The notes under the pieces are model-generated. The model was not told the origin of the DNA, ran no database searches, and saw nothing but the letters and a program-made list of their open reading frames with translations. A stretch of 64,000 bases of DNA from assembly GCA_963815115.1 (NCBI GenBank), contig CAWFFN010000012.1, positions 416,001 to 480,000 of the forward strand, in the 5' to 3' direction. A program made the position numbers and the translations under genes. Source of the stretch: an uncultured delta proteobacterium (lineage in GTDB: Bacteria > Desulfobacterota > Binatia > DP-6). Numbering within the stretch: the first letter of the stretch is position 1; each line of letters begins with the position of its first letter. Below, one piece after another: positions 1 through 64,000 of this stretch.

Positions 1-1
1 G

Positions 2-766
2 CGCTTCATCGTGCTGCGGCACACGGTCGAGCATCCCCGCCGGCGGATCGCGCTGGTCGGCAAGGGCATCACGTTCGATTCCGGCGGGCTCTCCCTCAAG
101 CCGGCGAAGGCGATGGAGACCATGAAGTACGACATGGCGGGTGGCGCGGCCGTGCTGCACGCGGTCTCCGTCGCTGCCGCGCTCGCCCTGCCCCTCGAGG
201 TCGCCGCTTTCGTTCCCGCCACGGAGAACCTTCCCGGCGGCAACGCGCAGAAGCCCGGCGACGTGATCCGCTACACCAACGGCAAGACCGTCGAGGTGAT
301 GAACACGGATGCGGAAGGGCGACTCGTCCTCGCCGACGCCCTGGTCGTCGCGAGCCGGTCGGCGCCCGACGCGATCATCGATCTGGCCACCCTCACCGGC
401 TCTGCCCGGGTCGCGCTCGGTGCGCTCTACGCGTGCGTCTTCGGGAACGACCAGGTGCTCGTCGACGAGCTGATCGCGGCGGGCCGGGCTTCGGGGGAGC
501 CTCTCTGGCAGCTTCCGCTCGTGCGCGAGTACCGGGAAGACCTGAGGAGCGGCATCGCCGATCTGAAGAACGTCGGTGGCAGCGACGCGGGTGCGATCGT
601 GGCGGCGCTCTTCCTCGCCGAGTTCGTGAACGGCGTGCCGTGGGCTCATCTCGACATCGCCGGCCCGGCGTTCGCGGACAAGGAAGGTGCGCTCGCCCCG
701 CGCGGCGCGACCGGCTACGGCGTGCGACTGCTGGTCGAGTACCTGCGCGCCGCCGCCGGCCGCTGA
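2..766 (+). CDS. pepA: Leucyl aminopeptidase (M17), C-terminal part; 5' end lies outside the window
   Basis: Motifs VGKGITFDSGG, MKYDMAG, NTDAEGRL, DLATLTG, WAHLDIAG; frame is open from the window edge. Confidence 0.95.
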   Translation, partial: RFIVLRHTVEHPRRRIALVGKGITFDSGGLSLKPAKAMETMKYDMAGGAAVLHAVSVAAALALPLEVAAFVPATENLPGGNAQKPGDVIRYTNGKTVEVMNTDAEGRLVLADALVVASRSAPDAIIDLATLTGSARVALGALYACVFGNDQVLVDELIAAGRASGEPLWQLPLVREYREDLRSGIADLKNVGGSDAGAIVAALFLAEFVNGVPWAHLDIAGPAFADKEGALAPRGATGYGVRLLVEYLRAAAGR

Positions 767-776
767 GGCGGTGCCC

Positions 777-2096
777 CTACGACGCGAGCGGGAAGCGCTC
801 GCGCACGAACGCCTCGGCAGCGGCGCGGGTCGTGACCTCGCCCTCGAGCTGTGCGTCCTCCAGCGAGCGGAGGATCTCACCGACGCGGGGCCCGGCGGCG
901 TACCCCATGGCGAGGAGGTCCCGCCCGCCCAGCAGGCGCGCGGGGCGCAGGTCCTCCGCGCGCAGCTCCAGACGGCGCCGCTCGCAGAAGAGCACGTAGC
1001 GCAGGTCCCGGCTCGAGGCGAGCGCGTCGAGCCGCGCGACGCGGCAGAGCTCGTCGAAGCCGTCCTCGACGAGCATCTTCTTGAGGGTGGCCAGTCGCAT
1101 GTCCGGCGCCTGGGTGAGCCGGAGATGGTGGCGCACGAGGTAGTCGACGCGCTCCCAGGTGGTGCGGCTGCGCCGCAGGCGCTGGCAGATCGCGACGGCG
1201 AGGTCGGCGCCGACGGCGGGATGGCCGTAGAAGGTGATGCGCTCCCCCTTGCGCCCGGCGCACAGCGGCTTCGCGACGTCGTGCAGGAGGGCGCCCAGCG
1301 CGAGCGACTCCGGAGCACCCGCGGGAAGCTGCTGGAGCAGCAGCAGGGTGTGCTGCCAGACGTCGCCCTCCGGGTGGTAGTCCGGCGACTGCGCCACTCC
1401 TCGCATGCGATCGACCTCGGGCAGGACGACGGGGAGCAATCCCGTCTCCGCGAGCAGCTCGAAGCCGCGCCGGGCGCCCCCCTCGGTGAGCAACTTCACG
1501 ATCTCGTCTCCGATGCGCTCGGCGGCGATGTCGCCCAGGGTCGGCGCGGCGGCGACGATCGCCGCATGCGTCGCGGGATCGATGCGGAAGCCCAACCTGG
1601 CGGCGAATCGGACGGCGCGCAACATGCGAAGACGATCCTCGGCGATGCGCGCCCCGGCGTCGCCGATGGCGCGGATCACGCCGGCGCGCAGGTCGGCCAC
1701 GCCCCCGACGAAGTCCTGGACCGCTCCCGTGAGGGGGTCCTCGAAGAGGGCGTTGATGGTGAAGTCGCGCCGGCCGGCGTCCTCGCGTGCGGAGCCGAAG
1801 TGCACCGCGCTCGGCCGCCGGCCGTCGACGTAAGCCTCGTCCGACCGGAACGTCGCCACCTCGAAGCGCTCCCCGTGCTCCACCACGAGGATCACCCCGA
1901 ACTGCACGCCAACCGGCACGGTGCGGGGAAAGAGCTCGCGGACGGCTTCGGGATGCGCGCTGGTCGCGACGTCCCAGTCGAGGGGCGCGCGGCCGAGCAG
2001 GCGGTCGCGTACGCTGCCCCCCGCCAGGTAGGCCTCGTGACCGGCGGCCCGCAGCCGCCGGACGATGCTAGCTGCCGTTCGCCCCCGATCCGTCAT
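777..2096 (-). CDS. cca: CCA-adding tRNA nucleotidyltransferase / poly(A) polymerase family with HD domain
   Basis: GGSVRD, DWDVAT, RRDFTINA, EDRLRMLRAVRF; HD domain HPEGDVWQH...LLHDVAK. Confidence 0.9.
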   Translation of the reverse strand: MTDRGRTAASIVRRLRAAGHEAYLAGGSVRDRLLGRAPLDWDVATSAHPEAVRELFPRTVPVGVQFGVILVVEHGERFEVATFRSDEAYVDGRRPSAVHFGSAREDAGRRDFTINALFEDPLTGAVQDFVGGVADLRAGVIRAIGDAGARIAEDRLRMLRAVRFAARLGFRIDPATHAAIVAAAPTLGDIAAERIGDEIVKLLTEGGARRGFELLAETGLLPVVLPEVDRMRGVAQSPDYHPEGDVWQHTLLLLQQLPAGAPESLALGALLHDVAKPLCAGRKGERITFYGHPAVGADLAVAICQRLRRSRTTWERVDYLVRHHLRLTQAPDMRLATLKKMLVEDGFDELCRVARLDALASSRDLRYVLFCERRRLELRAEDLRPARLLGGRDLLAMGYAAGPRVGEILRSLEDAQLEGEVTTRAAAEAFVRERFPLAS

Positions 2097-3327
2097 GTGG
2101 GAAGGTGAAGAGGACCTTCACGGCCGCCGAGGCGGCCTGGTCGCCGCAGGCGAGCAAGGCGTCCCGGTAGCGCTCCAGCGGGAACCGGTGGGTCAGGATC
2201 GGCGTCACGTCGATGCGCCGCTGCCGGACGAGGTCGAGATAGATCTCCATCGAGTGCCGGCGCTCGCCCTCGAACTCCTCGACGCCGAAGGCGTTGGATC
2301 CGATGACCGTGATCTCCTTGAAGTACAGCGGGGTCCACTCGAAGCGGCGGGGCATCTCGACGCCGGTGATCACGAGGGCGCCACGCGAGGCGGCGATGCG
2401 GATGCCCACCTCGACGGTCTCCGGAAAACCCACCGTGTCGTAGACGACGTCGACGCCCCCGCCGTGGAGCCAGGGCATCCCGAACCAGGGCGTGAGCACC
2501 TGCGCGTCGGTCTCCGCCCCGACGCGCGTGACGATGTCCCTGGTCGGCGCGTGCGGCAGCACGGTTGCGGCGCCGAAGCGCTCTGCCAGGGCGTGCTGGT
2601 GCGGGAAGCGCGCCACTGCCAGCACGCGGCTTGCGGGGTGGAGCAGGCGGAGGATCGCGATGGTGAGGAGCCCGAGCGTGCCGCAGCCGTACACCAGCAC
2701 CGGCGCACCCGGCGCCGGCGGCCGCTTGAGCACCGCGTGCAGCGAGACCGAGAACGGATCGGCCAGCACGGCCTCCTCGTCGCTCACCTCGTCGGGAATC
2801 GGGATGCACATCGACTCGTGGGCCGGGACGAAGGGGGCGAAGCCGCCGGTCGCCGCGCTGCTGTTGCCGGTGTGGATGCCCGGCGGGATGGCGCCCAGGG
2901 CGAAGTTGCGGCAGATCGAGTACTGGCCGTCGCGACACTCGGGACAGGGTGGCGTGATGCCGCGCGGCCCGCACGAGAGCCAGGGATTCAGGACGACCCG
3001 CTCGCCGGCCCGACGCGTGCGTACCCCGGGGCCGACGCGCTCGACCGTACCGACGACCTCGTGTCCCAGCACCTGCGGGAACGAGATCAACGCCGTCATC
3101 GGGTTGTCCATGCTGCCGTTCAAGAAGATCTGCTTGTAGTCGCTGCCACAGATGCCGCAGAGCCGGGTGCGCAGCACCAGCCAGCCGTCGGCAGGGAAGA
3201 GCGGCTCGGGAATCTCCTTCAGGGTGGTGGTCGAGAACGGTCCCAGGAAGAAGCGCTTGTCGAGGCGGCCGAGGAGGCTCGAGACCACCTGGCGCGGCAC
3301 GCTCGCGTCGCACACCAGGGCCCGCAT
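2068..3327 (-). CDS. Zinc-binding medium-chain dehydrogenase
   Basis: CGICGSD, GHE, structural Zn cysteines C..CPEC..C, Rossmann GCGTLG; start placed at the ATG of MRALVCD. Confidence 0.88.
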   Translation of the reverse strand: MRALVCDASVPRQVVSSLLGRLDKRFFLGPFSTTTLKEIPEPLFPADGWLVLRTRLCGICGSDYKQIFLNGSMDNPMTALISFPQVLGHEVVGTVERVGPGVRTRRAGERVVLNPWLSCGPRGITPPCPECRDGQYSICRNFALGAIPPGIHTGNSSAATGGFAPFVPAHESMCIPIPDEVSDEEAVLADPFSVSLHAVLKRPPAPGAPVLVYGCGTLGLLTIAILRLLHPASRVLAVARFPHQHALAERFGAATVLPHAPTRDIVTRVGAETDAQVLTPWFGMPWLHGGGVDVVYDTVGFPETVEVGIRIAASRGALVITGVEMPRRFEWTPLYFKEITVIGSNAFGVEEFEGERRHSMEIYLDLVRQRRIDVTPILTHRFPLERYRDALLACGDQAASAAVKVLFTFPHDGSGANGS

Positions 3328-3374
3328 GGCCACGAGCCAAGCATGCCAGGCGACGCGGGCGCAAGCGCAGCCGG

Positions 3375-4814
3375 TTGAGCCGGCGCCGTGCCCTGGGGCA
3401 CGATGCGGACGTGGCCACCCAGTCTCCCTCGCCGCGCTCGCACCGGGCCATTCCCTCGGTCGAACGTCTGCTGCGCGCGCCGGCGGCGACGCTGCTGCTC
3501 GCGCGCTGGCGGCGCGAGCGCGTGATCGAGATCGTACGGCTGGTGCTGCGCGAGCTCCGCCACGAGCTGGACGCGGGCGCCGGGGTGCCGGACGACGATG
3601 CGCTGCTGACTCGCGTCGGCGCGCGGCTCGACACCGCGGCCGCTCCCCGGCTCGGCCGCGTCGTCAACGCCACCGGGATCGTGCTGCACACCAACCTCGG
3701 CCGTGCCCCGCTGGCGGAGGCGGCGGTCGAGGCCGTCGTCCTGGCGGCGCGCGGGGCCGTCAACCTCGAGCTCGACCTGGCCACGGGTCGTCGCGGGTCG
3801 CGCGACGCGCTGGTCGAGGCCGACCTGCGAGCCCTCACCGGCGCCCAGGCGGCCCTGGTGGTGAACAACAACGCGGCGGCCGTCTTGCTGGCGGTCGCCG
3901 CCCTCGCGGGCGGCCGCGAGGTGGTGGTGTCGCGCGGCGAGCTGGTCGAGATCGGCGGCAGCTTCCGCATGCCGGAGGTGATGGCCATCGGCGGCGCTCG
4001 CCTGCGGGAGGTCGGCACCACGAACCGCACCCACGCCGACGACTATCGCCGGGCCGTCGGTCCGGAGACGGGGCTGATCGTGAAGGCGCACACCAGCAAC
4101 TACCGGATCGTCGGCTTCACGACGTCGGTCGCGCTGCCGGAGCTGGCGGACATCGCGCGCGCCGCCGGAGTCCCTCTCCTGGAAGACCTCGGCAGCGGGG
4201 CGCTCGTCGATCTCGCGGAGCACGGCCTGCCGCGCGAGCCGCTGGTGCGCGAGCGCGTGGCGGCGGGTGCCGACCTGGTCAGCTTCAGCGGCGACAAGCT
4301 GCTCGGCGGACCGCAGGCCGGCATCGTCGTCGGGCGTGCCGACCTGATCGCGCTGCTGGCCCACCATCCGCTGCGGCGTGCGCTGCGGCCGGACAAGCTG
4401 ACCATGGCCGCGCTCGCCGCCACGCTTCGTCTCTACCGCGACGTGCCGGACCTGCGTGACGCCCTCCCGGTGCTGCGCTGGCTCACGCGACCGCTCGGCG
4501 AGATGGAGGAAATCGGCCGCACGCTCGCGCCTGCGCTGGCCGCTCGACTCGGGCCGGGACACCGCGTCACGGTCGTCCCGTCGGAGGCCGAGGCGGGGTC
4601 GGGCGCGCTCCCGGTGGCGCCGCTCGAGAGCCGGGCCCTCGCGGTCGAGCATGCCGAACGCTCGCCCGAGGAGATCGCGCAGCGCTTCCGCCAGGCGCGT
4701 CCGCCGGTGCTGGGCCGCATTCACGGGGGGCGCTTCCTGCTCGACCTGCGCGGCATCTTCGCCGAGGCGGACCTGCTGGTCGACCTGGCCTCAGCCGGCT
4801 CGCCATGCCGCTGA
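3375..4814 (+). CDS. selA: L-seryl-tRNA(Sec) selenium transferase
   Basis: NATGIVLHTNLGRA, VNNNAAA, SRGELVEIGGSFR, FSGDKLLGGPQ (PLP Lys); exact start uncertain. Confidence 0.96.
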   Translation: MSRRRALGHDADVATQSPSPRSHRAIPSVERLLRAPAATLLLARWRRERVIEIVRLVLRELRHELDAGAGVPDDDALLTRVGARLDTAAAPRLGRVVNATGIVLHTNLGRAPLAEAAVEAVVLAARGAVNLELDLATGRRGSRDALVEADLRALTGAQAALVVNNNAAAVLLAVAALAGGREVVVSRGELVEIGGSFRMPEVMAIGGARLREVGTTNRTHADDYRRAVGPETGLIVKAHTSNYRIVGFTTSVALPELADIARAAGVPLLEDLGSGALVDLAEHGLPREPLVRERVAAGADLVSFSGDKLLGGPQAGIVVGRADLIALLAHHPLRRALRPDKLTMAALAATLRLYRDVPDLRDALPVLRWLTRPLGEMEEIGRTLAPALAARLGPGHRVTVVPSEAEAGSGALPVAPLESRALAVEHAERSPEEIAQRFRQARPPVLGRIHGGRFLLDLRGIFAEADLLVDLASAGSPCR

Positions 4815-6709
4815 TCATCGGCACGGCGGGCCACATCGACCACGGCAAGACCGCGCTCGTCCGGGCTCTCACCGGCCAGGATACCGACCGCCTGAAGGAG
4901 GAGAAGGCACGCGGGATATCGATCGATCTCGGATTCGCCTGGCTCGACGGTCCCCGGGGCGAGCGCGCAGCAATCGTCGACGTGCCCGGCCACGAGCGCT
5001 TCATCCGCAACATGCTGGCAGGGGCCCACGGCATCGACCTCGTGCTGTTCACGGTCGCTGCCGACGACGGCGTGATGCCGCAGACCGAGGAGCATCTCGA
5101 CATCCTGCATCTGCTGGGGGTCCGGCACGGCATCTTCGTCATCACCAAGACCGACCTGGTGGATGCCGCCCGCGTGGCGGCGGTGCGGGAGGAGATCGAG
5201 ATCCTGACGCTCGACACGACGCTCGAGGATGCCCCGGTCGTGCCCGTGTCGACCGTCACCGGAGAGGGGCTGGACGTCCTGCGCTCCGAGATCGCGACCC
5301 GGCTCGCAGCGCCCAGGGACGCGGGCCGGGTCGGCTGGTTTCGCCTCCCGGTCGATCGCGCCTTCGTCATCCGCGGCCACGGTGTCGTCGTCACCGGCAC
5401 CGCCGTTGCGGGCACGGTCGCGGAGGGAGACGCGGTGCGCCTCCTGCCCGCGGGACCGAGCGCGCGTGTCCGCGGGCTCGAGGTCCACGGCGCCGCCGTC
5501 AGGCATGCCGGCCGCGGGCAGCGCGTCGCCATGAACCTGGCTGGCCTCGAGCCGGGCGAGGTCGGACGCGGCGACGTCGTCTGCGATCCCCGCCTCGAGC
5601 GTACCACGATGCGCCTCGACGCCCGGCTCGAGGTCCGGCCGGCGGCGCGCCGGCCGGTCGCGAGCCACGACCGCGTACGGGTGCACCTCGGGACCGCCGA
5701 GGTGCTCGGGACGGTCGTGCTCCTCGACGGCAGGACGGAGCTACCGCCGCGCAGCACCGGCTGGGTGCAGCTCGTCCTGCGCGCGCCGGTGCTGGCGCTG
5801 CGCGGCGACCGCTTCGTGCTGCGCGATCAGACGGCGCGCTGGACGGTCGGCGGCGGCGTGGTGGTGGATCCGTTCGCGGAGCGCCACCGGCGTGATGCGG
5901 CGGGGGTGCCCGCCACGCTCGCCCGCCTGGACGGCGGGACCGATGCCGAGGCGGCCGCCACGCTCCTCGACCTGAGCCGGGAATTCGCCGTTCCCGTCGT
6001 CATCCTCGAGCAGGCCCTCGGGCTGAGCGGCGAGCGTGTCGTACAGGCGCTCGCCACCGTCCCGGACGCCGTCCCGGTTCCGGACGCCGCCGCGCCGGAG
6101 GCCTACACGACGACGGGCAGATGGGAGCGATTCTGCGCCGGAGCGACGGGGGCGGTCGCCGCGCACCATCGGATCGAGCCGCTCGCCTCCGGACTCGAGC
6201 TGGAGAGCCTGCGCGCGCAGCTTCCGTGGGACGTGCCGGCGCGGGTCTTCCGGTGGGGCATCGAGCGTCTGGTGAGCGCGGGCCGGCTCGTGCGCGAGGA
6301 TGGCACGGTGCGCGCTCCGGACCATCGCGTGCGACTCGGCGAGGAGGCCCGCGAGCTGGGAGCGCGCGTCGAGCAGCTACTCGCCGACGCGGGATTCACG
6401 CCGCCCGACCTCCGTCAGCTCGAGGCGTCGGTGGGCGTCGAACGCAAGGCGCTCGCCGAGGTCCTCGGCGTGCTCCACGGGGAGGGGCGCGTGATCCGGG
6501 TCGCACCCGATCTCTTCTTCGCCCGCCCGGCGGTCGACGAGGCGCGCGCCCGCCTGGAGACCCATTGCCGCGCGCACGGGGAGATCACCGCGGCTGCCTT
6601 CCGCGACCTCATCGGCGCGAGCCGGAAGTTCTCCATCGCGCTGCTCGACTGGTTCGATCGCAGCGGCGTGACCATCCGCGTCGGCGATCTGCGGCGGCTG
6701 CGACGGTAG
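4805..6709 (+). CDS. selB: Selenocysteine-specific elongation factor
   Basis: GTAGHIDHGKT, RGISIDLGF, DVPGHERF, TKTD; C-terminal winged helix with SRKFSIALLDWFD. Confidence 0.97.
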   Translation: MPLIIGTAGHIDHGKTALVRALTGQDTDRLKEEKARGISIDLGFAWLDGPRGERAAIVDVPGHERFIRNMLAGAHGIDLVLFTVAADDGVMPQTEEHLDILHLLGVRHGIFVITKTDLVDAARVAAVREEIEILTLDTTLEDAPVVPVSTVTGEGLDVLRSEIATRLAAPRDAGRVGWFRLPVDRAFVIRGHGVVVTGTAVAGTVAEGDAVRLLPAGPSARVRGLEVHGAAVRHAGRGQRVAMNLAGLEPGEVGRGDVVCDPRLERTTMRLDARLEVRPAARRPVASHDRVRVHLGTAEVLGTVVLLDGRTELPPRSTGWVQLVLRAPVLALRGDRFVLRDQTARWTVGGGVVVDPFAERHRRDAAGVPATLARLDGGTDAEAAATLLDLSREFAVPVVILEQALGLSGERVVQALATVPDAVPVPDAAAPEAYTTTGRWERFCAGATGAVAAHHRIEPLASGLELESLRAQLPWDVPARVFRWGIERLVSAGRLVREDGTVRAPDHRVRLGEEARELGARVEQLLADAGFTPPDLRQLEASVGVERKALAEVLGVLHGEGRVIRVAPDLFFARPAVDEARARLETHCRAHGEITAAAFRDLIGASRKFSIALLDWFDRSGVTIRVGDLRRLRR

Positions 6710-6742
6710 ACCGCCGCACGTCCGCCGCGCTAGCGTGGCGGC

Positions 6743-7819
6743 ATGGACCACGGCGAGCCCTCCTCCCCGCAGCCCTTCCGCCTCACCGAGCGGTCTCGCG
6801 CCGCCGGATGCGCCGCCAAGCTGGGTCCGGCGGAGCTGTCGCGGGTGCTCGCGGCGCTGCCCCGGTCGGCGCATCCCGACCTGCTCGTCGGCACGTCCAC
6901 GGCAGACGATGCCGGCGTGTTCCGCCTCACCCCGGATTTGGCGCTGGTCCAGACGGTCGATTTCTTCACGCCCATCGTCGACGATGCCTTCCAGTTCGGC
7001 GCGATCGCCGCGGCGAATGCGCTCTCCGACGTCTATGCCATGGGTGGCGAGCCGCGGACGGCGCTGAACATCACCTGCTTCCCACAGCAGGGCGTGCCCA
7101 TGGAGGTGCTGGGCGAGATCCTGCGCGGCGGAATCGCCAAGGCGGACGAGGCGGGCGTGGTGGTGCTCGGCGGCCACACCGTCAACGACGAGGAGATCAA
7201 GTTCGGCATGGCGGTGACCGGCCTGGTGCACCCGGATCGCATCTGGCGCAACGTCGGCGCGCGGCCGGGTGACGTCCTGGTGCTCACCAAGGCGCTCGGC
7301 ACGGGCATCCTCACCACCGCGGCCAAGCATGGCGCGGCGCCCGCATCCGACCTCGCCACGGCGGTGCACGGCATGCTGGCGCTGAACGCCACCGCCGCGC
7401 ACGTCCTGCGCGACTTCTCGGTGCGAGCGTGCACCGACGTCACGGGGTTCTCGCTCCTCGGCCATGGCTTCGAGATGGCGCACGGCAGCGGCGTGCGCCT
7501 CGTGCTCGACGCATCGCGACTCCCGGTGCTTCCCGGCGCTTGCTCGCTCGCGCTCGCCGGACAGCTCACCGGGGGCTGCCGGCGCAATCGCGCCTGGCTG
7601 GGCGAGCGGGTCGAGATCGAAGCCGGCGTTCCCGCGGATGTCGTCGAGGTGGCCTACGACCCGCAGACGTCGGGGGGCCTGCTGGCGGCGGTGCCCGCCG
7701 CCGAGGCCGAGGCGGTGGTGGCCGCGATGCGCGCGGCCGGGATCGCAGCCGCTTCGATCGTCGGTCGTGTCGAGGCGCGCCGGGACGGCGCCTGGATCGA
7801 GCTGCGCGCCGGGTCCTAG
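6743..7819 (+). CDS. selD: Selenide, water dikinase (Cys form)
   Basis: AAGCAAK (TGC codon, not TGA), DDAGV, VDFFTPIVDD, ANALSDVYAMGG, DPQTSGGLL. Confidence 0.96.
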   Translation: MDHGEPSSPQPFRLTERSRAAGCAAKLGPAELSRVLAALPRSAHPDLLVGTSTADDAGVFRLTPDLALVQTVDFFTPIVDDAFQFGAIAAANALSDVYAMGGEPRTALNITCFPQQGVPMEVLGEILRGGIAKADEAGVVVLGGHTVNDEEIKFGMAVTGLVHPDRIWRNVGARPGDVLVLTKALGTGILTTAAKHGAAPASDLATAVHGMLALNATAAHVLRDFSVRACTDVTGFSLLGHGFEMAHGSGVRLVLDASRLPVLPGACSLALAGQLTGGCRRNRAWLGERVEIEAGVPADVVEVAYDPQTSGGLLAAVPAAEAEAVVAAMRAAGIAAASIVGRVEARRDGAWIELRAGS

Positions 7820-7974
7820 GAGAAGCGCGAGGCTGGCGCCGAGACGGCACGCGTGCAGGCGCCGGACGGGCTGGGCCAGAGCTGCGGGCGTGCCATGTTT
7901 TGCCGCGCCGGCTTCGCCGGCCGCGGCACGGCGGCCGCCTGATCCACCGATCGCCACACGTTCGCTTCCGCTCT

Positions 7975-7999
7975 CGACCCGAGACGCAGTCTCGGGTCG
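7975..7999. terminator. Perfect 11-bp hairpin between convergent selD and foldase genes
   Basis: CGACCCGAGAC-gca-GTCTCGGGTCG; no clear U-tract on either side. Confidence 0.4.
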
Positions 8000-8005
8000 G
8001 GCCCT

Positions 8006-8953
8006 CTAGTGGCCGCCGACCACCCCGCCCATGGCCCCGGGCCCGGTCGGCGCGGGCGGTGGGGTGATCTTCGCGAGGGCGGCATCGTCGATCTTCACGT
8101 TCGCCGCCTGCTTGAGCCCGTCGAACTTGGTCTGCATCGTGTCCTGGAGCTGCCGGTTGCGGAGCGTGGTCTTGATCTGCTCCTTCACCTGATCGAAGGG
8201 CTTGCGCTCGCCTTCCTGGCGCTCCGTCACCAGGATGATGTGATACCCGTACTGGGTCTTCACGACGTCGCTCATCTGACCGGGCTTGAGCCCGAACGCC
8301 ACCGCTTCGAACTCGGGCACCATGCGGCCCTGGCCGAACGTGCCGAGGTCGCCGCCCTTCGCTCCGCTCGTCTTGTCGATCGACTGCTCCTTCGCCACCT
8401 CGGCGAACTTGCTCGGGTCCGCCGCCAGCTGATCGTGGAGCTTCTTCGCAGTCTGCTCGTCCTTCACCAGGATGTGGCTGGCATGGATCTGCGTGCTCGA
8501 GTAGAGGCCCGGATTGTCGTCGTAGTACTTCTTCGCCTCCTCGTCGGAGATCGTGGGCGGCTTCTGGTACTCCCGCATGAGGCGCTGGACGACGAGCCGC
8601 TTGCGCATGTCGTCGACCTGCTTCTGGATGTCGGGATCCTTGTCGTAGCCGGCCTTCTGCGCCTCGGCGAAGAGCAGGTCGTTCAGGATCAGGTTCTCCA
8701 CGAACTGCCGCTTCCGATCCGGCGCCGAGAGATAGGTGCGCGAGGGTCCGGGCAGGCGATCGATCTCGCTCAGGACCTCGGCGCCGGTGAGCTTCTTGCC
8801 GGCGTAGGTCGCGATCACCTCGGTCGTTTCGGCGGTCGGGGCGGCGGCCTGCTCGGGCGCCGCGGCCGGGGCGCTGGCCTGCTCCTTGGTCCCCTGGCAG
8901 CCCGCGGCCAGCAGCACGGCACAACACGTCGCGACCACGTGACGGGTGCGCAT
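8006..8953 (-). CDS. PpiC/parvulin-type peptidyl-prolyl isomerase lipoprotein (PrsA-like foldase)
   Basis: Lipobox LAAGC; ASHILV, GGDLG, MVPEFE, TQYGYHII. Confidence 0.92.
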   Translation of the reverse strand: MRTRHVVATCCAVLLAAGCQGTKEQASAPAAAPEQAAAPTAETTEVIATYAGKKLTGAEVLSEIDRLPGPSRTYLSAPDRKRQFVENLILNDLLFAEAQKAGYDKDPDIQKQVDDMRKRLVVQRLMREYQKPPTISDEEAKKYYDDNPGLYSSTQIHASHILVKDEQTAKKLHDQLAADPSKFAEVAKEQSIDKTSGAKGGDLGTFGQGRMVPEFEAVAFGLKPGQMSDVVKTQYGYHIILVTERQEGERKPFDQVKEQIKTTLRNRQLQDTMQTKFDGLKQAANVKIDDAALAKITPPPAPTGPGAMGGVVGGH

Positions 8954-8987
8954 AGGCCCGGACGCATAGCCAGCGCCGCGCAGGAAG

Positions 8988-9473
8988 TCAATTTTCTACC
9001 GGCGCCGACGTGGTCGATGCGAGCAGGTGACGGCGACGCGCCAGGGCGAGCGCCACGCCCGCGCACACGCCCGACGCATCGACGGCGACGTCGCGCGGAG
9101 ACGCCGTTCGACTCGGCACGAACTCCTGGTGGAGCTCGTCCACCGTCGCCCAGCCCCCGCCGATGAGGATGGCTCCCAGGACGAGCGGCAGCCCGACCAG
9201 CCCCTCCTCGCGCAGCGCGCGGACGAGCAGGACACCCAGCACGAGGTACTCGACCACGTGCGCACTCTTGCGAACCATGGCGTGGACGAAGTCGAGATGC
9301 TCGGGTGGAGCCCAGGGGAGCAGGGCGCGCAGGATCGGCAGGAGGAAGCTGCCGGTCTCCTCGCCCGAGAACCAGCCGGTCGAGAACGTCGAGATGAGGA
9401 GCGCCCAGGCGACGACCGCGAGCCAGGCGCGCAGACGCGGACTCGCCAGGCGAGGCGGAGCGGATCTAGGCAA
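8988..9473 (-). CDS. VanZ-like membrane protein
   Basis: VRKSAHVVEY, DELHQEFVPSRTAS, DVAVD; start uncertain. Confidence 0.85.
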   Translation of the reverse strand: MPRSAPPRLASPRLRAWLAVVAWALLISTFSTGWFSGEETGSFLLPILRALLPWAPPEHLDFVHAMVRKSAHVVEYLVLGVLLVRALREEGLVGLPLVLGAILIGGGWATVDELHQEFVPSRTASPRDVAVDASGVCAGVALALARRRHLLASTTSAPVEN

Positions 9474-9729
9474 GCTCGTCGATCGTCTTGTTGATCAGCG
9501 CCAGCAGATCCTCGCCGAACTCCGCGTCGATGAAGCTCTCGATCTTCTCGCGCTGCGAGGCGTAGCGCTTGCCGCTCGCCTCGGCGGCGAGCTGGGTGCC
9601 GGCGAGCACGTCGAGAAACTCGAGCATGCCGGGCTTGCCGCCCGGATCGCTCGCCGACAGGATGCGGTCGAACGCCAGCCGGAGCGTGAGATACGACAGC
9701 CGGTATTTCGATTCTTCGTCGAGCTCCAT
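9466..9729 (-). CDS. Small hypothetical protein (87 aa, MELDEESKYRL...)
   Basis: Protein-like tail of a long shadow ORF; GGAAGG RBS upstream of ATG 9729; fills the gap between neighbouring genes. Confidence 0.8.
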   Translation of the reverse strand: MELDEESKYRLSYLTLRLAFDRILSASDPGGKPGMLEFLDVLAGTQLAAEASGKRYASQREKIESFIDAEFGEDLLALINKTIDELA

Positions 9730-9749
9730 GGGATCCTTCCGTCGGGAGC

Positions 9750-10967
9750 TCAGCTCCCGCTGCGCGACGCTTGCGTGGCGCGCGCCTGGTTTTCCTTCTC
9801 GATGACGAGGGCGAAGTCGTAGTACGGACGTTCGAGCGCGCCCTGGATCCGCCGTCCGTTGATGAAGATGGTGGGTGTCGACTCGATGCCGAGGCGTGCG
9901 CCCGCACTGACGTCCTCGGCGATGCGGGCCATCGTCGCGGGGTCGTCGAGGCAGGACCGAAACTCGGGAATGTCGAGGTCGAGGTCGCGCGCGTAGCGGA
10001 AGAGGCTCTCGCGGTCGAGCGCCCTCTGATGCTCGAAGAGCAGGTCGTGGTACTCCCAGAACCGATCTTGCCGGCCGGCACACTCCGCTGCCGCGGCGGC
10101 CAGGCAGGCGTCGGGGTGGAGCTGCTGCTGCAACTCGCTGTTGCAGCGGCTGTCGAGCGGAAAGTGACGGAACACGAGCTTCACGTCCGGGCGCGAGCGC
10201 ACGAGGCTGCGCAGGTCGCCGAAGGCGTGGCCGCACGCCGGACACTCGAAGTCGGAGAACTCGACGATGGTGAAGGGGGCGTCGGCGGAGCCCTTGACGT
10301 GCGTGCCGGGGCCGACGACGTCGGCGGCGGGTAGCACCGGGAGCTTGCGATACGACTCGTAGAACTTGGGATCGGCGGCCTGCACCTCGGCCGCCGACGC
10401 CGCGCCGGGTGGCCGCCGTACGGCCTCGACGGTGCCGCCCGCGACGGCGAGGAGCAGGCCGACCGCAGCGGCCGCGTAAGCTGCCGATTGGCGCTGGAGG
10501 AGCGGCGCGCGCGCGGAGAGCTGGAAGCGTCGTGCCAGGGGCGCGACGGCGACGAACCAGGCCACGATGACGACGTCCAGCGTGAGGCAGAGAAGGCAGG
10601 CGGTGCGGAGCACGAACCACGACACGAAGGCCAGCACCAGGGCGAAGCCGAGGCTCCCCGAGGCCAGCCCGAGGAGCGCGAGGTCGGTGAGCCCCACGGT
10701 GGTGGCGCCCATCGCGCCCGGCAGCGCGAGCAGGGCGCCCAGCGTGAAGACGCCCAGCGCCCAGAGCGAGACCGGGAGTCCGAGAAAGGTGCCCCACTTG
10801 CTCGACAGCACCGTGTCGCAGTTGACGACGCTGCCGAGGTTGCAGAAGCTCGTGTAGCCGTCGACCGACACGAGCTGGCTCGTGACGTGGAAGGTCAGCG
10901 CGCTCACCGCCACCCCGACCAGCGCGAGGACGACGGCGACGCGATGTCGGGCGGGGCTCGGAAGCAT
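9750..10967 (-). CDS. Vitamin K epoxide reductase (VKOR) domain fused to a DsbA/thioredoxin domain
   Basis: CNLGSVVNC loop, CLLC in TM region, FSDFECPAC, STPTIFING. Confidence 0.9.
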   Translation of the reverse strand: MLPSPARHRVAVVLALVGVAVSALTFHVTSQLVSVDGYTSFCNLGSVVNCDTVLSSKWGTFLGLPVSLWALGVFTLGALLALPGAMGATTVGLTDLALLGLASGSLGFALVLAFVSWFVLRTACLLCLTLDVVIVAWFVAVAPLARRFQLSARAPLLQRQSAAYAAAAVGLLLAVAGGTVEAVRRPPGAASAAEVQAADPKFYESYRKLPVLPAADVVGPGTHVKGSADAPFTIVEFSDFECPACGHAFGDLRSLVRSRPDVKLVFRHFPLDSRCNSELQQQLHPDACLAAAAAECAGRQDRFWEYHDLLFEHQRALDRESLFRYARDLDLDIPEFRSCLDDPATMARIAEDVSAGARLGIESTPTIFINGRRIQGALERPYYDFALVIEKENQARATQASRSGS

Positions 10968-11013
10968 CGGGCCGAGGGCCGGAGTCTATCCGGGCCCCCG
11001 GCCGCTTTCAACG

Positions 11014-12936
11014 TCAGAACTGGTACGTGAGGCGGAGCGAGGTCTCGGTGCGGCCGGCGTTTATGCCGGCGACGCCGAAGGTCTCGAAGATGGGCGTGCT
11101 GGTCCCGCGTGGCGTGATGAAGTAGCGCTGTGCGAGGTTCACCACGAAGTCGTCGCGCACCACGTAGTCGAACGACCAGAAGGCTTCCATGTTCCACTGG
11201 TTCACCGGATCGACCGCCATGCCGAGCGTCGGCACCATGCTGCCGCCGCGGTAGAACGAGAAGGCCGCCAGGGTGAAGAGCGTTTCCCAGCCGCGGATCT
11301 TGTCACGGAAGGAGACGCGCGACCCGCGGACACTCGACGGCAGGTCGAGGCCGCCGACCAGACACTCGCCCTGCGCGGCGCGAACCGAGGGCGTGAGGTT
11401 GGCGACCTCCTGTGCGCGGCAGTGTGGATTGTCGAGCAGATTGTGCCAGAAGAACTGCCCGGTGAGGAACCAGGTGCTCTTCTTGTTGAGCCACTTGATC
11501 CACGTCGGACGGTCGAATGCGAGCATGCCCTTCCACATGTTCTTCTTGGTGACGCCGGGGAGCGCCGGCGTGTCGATCACCCCCACCTTCGAGACGTCGA
11601 AGAACGGCACGCCGTTGTCGAAGATGCTCTCGAAGCGGAACACGGTCTGGGTGAAGGTCTCGTCCGAGTAGTTGGCCGAGACGCCGACGGTGTGCACGTA
11701 CGGAAAGTAGGCCTCGGCCGGGAACGTGCCGTTCTGGAAGAGCTTGGTCGAGTTCGCGACGATCTTCGCGTTCTTCTTCGGATGCAGCGGGTCTTGCAGC
11801 AGCACCCGCAGCGGGGCGGAGTTCGTGCCGTCGTTGGCACCGTCCCAGCGCTGGTAGAAGTAGTTGAGCGTGAACTCGAGCCCGAACGGCGTGATGCCGT
11901 GGTAGCGCACGCCCACCTGGCTGTTGTCGAAGGCATTGCGGCTGTAGTTCCCCTGCTCGAAGAGCTTCGTGCCATGGAGCAGGCGCACGCACATCGGCTG
12001 GCCGGCGCGAGGGCCCGACGTCGCCTTGAACGGCGACAGGGCGGCGCACGGGCCGTCGAAGAAGCCGCCGTCCACCGGGTTGGTGAGGGGGTTGTAGAAA
12101 GGGAGTCCCCAGGGGCGCGGGAGATAGGTCTCCTTCGCGGGCGACCAGTCGCCCGGGTTCCAGTACCACTCGAGGAAGCTCTGCGAGAACTTCCACACGT
12201 TGCCCAGGTCGTAGAGGAACTTGATCATCCAGTACGGCCGCCGGAGCTCGTCCCACCCGAACGCGGGCGCCGGGATCTCCTGCTGCAAGTGCCAGGTGAG
12301 GTTGAGGGAGTTGATGCGGTCGAGCATCCGGAAGTTGTCGGTCTCGCCCCACACCACCTGCTGGCGGCCGCCGCGGATGCTGAGCGGGATGCCGCGGAAC
12401 TTGATGTCGGCGTAGAACTCGCGCAGCTCGTTCTCGAACCGGAGCGTGTCGAGCGCCTCGGTGCCGAGCGACTGGAGGTTCAGGTTCGGGATGGTGAGCT
12501 TGTGGTTCGGGTTGCCCGTCTTCCGCGGCGGGATGCCGATCTGGGTGGCGTAGTCGAAGTAGTTCAGGCCCTGGTAGTTCCTGCCGTGGATGTCCGTCTT
12601 CTGGAGGAAGCCGGGCGTGGTGGAGTAGATGCTGTCGTAGACGCCGCGCCAGAGCAGCGTGGCGGACGACTTCTCGATGAACGGGATGTCGTACTTGGTG
12701 ATGAACTTGCCGCCCTCGATCCAGTCGTAGTCGAGGCGGATGTGCGTCGTGTTGCGGTTCTGGACGTACTCCCAGGTGGAGGCATCGGGCGTGCGGAACA
12801 GGTTCTGCGACTGCGCGTTGCCCGAGATCTGCAACGGCCCGAACCGGAGCGTGGCGCCGGCGTGTCGTGGCGACACGACCAGCCCGCTGGCGACGAACCC
12901 GGCGAGGACGATCAACCACAGGCGGCGGTACGTCAT
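11014..12936 (-). CDS. DUF1302-like outer-membrane beta-barrel protein
   Basis: Signal peptide after a GGAGGGGG RBS; LREFYAD..LSIRGGRQQVVWGETD motif; C-terminal LRLTYQF. Confidence 0.75.
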   Translation of the reverse strand: MTYRRLWLIVLAGFVASGLVVSPRHAGATLRFGPLQISGNAQSQNLFRTPDASTWEYVQNRNTTHIRLDYDWIEGGKFITKYDIPFIEKSSATLLWRGVYDSIYSTTPGFLQKTDIHGRNYQGLNYFDYATQIGIPPRKTGNPNHKLTIPNLNLQSLGTEALDTLRFENELREFYADIKFRGIPLSIRGGRQQVVWGETDNFRMLDRINSLNLTWHLQQEIPAPAFGWDELRRPYWMIKFLYDLGNVWKFSQSFLEWYWNPGDWSPAKETYLPRPWGLPFYNPLTNPVDGGFFDGPCAALSPFKATSGPRAGQPMCVRLLHGTKLFEQGNYSRNAFDNSQVGVRYHGITPFGLEFTLNYFYQRWDGANDGTNSAPLRVLLQDPLHPKKNAKIVANSTKLFQNGTFPAEAYFPYVHTVGVSANYSDETFTQTVFRFESIFDNGVPFFDVSKVGVIDTPALPGVTKKNMWKGMLAFDRPTWIKWLNKKSTWFLTGQFFWHNLLDNPHCRAQEVANLTPSVRAAQGECLVGGLDLPSSVRGSRVSFRDKIRGWETLFTLAAFSFYRGGSMVPTLGMAVDPVNQWNMEAFWSFDYVVRDDFVVNLAQRYFITPRGTSTPIFETFGVAGINAGRTETSLRLTYQF

Positions 12937-13072
12937 GCCCCCCCCTCCTTCTTCTGCAACGCGCAATACTGTGGTGAAGCCGCGCCTTTGCTAGCGCAGA
13001 AGCCCACCCGATTGCAATGCACGGAGGGTGACGTTCGGCACGGGCGGCCCCGGATCGGCGGCCAGAACGACA

Positions 13073-13104
13073 ACGGCGGGACCCGGTTGCCCGGGCCCCG
13101 CCGT
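13073..13104 (-). terminator. Probable terminator hairpin downstream of the Cys-rich protein gene
   Basis: ACGGCGGG-a-CCCGG-ttgc-CCGGG-c-CCCGCCGT, followed on the minus strand by a weak T-rich run. Confidence 0.5.
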
Positions 13105-13134
13105 GATTCGGTCAGGAGCGAGTGTCGGTGGTGG

Positions 13135-14678
13135 CTACTGGTTGCTGACCACCGCGGTCGCCGGCAGGAGGAGCGCTCCCGGGCCGGGGAGACCGCTCAC
13201 CTGGTTGATGAGCCCGGAGTCGGTGTGGGCGATGCAGAAGGTGCCTGCGAAGGTACCCTGGGCTCCACCGGGTATCACGGGCTTGCCCGTACGGGAGATC
13301 GTCCCGCCGCCCTTGGTCGGGAAGCAGGGAAGGGTGGTGTTGTTGGAGCAACAGAGCTGGGAGATGCCGCCCTTGGCGTCGATGCAGTTGCCCTCGGCGT
13401 CATGCGTGGTGCAGGCCCCGCCGGTGCAGCCCGCGTTGCAGGTGCCGGCTCCGCAGTTGTCGTCCTGGGTCTGCGGACCTGAGCTATCGCCGCATGGCAG
13501 CGGGCCCGTGATGACCTTGGCGGTGCCCGTGGTGAGGGGCAGCTCGATGTCGAGGGAGGTCGGTGCCGCGTCGCCCAGAGGTGAGCACGCGCTCGACAGC
13601 AGGTAGAGGCCCTGGCCGGCGACCACCACCTTGCCGTCCACACGGCAGTCGGCGCCCGGGGTCTTGGACGTGTTCGAGCACTTGCCGACGCTCCCGATGT
13701 CGCCGCCCCCGCCCGGGATCTGGCAACGCGGGCAGACCTCGTTGAACGTCGTCCGGAGGTAGACGTCGGAGAACAGGGACACCAGGTTGCCGTTCGGGAG
13801 ATTCTCGCCCGACTGACCGGTCTGGAGGTTGAAGTTGCCGCTCAGGACTTCGTTGGGCATGAAGCGGTTGACGACGCAGACCGGCGTCCCGACGGTCAGC
13901 AGCGGAAGCGGAGCCCCGAAGGTGGCCCCGTTGAGCGATCCGGCGCCCGTCGAGCCGGTCCCGGTGCACTCGAAGGTGCTGGTGCCGTCGCATCCGTCGA
14001 GGCAGTAGCGAAGCTGTGAGCCGTTGATGATCGGGAAGTTGTGCGAGGTGCCGGTCCAGCCGTTGTCGAGGTCGCTGCCCGTCGGGGGCACCGTGAAGGT
14101 GATCTGCGACGGCAGCCCGCCACGAGACGGACACGCCACCCCGCCCGCCTGGGCAGCCACGCACTGCACGCGGAGCTTGTTCACGAAGCCCTTGTCCTTC
14201 ATGACGAGCACGACGGGCTTCGACGGCTTGAACTTCTTGAACGCCTTGTTCACGTTCTTCGGTATCCGCTTGAGGGCGAGGCTCATGGTGCCGGCGATGC
14301 CGCAGCCCGGAGGCGACACGGGCGGCGCGTGGAAGGCGCTCCCGAGGAGGTTCTTCTTCGAGATGGGCGCGTTGAACGTGAGCGCCGTGAGCGGCGACGG
14401 CGTGCAGCCTTCGGGACCCTGGCCCACGCACACGTTCAGGTTGATGATGCAGATGCCGTTCGGCAGGCCGTCGGCATCGCAGGTGGGATCGCCGTCGGTA
14501 CAGGATGAGCGTGGACGGCTTGGCGGTCGTGGTGATGGTGGCTGCGGCGGGACCGGTGTCCCACACGGCGGAGCAGCTGTTCTTCTTGCCTGGTCACGAG
14601 CACTGCGTGGGCCGGCGACAGGAGTCCGGCGGTGATCGCGATCGTCGCCGCCAGCGAGGTCAGAGGAGAGAGTCTCAT
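13135..14678 (-). pseudogene. Cys-rich secreted protein, interrupted by two frameshifts near 14591 and 14503 (real lesions or sequence errors)
   Basis: AGGAGG RBS and signal peptide MRLSPLTS..AHA in one frame, GKKNSCSAVWDTG in a second, CTDGDPTCDADG..NVC in a third that continues into the 432-aa ORF. Confidence 0.75.
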
Positions 14679-14893
14679 ACGGGTCCTCCTACGTCGGCAC
14701 GCCCCCGCGCGCCGGAAGGCTTGGTCAATGGGTTTCGATCGCGTCTGTGCTGAAGAGAGAAACACGCGGAGCTGAATTTTGGGTTACCGGTATCTCGCGA
14801 GGGCGTCAACATAGACGTATGCGATGTGGCACCTGCGTGGTCCGTTTTCTCGAGTGAACGGGTTGGCGCACCGCGGCAGGGCGGTGCCGAACG

Positions 14894-15775
14894 TCACGAC
14901 TTCCCGCCGAGCGCCTGATCGATCGCCTGCTTGAACGCGTTGGCGTCCTGCGTGTTCTGCACCCGCCGTCCGTTCACGAAGAAGGTCGGCGTCCCGTTGA
15001 CGCCCACCGCGGCCGCCTCCGCCTGGTCGGCTTTCACCGCGTCGAGCGTCTTGTGCTCCGCCAGGCACTCCTTGAGCTTCGGGACGTCGAGACCGGCCGC
15101 CGTGGCGATCTCCTCGACCTTGGCGGGCAGGTTCTCCTTGCTGAGCTCGCCCTGCTTCGCGAAGAGCCCGTTGTAGAGCTTCCAGAACTGCTCGTTGCCC
15201 TGCTGGAGCGCGCACATCGACGCCACCGCCGCGTCCTCGGAGAAGGGGTGGATCTGGGTGAGCGGCATCTGCTTGAAGACGAAGCGCACCTTGTCGCCGT
15301 ACTGGGGATAGACCTGCTTCTCGAAGATCTCCCAGGCCTGGGCGCAGTAGGGACACTCGAAGTCCGAGAACTCGACGACCGTCACCTTGGCGTCGGCAGG
15401 ACCGCGTGACGGCGCGCCGTCGAGCTTGATCTTCTGCATGACGGCCTGGAATGGATCGACGGTGAGGTCGATGGCGTCGCTGCGGAAGAGGTAGCGCCCG
15501 TCGTTGGAGATGTAGAAGGGCACGTCCTGCTTCTGCTCCCCGAGCGCAGCCTCCAGATGTCCCTTGCGCCATCCGGCGATCTCGGCAGGCTCGATCTTGG
15601 TGACCTTGAAGGTCACCCCCGGGGTGCTCACCGCCTTGCCGAAGTAGTCGACGACCCGTGTCGAGATGGTCTCGTCGCTGGCGGCCGGCCCACCGCCGCC
15701 GGTCCCTCCACCGCACCCGATCGTCAGAGACAGCAGCAGCACGGCGACCGGGACGGCCCGGTGGTAGAAAAGCAT
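14894..15775 (-). CDS. DsbA-family thiol-disulfide oxidoreductase, probable lipoprotein
   Basis: LTIGC lipobox-like; EFSDFECPYC; GTPTFFVNG. Confidence 0.9.
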   Translation of the reverse strand: MLFYHRAVPVAVLLLSLTIGCGGGTGGGGPAASDETISTRVVDYFGKAVSTPGVTFKVTKIEPAEIAGWRKGHLEAALGEQKQDVPFYISNDGRYLFRSDAIDLTVDPFQAVMQKIKLDGAPSRGPADAKVTVVEFSDFECPYCAQAWEIFEKQVYPQYGDKVRFVFKQMPLTQIHPFSEDAAVASMCALQQGNEQFWKLYNGLFAKQGELSKENLPAKVEEIATAAGLDVPKLKECLAEHKTLDAVKADQAEAAAVGVNGTPTFFVNGRRVQNTQDANAFKQAIDQALGGKS

Positions 15776-15807
15776 CGCCGGCTTCTAGTGCCTGCCAGCC
15801 GTGCCAG

Positions 15808-17589
15808 TCAAGGTCGTTCCAGTCCCGCGGCCACGCGGCGTCCCTCGGTCGCCATCCCGTAGTCCGGGCGGAGCTGGAGCGCGGCCTCGAAGTCGGCGCG
15901 GGCTGCCGGCGCTCCACCCCGGCCGAACAGGCTCAAAAGCGCGCGGCCGCGTTGATAGTGGGAGGTCGCCGCCTCGGCATCGGGACGCAGCGGCGCGACG
16001 GCACGCTCGAGAAGCGTCGCCAGCCCGCTCGTGACGATCGCCGGGAGCGGCCCCGTGGCGCCGACGGGAGGGCCGGCTGGCTTGCCGTCGGCCAGGAGCA
16101 CGACGGCGCCTCCGTCCAGGTACGCCACGCGCCAGCCCGGCAGGCGCGCGATCGCGGTCGCGAGCTCGAGCCGCCCGGGTGAGGGGTGGTGCAGCAGGAC
16201 CGCGGTGACGTTCCAGCGAGCCGCCACGTCGGCGAAGGCTGCGGGATCGTCGAGCACGCGCTGGTACTCGGCCCAGATCGCAGGCGGGTAGACCTGGAGG
16301 CGGCCGTCCACGAAGACCTGCCGCCGCGGGAAGGCGTGCCAGAGGATGAGGCCGCCCTGGCCGTCGTCGTTGAGGACGCGGGCTCCGGGCGCCTCGCGCT
16401 CCAGGAAGTCCACGGCGCCGGTGGGAAAGAGGAGGAGCGACTCGCCGAGGCCGAAGGCCCGGGTCAGGCGCCCGTCCTGATAGTAGCCGCCGGTGACCAC
16501 GCGCGCCGTCGCATACAGAAAGACGAGGGCCAGCCCGACGGTCAGCGCCGGCCACAGGCCGCGGCGGGAGCCGAGCCAGGCATCCATCGTCGCGACCGCG
16601 GGCCCGAGCCCGCTCGCCACCAGCGGCAGCACCCCGAACCCGAGGAGCGCGACGTTGCGCCGCGCCATCAGCGCGAGCGCGACGAATGCCACCGCCTGTG
16701 CGACGTACGCGAGCCGCCAGCGGCGCAGGGACGTGACGGCCGCGAGCAGGGTGAGGCCCAGCAGCGCGACGAGCCCGCGTGCGGCGGCGGGCGAGAGCTC
16801 GGCCAGCGTGGTGGCGCGGTGCTCGATGATGGTGAACGACAGCACGTCCGTGCCCTGGATGAGGGTCAGGAGCCAGAGCGGATACGCGGCGCCTGCCAGC
16901 CCGAAGGGAGTGACCGCACCCGCCAGCGCCACCCCGGCGGTGGCGACGGCGAGGCGGCGCGTCTCCTCCGGCGACCGGCCGCTGGCCGTGCGCCAGGCCT
17001 CCGGCATCGGGAGCCAGCGCGCGGCGAGTGCGCCACCCAGCTCGGCGCCCAGGGGGACGAGCGCGAGGACCGAGAGGGCGTGCACGTTCGCCCAGACGAT
17101 CTGGATCAGCACGAGCGTCACGACCGTGCCCCAGCCGATGGCGCCGTCGAGCAGGAGAAGCTCGAGCGCGAGAAAGCAGAGCGTCGCCGCTTCGGGACGG
17201 ACTGTGAAGCGTTCGACGGCGGCCTCCGCGGCGATGAACAGGAGCCCGGCGGCAGCCCACGCCGGCAGCCGGCGCCGGGCGAGGCGATAGGCGCAGGCGA
17301 ACGCGGCGATGAACAGAGCGCCGACGCCGAGTGCGGTGCCCTGGGGGCCCCCGACGCGCCACAGTCCGTACAGCCCGAGATCGAAGAGCCACTGCCGGTT
17401 GATCCACGGCGAGCCCGCGGCGGTGTACGAGAACGGATCGGTACGTGGCACCGCGCCCTTCGCGGCGATGAGGCGGCCGGTGGCGAGGTGCCACCAGGTG
17501 TCGGAGTCGTCCAGCCGATGCACCTGCAGCACCGCGACGAAGAGCAGCGCGGCGATCGCGACCGCGCGATCGAGCCAGGAGCGCGTCAC
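15808..17589 (-). CDS. Multi-pass membrane protein, possibly GT-C-like, with C-terminal TPR
   Basis: DSDTWWHLATG..DPFSYT..W..QWL first loop, many TM segments, VFVDGRL, terminal TPR-like ARADFEAALQLRP. Confidence 0.7.
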   Translation of the reverse strand: MTRSWLDRAVAIAALLFVAVLQVHRLDDSDTWWHLATGRLIAAKGAVPRTDPFSYTAAGSPWINRQWLFDLGLYGLWRVGGPQGTALGVGALFIAAFACAYRLARRRLPAWAAAGLLFIAAEAAVERFTVRPEAATLCFLALELLLLDGAIGWGTVVTLVLIQIVWANVHALSVLALVPLGAELGGALAARWLPMPEAWRTASGRSPEETRRLAVATAGVALAGAVTPFGLAGAAYPLWLLTLIQGTDVLSFTIIEHRATTLAELSPAAARGLVALLGLTLLAAVTSLRRWRLAYVAQAVAFVALALMARRNVALLGFGVLPLVASGLGPAVATMDAWLGSRRGLWPALTVGLALVFLYATARVVTGGYYQDGRLTRAFGLGESLLLFPTGAVDFLEREAPGARVLNDDGQGGLILWHAFPRRQVFVDGRLQVYPPAIWAEYQRVLDDPAAFADVAARWNVTAVLLHHPSPGRLELATAIARLPGWRVAYLDGGAVVLLADGKPAGPPVGATGPLPAIVTSGLATLLERAVAPLRPDAEAATSHYQRGRALLSLFGRGGAPAARADFEAALQLRPDYGMATEGRRVAAGLERP

Positions 17590-17669
17590 GCGCGGGACAT
17601 AGCAGAGTCGGTGCGGCGTGCCATTGCGCGCTTGACGAGCCCGCGACGCCCCCGCTAACGACCGCAGAC

Positions 17670-18389
17670 ATGCGATGGCTGCTGGTTCGCGTCCTGCTCG
17701 CGGGCGCTCTTCTTCCAGCGACCGTACCGGCGGCGGATCAGTCTGCCCCGCCGCAGCAGACGACGCAGGTCGCAGGGACCGTGCCCGACCTCGTCGGCCG
17801 CTGGCTCGTGGTGGCCCGGATCGAGATTCCCACGCGGACCGATCTCGGGTCCACCATCGCCTCGCTGTGGGACGTGTCCGCGCCCGGAGGAACCCTGGCG
17901 TTGACGGTGCCCCAGGTGGAGCTGCCTCCGGCGCTCAAGACGGAGCTCGCGCAGGCGAACGCGCAGCATGCGCGCTGGGAGCCGACGGCGCGCGAGCTCC
18001 AGGATTTGCGCGACGGCTGGGCCACGCTCTCTCCGCTCGATCGTGATGTCGGGCAGATCGAGACCAAGATCAGCGGCAGCGACGCCTTCGACGCCACCGC
18101 GAAGGGCGAGGCGCGCATGAAGGACGCGCGCTTCATCGTGCAGCAGACCGCCGACTTCCGGCCCGGCGGCGGCCGGCCGATCAAGGACGTCTATCTCTAC
18201 GGTGCGCTCGAGCAGCAGCCGGACGGCTGGAGCGGCAACTACATGAGCGCGTCGGTCGCCCCCACGCCCATCCCCATCCCCATCACACTGAACGGGACGT
18301 TCCGCCTCTACCGGCTCGATTCGGTGCCGGCACGCGGGTTCCTCGATCGGCTTCTCGGCATGTTCTCCGGCTGTGGCCGACGTTCCTAG
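17670..18389 (+). CDS. Secreted hypothetical protein
   Basis: N-terminal signal peptide; protein-like composition; fills the gap between neighbours. Confidence 0.7.
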   Translation: MRWLLVRVLLAGALLPATVPAADQSAPPQQTTQVAGTVPDLVGRWLVVARIEIPTRTDLGSTIASLWDVSAPGGTLALTVPQVELPPALKTELAQANAQHARWEPTARELQDLRDGWATLSPLDRDVGQIETKISGSDAFDATAKGEARMKDARFIVQQTADFRPGGGRPIKDVYLYGALEQQPDGWSGNYMSASVAPTPIPIPITLNGTFRLYRLDSVPARGFLDRLLGMFSGCGRRS

Positions 18390-20503
18390 GACTGCGGCGC
18401 CCGCCCTTCCCCGGCGTCGTGCTCGCGCTGGAGCTTCTCGACCCACGGCCAGCCGATCCGGTACAGCTCCATGGCCACGCCGCGGTGGAACGGCGCGGCG
18501 ACGAAGTGGGCCATGGCGAGCTGCGGGGGGATGGCGGCCACCAGCTCGACCTGGAAATCCTTCCGCAGGGAGGCCAGCATCTCCTCTTTGCCGGGCTCGT
18601 TCGCGGGAATGTAGAGATAGGGCCGCCAGCGGTCCAGGATCAGCCGCGCCGCGGTCCTCGGCAGGTCGAAGCGCCAGCGGGCCAGGTCCGTCAGGTACAT
18701 CGCGTGCGCCACGCCGCTGTAGAACTCGATGTTCTCGGCGGGGCGCCCGACGTCCTCGGTGGTGATGACGACCGCGCCGGGCTGGAGGAGCTTCTGCATG
18801 TTGGCGCGCGCTTGCAGCATCTGCACGCGCTGGAACGGCGCGCGGTGACCGCTGTCCGCCTGCACCTGCTGGATCCTGCAGACCACCAGGGCGAGCATCA
18901 GGGCAGGTGCGGCCAGGAGGGCGACGCGGCGATTCGGTCGTAGCGCGGCGACCGCGAGAGCGACGCCGACTATGAGCGTGATGATGAGCAAGGTCGGCTG
19001 CGTGAGCGATGCGATCCCCGGAACCGCCGTGAACGTGGCCGCGCCCACGAAGAACGCCACCGAGGCGACGGCCGCCAGACCGCGCGCGAGCTGCGGCTCG
19101 TGTCGCTTCCAGAGCAGGCGCACGAGGTCGAGGGTGCCGATCGTGCCTTCCACCAGGAGCATGGGGAGGAAGACGAAGACCCCGATGAGGTAGCGAAAGT
19201 CCGCACGGGGCCAGCAGCCGAAGAAGAGGATGGCGACGACGGTGTACGAGACCGCGGCCGCGGCCAGCATCGGCCGCAGCACGGCGGCGACGATCGCACC
19301 CCAGACGACGACCCCGAGCAGGAACGGGCCGTAGGCCAGCCCGAGACTCTTCCAGATGCCCGGCAAGGTGGTGGGCAGATGCGCCAGCCGCAGCCCGCCG
19401 CCCTGCACCTGGTCGTAGGTTCCGCCGTGCCACCCGGGCGACGGGAAGCCGACCTTCGCGCCGGACTCGGGAGCCGGTGCTGCCGCCGCCGGCGGCTTCG
19501 CCACGGCGGGCGGCGTTGGTGGCGGTGGAGGGAGCGCCGGGAGGAGTGGCAGCTCCATGCCCTGCGTGGGGATCAGCGGATTCCCGGTCGCCGCCCAGTT
19601 GTAGCCCAGAAGCGGTGACATGCCGAGCATCAGGCCGAGGACGCCGGCGGCCGTCGACCGGGCGACGGCCGTCGTCGGAGAGGGCCCCGCTCGACGGTGG
19701 CGCTCGTGCAGCAAGCGCACGGCGATCATGAGCGATGCCGGCACCAGGTAGAGCACCGCATCGGGTCGGATGCTGGCGGCGAACCCGAGGGCGATCGCCG
19801 CGGCGAAGAGACGTCGGGGGGCGAGCGCGCGGCCGCGTGCCGGCAGGAGGAGAAGGAGGGCCGTGAAGGCGAAGACGTGTGCCGAGATGTCGCGCGTCAG
19901 CGTGAGACCCCAGAGGTACATGAGGGTCGGGAAGAGCGCGATGAGCACGGTGCCGGCCCCGGCCCGCCATGGCGACCGGAAGAGCCGCCACTGGAAGAGG
20001 AGGGCGATGGCGAGCAGGACGAGGTAGAGGGTCGGATTCAGGTAGTGCGCGCCGTAGTCGCCGAAGATTCCGATCCAGACGGCGAGCAGCATCGGGAAGC
20101 CCGGCGAGTAGCGGCAGTACAGTCGCCCGGCGTCGTCGACGTAGGTCTGGGCGAGGACATCGGTGCGGGCGGGCATGAACTGCTGGAGGGCGCGCAGCGG
20201 CGCCCAGTCGTGAAACACCCGGCCGGAGAGCAGGTCGTGGGCGAAGCTCAAGTAGCCGAACTGATCGACTGCCAGGTACCAGGTGATCTGTCGCTCGAGC
20301 GCGATCGCGGTGGCCGCGAAGAAGGCGAGGATGGAGACACCCCACACGATCCATCCCGCGAGGGCGAACGTGGCCGGGCGGATCCCGGGGGCGACGGCAG
20401 GCCGTGCTTTCGATCGCGGTTTCTGCTGTACCGTCGCGGCCGCCGCGCGCCCGCCGTTCGGCGACTGCGCGCGCGCTCGCGAGCGACCCGTCTTTCGCGA
20501 CAC
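18386..20503 (-). CDS. GT-C fold (ArnT/PMT-like) membrane glycosyltransferase
   Basis: DQFGY acidic loop, YSPGFP, many TM helices, IRPD, YNWAATGNP. Confidence 0.65.
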   Translation of the reverse strand: MSRKTGRSRARAQSPNGGRAAAATVQQKPRSKARPAVAPGIRPATFALAGWIVWGVSILAFFAATAIALERQITWYLAVDQFGYLSFAHDLLSGRVFHDWAPLRALQQFMPARTDVLAQTYVDDAGRLYCRYSPGFPMLLAVWIGIFGDYGAHYLNPTLYLVLLAIALLFQWRLFRSPWRAGAGTVLIALFPTLMYLWGLTLTRDISAHVFAFTALLLLLPARGRALAPRRLFAAAIALGFAASIRPDAVLYLVPASLMIAVRLLHERHRRAGPSPTTAVARSTAAGVLGLMLGMSPLLGYNWAATGNPLIPTQGMELPLLPALPPPPPTPPAVAKPPAAAAPAPESGAKVGFPSPGWHGGTYDQVQGGGLRLAHLPTTLPGIWKSLGLAYGPFLLGVVVWGAIVAAVLRPMLAAAAVSYTVVAILFFGCWPRADFRYLIGVFVFLPMLLVEGTIGTLDLVRLLWKRHEPQLARGLAAVASVAFFVGAATFTAVPGIASLTQPTLLIITLIVGVALAVAALRPNRRVALLAAPALMLALVVCRIQQVQADSGHRAPFQRVQMLQARANMQKLLQPGAVVITTEDVGRPAENIEFYSGVAHAMYLTDLARWRFDLPRTAARLILDRWRPYLYIPANEPGKEEMLASLRKDFQVELVAAIPPQLAMAHFVAAPFHRGVAMELYRIGWPWVEKLQREHDAGEGRAPQS

Positions 20504-20585
20504 GCCAATCCTATAGCCGGCGGCTCGGCGGAGAGGAAAGCAGTCGTTGTCGCACGACCCCGAGCGGTGCTAGGACCGAGGCGGG

Positions 20586-23500
20586 ATGGGGAGCGGAGGT
20601 GCCGCGGTACCGTTCTCGCCGCTGATTCGCCGCTGGTTCGAAGCGCGCTTCGGTACGCCCACCCCGGCGCAGGAGGCCGCATGGCCCGCGATCGCCGCCG
20701 GGGGAGATACGCTGATCGCCGCTCCGACCGGGTCCGGCAAGACGCTGGCGGCGTTTCTGTGGTCGCTCGACCGCCTGCTGCGCGCCGAGGCGCTCGACGA
20801 CCACACGCACGTCGTCTACGTCTCGCCCCTGAAGGCCCTCGGCAACGACGTCCACAAGAACCTGCAGCAGCCGCTCGAGGAGCTGCGGGCGCTCGCGGTC
20901 TCGCAGGGCGAGGCGCTGCCCGACGTTCGCGTCATGGTGCGGTCGGGCGACACGCCTGCGCACGAGCGCCAGGCGATGACGCGGCGGCCGCCCCACGTCC
21001 TCATCACGACGCCCGAGTCGCTCTACATCCTGCTCACCGCCGAGAAGAGCAGGCGCTTCCTCGCCGGCGCCGGGACGGTGATCGTGGACGAGATCCACGC
21101 CGTCGCGCAGGACAAGCGCGGCGCGCACCTGGCGCTGTCGCTGGAGCGCCTGGCGGCGCTCGCGGACCGCCCGCTCCAGCGCATCGGGCTGTCGGCCACG
21201 CAGCAGCCCATCGAGGAGGTCGGACGGTTCCTCGCCGGCGCGGGACGGCCGCCGCCGACGATCGTGGACGTCGGCCATCGGCGCGCGCTCGATCTCTCCA
21301 TCTGGCTTCCCGACCTGCCGCTCGGTCCGATCGCCACCCACGAGCAGTGGGCCGAGCTCTACGAGCACGTCGCCGGCCTCACCGCCACGCACCGCACGAC
21401 CATCGTGTTCGTCAACACGCGCCGGCTGGTGGAGCGGGTAGCGCACGCCGTCCAGGAGCGGCTCGGAGCGGGCCGGGTGGTGGCGCATCACGGCAGCATG
21501 GCGCGCCGGGCGCGCCTCGATGCGGAGGAGCGCCTCAAGGCGGGCCAGGTCCCGCTCGTGGTGGCGACGGGATCGCTCGAGCTCGGCATCGACGTCGGCG
21601 CGGTGGATCTCGTGTGCCACGTCGGTGCGCCGCGCGCCCTCGCCACGCTGATCCAGCGTGTCGGCCGCTCCGGGCACGCGCGCGCCGCCGTCCCGAAGGG
21701 CATCATCTTCCCGCTCACGCGCGACGAGCTGGTCCAGGCGGCGGCCGCCGTGCGCGCCGTGCGCGCGGGGGAGCTCGACGCGCTCGCGGTGCCCGCCGGC
21801 CCGCGCGACGTCCTCGCGCAGCAGTGCGTGGCGATCGCCGCGGGCGCGGAGATCGGGCAGGAGGAGCTGTTCGCGCTCGTCCGTCGAGCCCATCCCTATC
21901 GCGACCTCGCACGGGACGACTTCGAGGCGGTGCTCGAGCTCCTCGCCGAGGGCGTCGCCACGCGGCGTGGACGGCGTTCCGCACAGCTGCACTGGGACCG
22001 CGTGCAGGGCCGCATCCGCGCGCGGCGCGGCGCGCGGCTCGCCGCCATCACGAGCGGCGGCGCCATCCCCGACACCGCCGACTACCAGGTCGTCGAGGAG
22101 CCGCACGGGCTCCTGGTGGGCACCGTCAACGAGGACTTCGCCGTCGAGAGCATGCGCGGCGACATCTTCCTGCTCGGCAACCGCTCCTGGCGCATTCGCC
22201 GGGTGGAGGCGGGCCGCGTGCGGGTGGAGGATGCGCAAGGCGCGCCGCCGACCGTGCCCTTCTGGCTCGGGGAGGCACCGGCGCGCACCCGCGAGCTGTC
22301 CGAGGCGGTGTCGCGGCTGCGCGAGGAGGTCGCGGCCCAGGGCTCGGCGGCGCTACCGTGGCTGGACGGCGAGTGCGGGCTGCCACCCGAGGGAGGGACG
22401 CAGCTCGTCGGCTACCTCGGCGACGCGCAGGCGGCGCTCGGCGTGATGCCGGGGTCGCAGACGATCGTGGCCGAGCGCTTCTTCGACGAGGCTGGCGGCA
22501 TGCAGCTCGTCGTGCACGCGCCGTTCGGCGGCCGCATCACTCGCGCCCTCGGCCTCGCCCTGCGCAAGCGCTTCTGCGTCAGCTTCGACTTCGAGCTGCA
22601 GGCCGCCGCGACCGACGACGGCGTCGTGCTCTCGCTCGGCGCCCAGCACAGCTTCCCGCTGGAGACCGTGTTCACGATGGTGCGGCGCGAGACGCTCGCC
22701 GACGACCTCGCGCAGGCGGCGCTGGCCGCGCCCATGTTCAACAACCGGTGGCGCTGGAACGCGAGCCGCGCCCTCGCCGTGCTCCGCTTCGAGGGCGGCC
22801 GCAAGGTCCCGATGCCGCTCCAGCGCATGCGCGCCGAGGATCTGCTGGCGGCGGTCTTCCCGGAGCAGCTCGGCTGCGCGGAGAACATGCCCGGCGGTCC
22901 GATCCCGATTCCCGACCATCCCCTGGTCACGGAGACGATCGACAACTGCCTGCACGAAGCGATGGACGTGGACGGGCTGGATGCGGTGCTCGCCGGCATG
23001 GCTGACGGGACCATCCGCACGCTCGCGGTCGACACGGTGGCGCCGTCGCCCCTGTCGCACGAGATCCTGCACTCCAATCCGTACACGTACCTGGACGACG
23101 CGCCGCTGGAAGAGCGGCGCGCCCGGGCCGTGACCCTGCGACAGGCGATGCCCGAGCTCGGCGGGGGGCTGGGCGCGCTCGATCCGGCGGCGATTGCCGA
23201 GGTGGCGCGCCAGGCATGGCCGGTCGTGCGCGACGCCGACGAGCTGCACGACGTCCTGCTCTCGGTCGGCGTCGTGCCGCGCGCGCTCCTCGAGGCGTCC
23301 GGGTGGGCGGCGTGGGCCGACGAGCTGGTGCAGGCGGGTCGCGCGACCTGGGCGGACGCGCTGCTCGTCGCGGCGGAGCGCGCGGCCCTGGTACGCCTCG
23401 TCCTGCCCGAGGTCAGCTTCGCGCCGCCCGTGCAGGGAGCGCTCTTCGGGCGGCGCACCCCCGCGGAGACGGAGGAGGACGCGCTGCGCGCCATCGCCGG

Positions 23501-24755
23501 CGGCTGGCTCGAGTGCCTGGGTCCGACGACCACGGCCGAGCTGGCGGAGCGCATCGGCCTGCCGGTGTCGCGGGTGGCGATCGGCCTCGCGCGCTGCGAG
23601 CAGTCGGGCACCGCCCTGCGTGGACGCTACCGGCCGGGGTCGCGGGACGAGGAGTGGTGCGATCGGGCACTGCTGGCCCGCATTCACCGCTTGACCCTCG
23701 GTCGCCTGCGGCGTGCCATCGAGCCGGTCAGCGCGGCGGATCTCATGCGCTTCTTCTTCCGCTGGCAGCACGTGCAGGCGGGGACACGGCTGCACGGCCG
23801 CCACGGCCTCCTCGCGGTGCTCGGCCAGCTCGAAGGGCTCGAGCTTCCGGCGCGGGCGTGGGAATCGCAGGTGCTGCCCGCGCGCGTGAGCGGCTACCGT
23901 CCAGACGATCTGGAGGACCTGTGCCTCGGCGGCGTCATGGCCTGGGGCCGCCTGCGCGCCGCGCCGCCGCCCGCGGATCCCAAGCTGCGCGCGCCCGGAC
24001 GGGCCGCACCGCTCGCCTTCGCGCTGCGTGACGACCTGCCCTGGCTGCTCGCGCCGTCCGGCGAGCCGCCGTCGCTTCCACCCGAGGCGCAGGCGGTGCA
24101 CGAGGTTCTCGAGCGCAGGGGCGCGTCGTTCACCGCCGACATCGCCCGCGCGACGGGTCTCGCGGCGGCGGCCGTGGACGGCGCGCTGTGGACGCTCGTG
24201 GCGCATGGCCTGGTCACCGGCGACGGCGTCGCCGGGCTGAGGCTGCTGATCGACCCGGCCGACGAGGGCCTGCGCATGCTGGGCGGCCGGAGTCGCCGGC
24301 CGCTCGTGCCCGCGGGACGCTGGTCGCTGCTGCGCGATTCGGTCGAGGACGCGCCCGCACCCGATGCCGAGCGCTTCGCGCGACTCTGGCTGCGGCGCTG
24401 GGGTGTCGTGCTGCGCGAGCTGCTGGCGCGTGAGACCTGCTTTCCGCCGTGGCGCGAGCTGCTGCGCGCGCTCCGCCGTCTGGAGGCGCGCGGCGAGGTG
24501 CGCGGCGGGCGTTTCGTCGCCGGTCTGGTGGGCGAGCAGTTCGCCCTGCCCGAGGCGGTCGAGGCGCTGCGCGCCGTGCGCCGGCGCTCGGGCGGCCCGG
24601 AGACGGTGCAGGTGGCGGCTGCCGATCCGCTCAACCTGGTCGGCATCGTCGTCCCCGGCGCACGGGTGCCGCCCGCCACCCACGAGATGATCACGTACCG
24701 CGACGGGGAAGCGGTTGACGTCGGCGACGCCGACGCCGCGCGCGGCGTGGCGTGA
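20586..24755 (+). CDS. lhr: Lhr-family DEAD/DEAH-box ATP-dependent helicase, long form
   Basis: APTGSGKT, SPLKAL, TTPESL, DEIH, LSAT, HHGS, LELGID, QRVGRSGH; C-terminal RGGRFVAG..GEQFA. Confidence 0.93.
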   Translation: MGSGGAAVPFSPLIRRWFEARFGTPTPAQEAAWPAIAAGGDTLIAAPTGSGKTLAAFLWSLDRLLRAEALDDHTHVVYVSPLKALGNDVHKNLQQPLEELRALAVSQGEALPDVRVMVRSGDTPAHERQAMTRRPPHVLITTPESLYILLTAEKSRRFLAGAGTVIVDEIHAVAQDKRGAHLALSLERLAALADRPLQRIGLSATQQPIEEVGRFLAGAGRPPPTIVDVGHRRALDLSIWLPDLPLGPIATHEQWAELYEHVAGLTATHRTTIVFVNTRRLVERVAHAVQERLGAGRVVAHHGSMARRARLDAEERLKAGQVPLVVATGSLELGIDVGAVDLVCHVGAPRALATLIQRVGRSGHARAAVPKGIIFPLTRDELVQAAAAVRAVRAGELDALAVPAGPRDVLAQQCVAIAAGAEIGQEELFALVRRAHPYRDLARDDFEAVLELLAEGVATRRGRRSAQLHWDRVQGRIRARRGARLAAITSGGAIPDTADYQVVEEPHGLLVGTVNEDFAVESMRGDIFLLGNRSWRIRRVEAGRVRVEDAQGAPPTVPFWLGEAPARTRELSEAVSRLREEVAAQGSAALPWLDGECGLPPEGGTQLVGYLGDAQAALGVMPGSQTIVAERFFDEAGGMQLVVHAPFGGRITRALGLALRKRFCVSFDFELQAAATDDGVVLSLGAQHSFPLETVFTMVRRETLADDLAQAALAAPMFNNRWRWNASRALAVLRFEGGRKVPMPLQRMRAEDLLAAVFPEQLGCAENMPGGPIPIPDHPLVTETIDNCLHEAMDVDGLDAVLAGMADGTIRTLAVDTVAPSPLSHEILHSNPYTYLDDAPLEERRARAVTLRQAMPELGGGLGALDPAAIAEVARQAWPVVRDADELHDVLLSVGVVPRALLEASGWAAWADELVQAGRATWADALLVAAERAALVRLVLPEVSFAPPVQGALFGRRTPAETEEDALRAIAGGWLECLGPTTTAELAERIGLPVSRVAIGLARCEQSGTALRGRYRPGSRDEEWCDRALLARIHRLTLGRLRRAIEPVSAADLMRFFFRWQHVQAGTRLHGRHGLLAVLGQLEGLELPARAWESQVLPARVSGYRPDDLEDLCLGGVMAWGRLRAAPPPADPKLRAPGRAAPLAFALRDDLPWLLAPSGEPPSLPPEAQAVHEVLERRGASFTADIARATGLAAAAVDGALWTLVAHGLVTGDGVAGLRLLIDPADEGLRMLGGRSRRPLVPAGRWSLLRDSVEDAPAPDAERFARLWLRRWGVVLRELLARETCFPPWRELLRALRRLEARGEVRGGRFVAGLVGEQFALPEAVEALRAVRRRSGGPETVQVAAADPLNLVGIVVPGARVPPATHEMITYRDGEAVDVGDADAARGVA

Positions 24756-24758
24756 CGC

Positions 24759-26384
24759 TCAGCTCTCCGCCGGCTGGGCGGCGATCAGGTGGGTCACCGC
24801 TGGCGCGTCGGGTCCGACGTGGAAGCTGCGCACGATCGCCTGCACCTCGCGGTCCGACATCGTCACGCGCTCGTGCTGGCGGAGGTGCTCCGCCCACGAC
24901 TCGACGGTGAAGGTCTCCAGGAACCGAGCCGGCTCGGTGGCGTCCTGGAAGATGCCCCACAGCCGCGCGCCGTCGCGCCGGCGTACGCGGCCCAGGTGGC
25001 GCATCGCCGCGACGAACTCGTCCGCTCGCGCCGGATCGATGCGGTAGTCGATGGTCACGAGGACCGGACCGCCGTCGGCCGCTACCTCCTGCGCGAGCAG
25101 GGGTGCGGGGACGGGTGGGGCGGGCGTCAGGTCGAGCCCCTCGGTCGCTCCGAGCTGGAAGCGCCAGACCAGGAGCAGCCCCGCGATCATGCCTCCCGCG
25201 GAGACGAGAAGGGCGATGGGCAGGCTGGTGTGGAGCGCCACCGACCCCCACAGAATGGCGCCCGCCGCCATGCTGCCCTGGATCACGAGGAGGCTCACGG
25301 CCAGCGCCCGCGCGCGCACCCAGCCCGACACGGACGTCTGCACCGCGGTGTTGATGCTCGACATGACGGCCATCCAGGCCGCGCCGCCGACGATCAGCAC
25401 GAGCCCGGCGACGGTCGGCTCGCGCACGACGGCGAGCGTGGCGCTGGCGAGCGCGAAGCTCGCGGTTGCGGCCCCGATCACTCCGTCGATCGCGAGGCGC
25501 CGCCGGAGATGGGGAAGGGCGGCGCCGCCGAGCACGGCGCCGAGCCCGAGGCAGCCGAGCAGCAGCCCGTAGCCGACGGCGTCGAGTCCGAGGAGCCCGC
25601 GCGCGACCAGGGGCAGCAGGGACCAGACGGCGCTGGCGAAGACCACGAACGAAGCGCTGCGCGCCAGCACGGTGCGCAGCGGTAGCGAGTGGCGCACGTA
25701 GCGCGCGCCGGCCCGAATCGCCCCGAGCACGTCCTCGGGCGGCGCCGAGAGCTGCGGCGCGGTACGCCGCCACCGCGCCAGCACCAGCAGCACCGCGAGG
25801 AACGAAGCGGCGTTCAGTAGGAAGACGGCTCCCGACCCCACGGCGGCGACGGCGAGGCCTCCCAGCGCGGGGCCGACTGCGCGCGCGATGTTGAAGGCGA
25901 CCCCGCCGAGGGTGATGGCCGCGGGCAGATCGGTGCGCGAGACGAGCTCGGGGGTGATGGCCTGCCAGGCAGGGCCGGTCATCGCCGCGCCGATGCCGAG
26001 CGCGAAGGTGAGTCCGAGCAGGATCCGGGGAGTGACGACTCCCGCGAGCGTCAGGAGGCCGAGTGCCGCGGCGGCGACCATCATCCAGGTCTGGGTCCAG
26101 AGGAGCAGCCGGCGGCGGTCGACGATGTCGGCGAGGGCGCCGGCGGGAAAGGCCAGCAGGAAGAACGGCAGGCTCGCTGCCGTCTGCATCAGCGCGACGA
26201 GCAGCGGCGACGGCGCGAGCTTGGTCATCATCCAGGCGCCGGCCGCCTCGTGCATCCAGGTGCCGAGGTTGGACACCAGGGCCGCCAGCCAGAGGGATCG
26301 ATAGAGCGGCTGACGAAGGGGGTTCCATGCGCCCGCGTCGCCGCCGTCGCGCGCCGGGCGGCCGCTGCCGGGGGGCGGGGTCAC
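24759..26384 (-). CDS. MFS transporter (MFS_3/DUF894-like) with C-terminal cytoplasmic domain
   Basis: SNLGTWM, GALADIVDRRR, FNIARAVGPALGG, SWAEHLRQHER; start placed at GTG 26384. Confidence 0.88.
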   Translation of the reverse strand: MTPPPGSGRPARDGGDAGAWNPLRQPLYRSLWLAALVSNLGTWMHEAAGAWMMTKLAPSPLLVALMQTAASLPFFLLAFPAGALADIVDRRRLLLWTQTWMMVAAAALGLLTLAGVVTPRILLGLTFALGIGAAMTGPAWQAITPELVSRTDLPAAITLGGVAFNIARAVGPALGGLAVAAVGSGAVFLLNAASFLAVLLVLARWRRTAPQLSAPPEDVLGAIRAGARYVRHSLPLRTVLARSASFVVFASAVWSLLPLVARGLLGLDAVGYGLLLGCLGLGAVLGGAALPHLRRRLAIDGVIGAATASFALASATLAVVREPTVAGLVLIVGGAAWMAVMSSINTAVQTSVSGWVRARALAVSLLVIQGSMAAGAILWGSVALHTSLPIALLVSAGGMIAGLLLVWRFQLGATEGLDLTPAPPVPAPLLAQEVAADGGPVLVTIDYRIDPARADEFVAAMRHLGRVRRRDGARLWGIFQDATEPARFLETFTVESWAEHLRQHERVTMSDREVQAIVRSFHVGPDAPAVTHLIAAQPAES

Positions 26385-26397
26385 GGACCCGGTTGGC

Positions 26398-27348
26398 TCA
26401 GTGGGCGCGGATCGCGCGGCGCAGCTGGCCCGGCGGCGCGCCGGTGAGACGGCGGAAGTGACGGGTGAAGTGGCTCTGATCGGAGAAGCCGACGTGCTGG
26501 GCGACCTCGGCGAGCGAGAGATCGCCCCGCAGCAGCATCGACCGCGCCACCTCGACACGCCGGTGTACCAGGTACTGGTGCGGCGTCAGGCCGCTCGACT
26601 CGCGGAAGAGCCGCAGGAAGTGGAACGGGCTCATCTTGGCCAGGTCGGCAAGCTCGGTGAGATGGACGTTCCGGCCCAGGTGGCCGTTCAGGTAGTCGAG
26701 CACGGGGCGCAGCTTGGCACGCGACAGCCCGCCGCGGTACGAGCGCAGCCGCAACGGCGTCGTGCCGTGGCGGCGCAGCATGTGGACCGCGAGCTGCACG
26801 CTGAGCGTATCGACGTAGAGACGGTCCTCGGCATCCGGACTCACCAGCTGATCGCGCAGGCTGAGCGCGAGCGACGCGAGGTCCGGGTCGAGCGCGAGGA
26901 AGCGGTACGCGATCTCCAGCCGCTCCGGCTCGAAGCCGTCGTCGCGCACGGCTTGAACCAGCGCCTCGCGATCGAGGTAGAGTGCGAGGAAGGCGATGCT
27001 GCCGTCCCAGCTGCACCAGTGGGAGTGTCCCGGAGGCACGATGAAGACGCCGCCGGGAGCGCCGTGTCCCCTGCACTCCCGCCCGCCGTCGAGCCGCCCG
27101 GTGATGGTGCGTGCCGGCTCGAGCAGGAGCGAGAGCATCAGCTGAGGAAGGCACATCTGACCTTCGCCCGGCGGCATGCGGTGAAACTCGACGAGGACGC
27201 GCTCCCATCCCGCCCGCTCGGCACTCGAAGCGAGCGGGGTCGACAAGGCGCCGATGGGAGACCGTACCGCGCCTGCGCCGGGGCCGGTCCCACGATCTCC
27301 GGGGGAGCCGTCGCACCCCGCGGCGACGTGCCGCTCGCGCCGGGCCAT
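26398..27348 (-). CDS. AraC-family transcriptional regulator
   Basis: ELADLAKMSPFHFLRLF..TPHQY and VGFSDQSHFTRHF double HTH; start uncertain. Confidence 0.92.
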   Translation of the reverse strand: MARRERHVAAGCDGSPGDRGTGPGAGAVRSPIGALSTPLASSAERAGWERVLVEFHRMPPGEGQMCLPQLMLSLLLEPARTITGRLDGGRECRGHGAPGGVFIVPPGHSHWCSWDGSIAFLALYLDREALVQAVRDDGFEPERLEIAYRFLALDPDLASLALSLRDQLVSPDAEDRLYVDTLSVQLAVHMLRRHGTTPLRLRSYRGGLSRAKLRPVLDYLNGHLGRNVHLTELADLAKMSPFHFLRLFRESSGLTPHQYLVHRRVEVARSMLLRGDLSLAEVAQHVGFSDQSHFTRHFRRLTGAPPGQLRRAIRAH

Positions 27349-27409
27349 CAAGAAGGCTCTTAGGACGGTGACGGACCCGGAGCAACCGTGCCGTTCACCC
27401 TCCGTCCGG

Positions 27410-29266
27410 TCAGACCGCGGTCTCGTCGAGGTAGCACCAGCGCCACGTCTCCCCGGGCTCCAGCGACCGCACGATCGGGTGCTGCGTCGCCCAGAAATGT
27501 GCGGTCGCATGGCGGTTCTTCGAGGAATCGCAGCAGCCGACGAAGCCGCAGGACAGGCAGACCCGGAGATGGACCCAGCGGGTCCCGAGCCGCAGGCATT
27601 CCTCGCAGCCGGCAGAGCGGGGCGCGATCGCACTCACCAGCTCGACGTGCGGGCATGCCACCACGACGGCGGTGTCGGCGGCTACGAGCCGGGCCGGCGC
27701 GGCCTCGATGGTGGCGGCCGCCGCGACGCCGCCGCCGATCGCGAGCAGGGCGGCCAGGACCGCGACGTAGCGGAAGCTCCCGACCAGCGCTCCGGCGACG
27801 GCTTCCTCGAGCGCGCGGGCCTGCGCCGGGCTCGCGCCAGCGGGGATGGACACGTCGCCGAGGCTTCCGGTCTGCGCCACCATGACGGACCGAACCGCCG
27901 GCGGGAGGTCGAGAGCGTCGACGCGGCTCGAGAGCGCGCGCGCAAAGACGCCGAGCGCGATGACGCCGACGATGGCGACGGCCAGGAGCGCCGCGACGCG
28001 GGCGACCGCGTTGTTCACCCCCGAGGCCACCCCGACCCGCGTCTCGTCGACCGCGGCCATCACCGTGCTGGTGAGCGGCGCGACGGTCACTGCCATTCCG
28101 ATTCCCACGACCACCATCGCAGGAAAGAACGTCGTCCAGTACGAGCCGCCGGCTCCCGGCAGCGCGAGGAGCAGAAAACCCGCCGCCGTGATCACCGGAC
28201 CGGCCACCAGCGGGAGTCGCGCGCCGAAGCGGTCGAGCAGTCCTCCGGCCCAGCGCGACAATACGCCGATGATGAGGGCGAACGGCAGGTAGGCGGCCCC
28301 CGTCATCGTCGCCGAGTAGCCGTGCACGCGAATGAGAACGAACGGCAGGACGAAGAAGATGCCGGTCAGCGCGAAGTAGACGAGGAACGTCAGCAGATTC
28401 GCACCGAGGAAGGTCGGGGAGCGGAAGAGGTCCGGGGGCATCATCGGGGACCGTATGCGCGCCTCGAGCAGGACGAACGCGACGAGGAGCGCGACGCCCG
28501 CGACCAGGGGAAGGAGCACGCTCGGCTGCGCGACTCCTCCGCTCGTGCCGCTGATGATGCCGAAGACGACGGTGGTGAGGCCCGCCGTGGCGAGACCGGC
28601 GCCCCACCAGTCGATGGAGGGAAGGCTGCCGCGGCCGATGCGCACGTCGGGCACGCGAGCGACCGCGATCGCCAGCGTGACGAGCGCGAGCGGGACCAGC
28701 AGGAAGAACGCCGCTCGCCAGGAGGCGGCGTCGACCAGCGCGCCGCCGAGGATCGGACCTCCCGCACCGGTGAGCGCCGTGAAGGCGGACCACGTACCGA
28801 TGGCTCGCCCGCGGGTGGCCTTCGGAAACGCGGCGCTCAGGAGGGCGAGGCTGTTGGGCACCAGCAGCGCACCCCCGAGTCCCTGTACGGCACGGGCGAC
28901 GATGAGCTGGGTGCCGTTCGAGGTCACGCCGGCCCCGGCCGACGCCGCCGCGAGGATCGCGAGTCCGAGGACGAACAGGCGGCGCCGCCCGAACCGATCG
29001 CCCAGGGAGCCGGACGCGAGCGTCAGGGCGGCGAGGAGCAGCGTGTAGACGCTGGCGATCCACTGCATCTCGCCGACGGTGGCGCCGAGGCCGCGCTGGA
29101 TCGCGGGGAGCGCCACGTTGATGATGGAGCCTTCGAGGAACGCGACGCTGGAACCGAGGATGGTGACCACGAGCACCCAGCCCCGGGCGTGCGCCGCGCA
29201 GCCGGGTGTCTCGGGCGCACCGCGCAGCACCCCGGCATCGCAGGGCGGACGGACGACGGTCAGCAC
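27410..29266 (-). CDS. DHA2-type MFS transporter fused to a C-terminal UBP-type zinc finger
   Basis: GSLGDRFGRRR and 14-TM pattern; tail CPH..CEEC..WVHLRVCLSCGFVGCCDSSKNRHATAH..WCYLDE. Confidence 0.9.
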   Translation of the reverse strand: MLTVVRPPCDAGVLRGAPETPGCAAHARGWVLVVTILGSSVAFLEGSIINVALPAIQRGLGATVGEMQWIASVYTLLLAALTLASGSLGDRFGRRRLFVLGLAILAAASAGAGVTSNGTQLIVARAVQGLGGALLVPNSLALLSAAFPKATRGRAIGTWSAFTALTGAGGPILGGALVDAASWRAAFFLLVPLALVTLAIAVARVPDVRIGRGSLPSIDWWGAGLATAGLTTVVFGIISGTSGGVAQPSVLLPLVAGVALLVAFVLLEARIRSPMMPPDLFRSPTFLGANLLTFLVYFALTGIFFVLPFVLIRVHGYSATMTGAAYLPFALIIGVLSRWAGGLLDRFGARLPLVAGPVITAAGFLLLALPGAGGSYWTTFFPAMVVVGIGMAVTVAPLTSTVMAAVDETRVGVASGVNNAVARVAALLAVAIVGVIALGVFARALSSRVDALDLPPAVRSVMVAQTGSLGDVSIPAGASPAQARALEEAVAGALVGSFRYVAVLAALLAIGGGVAAAATIEAAPARLVAADTAVVVACPHVELVSAIAPRSAGCEECLRLGTRWVHLRVCLSCGFVGCCDSSKNRHATAHFWATQHPIVRSLEPGETWRWCYLDETAV

Positions 29267-29270
29267 GGTG

Positions 29271-29924
29271 TCACAGCCCCACGATGCGGATCGAGGTCTC
29301 GGTGCGATGCCGGCGGTTGAGGCTCAGGAGGAGCGCCGTCAGGTGGTCCAGGAGCGGCGCGACCGCGAGGCCGCCGGCATCGACCGGGCGAAGGTCGGGC
29401 ATGCGGCGGACGAGATCGGCGACCGTGCTCTTCGCGGGCTCGTCGTCTCCGCACAGCAGCACGTCTCCTTCGAGCCGCCGTGCCACGGCGCGCAGCTTCG
29501 CCGCGCTGATGTGCTTGAAGCCGCTCACCACCCGCGCCGATGGGGCGCGGGTCGCGATGCGCCGTGCGACCAGGCCGTCGGGCGTCTCGATGGCGCGAAG
29601 CCGGCCGTCCACCGAGCGCAGCGCGTTCACCACCTCGACGACGATCTTGCCGTCGAGGCTCGCCGCGCACTCGTCGAGGATGGCGTCGACGCCTGCCAGC
29701 GGCACGGCGACGAAGACGATTCCCGCAGCGGCTGCCGCGTCCGGGTTCGCAGCGCCTCGCAGGCGCGCCCCGGGGACCTCGCCGGCGAGAAGCGCGGCAG
29801 CCTCCGTCGCACGCGCAACCTGTCGGGAACCGACGATCACCTCCTCGCCAGCCGTCGCCAGGCGAGCGGCGAGCCCGAGCCCCTCGGGGCCGGTGCCGCC
29901 CAGCACCGCAATGCCCGCCGTCAC
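29271..29924 (-). CDS. npdG: NADPH-dependent F420 reductase family protein
   Basis: GGTGPEGLGLA, IVGSR, VVSGFKHISA, DVLLCGDD, DAGGL; start placed at GTG 29924. Confidence 0.8.
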   Translation of the reverse strand: MTAGIAVLGGTGPEGLGLAARLATAGEEVIVGSRQVARATEAAALLAGEVPGARLRGAANPDAAAAAGIVFVAVPLAGVDAILDECAASLDGKIVVEVVNALRSVDGRLRAIETPDGLVARRIATRAPSARVVSGFKHISAAKLRAVARRLEGDVLLCGDDEPAKSTVADLVRRMPDLRPVDAGGLAVAPLLDHLTALLLSLNRRHRTETSIRIVGL

Positions 29925-29968
29925 GGACTCCGGAGGATGCCCCACGGGGAGAGCGAATGCGAGACGTG

Positions 29969-30003
29969 GCAAGAACGTGCAAAGGGAGTGCAAGAACGTG
30001 CAA
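29969..30003 (-). promoter_or_regulatory. Perfect 14-bp direct repeat with 21-bp period; probable AraC-type operator
   Basis: GCAAGAACGTGCAA at 29969-29982 and 29990-30003, about 45 bp upstream of npdG. Confidence 0.7.
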
Positions 30004-30071
30004 GACCTGGTTCGGTCGTGCTGCTAACCGGTCGGATACGCCGCGCGCGGGGAGCGATCCGTCGGCGCACT

Positions 30072-30130
30072 AAAAAAATAGAGGGCACGGTGAAGCCGGC
30101 GGGCCGCTCCCCCTCGCGGGCCGGCGTCGG
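30072..30130 (-). terminator. Possible terminator after tonB
   Basis: GC-rich imperfect stem (GCCGGC-CCGC...GCGG-GCCGGC) followed by TTTTTTT on the minus strand, with a gap between stem and T-run. Confidence 0.4.
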
Positions 30131-30149
30131 GTGCCGGGCTGGGCCCGAT

Positions 30150-30980
30150 CTAGCCTTCGGAGAGCCGGAAGCGGACCGGAAACGTCACGCGGCTCTCGAC
30201 CGGAACGTTGCCGCGGCGCGCGGGCAGGAAGCGCCAGCGCGTCCGCACGGTGTCGAGCGCCGACTCGTCGAGCAGCGGCGACCCCGACGAGCTCTGCACC
30301 CGCACCTCGGCCGGGCTGCCGTCGGGCCGCACCAGCACCTCGAGCGTGACGACGCCCTCCACGCCGAGCCGGCGCGCTGCCAGCGGATAGGGCGGCTTGG
30401 GATTCGAGCCGTAGGCCGGACGCGCGGTCCCGTCGCTGCCGTCGCCGCCCGAGCCGTCGCCGGTTCCCGCACCGCCGCGGCCGGTGCCGCTTCCGCCGCC
30501 GGGACCGCCGAGGCTGCCGACGCGTTCCCCCGAACCGCTCGGGGAGGGCGCGGGAGCACCGGTGGCCGCAGCGGGCGCCGCCGGCTGCGGGCGGGAGGGA
30601 GCCGGAGCCGCGAGCGCTCGCAGGCTCGCGAAGGCGGTCGGGCTCGGGGTGGCCACTGCCACCGGCTTCGTCTGGGCGGTGGGTAGCGGCGGCGGTGGTG
30701 GAGAAGGCGCCGGAACGGCCAGGGGCTGGGAAGGCGCAGGCGGGCTGCCCGATCGGCCGAGCGCCGGGGACGGCGTGCCCGGCATCGGTCCCCCACCGCC
30801 TCCACCGGCCCGCGAGACGAGGCTCACCCGTATCAGCTTGGTCCTCGCCGTCTCCAGCTGACCGGCCAGCAGATCCACGAGGGGGACCGAGCGCAGGAGG
30901 AGCAGGAACATGGCGGCGTGGACGGCCGCCGAGGTGGCGAGCGCCGCCGTCAATCGCAGGCGCTGCTGCCGATCGGACAT
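30150..30980 (-). CDS. tonB: TonB energy transducer
   Basis: N-terminal TM with SAAVH, Pro/Gly-rich linker, C-terminal PPYP..ARRLGVEG..SSG..LLDESAL..WRF. Confidence 0.9.
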   Translation of the reverse strand: MSDRQQRLRLTAALATSAAVHAAMFLLLLRSVPLVDLLAGQLETARTKLIRVSLVSRAGGGGGGPMPGTPSPALGRSGSPPAPSQPLAVPAPSPPPPPLPTAQTKPVAVATPSPTAFASLRALAAPAPSRPQPAAPAAATGAPAPSPSGSGERVGSLGGPGGGSGTGRGGAGTGDGSGGDGSDGTARPAYGSNPKPPYPLAARRLGVEGVVTLEVLVRPDGSPAEVRVQSSSGSPLLDESALDTVRTRWRFLPARRGNVPVESRVTFPVRFRLSEG

Positions 30981-31051
30981 GGACGGCCCCCAGTCATAGG
31001 GACCATCGACTCGGGGGTGCAACCCGGGCGGAGAGAAGTCCATGCGAATCG

Positions 31052-33415
31052 TCAGAAGAACCAGGTGACTCCGGCGACGACCCCGATCGGGTTCCCGGGC
31101 GTGAAGTGGATGCTGTCGGCCGGCTGACCGGTCTTCACCGACGTTCCGTCGGGCAGGACGACCACGCCCTTCCCGGGCTTGAAGTAGCAGGGGGCGGCGG
31201 GGTTCCGCGTCTGCACCTCGCTCCGGACGCACGAGTTGTCGGAGAACTGCGCCTCGCGCCAGTCGGTGTCGGTCAGGTTCAGGAGCTGGAGCGAGAACTC
31301 GAGGTCGCGCCAGCGATAGCGCGCGAAGAGGTCGAGCAGGTAGTAGCCGCGCGCCGTCACCGTGTCATCCTCGTTGCCGGCGCGGTCGGACACGTAGCGG
31401 CCGCGCAGTGCCACCGTGAGGCCGTTGTGGAAGTCGGCGGTCAGGCCCCCGTTCATGAAGATCGGCACGGCGAGCGGCACGAACCCGCCGTCGGAGAAGC
31501 GCGCGTGGCTCCAGCTCAGGTCGTAGTCGGCGGAGAGCCAGTCGGTGATCTGCCAGCGGGCCTCGAAGTCGATCCCGTAGCGCCGGCTCGGCAGCGAGCT
31601 CGCCTCGTCGGTGCCGGCGTCGCCCGAGAACACCAGCTCGCTCCCCAGGTCGAGGTTCCAGAGGGCTGCGGCGAGGTCGAGCCGGTCGAACAGATGCGTG
31701 CGCCCGCCGAGCTCGTAGCCGAGCGCCTTCACCAGCGGCGTGGGCTGGGCGGCCGCGACGACACCCGAGCCCGAGGGGCCCGCGCCGGTGAACGCTCCGA
31801 TGACCGTCGAGCGGGCGTCGTTGGAGTGAAACCCGCGGCCGAAGTTGAGATAGATCTCGCTGTTCTCCACCGGCGTGATGATGAGGTTCGCCTTCGGGCT
31901 CGGCAGCCCGGCGGTGGTGCGGCCGTTCAGGAAGACCGCGTCGAAATTGGGGTCGTTGCCCTGCCTCGGCAGCCGGTCGTTGACGTCGAAGACGTAGAAG
32001 TCTCCGCGCAGGCCACCCTCGAAGCGGAGCCAGTCGGTGAAGAAGATCTGCTGCGCCCAGAAGCCGCTGAAGGAGTGCTCGCGGATGTACACGTCGTTCA
32101 CCGTGAAGAAGCTCGTGCGGCGGACGGCGCGCTGCAGCTTCAAGTGGATGTCGTCCGTGCGGGTCTCGAGCGCGAGCTGGGTCTGCTGCGGGACGCTCGC
32201 CAGGAACCAGTTCTTCGTGTAGCTCCCGCGCCCGCCGAACACGTAGCGCTTGTCCCCCTGGTAGATCTGGTCACCGGGGATGTACCTCGCGTTCGGCAGC
32301 AGCGGACCGTCGCCGGTGTCCTCGATCCCGCCGCCCGGGAACTGCACGAAGCGCAGACCGCTGTTGGCGAAGAACGTGAAGTCGGACCACAGGCGGAGCT
32401 TGTAGCGCTGCGCGTAGCCGTGCACCTCCCACGTGTCCGTCGCGGTCGGGGTGTAGCGCCAGTCGAGGAGGAGGTTCTGGCGGTCGGTGCGCCCGCCCTC
32501 CGTCGGGTCGATGGAGCCGAACTGGTCGAGCTTTCCCTCCGCCACGAGACGCGCGGGGATCTGCCCCGAGCCGTCCCAGTCGGCGGCGTAGCCCTGCACC
32601 GTCGCCGACAGCTTCGAGTCCGGCGTGGGATCGAGCGTCACCCTGCCCTGACCGTTGTAGCGCGCCAGGTTCTCGGGATGGATGAAGGGGCCGTTGGTGT
32701 AGAACGCCTGCCCGGCGAACAAGGTCTTCACGTTGCCGAGCTGGGGTGAAGCGCCGAAGACGTAGCGCATGGTCTGGAAGGAGCCGCCCTCGGCCTTCAC
32801 GAAGTTCTCCTTGAACTCCTCCTTCGTAATCAGCTTGACCGCGCCGGCAGTGGCGAAATCGCCGAACTGCGGAAAGTACGGCCCCTTGTAGAGCTCGACC
32901 CGGTCGATCACCTCGGGAATGAGGAAGTTCGGGTCGGCGTAGCCCTGTCCGTGCGCGTGCGACACCAGGTTGATCGGCATGTCGTCGGCATAGACGGCGA
33001 CGTCGGTGCCGTGGTCGGCGTCGAAGCCGCGCAGGAACCACTGCGGCGCCTTGGAGCCGCCCTGATGCTGGGCGACCAGCAGCCCGGGGATGTTGTTGAG
33101 CACCTGCATGATGGTCAGGTGCGGGCGCTCCATGAAGTCCCTGGCGCGCAGCTCGCGCGACGACGCCGCCGACACCGGGCGCTGCGCCTCGACCACCAGC
33201 TCCTGCAGGCGTGTCTCGCCGCCCTGCCGCGCCGGCGAGGTCTGACCCGAGTCCTGTCCCGCAGGCGGATCCTCGCAGCGATCGCCGGCTGGCTGGCCGG
33301 CGGCGTCGGCGGCGTCCGGCTGGCGCGCGTCGTCCGCGGCCCGCACCGCTGCGGTGCAGACGAGACACGAGATCGTCATCGCGAAGAAGGCCGTTCCGGC
33401 TTTCCCCGGTCGCAT
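31052..33415 (-). CDS. TonB-dependent receptor, probably Ni/Co uptake
   Basis: Signal peptide, TonB-box-like ELVVEA, plug QHQGGSKAPQWFLRGFDADHGTD and SHAHGQGY, terminal Phe; near tonB and nikR. Confidence 0.9.
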   Translation of the reverse strand: MRPGKAGTAFFAMTISCLVCTAAVRAADDARQPDAADAAGQPAGDRCEDPPAGQDSGQTSPARQGGETRLQELVVEAQRPVSAASSRELRARDFMERPHLTIMQVLNNIPGLLVAQHQGGSKAPQWFLRGFDADHGTDVAVYADDMPINLVSHAHGQGYADPNFLIPEVIDRVELYKGPYFPQFGDFATAGAVKLITKEEFKENFVKAEGGSFQTMRYVFGASPQLGNVKTLFAGQAFYTNGPFIHPENLARYNGQGRVTLDPTPDSKLSATVQGYAADWDGSGQIPARLVAEGKLDQFGSIDPTEGGRTDRQNLLLDWRYTPTATDTWEVHGYAQRYKLRLWSDFTFFANSGLRFVQFPGGGIEDTGDGPLLPNARYIPGDQIYQGDKRYVFGGRGSYTKNWFLASVPQQTQLALETRTDDIHLKLQRAVRRTSFFTVNDVYIREHSFSGFWAQQIFFTDWLRFEGGLRGDFYVFDVNDRLPRQGNDPNFDAVFLNGRTTAGLPSPKANLIITPVENSEIYLNFGRGFHSNDARSTVIGAFTGAGPSGSGVVAAAQPTPLVKALGYELGGRTHLFDRLDLAAALWNLDLGSELVFSGDAGTDEASSLPSRRYGIDFEARWQITDWLSADYDLSWSHARFSDGGFVPLAVPIFMNGGLTADFHNGLTVALRGRYVSDRAGNEDDTVTARGYYLLDLFARYRWRDLEFSLQLLNLTDTDWREAQFSDNSCVRSEVQTRNPAAPCYFKPGKGVVVLPDGTSVKTGQPADSIHFTPGNPIGVVAGVTWFF

Positions 33416-33503
33416 GGCACATCCCCTCCCCGAACGATCGATCGCTCTACGGAGGCACTCCGCACTCGGATGAGGCTCCCGCGATCGTGAGAACGAGATC
33501 AGC

Positions 33504-33989
33504 TCACCGGGGCGAAGGAGGGGCGCGGGATCGGCTCGGGACGGCGACGGCGACGACGTGCCGTTCGCGGGTGGCGCCGGCCAGCAGGGCTACCGGCGCC
33601 GGGCGCGGGAGATGGATCCGTCTGGCCGGAGCGACGCGGTGAAAGGGCGAGGTCGCGCGCGCGTGCCAGGTCCACGGGACCCCCGCGGTGCGCAGCGCGC
33701 AGCCGCGGTCGCCATCGGGGTCGGATCCCGTGTTCGCATGGTCGTGGTCGTGATGGTGGAGCGCCGCCGTCTCCGCCGGCCCGAGGTGCACGTGCGGTCG
33801 GGAGCCTCCGGCGTGGCGATGAACCTCGAGCCCCGCCGGCTGCGTCGACACGGCGGCGGCGAAGCAGATCAGCACCAGCGCGGCGCCGCGAGACCTCGTG
33901 CTCCTGCGCCGCGCGCGCTGGCCGGCGACGTGCGCCGAGCCGGCAGGTCGGCACGGCGCTCGCGCGATCCGCTGCCGGGCAGCGTCCAT
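33504..33989 (-). CDS. His-rich exported leader protein with C-terminal RAPP motif (DUF2946/CruR-like architecture)
   Basis: Hydrophobic segment AALVLICFAAAVS; HRH..HVH..HHHDHDH; ends RSRAPPSPR; 88 nt upstream of the TonB-dependent receptor. Confidence 0.7.
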   Translation of the reverse strand: MDAARQRIARAPCRPAGSAHVAGQRARRRSTRSRGAALVLICFAAAVSTQPAGLEVHRHAGGSRPHVHLGPAETAALHHHDHDHANTGSDPDGDRGCALRTAGVPWTWHARATSPFHRVAPARRIHLPRPAPVALLAGATRERHVVAVAVPSRSRAPPSPR

Positions 33990-34014
33990 CGCCGCGGTGT
34001 AACACCATTCCCGG

Positions 34015-34041
34015 GTGGCACGAAAGTGCCAGTCGTAACAC
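34015..34041. promoter_or_regulatory. Candidate NikR operator
   Basis: GTGGCAC-N13-GTAACAC against the recalled deltaproteobacterial consensus GTGTTAC-N13-GTAACAC; a second GTAACAC at 33999-34005. Confidence 0.6.
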
Positions 34042-34086
34042 CGTCACATCGTGACGCGGCATCCCGCTCCGCCAGACCGCGCGCAG

Positions 34087-34575
34087 CTATCCGAGGCCTT
34101 TTCCGGTCGTCGCCAGGGTCAGGCGGCCGTGCTTCACCCCGCGCGTCGCGATGAGGCGATCGGCGAGCGCCCGCAGCCGCCGGGCACGGCCGCGCACGAC
34201 GAGCACCTCGAGACAGTGGTCGGCATCCATGTGCACGTGGAGCGCCGAGACGATCTCCGCGTAGGAGCGATGCTGGGCCGCCATCAGCCGGCCGGGCAGC
34301 AGCCGGGCATGGTGGTCGTAGACGAGGGTGATGGTGGCGACCGTCTCCGAGTCGCCGGTCTCCCACTCCTCCTCGACCAGGCCCTCGCGGACGAGGTCCC
34401 GAACCGCCTCGGAGCGGTTGGGGTACTCGCGCCGGGCCACCCATCGGTCGAGGCGCACGAGGAGGCGCTCGTCCATCGCCAGGCCGAACCGGACCAGATG
34501 CCCCGTGGCGTCGCGCGAGCGAGCACGCCGGCGCCGCGGTGGCGCCGCATGTCGGTGTTTACCGTTGGCGGACAT
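34087..34575 (-). CDS. nikR: Nickel-responsive transcriptional regulator
   Basis: RHH domain VRFGLAM..YPNRSEAVRDL; LVYDHH, HVH..HCLEV, GVKHG. Homology begins near 34505, so the start is uncertain. Confidence 0.93.
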   Translation of the reverse strand: MSANGKHRHAAPPRRRRARSRDATGHLVRFGLAMDERLLVRLDRWVARREYPNRSEAVRDLVREGLVEEEWETGDSETVATITLVYDHHARLLPGRLMAAQHRSYAEIVSALHVHMDADHCLEVLVVRGRARRLRALADRLIATRGVKHGRLTLATTGKGLG

Positions 34576-34587
34576 GCACCGTCCTCT

Positions 34588-35700
34588 TCACCGCCGCCGG
34601 GCTCGCTCGAGCGAGACCAGCGTCTCGCCCTGCCACGTCCAGCGCAGCCGCGGGCGCCGGCGGCCGAGGCCCTTGCCGAGGACGTAGCCCGCGACCAGCG
34701 GCAGCGACACCGACGGCTCGACGAAGCACATCGCGGTCGAGGCCGCGGCGTCCACCTTGCCCCACGACTTGGCCTCGTCGAGCGTCGAGCCGGAGAGACC
34801 GCCCCAGTGCGGCACGTCGGTGGTGAGCTGCACGGCGTAGGCGTGTCCGCGCTCCTGACCGAAGAGGTAGGCCATGACGACCGCGTCGTTGATGTAGTTC
34901 TTGGGGACGCCGCCGGCGATGTAGATGGCGGCGGTCGCGGGGGAGCGCACCATCGTCTGCACGAGCTCGTGGTTGTCTGCGATGGAATCGATCCCCATCC
35001 CGCGCCGGTCCTGGCGCCGCGCGCGCACCCGGTGCTCGGTCAGGCCGATGCCGATCGACGAGTCGTTCAGCGCCGGGCTGAAGACGGGCACGCCTCGCTT
35101 GCGGCACGTGACGAGGATCGATTCCGGGTCGTCGAGACGCCGGGACAGCTCGGCGATGAAGGCGCGAGACGAGTAGCTGCCGTCCGGCAGCTCGTCAGCG
35201 ACCCGCCCGCACCAGGCGTCGCACTCCCAGAACATCTCCTCGTCCACGTAGGTGTCGTAGATCCGGTCGACACGGAGGCGGTGCAGGAGCGCGTCGTCGG
35301 CCTGCGGGCTGCCGCGATAGTGACGCCCGCCACGCGCCTGGTAGAGGTCCTGGTAGAGGATCGCCCCGGTCGCCACCACGACGTCGACCACGCCCGCGTC
35401 GATCAGGTCGCGGATCACGCGGCGCAACCCCGCCGCGATGAGCGGTCCCGCGAGCCCGAGATAGACGGTCGGCCGGCGGCGATCGGCGAGCATGCGCTCG
35501 AGCACCCTGGCGACGCTCCCGAGCGCCCGCGCCTGGATGCCCGCGTCGGCGTACTGCGAGACCAGGTCGACCACGCTCGTGCCGCGCCCGACCCGCACGG
35601 CCCGGTTGGGTCGTGCGAGGATGGTCCGCTTGCGCTTACGCTGCCCGGGCGAGAGGGTGGGAAGGCCGTCGAAGCCGCTGCCGCGGAGAAGCGTCTTCAT
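34588..35700 (-). CDS. Deoxyhypusine synthase-like protein
   Basis: ATGA, RVDRIYDT, ALNDSSIG, GGVPKNY, GGLSGSTLDEAKSWGK with the catalytic Lys position retained. Confidence 0.88.
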   Translation of the reverse strand: MKTLLRGSGFDGLPTLSPGQRKRKRTILARPNRAVRVGRGTSVVDLVSQYADAGIQARALGSVARVLERMLADRRRPTVYLGLAGPLIAAGLRRVIRDLIDAGVVDVVVATGAILYQDLYQARGGRHYRGSPQADDALLHRLRVDRIYDTYVDEEMFWECDAWCGRVADELPDGSYSSRAFIAELSRRLDDPESILVTCRKRGVPVFSPALNDSSIGIGLTEHRVRARRQDRRGMGIDSIADNHELVQTMVRSPATAAIYIAGGVPKNYINDAVVMAYLFGQERGHAYAVQLTTDVPHWGGLSGSTLDEAKSWGKVDAAASTAMCFVEPSVSLPLVAGYVLGKGLGRRRPRLRWTWQGETLVSLERARRR

Positions 35701-35741
35701 GCCGGCTGCGATGTAGCACGCTGCCGGCGGAATCCGAAAAC

Positions 35742-35936
35742 TCAGTGCCCGTGGTGATGGTGCTCGTCGTGGTCGTGGTCGTGGTGGCTGTGGGTCACGC
35801 CGTCGTGCGTGTGCTCGTGTGTGTGCTTCCCGGGCGCCTGGCCGCCGTGCGAGTGTTCATGGTGTCCGTCGTCGTGAACGTGCTCGTGGCTGTGCGTCAC
35901 CTTGTCGTGCTGATGTGGGTGCTGGTGCTGGCCCAT
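35742..35936 (-). CDS. 64-aa poly-histidine protein, candidate metal store or chaperone
   Basis: 26 of 64 residues are His in HxH repeats; strong GGAGGAGG RBS before ATG 35936. Confidence 0.85.
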   Translation of the reverse strand: MGQHQHPHQHDKVTHSHEHVHDDGHHEHSHGGQAPGKHTHEHTHDGVTHSHHDHDHDEHHHHGH

Positions 35937-35962
35937 GTGGTCCTCCTCCCTCCCGATGACTA

Positions 35963-36688
35963 TCAGCCCTGGACGGTGCCGACCAGTACGATCGGGCCGG
36001 TGGGACTCTTCGAGCCGCCGGCCGGCTCGATGGACACCGCGAAGGCCGTGATCTCGGTGGGTCGCTCCAGCTTCGCGACCTGCGTCAGGTAGACGGCGCG
36101 GCCGCTCACCGCGAGCAGGCCGGCCGGCTCCGGCGGGGCATCGCCGCGCAGCGCCCACAGCTCGTAGACCTTGTTCGGGTCGAGCGCCTGGACGTCGGCC
36201 AGCACCACGGCGCCCTCGCCGGTCGCGGCGTCGACCTGGACGCGGCCGCTGCCGCTGAAGCCTTCCTTCGCCCCCAGCGATGCCGACAGGGTACGTGGGC
36301 CACCCATGATGCGCAGCGCGCGTGCCTGGGCGTCGAGCGACTCGCGCAGGCTGGCGAGCGTCCGGTCCTGGGTATCGAGGCGCGCCGTCAGCTCGGCGTT
36401 GGCGCGACCGAGGGACGCGAGCTCGTCGAGCTCGCGGTGACGGAGACCGCGCTCGCGTGCCAGCAGGCCGCCGAGGGCCAGGGCGACTGTCGCGGCGAGC
36501 GCGCCGACGGCGAGCCAGCGCGTCCGCGATCGGCGGGTCGCCGCCGTCGCGACCTCGGCGCGCGCGGTCGCGATGACGCGGCGGCGAAGCGCCGCAGGTG
36601 GCGTCGCGGCGTAGGCCTCGGCCAGCGTCTCGAGGGTGAGATCGTCGAGCGCGCGGTCGTCGACGCCTATGGTCTGCTGGTCAGGCAT
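35963..36688 (-). CDS. Anti-sigma factor, RskA-like
   Basis: PPAALRRRV, one TM, coiled coil, [22 protein letters not shown]. Confidence 0.9.
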
Positions 36689-37241
36689 GAGCTTCCTTCT
36701 GCGCGAGGTGCGCGCGCAGCTTGAGCACGCCGTCGCGGATGCGCGTCTTGACGGTGCCGAGCGGCATCTGCTCGCGGGCGGCGATCTCGCTGTGCGTCAG
36801 CTCCTCGAAATACGCGATCTCGATGGCGCGCCGCTGCTCCTGGGGGAGCGCGGCGAGCGCCTCGCGGACGAGCGCGGCGCGCTCCGCGCGCGCCACCGCG
36901 TCGTCGGGACGCTCGGGCGCCGGTACGATGTCGCCCGGGTCCGAGCTGCGCTTCTCCGCTCGATCGCGCGAGCCGCGCGCGCGGAGGTGGTCGATGACCA
37001 GGTTGCGCACCAGGCGCAGAAACCATGCCCGCGGGCCACCGCGTCCCGGATCGAAGCGTTCCGCACGGCGCCACACGCGCAGGAACGCCTCCTGCACCGT
37101 ATCCTCGGCCAGGTCGGAGTTGCCCGCGATGCGCAGCGCGAGGCCGTAGGCGAGCGGCGAGAGCCGGTCGTAGAGCTCGCCGAGCGCGCGATCGTCGCCC
37201 CGTGCCACGCGGGAGAGGAGCGCCGTCTCGATGTCCGCCAC
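36681..37241 (-). CDS. ECF RNA polymerase sigma factor, SigK-like
   Basis: [43 protein letters not shown]. Confidence 0.93.
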
Positions 37242-37262
37242 GTCGGCCAGCGTCGTCTTCTC

Positions 37263-38000
37263 CTAGACCAGCAAGCCCGCGTCGATGCCGATCTCCCAGG
37301 CGAGCAGGAGGCCGACGGCGATGCTCCCCACGCCCGCCGCGGTACGCAGCGCGAGATCGACGCGAGCGAAGCGCGCGCCGGCGAGGACGAACGGCACGCC
37401 GAGGAGCGTGCTCATCATCATCATCCCGCCGATCGAGCCCACGCCGAAGACGGCGATGTAGGCGAACGCGACCGCGGGGCTGGGGATGGTGGCCAGTACG
37501 GCGAGCATCAGCGCGGCGCTGCCCGCGAGCCCGTGGACGAGCCCGACCAGGAACGGGCGGCGCGCGTTCACCATCGGATGGTGGACCGGATGGTGGTGCG
37601 GCTCGGCGGGGGGTTCGCCGGCGGCATGGACGTGCGCGTGGACGTGGTGGTGGCGGCCGTGCTCGTGGGCGTGCACGTGGAGCGTCGCACCGCGGCGGAT
37701 GGTGCGCAGGAGGTTGAGACCGAGGACGATCAGCATCACGGCCACGCCGAGCTCGAGCCCCTGTGCGAGGCGCGGCGGGATCTCGGTGTGCAATGCGATC
37801 ACCACGACCCCGGCGATGAGCAGGGACGCGGTGTGGCCGAGCCCCCACACGGCACCTACCAGCGACGACCGCCACAGGCTGCGACGCTGGCTCACGATGG
37901 TCGACACCGCCGCCAGGTGGTCGACGTCGAGCGCGTGCCGCAGCCCGAGCACGAAGCCGAGACCGAGCACGGCGAGCGGGCTGGTCGACGGCGCCATCAC
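37263..38000 (-). CDS. UreH/NiCoT-like nickel permease
   Basis: RHALDVDH, WGLGH, His-rich loop, GLVHGLAGS. Confidence 0.85.
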   Translation of the reverse strand: MMAPSTSPLAVLGLGFVLGLRHALDVDHLAAVSTIVSQRRSLWRSSLVGAVWGLGHTASLLIAGVVVIALHTEIPPRLAQGLELGVAVMLIVLGLNLLRTIRRGATLHVHAHEHGRHHHVHAHVHAAGEPPAEPHHHPVHHPMVNARRPFLVGLVHGLAGSAALMLAVLATIPSPAVAFAYIAVFGVGSIGGMMMMSTLLGVPFVLAGARFARVDLALRTAAGVGSIAVGLLLAWEIGIDAGLLV

Positions 38001-39454
38001 GCGGCCATCTGCGCCAGGGCTTCGACCACGACGGCGAGCCCGGCCAGAGAGATGACGACGGCGCTGGCCACCGGGGCGTAGCGCGCGAAGCGGCCGTCGA
38101 GGGGCAGCCGGTCGACGAGACCGCGGGCATAGACCAGGACGATGCCGATGCCGGTCAGCACGGCGGCCAGCCCGATGCTGAACGCGACGATGAGCGCGAG
38201 CCCGAAGGCGACACGCCCGAGCGCGATGGCGCCCAGCATCACGACCAGGGCGGACGGGCAGGGCAGCAGCCCGCCCGAGATGCCGAGGGCGACGAGGCTG
38301 CGGAGGGTGATCGGCGTGCCGGGCGGCGGAAGGTGATCATGACCATGATCTTGGCCGTGAGCATGCCCATGATCGTGGTCGTGGTGATGGTGATCATGCG
38401 CGTGGTCGTGGTCGTGATGATCGTGATGGTGGTGCTGGCCCGCCGCCACGTGCAGCCGGGACATGGCGAGCGATGCGCCCACGGCGACCACGAGCAGACC
38501 CGAGATCACGCTGATCCAGGGAAAGAGCCGTTCGGGCACGATCCAGGCCGACGCTGCCAGCGTGCCGAGGCCGAGCAGGTAGACACCGAGCGTGTGCGTC
38601 GCGGTCACCACGAGCCCGAGGAGCAGCGCATGGCGTGCCGTGCCGCGTGATCCGACGAGATAGGCTCCGACCACCGTCTTGCCGTGTCCGGGCGTGAGGG
38701 CGTGCAAACCCCCGAGCATCGCGGCGACGATCAGCGAGGTGAGGATGGCCCAGGGGCCGAGCGGCGTCGGATTGGAGATCAGCGCGGTGAATCGGTCGCC
38801 GAAGCGCTCGGCGCTGCTCCGCGCGGCCGCAGGCGGCGCGGCGGTCCCGGTCGATGCGGTGTTGGCGCCGATGGTGAAGTGCGCTGCGGACACCTGGAGC
38901 GGCGCCTGCAGCATGCTGTCGGGGTAGGCGCGCAGGGCGCGGCTGACGTCGGCGGCGGGAACCGTCGAGCCCCGGAGGCTCATGCCGTTCCCGGCGGCGA
39001 CCACCTCCTGCCAGCCCGGACGGCCGGCGAAGTTGTGGTCGCGGAACACGACGTCGCCGTCGGGCCGCGGCAGCTCGGCTCGATACGTGACGTCGAGCCG
39101 CAGCGTCCTCAGGCCGCCCGCACCGGGGGCCAGCTCGAGCGTCGAGGCGATCGGCGTCGGCGCCAGTGCCACGCCGTCGCGTGTGAGCTCGAGCCCGCGC
39201 GCCAGCTCGGCTGCCTGTCGCGCCGTGTAGGCGTCGCGCTCGGCTGCATCGATGGCGCCGTTGCCGTCGGTGTCGACGAGTCCGATCTCGCGGTAGGCGG
39301 GGAGCTCGGCCAGATCGACCACGTAGGCGATGCGCACCGCCTGCGGCTCGACGGTGAGCGCGGCGTAGCGATTGGTGGTGAAGTTGCCGAGCGGATGGGC
39401 TCCGGCGATCGCCGAGACGGCGAGGACGGCCAGCGTGGTGAGCCAGCTCTTCAT
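37997..39454 (-). CDS. RcnA/HoxN-like Ni/Co transporter with N-terminal extracytoplasmic domain
   Basis: Signal peptide then HPLGNF; EF-hand-like DTDGNGAID; HALTPGHGKTV, His-rich loop, GLLPCPSA. Confidence 0.87.
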   Translation of the reverse strand: MKSWLTTLAVLAVSAIAGAHPLGNFTTNRYAALTVEPQAVRIAYVVDLAELPAYREIGLVDTDGNGAIDAAERDAYTARQAAELARGLELTRDGVALAPTPIASTLELAPGAGGLRTLRLDVTYRAELPRPDGDVVFRDHNFAGRPGWQEVVAAGNGMSLRGSTVPAADVSRALRAYPDSMLQAPLQVSAAHFTIGANTASTGTAAPPAAARSSAERFGDRFTALISNPTPLGPWAILTSLIVAAMLGGLHALTPGHGKTVVGAYLVGSRGTARHALLLGLVVTATHTLGVYLLGLGTLAASAWIVPERLFPWISVISGLLVVAVGASLAMSRLHVAAGQHHHHDHHDHDHAHDHHHHDHDHGHAHGQDHGHDHLPPPGTPITLRSLVALGISGGLLPCPSALVVMLGAIALGRVAFGLALIVAFSIGLAAVLTGIGIVLVYARGLVDRLPLDGRFARYAPVASAVVISLAGLAVVVEALAQMAA

Positions 39455-39684
39455 CGTGCATCCCGATGATCGGCGCGGGCCAGGCGCTGGCCCTCGAGGG
39501 CGTCCAGCGCGGCACGGGCCATCGGGCCCTGACGTACGTCGAAGGCCGGGTCGAGCGCAAGCGAGCGCGAGCGATGGCGGAGCGCCGTCCGGGGCCGACC
39601 GAGCGCCCTGGCGGCCATCGCTCCGTGGCAGCGCAGCGAGGCCCCCTCGGTGCCGAGCCGCAGCGCCCGAGGCCCGAACCGCAT
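39451..39684 (-). pseudogene. C-terminal remnant of a TPR protein gene
   Basis: RALRLGT..ASL..HGAM..ALG..SLALDPAFD..ARAAL; its stop overlaps the transporter start (ATGA at 39451-39454); no N-terminal part present. Confidence 0.6.
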
Positions 39685-39911
39685 GCGATCATCCCCATGT
39701 CCTTGTCCCACTCGAGACTCCTCGCCGCGGCGGTTGCCGCCGACCGTCCCCCAGCCTACGGACGGTACACGGTTCCCGGATGGGTCGGGCGTGGGACGCA
39801 GATGGCCGGGGCGCCGCCGCTCGCCACACGTGCTCTCGCACGGAGGGGGGATCGGACGAGCGGCGACGCCCCGCAGGACAGCCGGGAGACGTGGGGTCCC
39901 CCCGACCGCGG

Positions 39912-41426
39912 TCAGTAGGAGAGCTGGAACTGCGTCAGGAGGACGTTCTCGTGGTCCCGTAGATGGTCGCCGAACTTCACCGGGGTGTCGAAGTCGGTGT
40001 GATACCAGTCCGCCTGGAGCTTGAAGTTCTTGTTCAGGTACCAGTTGACCCCGATCGCCCAGGTCGAGGCGTGCTGCGTCGAGTTGGGGGTCTTGGCGAA
40101 GCCGGTCGAGAAGGCCTTGGGATCGACGCCGAGGTAGCTGCCCTGGGCGGCGAGCTCGAAGGCGCCCCAGCGCCCGTTCAGCGGGTCGAAGGGGTTGATC
40201 GGGACGACTCCCTTGAAGGACGCGTCCTCGCCGGTGAGCACGTACGACGCCTGGACGAACCAGCCCTGGTTGTCGAACGTCTGGTCCAGCGTCGTCGTGG
40301 TCACCTTCTTGGTCTTGGAGTCCGTCACCTTCTCGGTGCGCTCGGCGCCGATGCTGGAGACGAGGTACTCGCCCATGAGCCCGAACGGCCCCCAGTAGTA
40401 GTAGCCCTGCGGGATGAAGCGATAGTGCGAGCCGTTCGCGAGCACCGTGATGGTGTCGGACGACGAGGTGGACGTGTCGTACGTGAAGAACGTCGAGCGG
40501 CCCGGCGTGCGGTACTGGATCTGGTTCAGGTTGTCGCCTTCCTTCGCCCGGCCGTAGTCGCCCGCGAAGCCGAAGCCGAAGCCCTTGAGCCAGTCGACGT
40601 CCGTGTTGGCCATGGGCGTCAGGAACAGGCGATAGTCGCCGTCGAAGTCCGACGTCGGATTGGAGTCCAGCAGCTGGTTGTCGAGCGCGCCGTCGAAGGC
40701 GCCGATCTGCCACTGGGCCAGACCGCCGAGGATGTCGCCCCCGACCTGGAAGCCGGTGTCGCGGTTGGGGGCGAGCTGGTTCGCGGTCGAGCGCTCGGCG
40801 AATAGCAGATCGGTCGCCGACTGCAGGCGCTCGAGGCTGAGCGGCGGCTTGAACTTGCCGCCGCGGAGCGACACCCACGGCTTGAAGTAGTTGACGTCGA
40901 AGTAGGCGTCGTAGATCTGGGTCTGGCTGTTGCCGAAGTCGGGCATGATCTTGAAGTCGAAGTACTTGTAGACCGTGCCCTCGACGATGGGCCGCACGCG
41001 GCGCAGGAAGATGCTGTCGGTGCCGGTGTCGCCCGACTCCTGCGGGAAGTCGCGGAACTGGGTCTGGAGATAGCCGCGTAGCTTCAGCTTGAAGTCGCCG
41101 CCCGGCGACTGGAGGTAGAAGCCGTCGTTCCAGCCGGCGAGGACCTTCTGCTTCTTCAACTTGTCGTCGACGATGGATTCGACCGCCGACTGGTCGAGCT
41201 GCGTCTCGACGTGTTGCTGCGGTGCGGGTGCCGTCGCCGCCCGGCTGCGCCTGGGTGCGGGCTGATCGAGCCCGTTCTCGCGGATGATCTGCTCGAGCCG
41301 GCGGACGCGCTCCTCGAGCTCCGCGCGGGTCGGCTCCTTCGCCACCACCACCCCCGGCGGTGCGACAAGCGCGGCGGTGAGGACGAGGCTCCAGAGCCTG
41401 CGTCTGTGTCGTGACCGGATGAACAT
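39912..41426 (-). CDS. OprO/OprP-family anion-selective porin
   Basis: Signal peptide, coiled coil, FLRRVRP, GKFKPPLSLERLQS, ASYVLTGE, GVNWYLN, terminal FQLSY. Confidence 0.87.
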   Translation of the reverse strand: MFIRSRHRRRLWSLVLTAALVAPPGVVVAKEPTRAELEERVRRLEQIIRENGLDQPAPRRSRAATAPAPQQHVETQLDQSAVESIVDDKLKKQKVLAGWNDGFYLQSPGGDFKLKLRGYLQTQFRDFPQESGDTGTDSIFLRRVRPIVEGTVYKYFDFKIMPDFGNSQTQIYDAYFDVNYFKPWVSLRGGKFKPPLSLERLQSATDLLFAERSTANQLAPNRDTGFQVGGDILGGLAQWQIGAFDGALDNQLLDSNPTSDFDGDYRLFLTPMANTDVDWLKGFGFGFAGDYGRAKEGDNLNQIQYRTPGRSTFFTYDTSTSSSDTITVLANGSHYRFIPQGYYYWGPFGLMGEYLVSSIGAERTEKVTDSKTKKVTTTTLDQTFDNQGWFVQASYVLTGEDASFKGVVPINPFDPLNGRWGAFELAAQGSYLGVDPKAFSTGFAKTPNSTQHASTWAIGVNWYLNKNFKLQADWYHTDFDTPVKFGDHLRDHENVLLTQFQLSY

Positions 41427-41557
41427 CGATGACTCCCCTCATCGCGTTCCTCCGGTGTCTCCGGTCGGTTCGCTTCGTCGTCGTGTCGTCCGCCTCCCGT
41501 GGTCGGGTCGGCCGGGTGGGTACGGGCGCGAGCCCTCGTTACCTCACCGCGTTCCGC

Positions 41558-41740
41558 TCATGACGCCCGGTCCCGCTTGTCGAGGCGGAACTTCTCCGTG
41601 CGTTCCACCTGCACCACCACCCCATCCTGGACGATGGCCGTCACCGTGCCGTAGCGCAGGCCGCGCAGGGCGGCGGTGATGCGCGCGAGCCCGTCGTGAG
41701 CCCGATCGAGCGGCACTCGGTCGTCGCCGTTCAGCCCCAT
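41558..41740 (-). CDS. DUF2292/YezD-like small protein
   Basis: LRGLRYGTVTAIVQDGVVVQVERTEKFRL; GAGGAA RBS; sits in a sulfate operon. Confidence 0.82.
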   Translation of the reverse strand: MGLNGDDRVPLDRAHDGLARITAALRGLRYGTVTAIVQDGVVVQVERTEKFRLDKRDRAS

Positions 41741-41764
41741 CTGTTCCTCCCCGAGGCCGCGGCC

Positions 41765-42823
41765 TCAGATCGCGTACTCCTGGACGAAGAGCCGCACCTG
41801 CCGCGGCGCCACGTACACGGTGTCGCCGACCTGCAGCCGCAGCTCGGCGTAGCGATCCCACGGGATGTCGACGTTGAGGACCACGCCGAACGCCTCCGAG
41901 TAGACCCGCACCTTCACCACCGGCCGCGCCGGGTTGACGTGCATCACCTTGACCTCGAGGCTGGGCCGGCCGTTCTTGGCGCGCAGGATCTCCAGCTCGT
42001 GCGAGCGGATGAACGCCGTCGCCGCACGCGACTCGTCGTGCGGATACTCGGGGTACGCCACCTCGAGGCTGCCGAGCCGTGCCCGGCCGGCCTGCACGCT
42101 GCCGTGGAAGACGTTCACGTTGCCGAGGAAGTCCATGACGAACGGGTTGGCGGGATGCTCGAAGATCTCGCCCGGCGTGCCGATCTGCTCGATGCGGCCC
42201 TTGTTCATGATCACGACGCGATCGGAGACCTCGAACGCTTCCTCCTGGTCGTGGGTGACGAACACGCTGGTGACGTGGATCTCGTCGTGCAGGCGGCGCA
42301 GCCACTAGCGCAGCTCCTGGCGCACCTTGGCGTCGAGTGCGCCGAAGGGCTCGTCGAGCAGCAGCACCTTCGGCTCCGCCGCCAGGGCGCGTGCGAGGGC
42401 GACGCGCTGGCGCTGGCCGCCGGAGAGCTGCGACGGCAGCGAGCGCTCGAGGCCTTCGAGCTGCACCAGCCGCAGCAGCTCGTGCACGCGGTCGCGGATC
42501 TGCGCCTTGGGGCGCTTGCGCACGCGCAGCCCGAAGGCGACGTTGTCGAAGACCGTCATGTGCCGGAACAGCGCATAGTGCTGGAAGACGAACCCGACGT
42601 TGCGCTCTCGCACCGCGGCATCGGTGACGTCCTCGTCCTTGTAGAGGACGGCGCCCGCGTCCGGCACCTCCAGCCCCGAGATGATGCGCAGCAGCGTCGT
42701 CTTGCCGGAGCCCGAGGGCCCCAGCAGGGCGAGCAGCTCGCCGTCCGGCACGTCGAGGCTCACGTTGTCGAGTGCCAGGAAGTTCCCGAAGCGCTTGGTG
42801 ACGTTCTTGACCGTGATGCTCAT
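41765..42823 (-). pseudogene. cysA: Sulfate ABC transporter ATP-binding subunit with in-frame TAG at 42305-42307
   Basis: [28 protein letters not shown], then QELR-stop-WLRRLHDEIHVTSVFVTHDQ in the same frame. Confidence 0.88.
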
Positions 42824-43713
42824 CCTTCTCCTCCGGTCGCGAGCATGCGCTCGTTCTCTGCCAGCTCGCGGCGTGTCTTCCACTCCAGCGTCGTCTTCAC
42901 CAGCAGGGTGACCAGCGCGAGCAGTGCGAGCACGGATGCCACGGCGAAGGCGCCGGGCATGTTGTACTCCTGGAACAGCTTCTCCACCCGCAGCGGCATC
43001 GTGTCGGTCTGTCCGGCGATGTGGCCGGAGACCACGTAGACCGCACCGAACTCGCCCATCGCGCGCGCGTTGCAGAGGATGACGCCGTAGAGCAGGCCCC
43101 ACTTGATGTTGGGCAGCGTGACGCGACGGAACAGCTGCCAGCCGCGCGCGCCGAGGCTGACGGCGGCCACCTCCTCCTCGGAGCCGAGCGCCTCCATCAG
43201 CGGGATCAGCTCGCGGGCGATCACGGGGAAGGTGACGAAGATGGTCGCCAGCACGAGTCCGGGGAAGGCGAACACGACCTTCACGTCGTGCGCGCGCAGC
43301 CACGGGCCGAAGATGCCCTGGAGCCCGAAGAGCAGCAGCAGGAACAGGCCCGCGACCACCGGCGACACCGTGAACGGCAGGTCGATGAGGGCGGTGAGGA
43401 AGGCGCGGCCGGGGAAGCGGAAGCGGGCGATCGCCCAGGCCGCGGCGATGCCGAAGATCAGGTTCAGCAGCACCGCGACCGGGGCCACCAGCAGCGTGAG
43501 CATGATCGAGTGGAGCGTGTCGGGGTCGTGGACCAGGTTGTCCCAGTAGGTTCGCAGCCCTGCCGAGAACGCCTGCACGAAGACGACCACGAGCGGAATC
43601 ACCACCAGGAAGATCATGACCGCGAGCGCCATGCCGATGAGCAGCCGGCGCACGATCGGCGGGTCCTCGTGCGCGCGCAGGTAGCCGGGGGCCGACGGTG
43701 GGTGTTCAGCCAT
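42820..43713 (-). CDS. cysW: Sulfate ABC transporter permease
   Basis: [45 protein letters not shown]. Confidence 0.95.
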
Positions 43714-44532
43714 GGTGGCGCGTGCTCCAGCGTTCGAGGAGGTTGATGGCGAAGAGGGTGACGAACGAGATGGCGAGGAGCACCACCGCGATCGCCGTCG
43801 CCTCGGCGTAGTTGAACTCCTCCAGGCGCGCGACCACGAGCACCGGCGCGATCTCCGTCCTGAACGGCATGTTGCCGGAGACGAAGACCACCGAGCCGTA
43901 CTCGCCGAGCGAGCGGGCGAAGGCCAGCGCGAAGCCGGTGATGATCGCCGGGGTGATCGAGGGCAGGATCACCTTGACGGCCGTCTGGAAGCGATTCGCC
44001 CCGAGGCACGCCGAGGCCTCCTCGACGTCGCGCTCCAGACCCTCGAGCACCGGCTGAACCGTGCGGACGACGAACGGGAAGCCGATGAAGACCAGCACGA
44101 TGACGATGCCGAGGCGCGAGTACGCGCCCTGGATGCCGAGCGGCACGAGGAAGCGCCCGAACCAGCCGCCCTTCACCAGCAGGCTCGAGTAGACCAGGCC
44201 GGCGACCGCGGTCGGCAGCGCGAACGGCAAATCGACCAGGGCGTCGAACAGGCGCTTGAGCGGGAAGTCGTAGCGCACCAGCACCCAGGCCACCAGCACT
44301 CCGAGCACGAGGTTGATGGCGGCGGATGTGAAGGACACGCCGAGCGTGAGCAGGTACGCCGCCACGCGCGCTCGGAGGAGACCGCCGCCCAGAAGGCGTC
44401 GAGCGAGAGGCTGGACGCCTTCCAGAAGCCCGCCGCCATCGGAACGAGCACCACCAGCGACAGGTAGAACATCGTGTAGCCGAGGCTGAGCGCAAAGCCC
44501 GGCAGCACCCGGCGATTCACATCGGCCGTCAT
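43706..44532 (-). pseudogene. cysT: Sulfate ABC transporter permease with a 1-nt frameshift near 44366
   Basis: N-terminus MTADVNRRVLPGFALSLG..SSERA in one frame; VAAYLL..DLPFALPTAVAG..RTVQPVL in the next. Confidence 0.85.
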
Positions 44533-44554
44533 GACGTTCGTCCCCGATCGGCGC

Positions 44555-45550
44555 TCACTTGGGCTTGTAGAAGCTGTCGAACACGCCGCCGTCGCCGAAG
44601 TACTTGGCGGAGGCGTCGTCCCAGCTCTTGGCCACGGTGGTGATGTCGAAGCGCTTGATGTCCGGGAATTGCGCGGCGTACTTCGCGGCCACGGCGGGAT
44701 CGCTCGGGCGGTAGTAGTTCTTCGCGATGATCTCCTGCCCCTCGGGCGTGTAGAGGAACTCCAGGTACGCCTTCGCGACCTCGGCGGTGCCCTTGTGGTC
44801 GACGTTCTTGTCGACCCAGGCGACGTGGGGCTGCGCCAGGATGCTGCTCGAGGGATAGACGATCTCGACCTCGCCGCCGGCCTCCTGCACCTCCAGCTTC
44901 GCCTCGTTCTCCCAGGCGAGGTGGACGTCGCCGATGTTCTTCTCCACGAAGGTGACCGTCGAGCCGCGCGCGCCGAGGTCCAAGACGGGGGTCTGCGCAT
45001 ACAGCTTCTTCACGAAGTCGAGCGCGTCCGCGTCCGAGCCGCCGTGCTCCTTCACGTAGCCCCAGGCGGCGAGGAAGGAGAGCTTGCCGTTGCCCGAGGT
45101 CTTCGGATTGGGCGTCACGATCTCGACGCCGGGCTTCACGATGTCGGGCCAGTCCTTGATGCCCTTCGGGTTGCCCTTGCGCACCACGAAGACGATCGTC
45201 GAGGTGTAGGGCAGGGAATCGTTCGGCAGCCGCTTGGTCCAGTCGGCGGGCATCAGCCCCGCCTTCGCGATGGCGTCGGTGTCGCCCCACAGCGCGAGCG
45301 TGACGACGTCGGCGTCGAGCCCGTCGATCACGGCGCGCGCCTGCGTGCCCGAGCCGCCATGCGACTGCTTGATCGAGACCTCGTTGCCCGTCTTCGCCTT
45401 GTACTGCGCGGCGAAGGCCGCGTTGATCGCCTTGTAGAGCTCGCGCGTCGGATCGTACGAGACGTTGAGGAGCTCGTACGAGGCGGCGCCCGCGGTGGAT
45501 CCGGCGAGCGCCATGGCGGCGAGGAACAGTAGTGCGGTTCGGTGGCGCAT
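44555..45550 (-). CDS. sbp: Sulfate-binding periplasmic protein
   Basis: [36 protein letters not shown]. Confidence 0.96.
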
Positions 45551-45670
45551 GGAGTCGTCTCCTCTGCCCTGATGCGTCAGGGGATGGCGGCCCCTTGCGC
45601 CGCGATGGCGCTGGGGATCCAGGTGATGTCGGACGGATTGGGGCGGCGGGACCGCCAGACCGGGTAGACG

Positions 45671-45847
45671 CTATGCGGCGATCCGGTCGGGGCGACAAAG
45701 ACCCCCCCGAGAGGCGGTGTGCTCCGCGGCCAGTGCTGCGGCGTGCACGGCGCGGGCCGCCTCGCGGAGCGCGCGGGGGTTGTCCGAGATGGAGCGCAGG
45801 TGCCGCTTCGTCCTCAGCCACCGGTTGTGCATCTGCTTCGTCGTCAT
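45671..45847 (-). CDS. 58-aa basic hypothetical protein (MTTKQMHNRWLRTKRHLRS...)
   Basis: Translated by hand, shorter than anything in the ORF track; GAGGAGGG RBS before ATG 45847; TAG at 45671-45673. Confidence 0.55.
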   Translation of the reverse strand: MTTKQMHNRWLRTKRHLRSISDNPRALREAARAVHAAALAAEHTASRGGLCRPDRIAA

Positions 45848-45920
45848 CGCTCGTCCCTCCTCGGGGGTTGGTGTGTGTCGTCGTCCTCTCGAGCCGTCGG
45901 CTCGAATTGGCGGCTCCGCG

Positions 45921-45962
45921 AAAAAACAAAGGCCCGGGAGGCTGGAGCCGCCCGGGCCTTTG
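45921..45962 (-). terminator. Intrinsic terminator in the sulfate operon leader (attenuator)
   Basis: Minus strand CAAAGGCCCGGG-c-GGC-tcca-GCC-t-CCCGGGCCTTTG followed by TTTTTT. Confidence 0.85.
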
Positions 45963-45984
45963 GTTCACACGAGGTCGTCGAGGA

Positions 45985-46080
45985 TCAGGACGTCACAGCG
46001 ACGAGCGCGACGCGACCGAAGTCACGGGTGGCCACCCGGGCCTCGATACAACAACAAGGCGTCGCGAGATGCGTTCGCAC
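45985..46080 (-). CDS. Cys-Cys-Cys leader peptide, 31 aa (MRTHLATPCCCIEARVATRDFGRVALVAVTS)
   Basis: GTG at 46080, TGT-TGT-TGT at 46056-46048, TGA at 45987-45985, 22 nt before the terminator stem. Confidence 0.75.
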   Translation of the reverse strand: MRTHLATPCCCIEARVATRDFGRVALVAVTS

Positions 46081-46088
46081 GGCGATGG

Positions 46089-46117
46089 GCTATGCCCCAG
46101 CCGTCCAGCGGTGTCAA
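46089..46117 (-). promoter_or_regulatory. Candidate sigma70 promoter for the sulfate operon
   Basis: TTGACA (46117-46112), 17-nt spacer, weak -10 CATAGC; 8 nt before the leader GTG. Confidence 0.55.
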
Positions 46118-46190
46118 GCAGCAGGCAAGAGGCGACCGCTTCCATGGCCGTGCTTTACAGCCCGGGACCCTTGTGGCCAGGCTACGCGCC

Positions 46191-47117
46191 GTGCTCCAGC
46201 GCCGAGGTGTCCTTCTCCCCCTCCTTCTCACATGCGCCCTGGTCCCGGCATGCGGCCGGGAGGATCGGAAGACCGCCGTCGCACCGCGGCCCCGGACCTC
46301 GCCGCGCACCGTACGCATCACCATGGACGCCTTGCACCAGCTCGGCGGCGTCCCTGCGGGCTGGCAGCTGACGCCGCTCCCCGGCGACGTCGAGGCCGGC
46401 CGCAGGACCTTCCAGGACCTCGGCTGCGCATCCTGCCACAAGGTCGCCGGCGAGGCGTTCGCGGACCAGGCGACGGGAGGTCCCGGGCCCGAGCTGACCG
46501 GCATGGGCAGCCACCATCCCCCGGCCTACTTCCTCGAGTCGATCCTCAATCCAGACGCCGTGCTGGTCGATGGGCCGGGCTACGTGAGCGCGGAAGGTCA
46601 CTCCGCGATGCCGACGTATCCGGATCTGCCCATCGCGCAGCTCGAGGACCTGGTGGCCTATCTGAGCTCGCTCACCTCCGGCGATCCTCACGCCGGGCAC
46701 GCGATGCCCATGGCCGGCGCGCCGTCGAGCCCGGCGGACCGGCCGACACCCCCGACGACGCCCGCGGGCAGCTTCTTCGTGCAGACCTACGACGTGCAGC
46801 CCGGGAAGGTGAAGGACTTCGAAGCCTGGTTCCAGCGCGAGGGGGCGAAGAAGTTCCTCACCGTCGACGGCCTCGTCGGCGTCGATACCTACGTCGACGG
46901 GACGCGCCCGACGCAGGCCGTGACGACGGTGTTCGGCTTCCGTGACGACGCGGCCCTGAACGCCTTCATGAGCGCCCACGATCCCGGTGCCGTCGCCGTC
47001 GGGAGTGAGTTCGACGCCTTCGTCGGGCCCCACGATCACAAGATCTTCCGCGCACCGCCGGTGTATCGCGCGCCCTCGCTGTCGACGCCCCTGCGCGTGC
47101 CCAGCCTGCGGGAATGA
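46191..47117 (+). CDS. Monoheme cytochrome c lipoprotein with an extra C-terminal domain
   Basis: LVPAC lipobox-like, CASCH, GPELT, ESILNP, SAMP axial Met; start placed at GTG 46191. Confidence 0.8.
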   Translation: MLQRRGVLLPLLLTCALVPACGREDRKTAVAPRPRTSPRTVRITMDALHQLGGVPAGWQLTPLPGDVEAGRRTFQDLGCASCHKVAGEAFADQATGGPGPELTGMGSHHPPAYFLESILNPDAVLVDGPGYVSAEGHSAMPTYPDLPIAQLEDLVAYLSSLTSGDPHAGHAMPMAGAPSSPADRPTPPTTPAGSFFVQTYDVQPGKVKDFEAWFQREGAKKFLTVDGLVGVDTYVDGTRPTQAVTTVFGFRDDAALNAFMSAHDPGAVAVGSEFDAFVGPHDHKIFRAPPVYRAPSLSTPLRVPSLRE

Positions 47118-47313
47118 GCGCGTCTCGGGCGGCAACGGGCGGTCGGTGCACGCCCCGAGCTCGGCCGCAGTTGCCCGACCAGCACCGCAAACGAATCTCA
47201 CGCCGGCGGCGACGCCCCGGAGGGTCCGCCGACGGAAACGGCGCCGCCGGATCGCTGCGCGTTCGAACCTGCGGCGCAGCGACCCGGCGGCGGACTCGTG
47301 GAGGGCCGGGAAC

Positions 47314-48576
47314 CTACCGGGTCTTCGGCAGCACGCTCACCTGGACCGGGAGGATCATCGCCCCCGGACCGGGGAGCCCGGACGTGATGTTGACGGTCGC
47401 CGACTGGGTCGCCCCGATGCAGAACGTCGCCGCGAGGGCACCGGTTTGCCCATCGGTCGCCCGCTTGCCGGCGCGCTGGATGGTGCCGCCGTCGCCCGTG
47501 GGAAAGCACGGCTGTGTCGTGTCGTTGGAGCAGCACACCTGCGAGATGCCGCCCTTGGAGTCGATGCACTGCCCGTCGGCAGTCGTGGCGGCGCACGCAG
47601 CGCCCGTGCAACCAGCGCTGCAGGTGCCGGCCCCGCCGCAAAAATCGTCCTGCGTCTGCCCCACGCTCTTGCAGGGCAGCGAACCGGGCACGCTCTGGGC
47701 CCCTTCGGTGCTCAGCGGAAGATCGAGATCGAGGGTGCCCGCGATCGCGCTCGCCGGAGGGATGCATTCGCCCGCCAGGAAGTAGTTCGGGTTCCCGGCG
47801 CCCTGCGCAACGTAGTCGACGCCGCTGACGGTGCACGTCGCACCGGGGTTCCGGGCGGAGCTCGAGCACGTGCCCTGGCTCCCGATCGCGCCGCTGCCCC
47901 CGCTCACGACGCAACGCGGGCAAACCTCCTGGGAGCCGGTGATGTAGACGTCGGAGAACAGCTTCACGTCGCCCGTGCTCTTGCCGGTGGCGAGGTCGAA
48001 GGTGCTCGTGATCGTCGAGTCCTGGTACCGGTTGACGACGCACACCGGAATGTTGGCGGCGACCAGGGGGAGAGGAGCACCGAAGGTCGGACCGTTCAGG
48101 CTGTCGTTGCCGGTCGTCCCCGTACCCGTGCAGGTCGTGGCGCCGCTCCGGTCGCACCCGCTCAGGCAGTACTTGAGCGTCGAGCCGCCCAGGATCGGGA
48201 AGTTGTGCGACACGCCGGTGACGCCGTTGTCGAGGTCGCTGCCGTTGCCGCGCGCGGGGTTGCCGGGATCGACGAGCGGCACCGTCAGGGTGAGCTGGGT
48301 CGGCAGATCGGACGGCGTGCGCGTGCATTCCGAGGATGACAGTTGACCCGAAACGGTCCCACACCAGGCTGCCGTGCCCACCTTCCGGCACTGGCGCACT
48401 TCACGGGCCTTGCATGCGGCCCGGCGCCCACGGCGGAGCCCGTCACAATCTTCCGCGATCTTCGGGCCGCACACGGAGCGGCACTCGGCCTTCGAGGCCG
48501 CCGGCTTCGCGTGTGCGAGCTGACCGCCCGCAAGAACGGCGACGCCAAGAACGGCTGCAATGCAGAACTGCCTCAC
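47314..48576 (-). CDS. Cys-rich secreted protein, paralog of the 13135-14678 gene
   Basis: GGAGGAG RBS and signal peptide; shared blocks GSDLDNG.TG.SHNFPI, SLNG.TFGAPLPL, KGGISQ.CCSN, GLPGPGA. Confidence 0.85.
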   Translation of the reverse strand: MRQFCIAAVLGVAVLAGGQLAHAKPAASKAECRSVCGPKIAEDCDGLRRGRRAACKAREVRQCRKVGTAAWCGTVSGQLSSSECTRTPSDLPTQLTLTVPLVDPGNPARGNGSDLDNGVTGVSHNFPILGGSTLKYCLSGCDRSGATTCTGTGTTGNDSLNGPTFGAPLPLVAANIPVCVVNRYQDSTITSTFDLATGKSTGDVKLFSDVYITGSQEVCPRCVVSGGSGAIGSQGTCSSSARNPGATCTVSGVDYVAQGAGNPNYFLAGECIPPASAIAGTLDLDLPLSTEGAQSVPGSLPCKSVGQTQDDFCGGAGTCSAGCTGAACAATTADGQCIDSKGGISQVCCSNDTTQPCFPTGDGGTIQRAGKRATDGQTGALAATFCIGATQSATVNITSGLPGPGAMILPVQVSVLPKTR

Positions 48577-49046
48577 GATGGTGCTCCTCCGGTCACGTGG
48601 ACCGAGATGATTCGGGGATGCTGCCGACTCCCCTACGGTTCGCTGGCTGGTACACGCGGACATTGCCTGGTGAGGGAGCAAGGACGATGCCGTACGGTCG
48701 CGCCGAGATTCCGAGGGGTTACCGCGCCGCGGCGAGCTGCTGGTCGTCTACCGATTCGAAAGGAAACGATGCCCCGGGCGTGCGCTGCCCGGGCAGGCGG
48801 GGGACGCAGCGCCCGAACGAGCCGCTCGAGCGCGAGGACTCGGTCGCGAGACGACCTCGATCTCCCACCGAGACCGTCGGGTCGATGACCGGTTTCTAAG
48901 AAAGTTTGGGGGATGTGACGGGCCGCCGCTCCTTTTCCGCGAGCGTGACGCAAACTCCGAACTCCGACGCTCGGCCAGTCGAGCCCGGGGGCGTCGGCGG
49001 TGCCACGGTCGCTCACGGCGCCGGTCTCGGCTAGACTCCGGGATCG

Positions 49047-49301
49047 ATGCGGGCAGAGGACGCGCAGGCGTTCATGCGGCGGGACTGGGCCGCGGTGGCT
49101 GCCGCCAAGGATGCCGCGTGGCTCGAGGTGCGACGCACCGATGGGATCACGGGTGTCATCCGCATTGCGGACGAGCTCCGCGAGCAGGCCCTCCTCCTGC
49201 ACCCTCACTGGCCCTCCGAGGAGGAGCGTGCCGAAGATCTCTCGACGCACACGCGCGTCGCGGAGGCGATGCGCCGTGCCGGCCAGGACCGCCGCGGGTA
49301 G
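49047..49301 (+). CDS. Small hypothetical protein, possible antitoxin-like partner
   Basis: 84 aa with RRDW and WPS..ER..DL; overlaps the nucleotidyltransferase fragment; TAGACT -10-like element upstream. Confidence 0.65.
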   Translation: MRAEDAQAFMRRDWAAVAAAKDAAWLEVRRTDGITGVIRIADELREQALLLHPHWPSEEERAEDLSTHTRVAEAMRRAGQDRRG

Positions 49302-49500
49302 ACTCCTGCGGGCTCTGGCCCCCGTCCTTCGGCGGTTCGGTGACCGCTGGTATCTGTTCGGTGCGCAGGCCGCGATTGTGTGGGGACGCCCGCGGCTCAC
49401 CGGCGACGTCGACGTCACGCTGTTCCTCGATCCCGAGATGGCGGATCTCGTGCCCCTCTTCGACGCCCAGATCGCGAGCCTGCCGCGCCGTCGGTCCTGA
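49276..49500 (+). pseudogene. Truncated pol-beta-type nucleotidyltransferase
   Basis: WYLFGAQAAIVWGRPRLTGDVDVT (G..A..R.T.DVD motif) but only 74 aa long. Confidence 0.65.
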
Positions 49501-49678
49501 CAAGCGACGCCCGGCTCCGCCGAGGCTGATCGCAGTTTGCAGCGGGCCTTTGCGCACGGGTGACGCGACGTCCACGCGCCGAGAGGGGGCGGCGTAGGGA
49601 CGCTGGGCGCACATGCCGGTCGTCCTGCACGGCGATGCGCTCAGGTGAGCGCGCTGAGGTGCCGCGGTCCTCGGAAGT

Positions 49679-51112
49679 TCAGGTGCCCCCGCGATCGACG
49701 GGCGGGTTGCTCGCCCGTCGCAGCTCCTCGATCGCCTCGAGCTGCGCCGCGAACGGTGCCCAGTCGTCTCGTTCCGCGATCGCCGCCCACACCGCTTCGA
49801 CGTCGCCGATGAGCAGGGTGCACGGCGCCGCACGCTGCCAGTAGGGCAGCGCGAGGTGCGCGGGGTGTCGCGGCGTGTATTGCTCGAGGCGCCGGCGGAA
49901 CGTGCCGAACGCATGGCCCACATAGAGCGACGCCGCCGGGCTTTCCCGCGCGCGCGCTTCGCCGGCGACGCCGCCGTACCAGTCGAAGAAGAAGCGATCG
50001 AAGCCCGCGCGGCCGTCGCGGAGGAACTCCAGCGCCGCGACCACGAGACCCTCGTCCTCGTCGGGACCGATGGGACACAGGCCGAGGCGCGACAGGATCG
50101 CGCCGTGCAGGGCCCCGGTGAACGCCGCGTCGTACGTGGCGAGCGCCGACGCCAGCGTGCCGCCCGGGCTGAGGGGGGCCAGGGCATCGGCCAGCCGTGC
50201 GAGGTTCCAGTGCACGGTCGCCGGCTGGCGGCCGAAGGCGTAGAGGCCGCTCGGGTCGAAATAGGCGGCGACGAAGTCGGGGTCGAGGACGGGCAGGAAG
50301 CGATACGGGCCGTAGTCGAAGCTCTCGCCCGTGACGTTCATGTTGTCGGTGTTGAGCACGCCGTGCACGAAGCCGGCGGCCATCCACGCTGCGCACAGGC
50401 GCGCGCTCCGGACCGTCACCGCACGCAGGAATCCCGCCACCAGATCGGCGGCGCCGGCCGCCTCCGGCACGTAGTGCTCGACGGAGAACTCGACGAGGCG
50501 CCGCAGGCCGGCGACGTCGTCGTGGTAGCGCAGGCGCTGGAAGGTGCCGAAGCGGACGTGGGAGTGACCGAGACGCACCAGCACGGACGAGCGCGTGGGC
50601 GACGGCTCGTCGCCGCGCTCGAGCCGCTCGCCGGTCTCGAACAGGCTGAACGACTTCGACGTCGGGACGCCGAGCGCCTCCAGCATCGCCGTCGCCAGCA
50701 CCTCGCGGACGCCTCCCTTGAGGGTGAGCCGGCCATCGCCTCCGCGCGACCACGGCGTCTGGCCGCTTCCCTTGGTGGCCAGGTCGAGGAGCCGGTGATC
50801 CTCCACGTCGCGCAGCTGCGCGAACAGGAACCCGCGGCCATCGCCGAGCGCGGCGTTGTACACGTGGAACTGATGGCCGTGATACCGCAGCGCGAGCGGC
50901 TGCGTCAGGTTGTCGGGCAGCGGGACGAAGCGGGCGAAGTGGTCCTCCCACTCGGCTGGAGTGAGCTCGCCCAGGCCGACGCGATCCGCCCAGCGCTGGT
51001 TCCGATGGCGCAGGGTATGCTGCGGGAAGCGAGCGGGGATGACGGGATCGAAGAAGGCGTCGCCGAGCGCAGGATGGACGGGATCCGGCCGGTAGCGTGC
51101 CGCGACGGGCAT
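49679..51112 (-). CDS. selO: SelO/YdiU protein adenylyltransferase
   Basis: YHGHQF, LGDGRG, KGSGQTPWSRGGDGR, GFVHGVLNTDN, DYGPY. Confidence 0.93.
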   Translation of the reverse strand: MPVAARYRPDPVHPALGDAFFDPVIPARFPQHTLRHRNQRWADRVGLGELTPAEWEDHFARFVPLPDNLTQPLALRYHGHQFHVYNAALGDGRGFLFAQLRDVEDHRLLDLATKGSGQTPWSRGGDGRLTLKGGVREVLATAMLEALGVPTSKSFSLFETGERLERGDEPSPTRSSVLVRLGHSHVRFGTFQRLRYHDDVAGLRRLVEFSVEHYVPEAAGAADLVAGFLRAVTVRSARLCAAWMAAGFVHGVLNTDNMNVTGESFDYGPYRFLPVLDPDFVAAYFDPSGLYAFGRQPATVHWNLARLADALAPLSPGGTLASALATYDAAFTGALHGAILSRLGLCPIGPDEDEGLVVAALEFLRDGRAGFDRFFFDWYGGVAGEARARESPAASLYVGHAFGTFRRRLEQYTPRHPAHLALPYWQRAAPCTLLIGDVEAVWAAIAERDDWAPFAAQLEAIEELRRASNPPVDRGGT

Positions 51113-51723
51113 CAGAGCGACCGGCTGGCGATGACGATCCACAGCGGGTCCGCGTCGTGCGGCGAGCGGTCGAGCACGCGCGGCTCGTCGTAGCCGCCTG
51201 CGAGCTCGAGGTAGCGGCAGATGAGCGCCAGGCGCCCGCCGGGCTCGAGCGAGTGCCAGGCGGCGATGGCCTTGGTGGGAAACATGCGATGCGACGTGGC
51301 GACGACGTGGAGGCCGCCCGGCCGGAGCACACGGCGAACCTCGCTGAACACCTCGACCGGCCGGACGAGATACTGGATCGACACCGCGTTCACGACGGCG
51401 TCGAACACGCCGTCGTCCCAAGGCAGCGTCGGTGTCACATTGAGATCGCGGACGACGCGCTCGTCGAGTCGGGGGTTGCGCGCCAGCTCCTCGGCGTTCA
51501 TGCCGAGCCCCGCGACCGACGCGTACGGGACGTCGGCCGGCAGGTGGGACACCCACGACGACATCAGATCGAGAACGCGCGCGCCGGCAGGGATGCGCTC
51601 GCGATAGAGCGCCGTCAGGGCGGCGATCGTGGCATCGTCGATGTGGGTGACGAGGCGGGGGACGGCATAGAAGTCCGCGTCGGGCGATTCGTCGAGACGT
51701 CGAAAGAGCTCGGGAGGCAGCAT
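51112..51723 (-). CDS. Class I SAM-dependent methyltransferase
   Basis: FYAVPRLVTHID, VLDLMSSWVSH, GLGMN, RVLRPGG; TGATG overlap with selO. Confidence 0.88.
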   Translation of the reverse strand: MLPPELFRRLDESPDADFYAVPRLVTHIDDATIAALTALYRERIPAGARVLDLMSSWVSHLPADVPYASVAGLGMNAEELARNPRLDERVVRDLNVTPTLPWDDGVFDAVVNAVSIQYLVRPVEVFSEVRRVLRPGGLHVVATSHRMFPTKAIAAWHSLEPGGRLALICRYLELAGGYDEPRVLDRSPHDADPLWIVIASRSL

Positions 51724-51811
51724 CGGTTCTCTGCCATACCGCCGCCGCCGCCCGGAGGCGACCGCGGACGAGGACCTTGCGTCGGGTCGTGCGCGGCGTA
51801 CGGTGCCCGCC

Positions 51812-52321
51812 ATGGACGCCTACACGACGATCACGCAGTTCGCCAAGATGCTCGAGAACCTCGATCGCTGGCTCGCGGCGGGTGTCTCCTTCGCGGAGAG
51901 CAAGAAGTTCGACGCCGACGTGCTCGCGCGATCGCGGCTGGCGCCGGATCAGTACGAGCTCGTACGCCAGGTGCAAGCGGCCTGCGATCAGGCGAAGTAC
52001 GCCGCAGCGTACCTGTCCGGCCAGAAGGCGCCGTCACATCCGGACGGCGAGCAGACGGTCGCCGACCTGCGCGCGCGCATCAAGACGTGCCTCGAATACG
52101 TCCGGAGCGTGAAGGCTCCGGCGTACGCCGAAGCCTCGGCGCGGCGAGTCGCCCCGCCGTGGCTCAACGGAAAGTGGATCCGTGGCGATGCCTACCTGGC
52201 CGAGATGGCGGTGCCGAACTTCTACTTCCACGTGACGATGGCGTACGCGATCCTGCGTCACAACGGCGTCGGGCTCGGCAAGATGGACTTCATCGGCTCG
52301 CTCCCCATCAACGACGCCTGA
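51812..52321 (+). CDS. DUF1993 family protein (DinB-like)
   Basis: RLAPDQ..L.RQVQ.ACD.AK, PNFYFHVTMAYAILRHNGV.LGK.DF. Confidence 0.9.
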   Translation: MDAYTTITQFAKMLENLDRWLAAGVSFAESKKFDADVLARSRLAPDQYELVRQVQAACDQAKYAAAYLSGQKAPSHPDGEQTVADLRARIKTCLEYVRSVKAPAYAEASARRVAPPWLNGKWIRGDAYLAEMAVPNFYFHVTMAYAILRHNGVGLGKMDFIGSLPINDA

Positions 52322-52393
52322 TCGCGGCCGGCAGTTGCTGGTCGAGGATCGGCGCTGCGTTCCCGTGGCCTCGCGCAGGGCCCGATCGTGCGA

Positions 52394-53470
52394 TCAGGCG
52401 ATGACGCTTCGAATGACCTCGCCGGCTTCCATCGCACGGAAGGCGTCGTTCACGTCCTCGAGCTTGATCGTCTTCGATACCATCGACGAGATGTCGAGGC
52501 GGTCGGTCTCGATCAGCTCGACGAACCGGGGAAAGTCTCGCCGCACCTGCGCCGAGCCGTACTTGCTGCCCTTCACCGTCTTCTGCTCGTAGAAGATGCC
52601 GAAGGCCGGTAGCGTGAACTGCGCGTCGAAGCGTGCCATGCCGACGATGATCACGTCGCCACCGCGGCGGGCGAGGTTGTACGTCGTGACGATGGTCTCG
52701 GGGAGGCCGATCACCTCGAACGCATAGTCGACGCCACGGCCTCCCGTGAGCGCCTTCACCTGCTCGACGGGATCGCCGACCGACGGATCGATCACGTCGG
52801 TGGCGCCGAGCTGCGTCGCGATCTTGCGCTTCAGCGGCTGCGGGTCGATCGCGATGATGCGCCCGGCCCCGGCGATGCGCGAGCCTTGAATGACGGCCTG
52901 GCCGACGCCGCCGCAGCCGAGAACGGCGACGGTCGCGCCCGGACGGACGCGCGCCGTGTTCAGGGCCGCCCCGACACCGGTGGTGACCCCGCAGCCGATG
53001 AGCGCCAGCTGCGCGTCGGGCACGTCGGTCTCGACCCTCACCACGGACGCCTCGTCGACCGTCATGACGTTGGAGAAGGTCCCGAGCCCCGTCATGCAGA
53101 AGTACGCGCCGCCGTCGGGGCGACTCCCGCGCATCTGCATCGCGATCTCGTTCTCACGGTCGCAGAGCTCGCTCTGCTCGCGGAGGCAGTGCCAGCAGGT
53201 GCCGCACGCGGGCACGAACGACGCGACGACGCGGTCTCCCTTCCTGACGCGGGACACCTCGGCGCCCACCTCGGCGACGCGCCCGGCGCCCTCGTGACCG
53301 AGCACCATGCCGGGCGGCACGGGCACGTAGCCGCGCATGATCGACAGGTCGGAATGACAGACGCCGCTCGCCCCGATCTCGACCACGACGTCGCGCGGCC
53401 CGGGGGGGTTGGGCTTCAGCTCCTCGATCGCGAGGCTCTTGGGATCTCCGACGTAGACGGCAGCCTTCAT
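52394..53470 (-). CDS. Zn-dependent alcohol/aldehyde dehydrogenase, class III-like
   Basis: GVCHSD, GHEGAG, CGTCWHC..C, GCGVTTGVGA, GCGGVG. Confidence 0.92.
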   Translation of the reverse strand: MKAAVYVGDPKSLAIEELKPNPPGPRDVVVEIGASGVCHSDLSIMRGYVPVPPGMVLGHEGAGRVAEVGAEVSRVRKGDRVVASFVPACGTCWHCLREQSELCDRENEIAMQMRGSRPDGGAYFCMTGLGTFSNVMTVDEASVVRVETDVPDAQLALIGCGVTTGVGAALNTARVRPGATVAVLGCGGVGQAVIQGSRIAGAGRIIAIDPQPLKRKIATQLGATDVIDPSVGDPVEQVKALTGGRGVDYAFEVIGLPETIVTTYNLARRGGDVIIVGMARFDAQFTLPAFGIFYEQKTVKGSKYGSAQVRRDFPRFVELIETDRLDISSMVSKTIKLEDVNDAFRAMEAGEVIRSVIA

Positions 53471-53762
53471 GCGTTCCCTCCAAAGCACTGGACGTGCGGT
53501 CGCACCGTAGACCGTCTCGCGGCGTTCGACCAGTGCCGCCCGGCCGGGCGGACCGGCCTCCGCGGGGCCGACGGGCTCCGGGCCGCGAACGCGCCTGGGG
53601 GGGATCGGGCGCCGGCATGGTGGCGCACGCGAGGCTCGCCGGCACGAGGCAAGCGAACGCGCGCCGCGTGCTCGGAGGTCGCAGGCATCGTCGCTGGACT
53701 CCCGGGAACGCGCGCGGCATAGCACGCCGCGCGAGGCGAACGTCAGACGAAGGGGAACGCGC

Positions 53763-55145
53763 GTGGGTGACGACGACTGGAAGCGCTATCCATACGTGCC
53801 CGAGTGGGGCGATCCCTCGTGGTTCACCTTGCCGGACGCCGACGGCCATCGAGCCGATCTCGGCGTCGCGACGTACTTCATCGACGGCTTCCTCCGCGGC
53901 CGGTCCAGCGGGCGATCGTTCGCGTTCATCGTCATCTTCACGGACATGCGCGTGCTGCGGAAGCTCGTGCGCGCGAGCTTCTACACCCTCGCGCTCTACG
54001 ATCTCGATCGCCGCCACTACGGGACGTACACCGAGTACGACTTTCCCCGGCCGCCGCGCATCCGGCGTCGCTACAAGGTGCACGCCGTCCCGGGTCACCT
54101 CGCGCTGCGCTTCGATGCTTCGGCGGGAACCGCCCGCTGGGAGCAGCGTCGCGACGCGCGGGGCGATCTCGTGCCCTTCGCGTGGGACGTCGCGCTGCCC
54201 GGCATCGATCACCACGGCGAGCGGATGTCGCTCGAGCTGGCCATCGACGCGGGGCGACCGCCCGCCCCGCTGGGTGGCCGCCTGCTCGGCGGCGAGATGA
54301 TGTTCCTCGGCGCGCCGCGCACGTTCTCGTACTTCCAGAGCGGTCTCACCATGCGCGGCCGTCTGGCGTGGGGCGCGCACGCGGAGGACGTCGAGGGCCA
54401 GGTGGGGTGGATCGATCGCCAGTGGGCTCCGGACGACTTCACGGCGCACCAGGACTGGCGCTCGACGCGTTACCGCAGCGAGTGGCGGGTCATCCAGCTC
54501 GACGACGGCTGGGACATGAGCTGCTTTCACCAGTACCAGCGTGACGTGCGGAACGCGGTCGTGCCGTGGACCGGTCTCTCGGCGCAGGGGCCCTCCCCCG
54601 GGTTCGAGCTGCGCGCGACCCCGGACGTCCTGCTCACGATCCCCGAGTTCATCCGGAGCCCGGGGATCGTCCGCGCCATGTCGATGCTCACCGAGGGGCC
54701 GCGCTGGTTCCCGCATCGCTACCGCCTGCGCGCGCCGGCGTGGGACCTCGACCTGCAGGCCGAGCCCCTGGTCGACGCCCCCGCCCACGGCCTGCCGATC
54801 GAGTACTGGACCGGGCCCGTCAGGATCAGCGGGACGCATCAGGGGCGAGCGGTCTCCGGCTGGGGATTCGACGAGCGCAGCCGGCCATGGGTGCACGGCC
54901 ACGAGCTGGCGCGCGCCCTCCGGCTGACGGTCGAGCACCTCGACGACGTCGACCCGACGCTCCGGGAGCGCATCTGCTACCGCGCCCGCGAGGTCGAGGG
55001 CCTGGCGCTGCGTGGCGATCCGCGGGCTGCGGCGGACCACGCGCGCCGACACCTCGAACCATGCATCGACGCCGGGACCGCACGGGCACGGGCCCTGCTG
55101 GACGACCTGTTGGTCGCGTTGTCGGGACGCTTCGTGACCCGCTGA
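53763..55145 (+). CDS. CrtC/AttH-like lipocalin-fold protein
   Basis: FSYFQS, GWIDRQW, YWTGPV.I.G..G.GFDE double-barrel motifs. Confidence 0.6.
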   Translation: MGDDDWKRYPYVPEWGDPSWFTLPDADGHRADLGVATYFIDGFLRGRSSGRSFAFIVIFTDMRVLRKLVRASFYTLALYDLDRRHYGTYTEYDFPRPPRIRRRYKVHAVPGHLALRFDASAGTARWEQRRDARGDLVPFAWDVALPGIDHHGERMSLELAIDAGRPPAPLGGRLLGGEMMFLGAPRTFSYFQSGLTMRGRLAWGAHAEDVEGQVGWIDRQWAPDDFTAHQDWRSTRYRSEWRVIQLDDGWDMSCFHQYQRDVRNAVVPWTGLSAQGPSPGFELRATPDVLLTIPEFIRSPGIVRAMSMLTEGPRWFPHRYRLRAPAWDLDLQAEPLVDAPAHGLPIEYWTGPVRISGTHQGRAVSGWGFDERSRPWVHGHELARALRLTVEHLDDVDPTLRERICYRAREVEGLALRGDPRAAADHARRHLEPCIDAGTARARALLDDLLVALSGRFVTR

Positions 55146-55233
55146 CGCCCTAGTTGCGGCGGCGCCAGCCGCTGAGCCGTCTCGACGAACGGCGCTCCCA
55201 CCCGACCGGCGGTTTGGGCTAGAGTTTCCGTGC

Positions 55234-57417
55234 ATGGCCCTGGTTCTGCCGGACACGGCGGAGGAGTTGCGCAGCGAGCTGAGCGACCTGATCGTGCGCC
55301 GCCTGCGGATCGGTCTCCGCGCATTCTTGGCCGGGGTGGTGCTCTTCGTGGTGGCCGATCACTCGCTGATGACCGTCACGCCACGGTGGGCGGACGGGTT
55401 GAACGCCGTCCTGATTGCGCTGGCGGCGATCTTCCTCGCGCTCTCCCGTCGGCCGGCGTTCCGCGCCCACGCGGTTCCGTTGGCGCTGCTGATCGTCGCG
55501 ATGATCTGCGGGTCGCGCGCGCTTGCCGGCATCTGGACGGGTGATCTCGTTCCCACCGCGATCGTGTGCCTGGTGGTGGCCCTCACCGCCGGCGCGTTCC
55601 TACCGTGGGGGGCGTGGCCGCAGCTGGCTTCGGTCGCCATCGCCGGGCTCGCGATCGCAAGCAATGCCTACCTGATCTCCGGCACGTCCGCCCACGCGAC
55701 TGCTCAGCTCGTCGCCGCCGTGTTCACGGCGTTGATGGTGTCGGCCGTGCTCTCATTCGAGCTGCAGCGCAACCACAGTCGCCTCGTCGAGGAGAACATC
55801 CGGCGCCGTCGTGCCGAAGATGGCCTCGCACGGCTCAATGCCGAGCTCGAGTCGAGGGTGAACGCGCGCACCGCCGAGCTCGCGGCCGCCACGCAGCGTC
55901 TCGAGCGCGAGGCGCTCGAGCGCCAGCTGGCGACGCAGGGACTCCGCGAGAGTCAAAAGCGGCTGCAGGACATCCTCGACAATGCCCCGGCGGCGATCTA
56001 CCTGAAGGACGTCGACGGACGCTACCAGCTCATCAACCGCCACCTGGAGACCGCATTCGGGATCCGGCGCGAAGATGCGGTCGGGAAGACCGGCCATGAC
56101 CTCTTCCCATCCGAGGTGGCCGATACCCTGCGAGCCAACGACCAGAGGGTTCTCGCGGCACGACAGCCGATGCAGATCGAGGAGACGCTGCTGCCGCGCG
56201 GCGAAGCGCGTACATACCTGTCGGTGAAGTTCCCGCTGCTCGACTCGGCTGGTACGCCGGTCGGACTGTGCGGGATCTCCACCGACATCACCGACATCAA
56301 GCAGACGGAGGCCGAGCTGCGACGCTCCGAGGCGGCTCTCTCGGCGCTGGTCGAGAACAACACGGACGCGATCTGGTCGGTCGACCGCAAGGGCGTCGTC
56401 ACGGTCATGAACGCGGTCGCGCAGAGGCGCTTCCGCGACCGCTTCGGTGTCGAGTGCGACCCTCTGAACTACGGGGCGCAGATGGCGGAGCCCATCCGGA
56501 CGATGCTCTTCGAGCTGTTCGAGCGCGCCTTTCAGGGCGAGCACGTGCAAGTCGAAAGCTCGATACCGAGTGAGGGTAGTGATCGGTACTTCCTGCTGTC
56601 GATCCATCCGATCGTCGAAAACGGCGCGGTCACCGGTGCGACGGCGTTCAGCAAGGACATCACCGAGCGCAAGCGCGCCGAGGAGCAGGTGCGGCAGCAC
56701 CAGGCCCACCTCGCGCACGTGTTGCGGCTCAACACCATGGGTGAGATGGCGGCGGGGTTGGCGCACGAGATCAACCAGCCGCTCGGCGCGATCGCCAACT
56801 ACGCGCAAGGCTGCACCCGGCGCCTGCGCGGCGGGTCGGTCGACGGCGCGGAGTTGTTGCCGATCGTCGAGGAGATCGCCCACGAAGCGCTGCGCGCCGG
56901 CGAGATCATTCGCCGGCTGCGCGATCTGGTGCGAAAGGAGGGGCCCCATCAGGCGGCGGTGGATCTGAACGCCCTGATCCGCGAGTCGACCCGAATCATC
57001 GGGTCCGAGGCGCTGCAAAACGGTATCCGCGTGGAGCTCGCGCTGGCGCCCGACCTGCCGCCCGTGACCTGTGACAGCATCCAGATCGAACAGGTCCTGC
57101 TCAATCTCCTGCTCAACGGCGTCGAGGCCGTGCAGACCGCGGGCAACGGAGAGCGCTCGCTGACCATCACCACCGCGGCGGCGGGCGCGGCGGGCATCGA
57201 GGTGGCAATCCGCGACAGCGGCGGCGGGGTTCCCGACCCGCCCGCGGACGTCTTCAAGCCCTTCTTCAGCACCAAGCCGAATGGCCTCGGCATGGGCCTC
57301 TCGATCAGCCGGTCGATCATCGAAGCCCACGGCGGTCGCCTGTGGGCGACGCGCAACGCCGACCACGGCAGCACCTTCCGCTTCACCCTGCCGCTGGAGC
57401 GCGCTCCGGCGGCGTGA
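55234..57417 (+). CDS. Membrane-bound sensor histidine kinase with two PAS domains
   Basis: About 5-6 TMs, PAS-PAC ending STDITD and KDITERK, H-box AHEINQPL, N/G boxes, GMGLSIS. Confidence 0.93.
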   Translation: MALVLPDTAEELRSELSDLIVRRLRIGLRAFLAGVVLFVVADHSLMTVTPRWADGLNAVLIALAAIFLALSRRPAFRAHAVPLALLIVAMICGSRALAGIWTGDLVPTAIVCLVVALTAGAFLPWGAWPQLASVAIAGLAIASNAYLISGTSAHATAQLVAAVFTALMVSAVLSFELQRNHSRLVEENIRRRRAEDGLARLNAELESRVNARTAELAAATQRLEREALERQLATQGLRESQKRLQDILDNAPAAIYLKDVDGRYQLINRHLETAFGIRREDAVGKTGHDLFPSEVADTLRANDQRVLAARQPMQIEETLLPRGEARTYLSVKFPLLDSAGTPVGLCGISTDITDIKQTEAELRRSEAALSALVENNTDAIWSVDRKGVVTVMNAVAQRRFRDRFGVECDPLNYGAQMAEPIRTMLFELFERAFQGEHVQVESSIPSEGSDRYFLLSIHPIVENGAVTGATAFSKDITERKRAEEQVRQHQAHLAHVLRLNTMGEMAAGLAHEINQPLGAIANYAQGCTRRLRGGSVDGAELLPIVEEIAHEALRAGEIIRRLRDLVRKEGPHQAAVDLNALIRESTRIIGSEALQNGIRVELALAPDLPPVTCDSIQIEQVLLNLLLNGVEAVQTAGNGERSLTITTAAAGAAGIEVAIRDSGGGVPDPPADVFKPFFSTKPNGLGMGLSISRSIIEAHGGRLWATRNADHGSTFRFTLPLERAPAA

Positions 57418-57495
57418 CCGCCGTCGGCTCGGGTCCCGCCTGCTCCGGGACGCATTCAGGCGCGCGTCGACGACCCGCCGGATCGGGGCCGCGCG

Positions 57496-58788
57496 TCACC
57501 CGGCCGCACGGTGGACCGCGCGGCTGTCGGCCTTCGCGTCCGACACGGACTCCTCGCCCATGCAGAGCTGCCCGATCGCGATCGCGACCAGACCCGCGGC
57601 CGAGACCGCGAGGTTGCCGCTGCTCTCCGCGATCAACATGGCCGTACCGACCGGAAGGCGGTAGCCCGCGCCGAGGAAGCACGCGGCGCCGAGAAGCGGG
57701 TACACGCTCGTCCCGTCGTGGACGAGCGCGGCCACGAGCTGGCCGATGAACGCGCCACAGGTCGCGAGCGCCGTGAACACCCCGCCCCCGCCTCCGCCGT
57801 ATACGCACGTGAGCGTGGCGGCGGCCCGCACGGCGAGCACGACGGCCGTGAGCCACACGGGACGGGAGGCCGCGAACAGCCAGTCGACGGCCACGTAGCC
57901 CGGGCCGAAGGTGACCCATTCGCCCGCCAGCGCGTGTCCGGCCCACGTCAGGCCGGCCAGCACGGCGCCGGCGACCGCGGCGCGCTCGAGCCGGCTCCGG
58001 CCCCGCGCACGGCGCTGCAGTCCCATGTCCACGTGGGCGAACAGTCGAGCCCCGATGCCGCAGGCCAGCGCGACCAGCCCGACCGCGGCGACGAACGTGA
58101 CGTCCACGGTCGGCGGCGCCCCGCCGAGCGCCACGAGGTGACGCGCGCCGATCAGGCTCCGGCGCGTGACGTAGGACGCGGCCGCCGCCACCGCGCAGGG
58201 GATGAACGGTCGCGCGTCGAGGTCCCGCCGGAACGGCACCTCCATGCCGTAGAACGTCCCGAGCGCTGGCGACGAGAACACCGCCGCGATCCCCGCGCTG
58301 GCGCCGGCGACCATCAGGGAGCGCGAGTCGGCGGGCTCGAGCCGCCACCAGCGAGCGTGTCCCAGGACGTCGCCCATCCCGGCACCCATGAGCGCCGAGG
58401 GCGACTCGAGCCCCTGGGCGCCGCCGAACCCGACCGTGGTCGCGGCCGCCAGCACGCGCCCCGGCAGCTGTCGCAGCGGGATGCGGCCCTCCGGATCCCG
58501 GTAGGTCTCGATGTAGAGCTCGGCCGTCGACGGTCGGGCCACCCGCGTGACCCGGACGGCGACCGCGAGCGTGGCCAGCAACGCGAGCGGTGCGAGCGCC
58601 ACCGGCACGAGGCCGGGAAGCGCGGCCAGCCGTCCGAGCGCCTCGCCTTCCACGACGGCGGTCGCGAGGGCCACGCACGCCCCCGTCAGCACGCCGAGCA
58701 GCCCGGGCGCGAGCAGCAGGAGGGCGACCCTCCGCCCGATCTGCGCGCGCGGCGCCGGTGACCGAGAGATCTCCACCGCGCGACGCAC
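57496..58788 (-). CDS. CLC chloride channel family protein, no CBS domains
   Basis: GLESP (GREGP-like), AGASAGIAAVFSSP, GGVF; many TMs. Confidence 0.82.
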   Translation of the reverse strand: MRRAVEISRSPAPRAQIGRRVALLLLAPGLLGVLTGACVALATAVVEGEALGRLAALPGLVPVALAPLALLATLAVAVRVTRVARPSTAELYIETYRDPEGRIPLRQLPGRVLAAATTVGFGGAQGLESPSALMGAGMGDVLGHARWWRLEPADSRSLMVAGASAGIAAVFSSPALGTFYGMEVPFRRDLDARPFIPCAVAAAASYVTRRSLIGARHLVALGGAPPTVDVTFVAAVGLVALACGIGARLFAHVDMGLQRRARGRSRLERAAVAGAVLAGLTWAGHALAGEWVTFGPGYVAVDWLFAASRPVWLTAVVLAVRAAATLTCVYGGGGGGVFTALATCGAFIGQLVAALVHDGTSVYPLLGAACFLGAGYRLPVGTAMLIAESSGNLAVSAAGLVAIAIGQLCMGEESVSDAKADSRAVHRAAG

Positions 58789-58854
58789 TAGAAGAGGAGT
58801 TCGCGCGCACGGTCAACCGGGCACTCCGGTCGCGCACGACCTGGCCCCTGCCGG

Positions 58855-60051
58855 TCACGTGACCGGCAGCGTGAACTGGAACGTGCAGCCCTCGCCGGCT
58901 GCGCTGTCCACCCAGATGCGGCCGCCGTGCCCTTCGACGATCCTGCGGACGATGGCGAGGCCCAACCCCGTACTGGGCTCGCCGGCGGTCCCGCGAACGC
59001 TCAGCTTGCTGAATGGCCTGAACAGCTTCGACATGTCCGCCGCGGGAATTCCCTGACCCTCGTCCTGCACGGCCACCGTCACCGCCTCGCCGGAAGGCGT
59101 CATCCGGACCCGCACCCTCGTGCCGCGATGGGAGAACTTGACGGCGTTGCCGATGAGGTTGTTCAGCACCTGCTCGATCTTGCCGGCATCGACGGGGACC
59201 TTCGGGCACGGCGGCGGCGGGTCGAATTCGACGGTGATGTCCTTCTTGGCGGCGAGCACGCCGTTCAGCGTCACGTTGCGACGGATGAGCTGGGCCACGT
59301 CGGTGAGCTGCCGGTCCAGCTTCAGCTGGCCCGCCTCGATCGCCGTGACGTCGAGGATGTCGGTGACCATCCGGAGCATGAACTGGCTCGTGTCCTTGAT
59401 CGTGGTGATGAACTCCCGTTGCTCCTCGTTCAGGACCGAGGCCGCCTCGCTGTCGAGAAACTCGGAATAGGTGAGAATGACACCCAGCGGGTTGCGCAGA
59501 TCGTGCGCGGCGATACCCAGCAGGCGGTTCTTCTGCTCGTTCAACCGCTCCAGCTCGACGTTCTTCTTCGCCATCTCGCGCTGCAGGTTCACCATCTCGT
59601 TGTTCAAGGCGGTGAGCTCGTCGTAGACGTCGGCGTCGCGCCCGGCGCGTTTTGCCACCGCAACGGACAGCTCCTTGGCGGTGGCACGCGAGACGTTCGC
59701 CTGCTCGTTGTTGATGCGCATCAGCTGGTCGTTCATGTGGGCCAGGCCATTGCGAGATTGCGCCGCCAGGATCAGGAATTCGTCGTCGACCAGTGCGCCG
59801 GCAAAATGGAGCGGCATCAGCGTATCGTCCACCGCGACGGTCATCTCCCAGTCGTACGCCGCCTGCCGGGTCTGCAGCTCCGCCAGGAACCGGCCGAGCT
59901 TCTCTCGCACGCCCGGATCCACCATGTCGGCGACGTGATGCCCCGCAGGGACGCGCCCCGACAATCCCAGATCGTCCCGCACGATCCGCCGGACGATGCC
60001 GTCGCGATCGCAGGCGAGGACGATGCCCCGCTCCGCGACATCCGGACTCAT
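58855..60051 (-). CDS. Cytoplasmic histidine kinase (PAS-like domain, coiled coil, HisKA, HATPase)
   Basis: AAHDLRNPL, QVLNNLIGNAVKFS, DEGQGI, GLGLAI; ATGA overlap with the upstream gene. Confidence 0.92.
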   Translation of the reverse strand: MSPDVAERGIVLACDRDGIVRRIVRDDLGLSGRVPAGHHVADMVDPGVREKLGRFLAELQTRQAAYDWEMTVAVDDTLMPLHFAGALVDDEFLILAAQSRNGLAHMNDQLMRINNEQANVSRATAKELSVAVAKRAGRDADVYDELTALNNEMVNLQREMAKKNVELERLNEQKNRLLGIAAHDLRNPLGVILTYSEFLDSEAASVLNEEQREFITTIKDTSQFMLRMVTDILDVTAIEAGQLKLDRQLTDVAQLIRRNVTLNGVLAAKKDITVEFDPPPPCPKVPVDAGKIEQVLNNLIGNAVKFSHRGTRVRVRMTPSGEAVTVAVQDEGQGIPAADMSKLFRPFSKLSVRGTAGEPSTGLGLAIVRRIVEGHGGRIWVDSAAGEGCTFQFTLPVT

Positions 60052-61118
60052 GCCCCTTGCTCCTCCACCATCTGGCTGGCGAGTGCGATTGCCCGTTGCG
60101 CGTCGAGCGCGGAACCATCGGCGCCGACGTTCCGCCACAGATCGGGATCGCGGTTGAACGGATAGCCTCCCGTCAGAATCTTGACCGGGCGAGCGGCGGG
60201 ATGCCGTCGCACCGCGCGGATCAACTGCCGGACGGCCTCCACGTGGTAGGGGATCGTGGCCGAGATCGCCAGGACCTCTGCCTGGCGTTCGGCGATGATC
60301 GCGATGACGCTGGCGTGGGGCGTGTTCGCACCCAGGTAGTACGTGCTCCAGCCCTCCATCTCGAAGAAGTCGGCCACCATGCGCACGCCGATCTCGTGCA
60401 GGTCGCCGGCCACACCGGTTGCGATCAAGGTGCGCCCGTTCTTGGCCGTCGCGAAGACGTACGGGTAGAGCTGCGACATGATGAGCTGGGTGGCCGCCGT
60501 GCAGAAGTGTTCCTCCGCCACGGTGATGCGGTTGGTTTGCCACAGGCGGCCGATCTCGTACTGCGCTGGCTGGAAGACGTGCAGGTACACCTCCTTCACC
60601 GGCACGCCCCCCTCGACGGCCTCGAGCACGAGCCGGCTCGCCACGTGGCGCTCGCCCCGGCGCAACGCCGCGAAGTATTGGTGCGCCAGCGGCGAGAGCG
60701 GCTCGCCCGGGTTCAGGAACGTCGGGAGGTCGTCCGGCATCGCCGGCATCGCCTGCACGGCGGCCGTGACGAAGGCGACCGCGAGGGCGGCGGCGTCGTC
60801 GGGCAACCGCTCCCGGAGCACCTCCGCCAGGCAGCCCAGGTGAAAGGCGAGGTCGGTGGCCAGCACCTTGCGCTGGCTCAGGACCACCTTCACCCACGCG
60901 ACGTAGTCGACGAACAGCCCCTGGTTGTTCAACGCGAGCGCCTGCGCCAGGAACGAGAGATGGTAGCCGGCATCCTGGAGCGACTTGTCGCGACCGCTCG
61001 GTCCGTAGCGTTGCTCGAGCTCGGGGTGACGCGCGAACTCGCGTTCGACCAGTGCCGCCGCGATCTCGGTCCGTTGCCCGAGGAGGGCTTCGCTGGCCGA
61101 CACGTGCATGGATTCCAC
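60048..61118 (-). CDS. Cobalamin-binding protein with N-terminal globin-like domain (photocobilin-like)
   Basis: W-x9-EH (WQTNRITVAEEH), DLHEIG, LGANTP, ISAT, GGY; helical N-terminal domain RYG..RDKSLQDAGYHL..FVDYVAW. Confidence 0.82.
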   Translation of the reverse strand: MESMHVSASEALLGQRTEIAAALVEREFARHPELEQRYGPSGRDKSLQDAGYHLSFLAQALALNNQGLFVDYVAWVKVVLSQRKVLATDLAFHLGCLAEVLRERLPDDAAALAVAFVTAAVQAMPAMPDDLPTFLNPGEPLSPLAHQYFAALRRGERHVASRLVLEAVEGGVPVKEVYLHVFQPAQYEIGRLWQTNRITVAEEHFCTAATQLIMSQLYPYVFATAKNGRTLIATGVAGDLHEIGVRMVADFFEMEGWSTYYLGANTPHASVIAIIAERQAEVLAISATIPYHVEAVRQLIRAVRRHPAARPVKILTGGYPFNRDPDLWRNVGADGSALDAQRAIALASQMVEEQGA

Positions 61119-61125
61119 GGCGGCG

Positions 61126-61497
61126 CTACGAGCCCACGTGTTCGAAGAGTCTCAGGTAGGTCTCCCCCGACGCGAGCTTCAGGCCCTTGGGAATGCCCCG
61201 GTGCGAATCACGATAGCCGTGCCCGCGATGCCAGGTGAGGAAGCTCGTCTCGTTCGCCCAGAAGGTCAGCAGCCAGATCTCCTCCGGGCGATCGACCGGG
61301 CTGATCACCTCCATGCGACGGTACCCCGGCGCCCGGTCCACCAGATGCGGCCGGTCGCGAAACGCGGCCTTGACCTCCGCGGTCATGCCGTTGGCGATGA
61401 CGAAGCGGCTGAGAGCCACGAACCCCGGCGCGGGCTCCGTTTCCCCGTACGAGGGGCGCACGCTCTCGTGCGGCAATGCGCGTGCGTTCGAATCCAC
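61126..61497 (-). CDS. ABM-family protein resembling IsdG/HmoA heme monooxygenases
   Basis: SRF..AF.DRP.LVD..PGY..MEV..W..E.SF..W..SH; start uncertain (61461 to 61551). Confidence 0.78.
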   Translation of the reverse strand: MDSNARALPHESVRPSYGETEPAPGFVALSRFVIANGMTAEVKAAFRDRPHLVDRAPGYRRMEVISPVDRPEEIWLLTFWANETSFLTWHRGHGYRDSHRGIPKGLKLASGETYLRLFEHVGS

Positions 61498-61732
61498 GAG
61501 GTGCTTCTCCCGGGCGAAACGCGTCTCGAGCGCGTTGCGCGGAAAATACATGTCAAACCGCGTGAGGGCCAGCGGGTGCTGGATCACAAATGTAGAGACG
61601 AATCGATGCGCGACGACGAGCACCACCCTGGCGCACGATCGACCGCGCTGCTGCGCCGCGTCCGCAGCCCTCCACTCGGAGAACGGTGTGCGCTTCGTTG
61701 ACAACCGCCCTGGGACCCGGCTCGATGCTCCG

Positions 61733-62974
61733 ATGCGCCGCGCCGGCCTCCTCGCCATCCTCCTCGCGCTCGCCGCCTGCGGCGGCCAGAGCGGACCGCC
61801 CGAGTCGCCCGCCAAGGCCTCTGCCACGCCCCCGCGGCGCGACCCGCTCGCCGGCGGACCGTACCCTGCGATCCTGGTCGCGCAGGCGCAGTTCACCGAG
61901 GGCAAAGGTCCCGACGGCAAGCCGGCCGCGATCCCGGGCGCGGCGAAGCTGCTCGTCGTCCGCAAGACGGAGAGCGGCTGGAAGCCCGCCGTGCTCGAGG
62001 ATCCGGACAGCAACGTGTTCCACAAGGCGCTGCCCTGGGACGGCGGCATCCTCACCATCGGCGGCAACCAGGCCCTGCTGCGCACCTGGCGCTTCGCCGA
62101 TGGCCACTGGGTCGCGGACACGCGCTGGAACCCGAAGTTCGGCGGCAAGTTCGATCGCCTGCGCGACGTCGAGCGCGGCGACGTCGACGGCGACGGCAAG
62201 GACGAGCTGGTGATCGCGACCCACGATCAGGGCGTGATCGCCGTGGTCCACCCCGACGACGGCTGGCGCGTCGAGGAGGTCGATCGGACCCCGGACACCT
62301 TCGTGCACGAGATCGAGATCGGCGACGTCGACGGCGACGGCGTGAAGGAGTTCTTCGCCACGCCGAGCGCGCCGAACAAGCTCGAGTCGGAGCAAGCCGG
62401 CGAGGTGCGGATGTACAAGCACACCCCGCAGGGATGGCAGAAGACCATCGTCGACGCGCCGGGCGACACGCACGCCAAGGAGATCCTCACCGCCGACGTC
62501 GACCGCGACGGCGTGGCGGAGCTGTACGTCTCGTGGGAAGGGGCGGTGGGCGCGGGCAACACCCTGGTCCGTCCGGTCACCGTCAAGCAGTATCGGTGGA
62601 GGAACGGCGCGATCGAGAGCGCCGTCGTCGCCACCGTGCCCGATCGGCTGATGCGGGCGATGGCCGCCGGCGACGTCAACGGCGACGGCTCGATCGACAT
62701 CGTCGCCGGCGCTCTGTCGTCCGGGCTGTGGCTCTTCGAGCAGGTCCCCGGCGGCTGGAAGAAGAACCTGATCGACGTCGGCTCGTCCGGCTTCGAGCAT
62801 CCGGTCCTGCTCGCCGACCTCGACGGTGACGGCGCGCTCGAGATCTACGTCGCCTCCGAGGATCAGGGAGAGCTGCGGCAGTATCGCTGGCAGGACGGCA
62901 GATGGGAGAAGACCGTCCTGATGCCGCTGCCGAAGGGCGACATCACGTGGAACCTGAGCGACGCGCGGCTCTAG
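61733..62974 (+). CDS. FG-GAP/VCBS repeat lipoprotein
   Basis: LAAC lipobox; five G/A-D-V/L-D/N-x-D-G repeats. Confidence 0.85.
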   Translation: MRRAGLLAILLALAACGGQSGPPESPAKASATPPRRDPLAGGPYPAILVAQAQFTEGKGPDGKPAAIPGAAKLLVVRKTESGWKPAVLEDPDSNVFHKALPWDGGILTIGGNQALLRTWRFADGHWVADTRWNPKFGGKFDRLRDVERGDVDGDGKDELVIATHDQGVIAVVHPDDGWRVEEVDRTPDTFVHEIEIGDVDGDGVKEFFATPSAPNKLESEQAGEVRMYKHTPQGWQKTIVDAPGDTHAKEILTADVDRDGVAELYVSWEGAVGAGNTLVRPVTVKQYRWRNGAIESAVVATVPDRLMRAMAAGDVNGDGSIDIVAGALSSGLWLFEQVPGGWKKNLIDVGSSGFEHPVLLADLDGDGALEIYVASEDQGELRQYRWQDGRWEKTVLMPLPKGDITWNLSDARL

Positions 62975-62984
62975 CGGAGGCCGC

Positions 62985-63998
62985 TCACTGGTTGCACACG
63001 AAGTCCGCCGGACAGCTGCCGGTGCACAGCGAATCGGGCTGCTTGGCCTGCGGCCACCAGTCGTCCACGCAGCAGCTCAGGCGCGCCATGGTGTCGGCGT
63101 AGATGCCGTCGGGGCGCGACAGGTCGTAGGCGACCGTACCGGTCCCCTCGCCGCCGGCGTGCAGTCCGCGCTCGTCCGGGTCGAGGAAGAGATCGGTCAT
63201 CTCGAGCGTCGGCTCGTCGACGTAGACCTTCAGCTGGCGCGCCTCGCAGAGCCGGCCGCAGGGTGCGGCGGTTCCGCCCGGTCCCGTCGGGCATGCCGGG
63301 CAGTCCTCGCGCGTGTCGCAGCGGACGCCGGGCGCGTTGCGGCACCACCTGGTCTCCTTCTCCACGCAGGCATAGTGCTTGCCGAAGAAGAGCGACGCGC
63401 ACGTACCGTCGTCGATGCAGGAAGGGGCCATGCGGCAGCGGCCGCCCAGGCAGAGCGCGCCGCCCGGGCAGCTTCCGTTCCCCGAGCACGGCGGTTCCAG
63501 GCTCGCTGCGCAGTGCCCGCCGAGGCAGCTCAGACCGGCTCCGCAGTCGGTGTCCGTGGCGCACGCCGGCGCATCCAGGTTGGTGCAGCGGCCGACGCTT
63601 CCCGGGCGGGTGAGCAGATAGCGCAGCTTCGTCGGTGCCGTCGGTCGCTTGGTGTGGTGACCGCACAGGGCGTGGCGCAGCGGGGCCGTGAAGGCGCCGT
63701 CCGGGCTCGACGTCGCGAGATAGGGCCGCAGGTCCTTCCCGTCGCACCGCGTGCCGTCGGCGCTGGCCGGGCAGGGCACGGAGCCGGGAGTCCCGAGCGC
63801 GAGGCCGAGGGCCGTCGGCAGGACGTCGGTCGAGTGCGCCAGCTCGAACCGCTCGTTGGCCGGCGGAGGCGTCTGCGTGATCCCGTCCCATCCCGGAACG
63901 GCCGGCAGGGTGCGCGGGTCGAAGACGAGCATGCGCGTACGGTAGCCGTTCTCGGTGAAGGCGTGCTTCGAGTTCGGCAGGAACCAGCCGTTGTCCGA
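62985..63998 (-). CDS. Sulfatase-like hydrolase C-terminal part with Cys-rich insertions; 5' end lies outside the window
   Basis: Hand translation upstream of the tracked ATG gives SDNGWFLPNSKHAFTENGYR; also DVLPT, DGKDL, DLFLDPDE. Confidence 0.72.
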   Translation of the reverse strand, partial: SDNGWFLPNSKHAFTENGYRTRMLVFDPRTLPAVPGWDGITQTPPPANERFELAHSTDVLPTALGLALGTPGSVPCPASADGTRCDGKDLRPYLATSSPDGAFTAPLRHALCGHHTKRPTAPTKLRYLLTRPGSVGRCTNLDAPACATDTDCGAGLSCLGGHCAASLEPPCSGNGSCPGGALCLGGRCRMAPSCIDDGTCASLFFGKHYACVEKETRWCRNAPGVRCDTREDCPACPTGPGGTAAPCGRLCEARQLKVYVDEPTLEMTDLFLDPDERGLHAGGEGTGTVAYDLSRPDGIYADTMARLSCCVDDWWPQAKQPDSLCTGSCPADFVCNQ

Positions 63999-64000
63999 CA

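What the first reader, a model, noticed from the sequence alone, without database searches (positions are those of the whole stretch)
33415..34041. His-rich RAPP arrest-peptide leader gating a NikR-linked TonB-dependent receptor
Seen: a 161-aa ORF with a hydrophobic export segment, a His cluster (HRH, HVH, HHHDHDH) and C-terminal RAPP (33527-33516) lies 88 nt upstream of the receptor. Its CCCCTCCTT (33523-33515, within and just past the RAPP codons) is complementary to the receptor SD GGGGAGGGG (33431-33423), 9 bp including two G-U pairs. Known: RAPP is a ribosome arrest motif (ApdA/ApdP), and DUF2946 leaders such as Bordetella CruR use CxxC plus RAPP to control a copper TonB-dependent transporter. 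Inference: this is a His-based, nickel- or cobalt-sensing counterpart. A stalled ribosome would free the SD, and metal binding by the exported nascent chain would release the stall, adding translational control on top of NikR repression.
Basis: partly seen in the sequence, partly recalled or inferred. Interest (0 to 1): 0.85.

Follow-up and report, generated by a model that had tools for sequence, protein, structure and literature searches.

The report
Histidine-type ribosome-stalling leader before metal receptor
A small gene in front of an outer-membrane import receptor encodes a histidine-rich peptide ending in the ribosome-stalling motif Arg-Ala-Pro-Pro; it belongs to a conserved but unnamed family and most likely acts as a metal-sensing (probably nickel or cobalt) switch of a kind already shown for copper.

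Summary
On its own it is at chance level: the genome has 321 short ORFs with R[AG]PP near their stop. Comparison makes it real. A profile search found 87 protein clusters. Of 90 sequences, 81 end in RAPP, RGPP or RSPP, and none of those 81 has CxxC. In 26 of 29 genome loci a homologous TonB-dependent receptor follows on the same strand.

The second His motif lies exactly 38 residues before the Arg of RxPP in 78 of 80 members, while the gap between the two His motifs ranges from 23 to 143. CruR has the same kind of fixed spacing (45 residues).

The family matches no Pfam or NCBIfam model and is not DUF2946.

The proposed pairing of the RAPP codons with the receptor's SD is the dominant predicted structure here and in two close relatives. 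It holds in only 14 of 28 loci overall.

NikR adjacency is clade-specific. NicO transporters and a His-rich miniprotein nearby point to nickel or cobalt.

The kind is in print: RAPP uORFs before TonB receptors, and His-only CutF-like leaders. This scan also noted similar leaders on other DNA. Verdict: a well-supported new family within a known kind. Metal identity and switch direction are inferred.

The parts
34087..34575 (-). nikR (162 aa; ribbon-helix-helix plus NikR_C nickel-binding domain)
   Evidence: Pfam NikR_C E 1.9e-29 and RHH_1. NCBIfam NF003381 187.8 bits against a cut-off of 105.
33999..34056 (-). Conserved block in the nikR-leader spacer; candidate operator or promoter. It holds two GTGTTAC direct repeats and the palindromes GTCAC-N3-GTGAC and GGCAC-N4-GTGCC.
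   Evidence: The block is nearly identical in the metagenome relative L051 while its flanks have diverged. GTGTTAC occurs only twice in the 64-kb window, both times here. GTGTTAC-N(10-40)-GTGTTAC occurs once in the 6.9-Mb genome, here. Its function was not tested. No sigma-70-like promoter was found.
33504..33989 (-). Leader gene: 161-aa His-rich peptide ending in RAPPSPR*
   Evidence: Translation. Homologues at 65-68% identity. 87 clusters found by profile search. Found in 78 of 301 genomes of the class. pN/pS is 0.66 against L051.
33828..33887 (-). Export or anchor segment (residues 35-54), preceded by an Arg-rich N-terminal extension that relatives lack
   Evidence: Hydropathy and charge. 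The AF2 model has a helix at 19-48. 63 of 74 family members have a 15-residue window with KD >= 1.6 before motif 1. Signal peptide versus anchor was not resolved.
33786..33821 (-). His motif 1, HRHAGGSRPHVH (H57, H59, H66, H68)
   Evidence: H57, H59 and H68 are invariant and H66 and G61 are >= 90% conserved in the 74-sequence alignment.
33738..33758 (-). HHHDHDH cluster (residues 78-84) inside the variable acidic, His-rich stretch
   Evidence: H82 is >= 90% conserved. The length of this stretch varies: the gap between motifs 1 and 2 is 23-143 residues.
33639..33665 (-). His motif 2, HARATSPFH (family consensus HxHxQxPF[HQ]). Here the second His is replaced by Arg111.
   Evidence: H109 is invariant and position 111 is His in >= 90% of members. 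The motif ends exactly 38 residues before the Arg of RxPP in 78 of 80 members. The second motif position lies 43 residues before that Arg in 22 of 25 genome loci.
33516..33527 (-). RAPP arrest motif, codons CGC GCC CCT CCT; it also forms the anti-SD-like strand
   Evidence: R155, P157 and P158 are invariant. Counts are RAPP 41, RGPP 32, RSPP 8 of 90. CCT makes up 4.7% of Pro codons in this genome. Pairing with the SD has probability 0.35-0.67.
33416..33503 (-). 88-nt leader-receptor spacer
   Evidence: Family spacers are 63-133 nt. There is no intrinsic terminator and no Rfam family. A C>G bubble spans the leader's last 45 nt and its stop in 26 of 26 loci.
33423..33431 (-). Shine-Dalgarno GGGGAGGGG of the receptor
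   Evidence: Its opening energy falls from 14.6 to 10.1 kcal/mol when the footprint of a ribosome stalled at RAPP is blocked; control blocks give 16.1 and 15.8.
31052..33415 (-). TonB-dependent receptor (787 aa) of an uncharacterised subfamily
   Evidence: Plug plus TonB_dep_Rec_b-barrel. It is far below every NCBIfam equivalog cut-off. Only the plug resembles solved BtuB or CirA.
30150..31049 (-). TonB-like protein directly after the receptor (true start uncertain)
   Evidence: TonB_C E 5.7e-24. A TonB homologue follows the receptor in 9 of the 20 extended loci.

Best explanation
The 161-codon ORF is a genuine cis-acting leader gene of the CruR/CutF kind, built on histidines instead of cysteines.

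Proposed sequence of events:
1. Its product starts with a positively charged, hydrophobic export or anchor segment.
2. It carries two HxH-type motifs that probably come together as a metal site.
3. After a spacer of fixed length it ends in RAPP, which stalls the ribosome with Pro157 in the P site and Pro158 in the A site.
4. While the ribosome sits there it covers the C-rich RAPP codons that otherwise pair with the receptor's Shine-Dalgarno sequence. It also covers the C>G stretch on which Rho could load. The receptor and TonB genes are therefore expressed.
5. When the metal is plentiful, it binds the nascent chain. Motif 2 has by then just left the exit tunnel, about 45-48 residues from the peptidyl-transferase centre.
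6. Metal binding folds the chain, and the resulting pull releases the stall. The ribosome terminates, the SD is masked again (and/or Rho terminates), and receptor synthesis stops.
7. In this genome the metal is most likely nickel or cobalt. NikR adds transcriptional repression on top.

Shown here: the gene family, its motifs and spacing, its pairing with the receptor gene, and the predicted RNA pairing. Inferred: stalling itself, metal binding, the metal's identity, the direction of the switch, and the compartment where sensing occurs.
For: Family and motifs:
- Two metagenome homologues at 65-68% identity both end in SRSRAPPIPS.
- A profile search found 87 clusters. Of 90 sequences, 81 have R[AGS]PP within 15 residues of the C-terminus, most often 5 residues before the stop.
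- H57, H59, H68, H109, R155, P157 and P158 are invariant in 74 sequences.
- The family is present in 78 of 301 genomes and 47 of 119 genera of the class (this tally includes one unpublished genome, G185).

Link to the receptor:
- 26 of 29 loci have a homologous receptor directly downstream on the same strand, with spacers of 63-133 nt.

Fixed spacing:
- The distance from motif 2 to the Arg of RxPP is 38 residues in 78 of 80 members, although the spacer sequence is not conserved. The gap between motifs 1 and 2 varies from 23 to 143.
- CruR has a fixed 45-residue CXXC-RAPP spacing that matters for regulation, RAPP 3 residues from the C-terminus, and a long spacer before a TonB-dependent transporter (PMC9426467, sections 9-11 read).
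- CruR arrest at RAPP was shown in vitro (PMC12992588, passages read).

Structure model:
- AF2 pairs strand 54-58 (motif 1) with strand 108-112 (motif 2), at low confidence: pLDDT 67.

SD masking:
- The SD opening energy falls by 4.5 kcal/mol with the stalled footprint blocked, and not with control blocks.
- The footprint is the main predicted SD partner here (0.61), in L051 (0.51) and in G002 (0.71), although the SD and codon sequences differ among the three.
- Both Pro codons here are CCT, which is 4.7% of Pro codons. The first Pro codon ends in A or U in 11 of 28 loci, against a 9.3% background.

Nickel or cobalt context:
- NikR is adjacent here, in L051, and (downstream, leaderless) in L085.
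- Two NicO-family transporters with His-rich loops and a 64-aa protein that is largely His lie upstream here. NicO homologues also lie upstream of the leader or receptor in L064, L066, L069, L076 and L084.
Against: - No experiment or RNA data bears on stalling or regulation.
- SD masking by the stall site is not general. In 14 of 28 loci the SD's main predicted partner lies elsewhere. In the opening-energy test only 11 of 26 loci gain more than 2 kcal/mol, against 5 of 26 for each control, and four loci go the other way.
- Even with the footprint blocked, the SD here still costs 10.1 kcal/mol to open.
- C-rich Pro codons and a G-rich SD are complementary by composition. The fold is no more stable than its shuffles.
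- This copy has Arg where at least 90% of the family has the second His of motif 2, so its metal site may be atypical or weakened.
- It also carries a 30-residue N-terminal extension that relatives lack.
- Outside this clade neither NikR nor NicO accompanies the module, so the family's metal is not established. One member precedes a DUF4198 gene, a family described in print as a periplasmic zinc capture protein (PMC12663993, abstract seen in the listing).
- pN/pS of 0.66 against L051 shows only weak overall constraint.
- The AF2 model is of low confidence.
- The loci are related, so the codon-bias binomial test overstates its significance.
Confidence: 0.6

Rival explanations
1. The arrest leader is the same, but it works only as in CruR. 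The stalled ribosome blocks Rho loading or access on the C-rich end of the leader, and metal-triggered release allows Rho-dependent termination in the spacer. The RAPP-codon:SD complementarity is a by-product of Pro codons facing a G-rich SD.
For: The CruR model and its data: bicyclomycin sensitivity, and an in-vitro Rho terminator mapped to a C>G bubble (PMC9426467 discussion). A C>G bubble peaks from -45 to +15 around the leader stop in 26 of 26 loci, then flips to G>C. There is no intrinsic terminator. Spacers are long, 63-133 nt. SD masking is seen in only 14 of 28 loci.
Against: The C>G excess is largely forced by the Pro, Ala, Arg and His codons. In this clade the SD's main partner is the stall site in 3 of 3 loci, despite sequence change. 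Rare A/U-ending Pro codons sit exactly where they complement the SD. Rho dependence cannot be read from sequence.
Confidence: 0.25
2. The polarity is that of CutF. Metal bound by the already exported part of the chain slows export and prolongs the pause at the Pro-rich end, so metal switches the downstream gene on rather than off.
For: CutF works this way, with SRP-dependent cotranslational export and a stem-loop shielding the RBS of cutO (PMC9973294, abstract read). The leader has an N-terminal export segment. Motif 1 and the His/Asp-rich stretch lie 70-100 residues from RAPP, far enough to be outside the cell membrane at the stall.
Against: The controlled gene is an uptake receptor with TonB. 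Induction by plentiful metal makes little physiological sense and would oppose NikR repression. The strictly fixed spacing concerns motif 2, which at the stall is only just out of the tunnel. That fits folding-driven release better than a periplasmic brake.
Confidence: 0.1
3. The small protein is mainly a working periplasmic or membrane-anchored metal-binding partner of the receptor (a metallochaperone or metal buffer). The C-terminal RAPP only tunes its own yield or its coupling to the receptor.
For: It has conserved His motifs and an export segment. His-rich proteins serve in nickel storage and trafficking in Helicobacter (papers seen only in the listing). A separate 64-aa His-rich protein is encoded nearby.
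Against: The invariant R-x-P-P lies 2-6 residues before the stop in 74 of the 81 sequences that carry it, and the length-fixed but sequence-free 38-residue spacer points to the ribosome, not to a folded domain. The model is mostly disordered. R[AG]PP is avoided in ordinary genes of this genome: 3.4 against 13.4 per 100,000 residues for A[AG]PP. CruR is described as short-lived and weakly translated.
Confidence: 0.08
4. The ORF is a chance open frame in G+C-rich DNA, and RAPP is a chance tetrapeptide.
For: 321 short ORFs in this genome end with R[AG]PP within 12 residues of the stop. The leader has no Pfam or NCBIfam hit. No RNA data exist.
Against: The family is conserved, with invariant residues, fixed spacing and conserved gene order across 47 genera.
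Confidence: 0.01

Closest known systems
CruR (Bp2923) of Bordetella pertussis, prototype of Pfam DUF2946 (PF11162); Roy et al. 2022, PMC9426467
   Same: A small first gene of the operon with an N-terminal export signal. A metal-ligand motif lies at a fixed distance from a C-terminal RAPP: 45 intervening residues in CruR, and 43 from the second position of the HxH motif here. RAPP lies 3 residues before the stop. A long spacer precedes a TonB-dependent transporter. The stall keeps the transporter gene on.
   Different: No sequence or profile similarity beyond the RAPP tail. The ligands are His, not CXXC (0 of 81 sequences). The likely metal is not copper. It occurs in a different bacterial class. 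A built-in SD:RAPP-codon pairing is predicted here, whereas CruR is reported to act through Rho and to use frequent codons for RAPP. True DUF2946-like CxxC...RAPP leaders coexist in the same class.
CutF of Rhodobacter capsulatus and 'CutF-like' proteins (Ozturk et al. 2023, PMC9973294)
   Same: An exported nascent sensor with a C-terminal Pro-rich stalling motif and an RNA structure shielding the next gene's RBS. The paper's survey already reports His-only clusters (SSN 14 and 17) next to HupE/UreJ genes and suggests nickel or cobalt sensing.
   Different: The downstream gene here is a TonB-dependent receptor, not HupE/UreJ or CutO. The expected polarity is opposite, with metal switching the gene off. 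Whether this family is in that paper's list D could not be checked because the supplements are closed. The ORF here is 161 aa, above that survey's filter of under 150 aa; relatives are 131-145 aa.
RAPP/RGPP arrest peptides: ApdA, ApdP, and the survey of RAPP/RGPP uORFs (PMC12992588; PMC10951233 seen in listing only)
   Same: R-A/G-P-P near the C-terminus, a localisation signal, and a position upstream of TonB-dependent receptor genes. [quoted passage not shown] R[AG]PP is depleted in ordinary genes, as measured here too.
   Different: Those papers, as far as the passages read go, do not describe this His family, its 38-residue spacing or a NikR link. Their source data and appendices were not available.
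NikR-repressed TonB-dependent nickel uptake (for example Helicobacter FrpB4; recalled, not read here)
   Same: A nickel regulator gene lies next to a TonB-dependent receptor with its own TonB.
   Different: No leader peptide is known there. The receptor here is not detectably close to any characterised receptor. The NikR operator here is only a candidate.

Membership tests
DUF2946 / CruR (PF11162) | Match to the Pfam model | tested here: not met
   No hit for the leader at E <= 1 or for 4 members at E <= 10. 0 of 74 members match at E <= 0.01. A six-frame search of the own genome with PF11162 gave no match. hhalign of the family against three DUF2946-like leaders of the same class gave probability 0.5%, with only the RAPP tail aligned.
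DUF2946 / CruR (PF11162) | Invariant CXXC copper motif | tested here: not met
   0 of 81 RxPP-bearing sequences have CxxC, and 38 of the 81 have no Cys at all.
DUF2946 / CruR (PF11162) | C-terminal RAPP a few residues before the stop | tested here: met
   The leader ends RAPPSPR*. 81 of 90 sequences have R[AGS]PP within 15 residues of the end.
DUF2946 / CruR (PF11162) | Fixed spacing between the metal motif and RAPP (45 +/- 2 in CruR) | tested here: met
   The spacing is 38 residues from the end of motif 2 in 78 of 80 members, which is 43 from the second position of HxH in 22 of 25 loci. It is analogous to CruR, not identical.
DUF2946 / CruR (PF11162) | RAPP-dependent ribosome arrest and metal-dependent release | not testable with these tools
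   This needs toeprinting or in-vitro translation and reporter assays.
CutF-like proteins (operational definition of PMC9973294) | [quoted passage not shown] | tested here: inconclusive
   PP in the last 15 residues: met. Same-strand gene 88 nt downstream: met. Length is 161 aa from the only available start, so not met here, though relatives are 131-145 aa. A signal peptide is suggested by hydropathy and charge, but no predictor was available.
RAPP/RGPP arrest-peptide uORFs upstream of TonB-dependent receptors (PMC12992588) | A small ORF with RAPP or RGPP near the C-terminus, a localisation signal, and a TonB-dependent receptor directly downstream | tested here: met
   The arrest itself was not tested.
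NikR regulon | A NikR operator in the promoter of the controlled genes | tested here: inconclusive
   A conserved block with palindromes and a genome-unique GTGTTAC-N29-GTGTTAC repeat lies between nikR and the leader. No known NikR consensus could be tested against it, and L085 shows no such motif.

The most novel reading that the evidence does not exclude
Three leader families with no detectable sequence similarity to one another share one molecular ruler. They are the CxxC type (DUF2946), this HxH type, and a second His type found before receptor homologues in records titled as Myxococcota. In each, the last metal ligand sits 42-45 residues before the Arg of RAPP, which places it just outside the ribosomal exit tunnel at the moment of stalling. 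Metal-induced folding of the nascent chain at the tunnel exit would then be a general, convergently evolved way for bacteria to sense different metals by translation.

In this locus it would be a nickel or cobalt sensor that needs no protein regulator, layered on NikR. Its stall codons (rare CCU CCU) would be selected to double as the anti-Shine-Dalgarno strand for the receptor.
Probability: 0.3. Interest if true: 0.7.

Novelty: new variant of a known kind. Interest (0 to 1): 0.5.

Why it matters
Metal uptake control in bacteria is usually ascribed to DNA-binding repressors such as NikR, Zur and Fur. Leader peptides that sense a metal while still on the ribosome have been shown only for copper (CruR, CutF).

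This locus documents a conserved, unannotated histidine-based family of such leaders. It was found in about a quarter of the sampled genomes of an uncultured soil class. In this genome it is tied to a nickel regulator and to nickel/cobalt transporters.

Its strictly fixed 38-residue spacer gives a concrete handle on how metal binding is coupled to release of the ribosome. It can be tested by changing the spacing or replacing the HxH motifs. It also gives a functional lead (nickel or cobalt) for an uncharacterised subfamily of TonB-dependent receptors.

If the ruler shared with CruR holds generally, it could be used to find metal-sensing leaders for other metals by sequence pattern alone.

Tried and rejected
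- Membership in DUF2946 is rejected.
- Any Pfam or NCBIfam family for the leader: none.
- Known RNA element in leader, spacer or nikR-leader region: none at E <= 1.
- Intrinsic terminator or sigma-70-type promoter in 33350-34150: none.
- Extra thermodynamic stability of the 3' leader plus spacer: none, z = 0.59.
- The search for related loci with the 74-sequence alignment failed for lack of a conserved stretch.
- With the 4-sequence alignment it found no confirmed locus in genome contigs and 6 loci in metagenome contigs. Only L051 was used for the leader comparison. L052-L056 were fetched but not examined further.
- The contig of the closest protein homologue, P0005, was not recovered.
- Expression data: no RNA holder listed. 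No reads were laid.
- Earlier notes of this scan near this place or matching this sequence: none.
- The closest receptor relative, L084 (78-89% identity in pieces), has no full leader. It has only a 21-codon His-rich ORF, and its receptor reads in three frames. I left open whether this is decay or assembly error.
- A NikR operator could not be assigned. A sigma-54-like reading of CTGGCAC-N5-TGCC was considered by eye and dropped, because the spacing is one base short of the consensus as I recall it.
- Signal peptide versus membrane anchor could not be decided.
- A first run of the opening-energy script timed out and was repeated with a shorter context.
- The unpublished genome G185 (locus L034) was left out of the 29-locus counts, but it is inside the tallies.
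- My first motif regular expression was off by one. Its 'motif' counts there are void and are replaced.

Full report
**1. Observation**

The minus-strand ORF 33504..33989 encodes 161 residues. Its features, in order:
- an Arg-rich N-terminus;
- an uncharged hydrophobic run at residues 35-54;
- HRHAGGSRPHVH at 57-68;
- HHHDHDH at 78-84;
- WHARATSPFH at 108-117;
- the ending SRSRAPPSPR*.

The downstream gene is a Plug plus barrel TonB-dependent receptor. The upstream gene is NikR.

**2. Is it more than chance?**

Taken alone it is not.
- In this 71% G+C genome R[AG]PP turns up 41 times per 100,000 residues in frames that do not look coding.
- 321 ORFs of 60-260 residues carry it within 12 residues of their stop.
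- The local RNA fold is no more stable than its shuffles.
- In coding-like frames R[AG]PP is four times rarer than A[AG]PP (3.4 against 13.4 per 100,000). This is the avoidance reported in PMC12992588 (abstract and passages read).

The case therefore rests on comparison with relatives.

**3. The family**

- A word-based search gave two metagenome proteins, 68% and 65% identical, of 131 and 133 residues. Both end in SRSRAPPIPS.
- A relative's genome gave a third, of 135 residues, ending in RARAPPPPPSL.
- A profile of these four, run against 1.84 billion representatives, returned 87 clusters at E <= 0.001.
- Of 90 sequences in all, 81 have R-x-P-P within 15 residues of the end: RAPP 41, RGPP 32, RSPP 8. 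The commonest tail after it is 5 residues. The nine without it are fragments, read-throughs or variants.
- None of the 81 has CxxC, and 38 of them have no cysteine.
- In a 74-sequence alignment H57, H59, H68, H109, R155, P157 and P158 are invariant. P50, G61, H66, V67, H82 and position 111 (His) are at least 90% conserved. This window's copy has Arg at 111.
- No member matches a Pfam or NCBIfam model in a meaningful way.

**4. The spacing**

The end of motif 2 (HxHxxxPF[HQ]) lies exactly 38 residues before the Arg of RxPP in 78 of 80 sequences where both motifs could be located. The distance between motif 1 and motif 2 runs from 23 to 143. The spacer itself is not conserved in sequence (consensus).

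Counted from the second position of HxH, the distance is 43 intervening residues in 22 of 25 genome loci. One locus each gave 42 and 44, and one was a regular-expression mis-hit.

[quoted passage not shown] Adding five residues impairs copper control (section 9 of PMC9426467).

DUF2946-like leaders that I found in the same class have 45, 44 and 44 (my count on the translations).

A second, different His-rich leader family precedes more distant receptor homologues. The last ligand-like position there lies 42 residues before the Arg in 4 of 4 cases. For L093, L097 and L100 this comes from the script. For L092 the count is mine, on the printed sequence.

At a stall with Pro in the P site, these distances put the motif about 45-48 residues from the peptidyl-transferase centre. 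By general knowledge of tunnel length, that is just outside the exit tunnel.

**5. Gene order**

The profile finds the family in 78 of 301 sampled genomes of the class and in 47 of 119 genera. One of these genomes is unpublished.

In 29 loci (the unpublished one left out), 26 have a homologue of the receptor directly downstream on the same strand, at 31-67% identity apart from the window's own locus. The other three:
- one locus is cut by a contig end;
- one has only a remnant of the receptor;
- one has a DUF4198 gene instead.

A TonB gene follows the receptor in 9 of 20 extended loci. Beyond that the neighbours are unrelated metabolic genes. The conserved unit is therefore leader, receptor and often TonB.

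**6. Which metal?**

Within the window's own taxonomic family the module sits behind two NicO-family transporter genes, an ECF sigma factor and an RskA-type anti-sigma factor. This is seen in L064, L066, L076 and L084.

In this window the NicO proteins have long His runs. A 64-codon ORF with a strong SD encodes a peptide that is largely His (35742-35936).

NikR lies directly upstream of the leader here and in the close metagenome relative L051. In L085 a NikR gene lies directly downstream of a leaderless receptor homologue. In the other 28 loci no NikR lies within 1.5 kb upstream.

The receptor itself is far from any characterised or solved receptor.

Nickel or cobalt is thus the best guess for this clade. 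It is not established for the family.

**7. How the stall could act**

It continues for four more pairs into the Arg-Ala codons. A competing pairing (about 0.3) uses the codons just upstream. With 161 nt that competitor is the minimum-energy fold. Both partners lie under or next to a ribosome stalled at RAPP.

Blocking that footprint lowers the cost of opening the SD from 14.6 to 10.1 kcal/mol. Blocking equal windows 40 or 70 nt upstream does not.

In L051 and in a genome of the same genus (G002) the SD and the codons differ, yet the SD's main partner is again the RAPP codons or the two codons after them.

The two Pro codons here are CCT, which makes up 4.7% of Pro codons in this genome. Across loci the first Pro codon ends in A or U in 11 of 28 cases, against a 9.3% background. 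The loci are related, so that test is only indicative.

Family-wide the picture is mixed:
- the footprint is the SD's main partner in 14 of 28 loci;
- the opening-energy gain exceeds 2 kcal/mol in 11 of 26 loci, against 5 of 26 for each control, and four loci go the other way.

*(b) Rho.* The last 45 nt of the leader and its stop form a C>G bubble in 26 of 26 loci, followed by a G>C spacer. No intrinsic terminator is present. This matches the CruR model, but it is partly forced by codon content.

I regard (a) as better supported in this clade. I regard (b) as an open alternative or addition.

**8. Structure**

AF2 with the family alignment gives a low-confidence model (pLDDT 67, pTM 0.32). It has an N-terminal helix (19-48) and two short strands, 54-58 and 108-112. 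These are the two HxH motifs side by side. This fits a His site formed when motif 2 emerges from the tunnel. It is weak evidence.

**9. What is known**

- CruR: the stall at RAPP keeps a TonB-dependent transporter on, and copper releases it (PMC9426467, abstract and sections 9-11 read).
- CruR arrest shown in vitro, and RAPP/RGPP uORFs with signal sequences reported upstream of TonB-dependent receptors across Gram-negative bacteria (PMC12992588, passages read).
- CutF: an exported sensor whose pause opens a stem-loop over the next RBS. Its survey notes His-only clusters next to HupE/UreJ and suggests nickel or cobalt (PMC9973294, abstract and sections 10-12 read).

I searched the library for DUF2946 with TonB-dependent, for RAPP with arrest peptide, and for RGPP, TonB-dependent and histidine-rich. 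I found no description of this family, its spacing or a NikR-linked case. The supplements of these papers, which list the families, were closed, so I cannot exclude that members are listed there.

This scan has noted RAPP leaders before TonB receptors in other phyla, including a His-rich, Cys-free one in Bacteroidales. None matches this sequence.

**10. Verdict**

This is a real, conserved leader gene of a known regulatory kind. It belongs to an unnamed histidine-based family and has a striking fixed spacer. In this genome its context points to nickel or cobalt. Stalling, the metal, the direction of the switch and the compartment of sensing remain inferences. Named records holding the closest receptor homologues are titled Candidatus Binatia.

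Noticed in passing
window 35742-35936 (-): A 64-codon ORF with a strong SD encodes a peptide that is largely His (MGQHQHPHQH...HHHHGH*). It lies between the anti-sigma gene and the deoxyhypusine-synthase-like gene. Similar His-rich endings precede the leader in G003 (L076) and stand in place of the leader in L084. It may be a nickel-buffering miniprotein.
   Followed up: partly
window 35963-39454 (-): Upstream of the module lie two NicO-family transporter genes with long His runs, an ECF sigma factor and an RskA-type anti-sigma factor. The same four genes precede the leader or receptor in L064, L066, L076 and L084 (in L084 the second NicO gene gave no hit).
   Followed up: partly
window 33999-34056: The nikR-leader spacer holds GTGTTAC-N29-GTGTTAC, which is unique in the 6.9-Mb genome, plus two perfect short palindromes. 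All of it is conserved in L051. It is a candidate NikR operator or promoter that does not resemble the operators I recall.
   Followed up: partly
L092, L093, L097, L100 (upstream of the receptor match): More distant receptor homologues, in records titled Polyangia, Kofleriaceae, Myxococcales and 'Proteobacteria bacterium', are preceded by a different His-rich leader family (WLLGVEV...LAHHAxAL...). It ends in RAPP or RGPP, with 42 residues between the HH/HF position and the Arg.
   Followed up: partly
L057, L058, L061: Leaders with CxxC and RAPP at 44-45 residue spacing exist in genomes of the same class, one of them just at the DUF2946 Pfam cut-off. Cys-type and His-type leaders therefore coexist; G029 has both.
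   Followed up: partly
L076 (G003), L064 (G019), L023 (G020), L084: Several relatives carry decayed modules. The leader and receptor are frameshifted in G003. The receptor is reduced to a signal peptide fused to its last residues in G019. Its N-terminal half is missing in G020. In L084 the receptor reads in three frames and only a 21-codon His-rich ORF remains. Assembly error is not excluded.
   Followed up: no
L085 5460-5909: A NikR gene lies directly downstream of a receptor homologue (52% identity) that has no leader. Upstream are a LysR-like gene and a small gene (my reading of the ORF translations; no family search was run). This is a second, different NikR-receptor arrangement.
   Followed up: partly
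L068 8534-9286 (G036): Here the leader is followed by a DUF4198 gene instead of a receptor. This family was recently described as a periplasmic zinc capture protein.
   Followed up: partly
window 27410-29266 (-): An MFS transporter is fused to a C-terminal zf-UBP zinc-finger domain, downstream of the receptor-TonB-oxidoreductase genes. The same order is kept in G003. The fusion is unusual.
   Followed up: no

Follow-up and report, generated by a model that had tools for sequence, protein, structure and literature searches.

Terminator-based leader-peptide attenuation has, to our knowledge, no experimentally studied example for cysteine, the mycobacterial case acting on translation. In mycobacteria, leaderless polycysteine short ORFs precede several cysteine and sulfur loci, forming a 'Cys ribulon' with ribosome pausing as the proposed sensor (Canestrari et al. 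2020, bioRxiv 10.1101/834739). As far as the accessible part of that preprint goes, control is translational, a very stable duplex hiding the Shine-Dalgarno (SD) sequence of the next gene; this is contrasted with terminator-based attenuation, and uORF attenuation for cysteine is stated to be previously undescribed (10.1101/834739). A predicted attenuator with tandem Cys codons, a terminator stem and a U-run, uORFC-8-2, lies upstream of cysS in Rhodobacterales (Brewer et al. 2021, PMC8632094); the available portion of the article gives it two Cys codons, at positions 14-15 and mostly UGC, and places it only before cysteinyl-tRNA synthetase in alphaproteobacteria. Candidate Cys leader peptides, short ORFs with Cys runs before cys operons, were also proposed in Actinobacteria (Seliverstov et al. 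2005, PMC1262725), where, in the sections available, a conserved terminator hairpin is absent and Rho is suggested.

The leader analyzed here lies in a 64,000-nt stretch, hereafter the window, of contig CAWFFN010000012.1 (assembly GCA_963815115.1) from an uncultured delta proteobacterium (Desulfobacterota; Binatia; DP-6). A preliminary description had proposed a poly-cysteine attenuator ahead of the sulfate uptake operon, and its account agrees base for base with the minus-strand letters: TTGACA, a 17-nt spacer, CATAGC, 8 nt, a 31-codon GTG ORF, and a hairpin with a T-run are followed by sbp-cysTWA. We consider it likely that this leader attenuates transcription by a ribosome-mediated, cysteine-sensing mechanism of the classical trp-leader type, with four segments. 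Its genome has three copies, and they belong to a family spread over the class. The features of the locus, all on the minus strand, are:

46117..46089, minus strand: predicted promoter, with a -35 box TTGACA (46117-46112), a 17-nt spacer and a -10-like hexamer CATAGC (46094-46089)
46080..45985, minus strand: leader ORF of 31 codons, with a GTG start at 46080 and a TGA stop, encoding the peptide MRTHLATPCCCIEARVATRDFGRVALVAVTS
46066..46061, minus strand: 5' strand of helix P1, CGCGAC, just upstream of the Cys codons, with its partner at 46016-46011
46056-46048, minus strand: regulatory codons TGT TGT TGT (Cys 9-11), read directly
46044..46032, minus strand: segment 1, GAGGCCCGGGTGG, which nearly repeats the terminator 5' arm and begins 3 nt past the final Cys codon
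46031..46021, minus strand: segment 2, CCACCCGTGAC, a degenerate copy of the terminator 3' arm and candidate antiterminator strand pairing with the 5' arm
46016..46011, minus strand: 3' strand of helix P1, GTCGCG, inside an invariant GGTCGC block
45961..45921, minus strand: intrinsic terminator, with 5' arm AAAGGCCCGGGCGGC (45961-45947, segment 3), loop TCCA, 3' arm GCCTCCCGGGCCTTT (45942-45928, segment 4) and T-run (45930-45921)
45847..45671, minus strand: second small ORF of 58 codons with a strong SD, GAGGAGGG, between the terminator and sbp
45550..44555, minus strand: sbp, sulfate ABC transporter substrate-binding protein (Pfam SBP_bac_11, 7.2e-38; NCBIfam NF008022, 422.9 bits against a cut-off of 288)
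44530..41765, minus strand: cysT-cysW-cysA, with cysW at 43713..42820

The leader does stand upstream of sbp-cysTWA as described, but sbp is not its immediate neighbor, the 58-codon ORF lying in between. This ORF has a conserved block, RWLR(L/T)KRHLRS, together with LCR...AA at its C terminus, where the Cys codon is TGT. It belongs to no family in Pfam and has no match in the Atlas, and a rough count of substitutions, one wrongly chosen ORF included, gave no clear third-position excess. From the leader terminator to sbp, the window has about 370 nt, within which this one ORF lies; the spacer between the 58-codon ORF and sbp folds no better than shuffled sequences (z = -0.87). The sbp-cysTWA operon of the source genome looks damaged in two genes: cysT has a 1-nt deletion near 44365, as seen by comparison with three relatives, and cysA has an in-frame TAG at 42307-42305.

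The 31-codon ORF was read directly from the sequence, and the three tandem TGT codons are present at its codons 9-11. The reported lack of an SD is borne out, no purine-rich SD fitting in the 8 nt between the -10-like hexamer and the start codon. The distance separating these two elements is 6-12 nt in homologous leaders, in which the -35 hexamer precedes the first ATG or GTG by 29-35 nt (mode 31), and TTGAC is found at the equivalent place in 46 of 47. Judging from these spacings, the ORF is probably leaderless or preceded by a 5' UTR of a few nucleotides. Simple consensus scans of positions 45000-47000 returned 0 promoters, the -10 hexamer having no final T, and 0 terminators, since the stem of the hairpin is interrupted and, if it is treated as continuous, the loop exceeds the limit of the scan. 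Conservation follows a single frame: a start codon with a closed ORF of at least 20 codons occurs in the Cys frame of 57/61 leaders and in one leader for each of the other two frames. The homologous ORFs have 23-33 codons, and the leader ORF extends about 19 codons beyond the regulatory codons.

TGC had been said to dominate in coding regions, and TGT is indeed the rare codon: in the source genome (70.4% GC), 2,302 long high-GC3 ORFs contain 14,824 Cys codons, of which 1,759 (11.9%) are TGT. The proportions are reversed in homologous leaders, with 171 TGT vs 37 TGC (171/208, 82%, vs 11.9% genome-wide). The Cys run takes the form CCCC in 26 of 61 leaders, CCC in 24, CRC in 5, CCCCC in 3, CC in 2 and CCRC in 1. 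Upstream of segment 1, the Cys codons constitute the sole block of variable length, changing in steps of three and with TGT/TGC exchanges. A Cys-run peptide is encoded by 47/48 first-round matches of a covariance model (R1) and a Cys run is present in 61/64 model matches (the other three have a single Cys codon or C-W-C), counts that are partly circular because the matches contain the Cys motif by construction. Conservation of the Cys codons in the leaders of orthologous sbp loci had been set beforehand as the point on which the attenuator could fail, and the outcome was favorable: a Cys run followed by a terminator is found in 18 of 23 loci, 17 of them with 3-5 tandem Cys codons and one with CCRC. 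With Cys codons, frame, start codon and promoter spacing all conserved, the attenuator interpretation is supported.

The R1 model detects three full-length copies in the source genome (156, 107 and 88 bits). Two further candidates there were discarded, one at C9:1012572 as a different kind of element and a weak match at C9:653641 (23 bits) for having no Cys ORF. Within the family, 20 of 25 genomes have matches, with up to six per genome in relatives; in the class, 40 of 151 sampled genomes do, covering 8 of 19 families. A phylum-wide sample of 151 genomes gave full-length matches in three only, all of the same class, and none outside it. Similarly, 80 sbp loci from many taxa gave a single match, in a genome of the same genus (L087), which is also the only close relative (86% identity) among the sbp genes of many phyla scanned by pattern. 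The motif (TGY)3 occurs upstream of sbp in 9 of 79 other loci; the eight inspected (all but L115) have no terminator and look like chance occurrences. Six public metatranscriptome runs contained only 4-6% of sampled words; four runs yielded two contigs from relatives, one of which passes the terminator into unlike sequence, the other including promoter DNA, so that neither is informative about transcript ends or expression. Because a mini-gene with Cys codons and a stop signal recurs across the class, cysteine supply is probably gauged by ribosome speed.

Genes downstream of the 64 elements include Sbp (36), CysK-like PALP (3), sulfate permease (2), an ABC ATPase (1), SsuA/TauA-like NMT1_2 (2), porins (4), CDO_I (1), a sulfatase (1) and four other families once each; six downstream genes have no family and four elements lie at contig ends. 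From its composition, this gene set looks like a sulfur regulon, into which an aldo/keto reductase and the cysteine-dioxygenase-like gene fit poorly if the logic is to make more cysteine. No tRNA synthetase family was matched among the scanned downstream ORFs of the 64 elements. In many loci only 18-40 nt separate the terminator from the regulated gene, too little to accommodate a second promoter.

The strong hairpin and T-run noted initially stand up to folding. The final 62 nt of the leader fold at -33.5 kcal/mol, and the hairpin appears in both the minimum free energy (MFE) and the centroid structures of the 179-nt leader, which as a whole gives z = -2.39, with equal folding in 5 of 200 shuffles. 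A terminator is present in 17/17 folded leaders. Across 64 leaders, the 3:4 pairing holds in 95.8% of cells, with compensatory changes in 9 of 15 pairs, in an alignment fitted to this helix. RNAalifold, applied to a MAFFT alignment of 16 leaders, returned the terminator plus one doubtful helix and nothing more; the other helices were defined by hand, then counted on model-based alignments. Against Rfam 15 at E<=1, no family reached its gathering score, the sole match being ctRNA_pGA1 over the terminator (24.1 bits vs 45, E = 0.11).

The near-duplication of the terminator 5' arm soon after the Cys codons also proved real: AGGCCCGGGTGGC (46043-46031) is identical to AGGCCCGGGCGGC of the 5' arm at 12/13 positions, and the copy is conserved and co-varies with the 3' arm. 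The self-complementarity pointed out earlier is likewise present, GCCCGGGC being a palindrome. In 52 of 61 leaders, segment 1 begins 3 nt past the Cys run. Every segment pairing (1:2, 2:3, 1:4, 3:4 and P1) lies above its slid controls in the 64 leaders: P1 pairs in 76.5% of cells (controls 19-64%), with 5 of 6 pairs changed on both sides, 1:2 in 83.7%, 2:3 in 81.8% (controls 35-55%) and 1:4 in 83.0%. Changes on both sides affect 8 of 12 pairs of 1:4, a level reached by 0 of 500 shuffles. Covariation of 2:3 is modest, with both-sided changes in 3 of 11 pairs, equalled by 244 of 500 shuffles, and one of its column pairs is unpaired in 60/64 leaders. The alignment also contains three-way compensations, for example in leaders L170, L173, L176, L177 and L080. 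For the 28 nt that follow the Cys run, pairing with the 3' arm averages -24.4 kcal/mol, vs -10.9 for the best other window of the same leader, and these 28 nt are the better partner in 45/46 leaders. After the run, complementarity to the 3' arm is highest at +3 to +6, and complementarity to the 5' arm at +14 to +16.

These elements suggest the following sequence of events. Transcription would start at the GTG or within a few nucleotides of it, and given this proposed start the leader ORF would be translated without an SD. When Cys-tRNA is ample, the ribosome would pass the three UGU codons without delay; behind it, P1 and the small 1:2 hairpin would re-form, or segments 1 and 2 would pair with 4 and 3. 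In either fold the 3' arm would sit in a helix beside the U-run, leading to termination at about 45921. When Cys-tRNA is scarce, the ribosome would stall on UGU, read through G:U wobble by the single tRNA-Cys(GCA), the source genome having only one gene for this tRNA. The stalled ribosome would keep hold of the P1 5' strand and mask segment 1, 3 nt downstream, freeing segment 2, about 16 nt downstream, to capture the emerging terminator 5' arm. Left with no partner, the 3' arm would let RNA polymerase continue into the 58-codon ORF and sbp-cysTWA.

In folding calculations, nascent transcripts that end before the 3' arm behave in line with this scheme across the family. Of 61 leaders, 33 form 2:3 with a probability above 0.5 as naked RNA; the number is 56 when a ribosome sits on the last Cys codon and 28 when it has reached the stop codon. 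In the window's own copy the values are 0.62 for naked RNA and 0.63 with the ribosome on the last Cys codon. Folding with part of the leader masked had been proposed as a check; using a sliding 30-nt ribosome mask at equilibrium, it uncovers a switch in 7 of 17 leaders. In the window copy it shows none, the full-length terminator probability being 0.99 at every mask position, as also happens in 10 of the 17, and the scheme does not rely on this calculation. The thermodynamic switch modeled for this copy is thus weak.

In our reading, then, segment 1 is what the stalled ribosome would mask and segment 2 is what would sequester the 5' arm. The reverse assignment, close to the sketch in the preliminary description, makes segment 1 the antiterminator: a ribosome on the first Cys codons would leave it exposed to take the 3' arm, or to block the 5' arm through the CCCGGG palindrome, and a ribosome moving onward would cover it and allow the terminator to form. 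Several observations lean this way. Segment 1 often complements the 3' arm better than the 5' arm does, the 1:4 duplex being stronger than 3:4 in about a quarter of 46 leaders (-36.2 vs -28.0 in L037, -34.7 vs -26.2 in L048); 1:4 has the clearest unbiased covariation; and the 7 of 17 equilibrium folds that switch lose the terminator with segment 1 free and regain it when segment 1 is masked. We nevertheless judge this assignment unlikely. With a spacing of 3 nt in 52/61 leaders, a ribosome on the later Cys codons would cover much of segment 1, and since the ORF runs about 19 codons past it, segment 1 would be free again behind a fast ribosome. Moreover, a 1:4 helix adjoins the U-run and, in line with oligonucleotide-induced release at terminators, should itself favor termination; and in the window's own copy the terminator prevails at all mask positions. 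A variant of the scheme that we hold only tentatively, and rate as rather improbable, makes segment 1 a back-up terminator 5' arm. Free RNA would then terminate both ways, through 1:2 with 3:4 or through 2:3 with 1:4, and only masking by a starved ribosome would give read-through; such a fail-safe arm would, if real, account for the greater perfection of the cross pairings compared with the hairpins. Joined with the Cys-containing small ORF after the terminator, it would form a two-tier, ribosome-read sulfur regulon, including porins, sulfonate and sulfatase genes, that replaces a CysB-type regulator across the class.

Two other explanations, in which no ribosome-read switch operates, seem much less plausible still. 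The element may be a free-standing small gene or small RNA that produces a Cys-rich peptide or a trans-acting RNA, its sulfur gene neighbors having promoters of their own. It is complete with promoter, ORF and strong terminator, the window places some 370 nt and another ORF before sbp, and trans functions of attenuator RNA and leader peptide are recorded for Sinorhizobium trpL, in the part of that work available. This is very hard to reconcile with the next gene following the T-run too closely for another promoter in many loci, and with an element that in every case precedes sulfur genes and has the same orientation as they do. The conserved residues of the peptide, furthermore, coincide with RNA helices (EARG with segment 1, GR(V/A)A with the P1 strand), and in the Ala codon the third position, which is four-fold degenerate, holds C or U in 59/63 leaders and pairs with the 3' arm. 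Equally improbable is a leader RNA that binds a metabolite or protein and works as a riboswitch-like terminator switch responding to a sulfur compound, its open frame being incidental. Conserved helices joined to an expression platform would suit it, as would the missing Rfam match, such an RNA being unclassified anyway. Yet frame, start and stop are conserved in one frame only (57/61 vs 1 and 1), the variable block consists of Cys codons with three-nucleotide steps and TGT/TGC exchanges, and no conserved unpaired pocket or junction is seen besides the four segments.

The preferred reading, a cysteine attenuator of the trp-leader type, provides a compact model, about 160 nt long, for which 64 natural variants are aligned. 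These variants suit tests of how rare tandem codons, a leaderless start and four segments set a sulfur-starvation threshold. They also outline a predicted sulfur-scavenging regulon in an uncultured, high-GC soil lineage, comprising sulfate and sulfonate binding proteins, CysK-like enzymes, porins, a sulfatase and a cysteine-dioxygenase-like gene, and flag dozens of unannotated small ORFs missed by gene callers.

Compared with the E. coli and Salmonella trpL, hisL, leuL, thrL and pheL leaders, the Binatia leader likewise has a short ORF in which codons for the amino acid to be sensed stand in tandem, four segments with candidate 1:2, 2:3 and 3:4 pairings, and an intrinsic terminator before the structural genes. 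Its regulatory codons likewise stand just upstream of segment 1 and its segment 2 starts about 16 nt after them, a spacing comparable to that of the trp leader. Unlike those leaders, it would sense cysteine and act on genes for taking up and scavenging sulfur, not on a biosynthetic enzyme operon. Its ORF has no SD, starts 6-12 nt after the -10 hexamer and continues about 19 codons past the regulatory codons; it belongs to an uncultured high-GC class, and it has no sequence relationship to them, with no match in Rfam.

Among the cysteine systems, so far as the available parts of the respective sources allow, one parallel is the Cys ribulon, which likewise has several short ORFs per genome before sulfur genes (three copies here). 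It differs in phylum and in output, a strong intrinsic terminator with a U-run in Binatia; the Cys codons stand about 90 nt upstream of this terminator, and the segments find their conserved partners in the terminator arms, not in an SD. Compared with uORFC-8-2, as described in the available portion, the Binatia leader has a different structure and a sulfur-uptake regulon absent from the Rhodobacterales element. A terminator-based Cys attenuator of a sulfate ABC operon had been put forward as new for this lineage, and the literature searched contains none; the Binatia Cys leader is a new family of a known type of device. In contrast to the Actinobacteria leaders, as presented in the sections available, it has in its terminator its best-conserved part.

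Upstream of the sulfate transport genes, on the minus strand, lies a leader that, judging from its comparative record, is real, conserved and class-wide; very probably it works as a ribosome-mediated transcription attenuator that senses cysteine and stands at the head of a small sulfur regulon. The preliminary description had read in this order a TTGACA box, 17 nt, CATAGC, 8 nt, a 31-codon ORF with three tandem TGT codons, and a hairpin with T-run ahead of sbp-cysTWA. All leader elements were found at the places claimed, and the gene order is correct; a 58-codon ORF intervenes before sbp.

Features of the leader and operon
46117-46112, minus strand: -35 box TTGACA, read in the sequence
46094-46089, minus strand: -10-like CATAGC, 17 nt behind the -35 box and 8 nt before the GTG
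46080..45985, minus strand: leader ORF, GTG start, product MRTHLATPCCCIEARVATRDFGRVALVAVTS, read in the sequence
46056-46048, minus strand: TGT TGT TGT (Cys codons), read in the sequence
45961-45928, minus strand: terminator hairpin AAAGGCCCGGGCGGC / TCCA / GCCTCCCGGGCCTTT, running into TTTGTTTTTT, to 45921
45847..45671, minus strand: 58-codon ORF with a strong SD, between terminator and sbp
45550..44555, minus strand: sbp, NCBIfam sulfate ABC substrate-binding protein (422.9 bits against a cut-off of 288)
Downstream of sbp, minus strand: cysT, cysW and cysA, in that order, from family searches including NCBIfam

The final 62 nt have a folding energy of -33.5 kcal/mol, and the hairpin is retained in both the MFE and centroid structures of the 179-nt leader (z = -2.39). 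Two further claims were confirmed: the segment after the Cys codons, AGGCCCGGGTGGC, said to be a near-duplicate of the terminator 5' arm, matches it at 12 of 13 bases, and TGT is indeed rare, making up 11.9% of the 14,824 Cys codons counted in long ORFs of the source genome (70.4% GC), where a single tRNA-Cys gene, tRNA-Cys(GCA), is found. Simple consensus scans for promoters and terminators gave no match at the leader because of an interruption in the stem and the missing final T of the -10 box. In Rfam the leader belongs to no family, the sole match being a sub-threshold ctRNA on the terminator. Since a cytochrome c gene starts upstream in the opposite direction (plus strand, from about 46299), the leader lies between divergent genes and has its own promoter.

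A search for sbp in 41 related genomes yielded 23 orthologous loci, including the window's own. Conservation of the Cys codons at such loci, a check proposed in the preliminary description, is borne out: sbp is preceded by three to five tandem Cys codons in 17 loci and by CCRC in one more, accompanied by a TTGACA box, a small ORF and a terminator of the same form, GGCCCGGG...CCCGGGCC, while in five no such leader occurs within 1.4 kb of sbp. A covariance model built on 16 of these leaders detects three full-length copies in the source genome (156, 107 and 88 bits); 20 of 25 genomes of the family are matched (up to six times per genome), as are 40 of 151 sampled genomes of the class (8 of 19 families). 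Among 151 genomes sampled evenly over the phylum, full-length matches occur in three, all of the same class, and the terminator part alone is matched in four others. An outside control of 80 sbp loci from many phyla gave one match, in a same-genus relative. (TGY)3 strings lie upstream of sbp in nine of the 79 non-matching control loci and appeared chance-like on inspection of eight. In G215, a relative belonging to a different family of the class, one 30-kb contig, C62, bears four leader copies (L172, L173, L176, L177) ahead of Sbp, a CysK-like enzyme and ORFs without known family; the arrangement resembles a sulfur island with shared control.

Comparative signs that the putative leader ORF is translated are strong. 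Cys runs are present in 61 of 64 leaders (CCCC in 26, CCC in 24, CRC in 5, CCCCC in 3, CC in 2 and CCRC in 1), the other three having just one Cys codon or C-W-C; these counts are partly circular, as the Cys motif was built into the covariance model. The frame test is not: in the Cys frame, 57 of the 61 show both an ATG, GTG or TTG among their first 12 nt and a closed ORF of at least 20 codons, against 1 and 1 in the other two frames. ORF length ranges from 23 to 33 codons, length differences being whole codons, and TGT/TGC exchanges are present, with TGT at 171 of 208 Cys codons. TTGAC is found in 46 of the 47 leaders having upstream sequence, and the first start codon falls 29-35 nt behind the -35 hexamer, that is, 6-12 nt past a 17-nt spacer and hexamer. 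This gap leaves no space for an SD, so that the leader mRNA would be leaderless or nearly so.

The best-conserved primary sequence of the leader is the lower terminator stem, which would be odd for a terminator unless other pairing partners exist. The 28 nt behind the Cys run pair with the terminator 3' arm at -24.4 kcal/mol on average, against -10.9 kcal/mol for the best alternative window in the same leader, which they outdo in 45 of 46 leaders. Along the leader, complementarity with the 3' arm peaks +3 to +6 nt past the run (-21; background -5 to -7), and a second peak, of complementarity to the 5' arm, follows at +14 to +16 (-15.2; background -6 to -8). These peaks delimit four segments.

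Segments and pairings of the leader, counted in an alignment of 64 leaders to a second model (share of cells paired; range in slid controls; pairs with changes on both sides)
Segment 1: near-copy of the terminator 5' arm
Segment 2: degenerate copy of the terminator 3' arm
Segment 3: terminator 5' arm
Segment 4: terminator 3' arm
P1 helix: GCGAY just upstream of the Cys codons with the invariant GUCGC behind segment 2; 76.5%; 19-64%; 5 of 6
3:4: 95.8%; 24-68%; 9 of 15 (alignment fitted to 3:4)
1:4: 83.0%; 33-68%; 8 of 12 (reached by 0 of 500 shuffles)
2:3: 81.8%; 35-55%; 3 of 11 (reached by 244 of 500 shuffles); covariation score 0.197 against 0.179 in shuffles (reached by 6 of 500)
1:2: 83.7%; 37-68%; 4 of 5

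Three-way compensation is visible in individual leaders. In L170, segment 1 (CGCGAGG) is perfect with segment 4 (CCUCGCG) and segment 2 (CCUCACG) with segment 3 (CGUGAGG), both hairpin pairings being imperfect. In L173 and L177, segments 1 and 3 both contain CCCGAG, and segment 4 contains CUCGGG; L176 combines a related sequence in segment 1, CCCAAG, with CUUGGG in segment 4; in L080, segments 1 and 3 both contain GGCCUGGG, and segment 4 contains CCCAGGCC.

The Cys codons and segment 1 are 3 nt apart in 52 of 61 leaders, and segment 2 starts about 16 nt behind the Cys codons. The trp leader has the same layout, with regulatory codons directly before segment 1. A ribosome waiting for Cys-tRNA would hold the 5' strand of P1 and cover segment 1; segment 2 would then capture the 5' arm as it emerges, leaving the 3' arm partnerless when the U-run is made. 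That segment 1 itself captures the 3' arm seems to us improbable: its closeness to the Cys codons and the place of the resulting helix, beside the U-run, speak against this wiring. Ribosome-masked folding, suggested in the preliminary description, is compatible with antitermination by segment 2 across the leaders and shows hardly any shift in the window's own copy. In nascent-transcript folds (RNA ending before the 3' arm; equilibrium estimates with an assumed ribosome footprint), pairing of segment 2 with the 5' arm has P>0.5 in 33 of the 61 leaders when naked, in 52 with the ribosome on the first Cys codon, in 56 with it on the last and in 28 with it on the stop codon, which fits the segment-2 model. 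For the window's copy the nascent 2:3 probability shifts negligibly, from 0.62 to 0.63, and the terminator prevails at all ribosome positions in full-length equilibrium folds.

The putative target gene was taken as the first recognisable gene behind each of the 64 elements. Its start lies 18-40 nt past the T-run in many loci, so that transcription must pass through the terminator.

First recognisable gene behind the 64 elements
Sbp: 36
Outer-membrane porins (Porin_5, Alginate_exp): 4
CysK-like PALP enzyme: 3
Sulfate permease: 2
SsuA/TauA-like binding protein: 2
ABC ATPase; cysteine-dioxygenase-like (CDO_I); sulfatase; aldo/keto reductase; PP-binding; DUF3034; weak PaaX-like: 1 each
No family found: 6
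Contig end: 4

The two other copies in the source genome (G000) are both C-R-C.

G000:C7:1134494-1134653 (L029:1501-1660), plus strand: second copy, peptide VSSRPTALGCRCIQARD…, before a cysteine-dioxygenase-type cupin (CDO_I, 1.4e-17)
G000:C5:1110908-1111065 (L028:1501-1658), plus strand: third copy, peptide VTSSFGARCRCTEARG…, before a 130-codon ORF without known family and an aldo/keto reductase

The cupin, an unexpected target of a cysteine-starvation signal, may be a thiol/sulfinate scavenging gene; the ORF behind it is rhodanese-like by eye. The aldo/keto reductase has, again by eye, a twin-arginine-like N-terminus and a Cys-rich C-terminus.

Within the window's operon, the product of the 58-codon ORF has a conserved stretch of basic character, RWLR(L/T)KRHLRS, and a C-terminus LCR...AA, its Cys codon being TGT, that becomes CC..CC or CCCCCCAA in one family of the class. 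The ORF recurs behind the terminator in at least 11 related loci, has no match in Pfam or Atlas, and could act as a second tier, Cys-dependent and translational, or encode a small protein. The spacer between this ORF and sbp (45575-45670, minus strand) folds no better than shuffled sequences; one stretch (…SDITWIP… in another frame), shared with an extended ORF of the relative L040, suggests conservation at the nucleotide level. Compared with relatives L002, L004 and L008, cysT has 1 nt fewer near 44365 (about 44364-44366, minus strand), splitting the gene into two frames, and cysA has an in-frame TAG at 42307-42305 (minus strand; …VRQELR*WLRRLHDEIH…), the ATP-binding protein resuming in the same frame. 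Each of the two lesions may be real or stem from the assembly; given both, the sulfate ABC operon of the source genome may be defective, or the assembly in error. Just downstream, on the same strand, lies a phosphate-selective type porin (Porin_O_P, 1.2e-32; 39912-41426, minus strand); in relatives, porins of other families stand directly behind the Cys leader.

Ribosome-mediated attenuation by leader peptides is a textbook class of mechanism. For cysteine, mycobacterial polycysteine leaderless ORFs are reported to act on translation, in a preprint that states uORF attenuation for this amino acid to be previously undescribed (Canestrari et al. 2020, bioRxiv 10.1101/834739). Cys leader peptides of Actinobacteria are described without terminators (Seliverstov et al. 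2005, PMC1262725), and for Rhodobacterales a terminator motif with two Cys codons is predicted before cysS (Brewer et al. 2021, PMC8632094). A search of full-text literature, with subscription journals outside its coverage, returned no Cys leader of the terminator-based type at sulfate or sulfur-uptake genes; to that extent the novelty claimed for this form at a sulfate ABC operon stands. By its predicted architecture, the leader is a new family within a known attenuator class.

Follow-up and report, generated by a model that had tools for sequence, protein, structure and literature searches.

Photocobilins, or photoglobin-B12 proteins, are a kind of light sensor published between 2021 and 2024, and the two characterised members, SasPcob and AbDPcob (Zhang et al. 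2024, PMC10979010; PDB 8J2W/8J2X/8J2Y), combine a B12-binding cap and Rossmann domain with a photoglobin. Both photoconvert. AbDPcob is functional at about 20% bilin occupancy, and in SasPcob bilin occupancy alters dimerisation and flips the sign of in-trans regulation, which was tried on a foreign cyclase only. Stand-alone photocobilins were proposed to work via protein contacts, and a globin-first group was noted from predicted models only (PMC10979010). Schneider et al. (2021, PMC8717448) described photoglobin operons with the globin N- or C-terminal to the B12 domains and a C46/D49 pocket, and listed two-component proteins, ABM monooxygenases and heme oxygenases as neighbours; there the oxygenases are given only a general role in detecting or breaking down flavin, antibiotics or heme. 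Chromophore-making genes also lie beside genes for bilin-binding proteins in bphO-bphP operons and in BBAG-2/pre-PcyA clusters, the latter comprising a heme oxygenase, a globin and a B12 protein (Rockwell et al. 2023, PMC10151467).

A trio of linked genes was found in the window, that is, the whole stretch of 64,000 nucleotides analysed here. Its features are as follows:
61126..61551, minus strand: gene for the ABM/IsdG-fold protein, 141 aa from the first ATG (Pfam PF03992, E 6e-10)
61129-61428, minus strand: conserved core of the ABM protein, the last 100 aa; true start codon uncertain
60048..61118, minus strand: stand-alone globin-first photocobilin, 356 aa (best PDB sequence match SasPcob, E 4e-29)
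60753..61118, minus strand: photoglobin domain, residues 1-122 of the sensor (structure alignment and profile matches)
60063..60713, minus strand: CarH-type AdoCbl module, four-helix cap and Rossmann domain, with W193, E203, H204 and H241 (Pfam B12-binding_2 and B12-binding)
58855..60051, minus strand: soluble histidine kinase, 398 aa (Pfam HisKA 173-241, HATPase_c 288-397)
59554..59637, minus strand: predicted docking helix of the kinase, residues 139-166 (conservation and interface of the predicted complex)

The preliminary description had reported three co-oriented, tightly packed genes, and this layout was confirmed, with a 7-nt gap between the ABM and sensor genes (61119-61125) if a GTG start is taken and an ATGA overlap of sensor and kinase at 60048-60051. 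A gene-neighbourhood survey found ABM, sensor and partner together in 50 of 80 related genome loci, a conservation far beyond chance, and no fourth conserved gene among the ORF clusters recurring across these loci. On balance, we lean towards reading the trio as a portable light-sensing cassette, in which the ABM protein would make the bilin, the photocobilin would sense light and the partner helix would dock the sensor. The kind of sensor, both domain orders, the kinase neighbours, the ABM and heme oxygenase neighbours and action in trans had already been published or predicted. What goes beyond the earlier literature is a dedicated Ser-type ABM subfamily and a helix of about 28 residues shared by the partners; neither these nor a phytochrome link is named in the accessible main text of PMC8717448.

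The middle protein had been described as carrying CarH-type adenosylcobalamin motifs and a globin- or phycobiliprotein-like N-terminal helical domain, with no HTH, and all three statements held. The motifs W193-x9-E203-H204 and D239-x-H241-x-x-G244 can be read straight from the sequence, and no HTH family was matched in Pfam. Residues 1-122 of the AlphaFold model (pLDDT 90.2) align with allophycocyanin 8or7 (Z 15.5, rmsd 2.2, 121 residues aligned), and the profile of this domain matches allophycocyanins (E 2.5e-7) and the SasPcob globin (E 6.7e-7). Over the B12 module the model aligns with 8j2y and 8j2w at Z 26.6 and 26.2; the structure aligners matched this module alone to 8J2W because the domain order, globin first, is opposite to that of SasPcob, whose globin packs against the edge of the corrin. 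With a CarH-type module bearing the W-x-EH and D/ExH motifs, fused to a phycobiliprotein-like globin with the bilin-binding Asp, the middle gene encodes a globin-first photocobilin. It is not a CarH/LitR repressor: it has no MerR-type HTH, Q194 replaces the His of the bis-His light state, and it scores 51 bits against NF052513, for which the cut-off is 400. The Gln that the preliminary description singled out at the CarH His position after Trp is indeed present, but SasPcob also has Gln in place of CarH His132, and Q194 was dropped as a distinguishing feature.

In the sequence alignment, Asp49 and Trp75 correspond to Asp270 and Trp296, the bilin-pocket residues of SasPcob; the Asp equivalence uses a numbering offset of +6, which also fits W61, E71, H72, H108 and H137. 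W193, E203, H204 and H241 are kept in 80/80 relatives, D49 in 77 and W75 in 79. At the attachment-Cys position of phycobiliproteins this sensor has Ser46; SasPcob and AbDPcob lack the Cys as well, whereas 40 of the 80 relatives carry it. Other differences from SasPcob are the absence of its His137 homodimer contact, the clade-specific surface residues Gln211, Tyr218 and Phe222, which do not occur in the SasPcob alignment, and a natural partner and probable pigment enzyme encoded alongside. Loss of the bilin pocket where the ABM gene is absent was considered and rejected, since Asp49 is kept in 23/25 such rows. Arg83 (48/55 ABM-bearing vs 6/25 ABM-less rows) and Cys46 (34/55 vs 6/25) differ in frequency; because the ABM-less rows cluster on a quick tree, nothing was concluded from this contrast. 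An apparent sensor-kinase fusion in one relative (L062) proved to be an assembly gap of Ns.

The ABM protein had been said to keep the IsdG-type Trp and heme-ligand His while having Ser for Asn. In alignment with TT1380 and B. subtilis HmoB, Trp107 and His117 fall on their Trp and His and Ser48 on their Asn, and Phe64 and Arg67 are also kept. Ser occupies the Asn position in 119/119 homologues, and Trp and His are each found in 118/119; the protein is thus a member of a dedicated Ser-type subfamily. Its ferredoxin-like fold aligns with IsdG 1xbw and MhuD 4nl5 at Z 12.3, level with other ABMs. The fold, the Trp and His of the triad and the Phe23 and Arg26 positions are common to IsdG/IsdI, MhuD, HmoB, HmuQ/HmuD and LFO1, whereas Ser-type ABMs all have Ser in place of the Asn, have photoreceptor genes rather than heme-uptake genes as neighbours, and the ABM protein scores well under the NCBIfam cut-offs (HmuQ, 36 vs 130 bits). 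The IsdG Asn belongs to the defining catalytic triad, and its replacement by Ala reduces activity. With this triad incomplete, the protein is not placed among the heme oxygenases of the IsdG family, though it may still function like one and is probably a bilin-making heme oxygenase. The characterised products of IsdG and MhuD are staphylobilin or mycobilin; the IsdG fold is nevertheless able to make biliverdin, as in MhuD-R26S and, according to a review, in HmuQ/HmuD. MhuD makes biliverdin once Arg26 is lost, but this Arg does not vary in Ser-type ABMs, which counts against a biliverdin synthase.

Gene context bears out the expectation that the ABM gene is conserved with the sensor-kinase pair. 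It adjoins the sensor in 55/78 testable genome loci, once after an inversion (L054), and in the reverse search a photocobilin adjoins the Ser-type ABM in 63/69 testable contigs. A search of 401 Chthoniobacterales genomes gave 9 matching ones, in 4 of which the Ser-type ABM has a bacteriophytochrome bearing an N-terminal Cys as its neighbour; 2 metagenome contigs show the same arrangement. Conversely, at two loci without the ABM, L067 and L074, the sensor gene is flanked by a divergently oriented gene for a canonical heme oxygenase. As the phytochrome-linked ABMs form one clade (SH-aLRT 86) and the two loci are sister rows, each swap counts as a single event. Also weighing against the proposed role, one genome (G950) carries the ABM together with a heme oxygenase-globin fusion, and in another (G896) the ABM is present and no photoreceptor was found in the genome. 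The slot filled by an HO-1-fold oxygenase in the systems of PMC10151467 is occupied here by an IsdG-fold protein. In the host genome, which is 100% complete, there is no PF01126 match, i.e. no canonical heme oxygenase, and no match to a phytochrome or, unlike the BBAG-2/pre-PcyA clusters, a bilin reductase; an adenosyltransferase, AdoCbl mutases and a CarH-like gene are present.

A further point against the ABM as bilin source is that PF01126 has no match in 21/25 ABM-less genomes although 23/25 keep Asp49; how complete these MAGs are is not known, and many come from anaerobic groups. Other broad comparisons were less informative. A genome-wide anticorrelation of ABM and heme oxygenase (1/55 vs 4/25, Fisher p 0.03) was set aside because the rows are related, the oxygenase of G032 belongs to its phytochrome, and the upstream DNA of L059 is cut; G032 is also the only one of the 80 genomes with a phytochrome, which is uninformative. 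In an even sample of 401 Verrucomicrobiota genomes the seed genome alone matched, and a plasmid search returned distant Thermus ABMs only.

Given that the catalytic Asn is invariably lost, that MhuD binds biliverdin with nanomolar affinity, and that no reductant partner gene recurs among the ORF clusters of the 80 related loci, the ABM protein could instead be a weak or dead tetrapyrrole carrier, handing heme or scavenged bilin to the photoreceptor while sensing and docking proceed as proposed; such a carrier would be useful beside a phytochrome as well. We regard this as unlikely, since the heme-ligand His, Trp, Phe and Arg are all retained, the host and 3/4 of the phytochrome-linked genomes have no other oxygenase (no PF01126 match), and a true heme oxygenase stands in the same slot at L067 and L074.

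It is likewise improbable, in our judgement, that the cassette reports cofactor or O2 status and not light, with bilin formation requiring both heme and O2, and docking switched in the dark by whether bilin or cobalamin is bound. By their record titles, many carriers belong to Anaerolineae, Syntrophaceae and Syntrophobacteraceae, which we take to be anaerobic or sediment-dwelling groups, and 19/25 ABM-less rows fall within one clade of such groups on the quick tree; the effects of bilin occupancy in SasPcob point the same way. Against this, the full W-x9-EH photoreceptor signature is invariant, both characterised photocobilins photoconvert, and the same ABM subfamily serves a red-light phytochrome.

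Far less probable is that the ABM protein is an IsdG-type enzyme of the ordinary sort, for iron scavenging or detoxification, with mycobilin- or staphylobilin-like products, and simply accompanies a B12-only light sensor. Among characterised proteins its nearest relatives serve iron acquisition, 25 loci have a complete sensor and lack the Ser-type ABM, and AbDPcob works at low bilin occupancy; but no heme-uptake cluster was recognisable among the ORF clusters recurring in at least 3 of the 80 loci (judged from sequence starts, some Pfam-scanned), and members of the Ser-type subfamily very rarely occur without a bilin-binding photoreceptor next to them.

The kinase consists of an N-terminal domain without classification, a coiled-coil region, HisKA and HATPase_c, with the phospho-acceptor His183 in the H-box, as expected of a HisKA kinase; the reported lack of a TM segment agrees with sequence inspection, which found no long hydrophobic stretch. 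The N-terminal part has no Pfam family above cut-off and no significant PDB sequence match. A PAS domain there was not confirmed (hhalign to one PAS sequence, probability 0.1), and a Pfam comparison with 69 members gave 39 weakly matching families, of which the 25 listed include no PAS family; Atlas features place it close to HNOBA/PAS clusters (0.88-0.90), which is a lead only. The constant part of the partners is the helix of about 28 residues, present in 73/78 testable partner genes and fused to kinases, SpoIIE or GGDEF domains, or alone. Its surface residues Asn150 and Arg158 do not vary, whether the helix belongs to a kinase, a SpoIIE protein or a stand-alone protein, and they are kept when the N-terminal domain is lost. 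The host genome has a single helix copy, in this operon, and a phylum sample of 201 genomes gave 10 helix matches, 9 of them adjoining a B12 module and one, G254, not.

In the predicted complex, the EH helix of the sensor lies on the partner helix with a score of 0.65, compared with 0.00 for the best of 3 controls; this mark was reached by 116/157 solved complexes and 2/215 mismatched pairs, counts that are only rough here. The docking runs share at least 65% of contacts, with a partner pLDDT of 50-54. The predicted face of the sensor comprises the EH helix and its flanks (residues 199-223, 240-246 and 260-265), part of which is conserved in any case for B12 binding. Phe222, the top contact, is missing from four relatives, which form one clade and of which none has the partner helix; L044 retains Phe222 although its partner is missing. 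The low partner pLDDT, the G254 match and five sensors persisting in genomes where no helix was found (searches without a positive control) might suggest a signalling coiled coil of a generic kind, with other targets for the sensor, but this is hardly credible given the invariant Asn150/Arg158, the docking controls and the single host copy. Signalling in trans to the kinase, as proposed in the preliminary description, thereby gains a candidate structural basis, but the partner need not be a kinase.

Stand-alone H-NOX proteins are soluble tetrapyrrole sensors encoded beside a soluble kinase or cyclase that they regulate in trans. The present sensor-kinase pair resembles them in arrangement, while sensor fold, cofactor and signal differ.

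Taken together, the gene anatomy, folds, residue equivalences and co-occurrence established here support the interpretation of the preliminary description, a self-contained sensor that makes or delivers its own bilin. For the favoured light-sensing cassette, the chemistry and signal direction, which we infer from gene context, homology and prediction, would run as follows. Using O2, the Ser-type ABM would open the heme ring; the resulting bilin would most likely be biliverdin IX-alpha or something closely related to it. The photocobilin globin would hold it non-covalently (Asp49, Trp75; Ser46 in this copy) beside adenosylcobalamin. Green light, or red light via the bilin, would cleave the Co-C bond and move the Glu-His helix, as shown for SasPcob. 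This helix is predicted to touch the conserved coiled-coil helix right before the kinase DHp domain, with one sensor per side of the kinase dimer, and light would alter docking and with it kinase activity. Since this sensor does not retain the His137 homodimer contact of SasPcob, a dark-state complex released by light is slightly preferred. The response regulator would be encoded elsewhere.

A broader proposal is put forward tentatively, as possible rather than expected. The Ser-type ABM may be a dedicated IsdG-fold biliverdin synthase, a second, unrelated chromophore route interchangeable with the HO-1 type and taken up by photocobilins and phytochromes alike; through the helix, acting as a transferable receptor, any coiled-coil effector (kinase, phosphatase or cyclase) may come under green/red control by a separate photocobilin; and the Cys-bearing half of the sensors may attach bilin covalently.

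The photocobilin study left open the bilin source and the natural targets of stand-alone sensors, and this cassette offers a candidate for each, both testable with three small soluble proteins. If correct, an IsdG-fold supplier of photoreceptor pigment would widen the scope of a family known as iron scavengers, would account for phytochromes where a genome has no recognisable heme oxygenase, and would provide a natural Asn-to-Ser variant for studying product choice by the IsdG fold. A short transferable docking helix and a 100-residue pigment enzyme would also make a compact two-colour optogenetic kit.

Reading of the window sequence together with Pfam upheld the three open reading frames, their spacing and the motifs named in the preliminary description, and the operon and its neighbours are arranged as follows:

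55234-57417, plus strand: membrane histidine kinase with two PAS domains, convergent with the CLC channel gene
57496-58788, minus strand: CLC chloride channel gene, co-oriented, 66 nt downstream of the operon
58855-60051, minus strand: kinase, 398 aa
60048-61118, minus strand: sensor, a globin-first photocobilin, 356 aa
61126-61551, minus strand: ABM, an IsdG-fold monooxygenase
61727-62974, plus strand: lipoprotein-like gene with FG-GAP repeats, transcribed divergently from the operon
62985-64000, minus strand: end of a Cys-rich protein without Pfam match

The CLC channel gene does not recur among related loci, and no response regulator was recognised by eye among the ORFs listed for 50000-64000. 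The GC of the trio (0.66-0.68; GC3 of cores 0.88-0.90) is slightly below the 70% of the host genome.

The top PDB sequence match of the sensor is the characterised photocobilin SasPcob (E 4e-29), from which it differs in carrying the globin at the N-terminus. In its AlphaFold model (pLDDT 90.2, pTM 0.84), the B12 module matched photocobilins with Z 26.6 and 26.2, and residues 1-122 matched allophycocyanin with Z 15.5 (rmsd 2.2, 121 aligned), which bears out the globin/phycobiliprotein-like helical domain proposed earlier. Counted along the pairwise alignment, W193/E203/H204/H241 correspond to SasPcob W61/E71/H72/H108, while D49 and W75 correspond to Asp270, which is bilin-binding, and Trp296 (residue roles from the accessible text of PMC10979010). 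Of 304 confirmed related loci in genomes, the best 80 were compared: the first four residues are invariant, and D49 and W75 are kept in 77 and 79. At position 46, where phycobiliproteins attach their chromophore, this sensor has Ser; Cys stands there in 40 of the 80 loci and in 53/69 metagenome copies; the accessible part of PMC10151467 had noted a CXQD motif. Only two of the 80 sensors (L067, L074) have His after Trp, as in CarH.

AdoCbl use is plausible, since the host genome contains PduO, three matches to methylmalonyl-CoA mutase and a CarH-like gene of the MerR-B12 type. This CarH-like protein (MerR-HTH + B12; G000:C8:757600-757965 of the host genome) carries the W-x9-EH motif. The cassette is patchy: in a 201-genome sample of the host's phylum, the ABM profile matched 2 genomes and the globin profile 6, with no match to either in one same-family or four same-class genomes. 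Since the closest sensor relatives among the best 80 of 304 sit in Verrucomicrobiota, Planctomycetota, Gemmatimonadota and Myxococcota, the data point to horizontal spread of the cassette.

A close ABM homologue lies directly upstream of the sensor in 54/80 loci and is divergent in one, with too little upstream DNA for this test at L059 and L068, a remnant only at L060, and a distant ABM, likewise with Ser at the Asn position, at L022. In the reverse test (best 80 of 422 confirmed ABM matches, 11 too short, leaving 69 with at least 250 nt downstream), a sensor was found within 400 nt of the ABM in 63/69 metagenome contigs; the other six had a sensor at 520 nt (1), a convergent globin fragment (1), a bacteriophytochrome (2: L127, L150), a response-regulator kinase (1) and an HD gene (1). 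The suggested conservation of ABM with the sensor thus held in both directions. So did its description as retaining the IsdG Trp and His with Ser for Asn: Ser48 occurs in 119/119 homologues, retrieved with no selection on Ser48, and Trp107 and His117 each in 118/119. A solitary Ser-type ABM (L193 / L136) adjoins an HD-domain gene after ATP synthase genes, in a genome where no photoreceptor was found.

The proposal that ABM makes the bilin appears feasible: MhuD-R26S yields biliverdin IX-alpha (bioRxiv 10.1101/731950, as far as accessible), and HmuQ/HmuD are reported as biliverdin makers in the available part of a review (PMC6449446). Against it count the catalytic role of the IsdG Asn (accessible portions of PMC6018153 and PMC5557675), the fact that IsdG and MhuD yield products other than biliverdin, and 21/25 ABM-less genomes with no heme oxygenase match. 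The host genome (100% complete) has no match to PF01126 (canonical heme oxygenase), PHY or bilin reductase. In ABM-less L067 and L074, from Syntrophaceae-like genomes, a PF01126 heme oxygenase lies divergent beside the sensor (L067:6165-6749, L074:6150-6740), a swap that reads as one event.

ABM also occurs beside phytochromes, with Chthoniobacterales as recorded source. Matches were found in 9/401 Chthoniobacterales genomes searched; in four, ABM flanks a PAS-GAF-PHY gene whose product has the N-terminal Cys, running in the same direction at a distance of up to about 60 nt in three and divergently in one, and in the other five it precedes a photocobilin (3 genomes, 4 copies), is solitary (1) or broken (1). 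Three of the four phytochrome-linked genomes had no PF01126 match, and in the fourth, G950, a single frame of 487 aa joins a heme oxygenase to a photoglobin-like domain (L198/L199; G950:C6:154646-155608). Ser-type ABM fills the usual bphO slot beside a bacteriophytochrome at L188, L189, L191, L192, L127 and L150 (Chthoniobacterales genomes and metagenome contigs). In a quick tree of 43 ABM rows, omitting 21 near-duplicate loci, the copies linked to phytochromes group in a single clade (SH-aLRT 86), adjacent to a copy linked to a photocobilin, so the phytochrome link is one recruitment.

Within the gene after the sensor, a conserved helix (kinase 139-166) was detected in 73/80 loci by the union of tblastn and HMM; five lack it and two stop at a contig edge. 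ABM, sensor and helix occur together in 50 loci of the best 80 of 304. Most of the 26 downstream genes that were scanned with Pfam, out of 77 called, are kinases. Fusions of the helix extend to SpoIIE (L005), to a HisKA_3 kinase (L078) and to multi-PAS kinases; elsewhere the helix precedes PAS-GGDEF (L168) or forms small stand-alone proteins (L065, L069). It is kept despite loss of the N-terminal domain at L002, L003, L011, L051 and L071, and 9/10 matches in the 201-genome phylum sample adjoin a B12 module, the exception being G254.

A complex modelled from two sensor chains and two chains of kinase residues 96-175 scored 0.65 (best of 3 controls 0.00). This mark was met by 116/157 solved complexes and 2/215 mismatched pairs, counts that apply only roughly here, with our own alignments and two copies per chain. 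At least 65% of contacts agreed between runs, at partner pLDDT of 50-54; by sequence search, the partner region had no relative of solved structure. In the predicted interface, kinase residues 139-166 contact sensor residues 199-223, 240-246 and 260-265, including the Glu-His helix, which in SasPcob shifts upon illumination and lines the dimer interface (accessible text of PMC10979010). Interface positions are more conserved (0.89 vs 0.69 for the rest of the module), in part because some bind B12. Across the 80 loci, Phe222 is missing only in four of the five partner-less loci, which form one clade (L013, L015, L023, L040). The model supports, and does not show, direct sensor-kinase helix binding.

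The partner at L065, L069, L070 and L077 (in Adhaeribacter and in a Cytophagales MAG) is 164-178 aa long and lacks an enzyme domain, and in three of these loci KaiC/KaiB come next; the cultured Adhaeribacter strains offer practical test hosts. Near the sensor, across several phyla, KaiC-like genes occur at 9/80 loci and KaiB at 12/80 (including L008, L014, L032, L043, L069, L070, L073, L076 and L077). The sensor may feed a light signal into KaiBC-type switches.

The accessible part of PMC8717448 predicts photoglobin-B12 sensors with the domains in either order, next to genes for kinases, ABM and heme oxygenases, and that of PMC10979010 shows photocobilin photochemistry and an effect in trans on a foreign cyclase. 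In the literature covered, which included few subscription papers, we found no Ser-type ABM subfamily, IsdG-fold phytochrome partner or docking helix; Fig. 5 or the supplements of PMC8717448 may show such operons. As a variant of the photocobilin system, the trio is real and conserved. Its sensor is known in kind, and its new, testable parts are a dedicated Ser-type ABM that is also linked to phytochromes, and the predicted docking helix.
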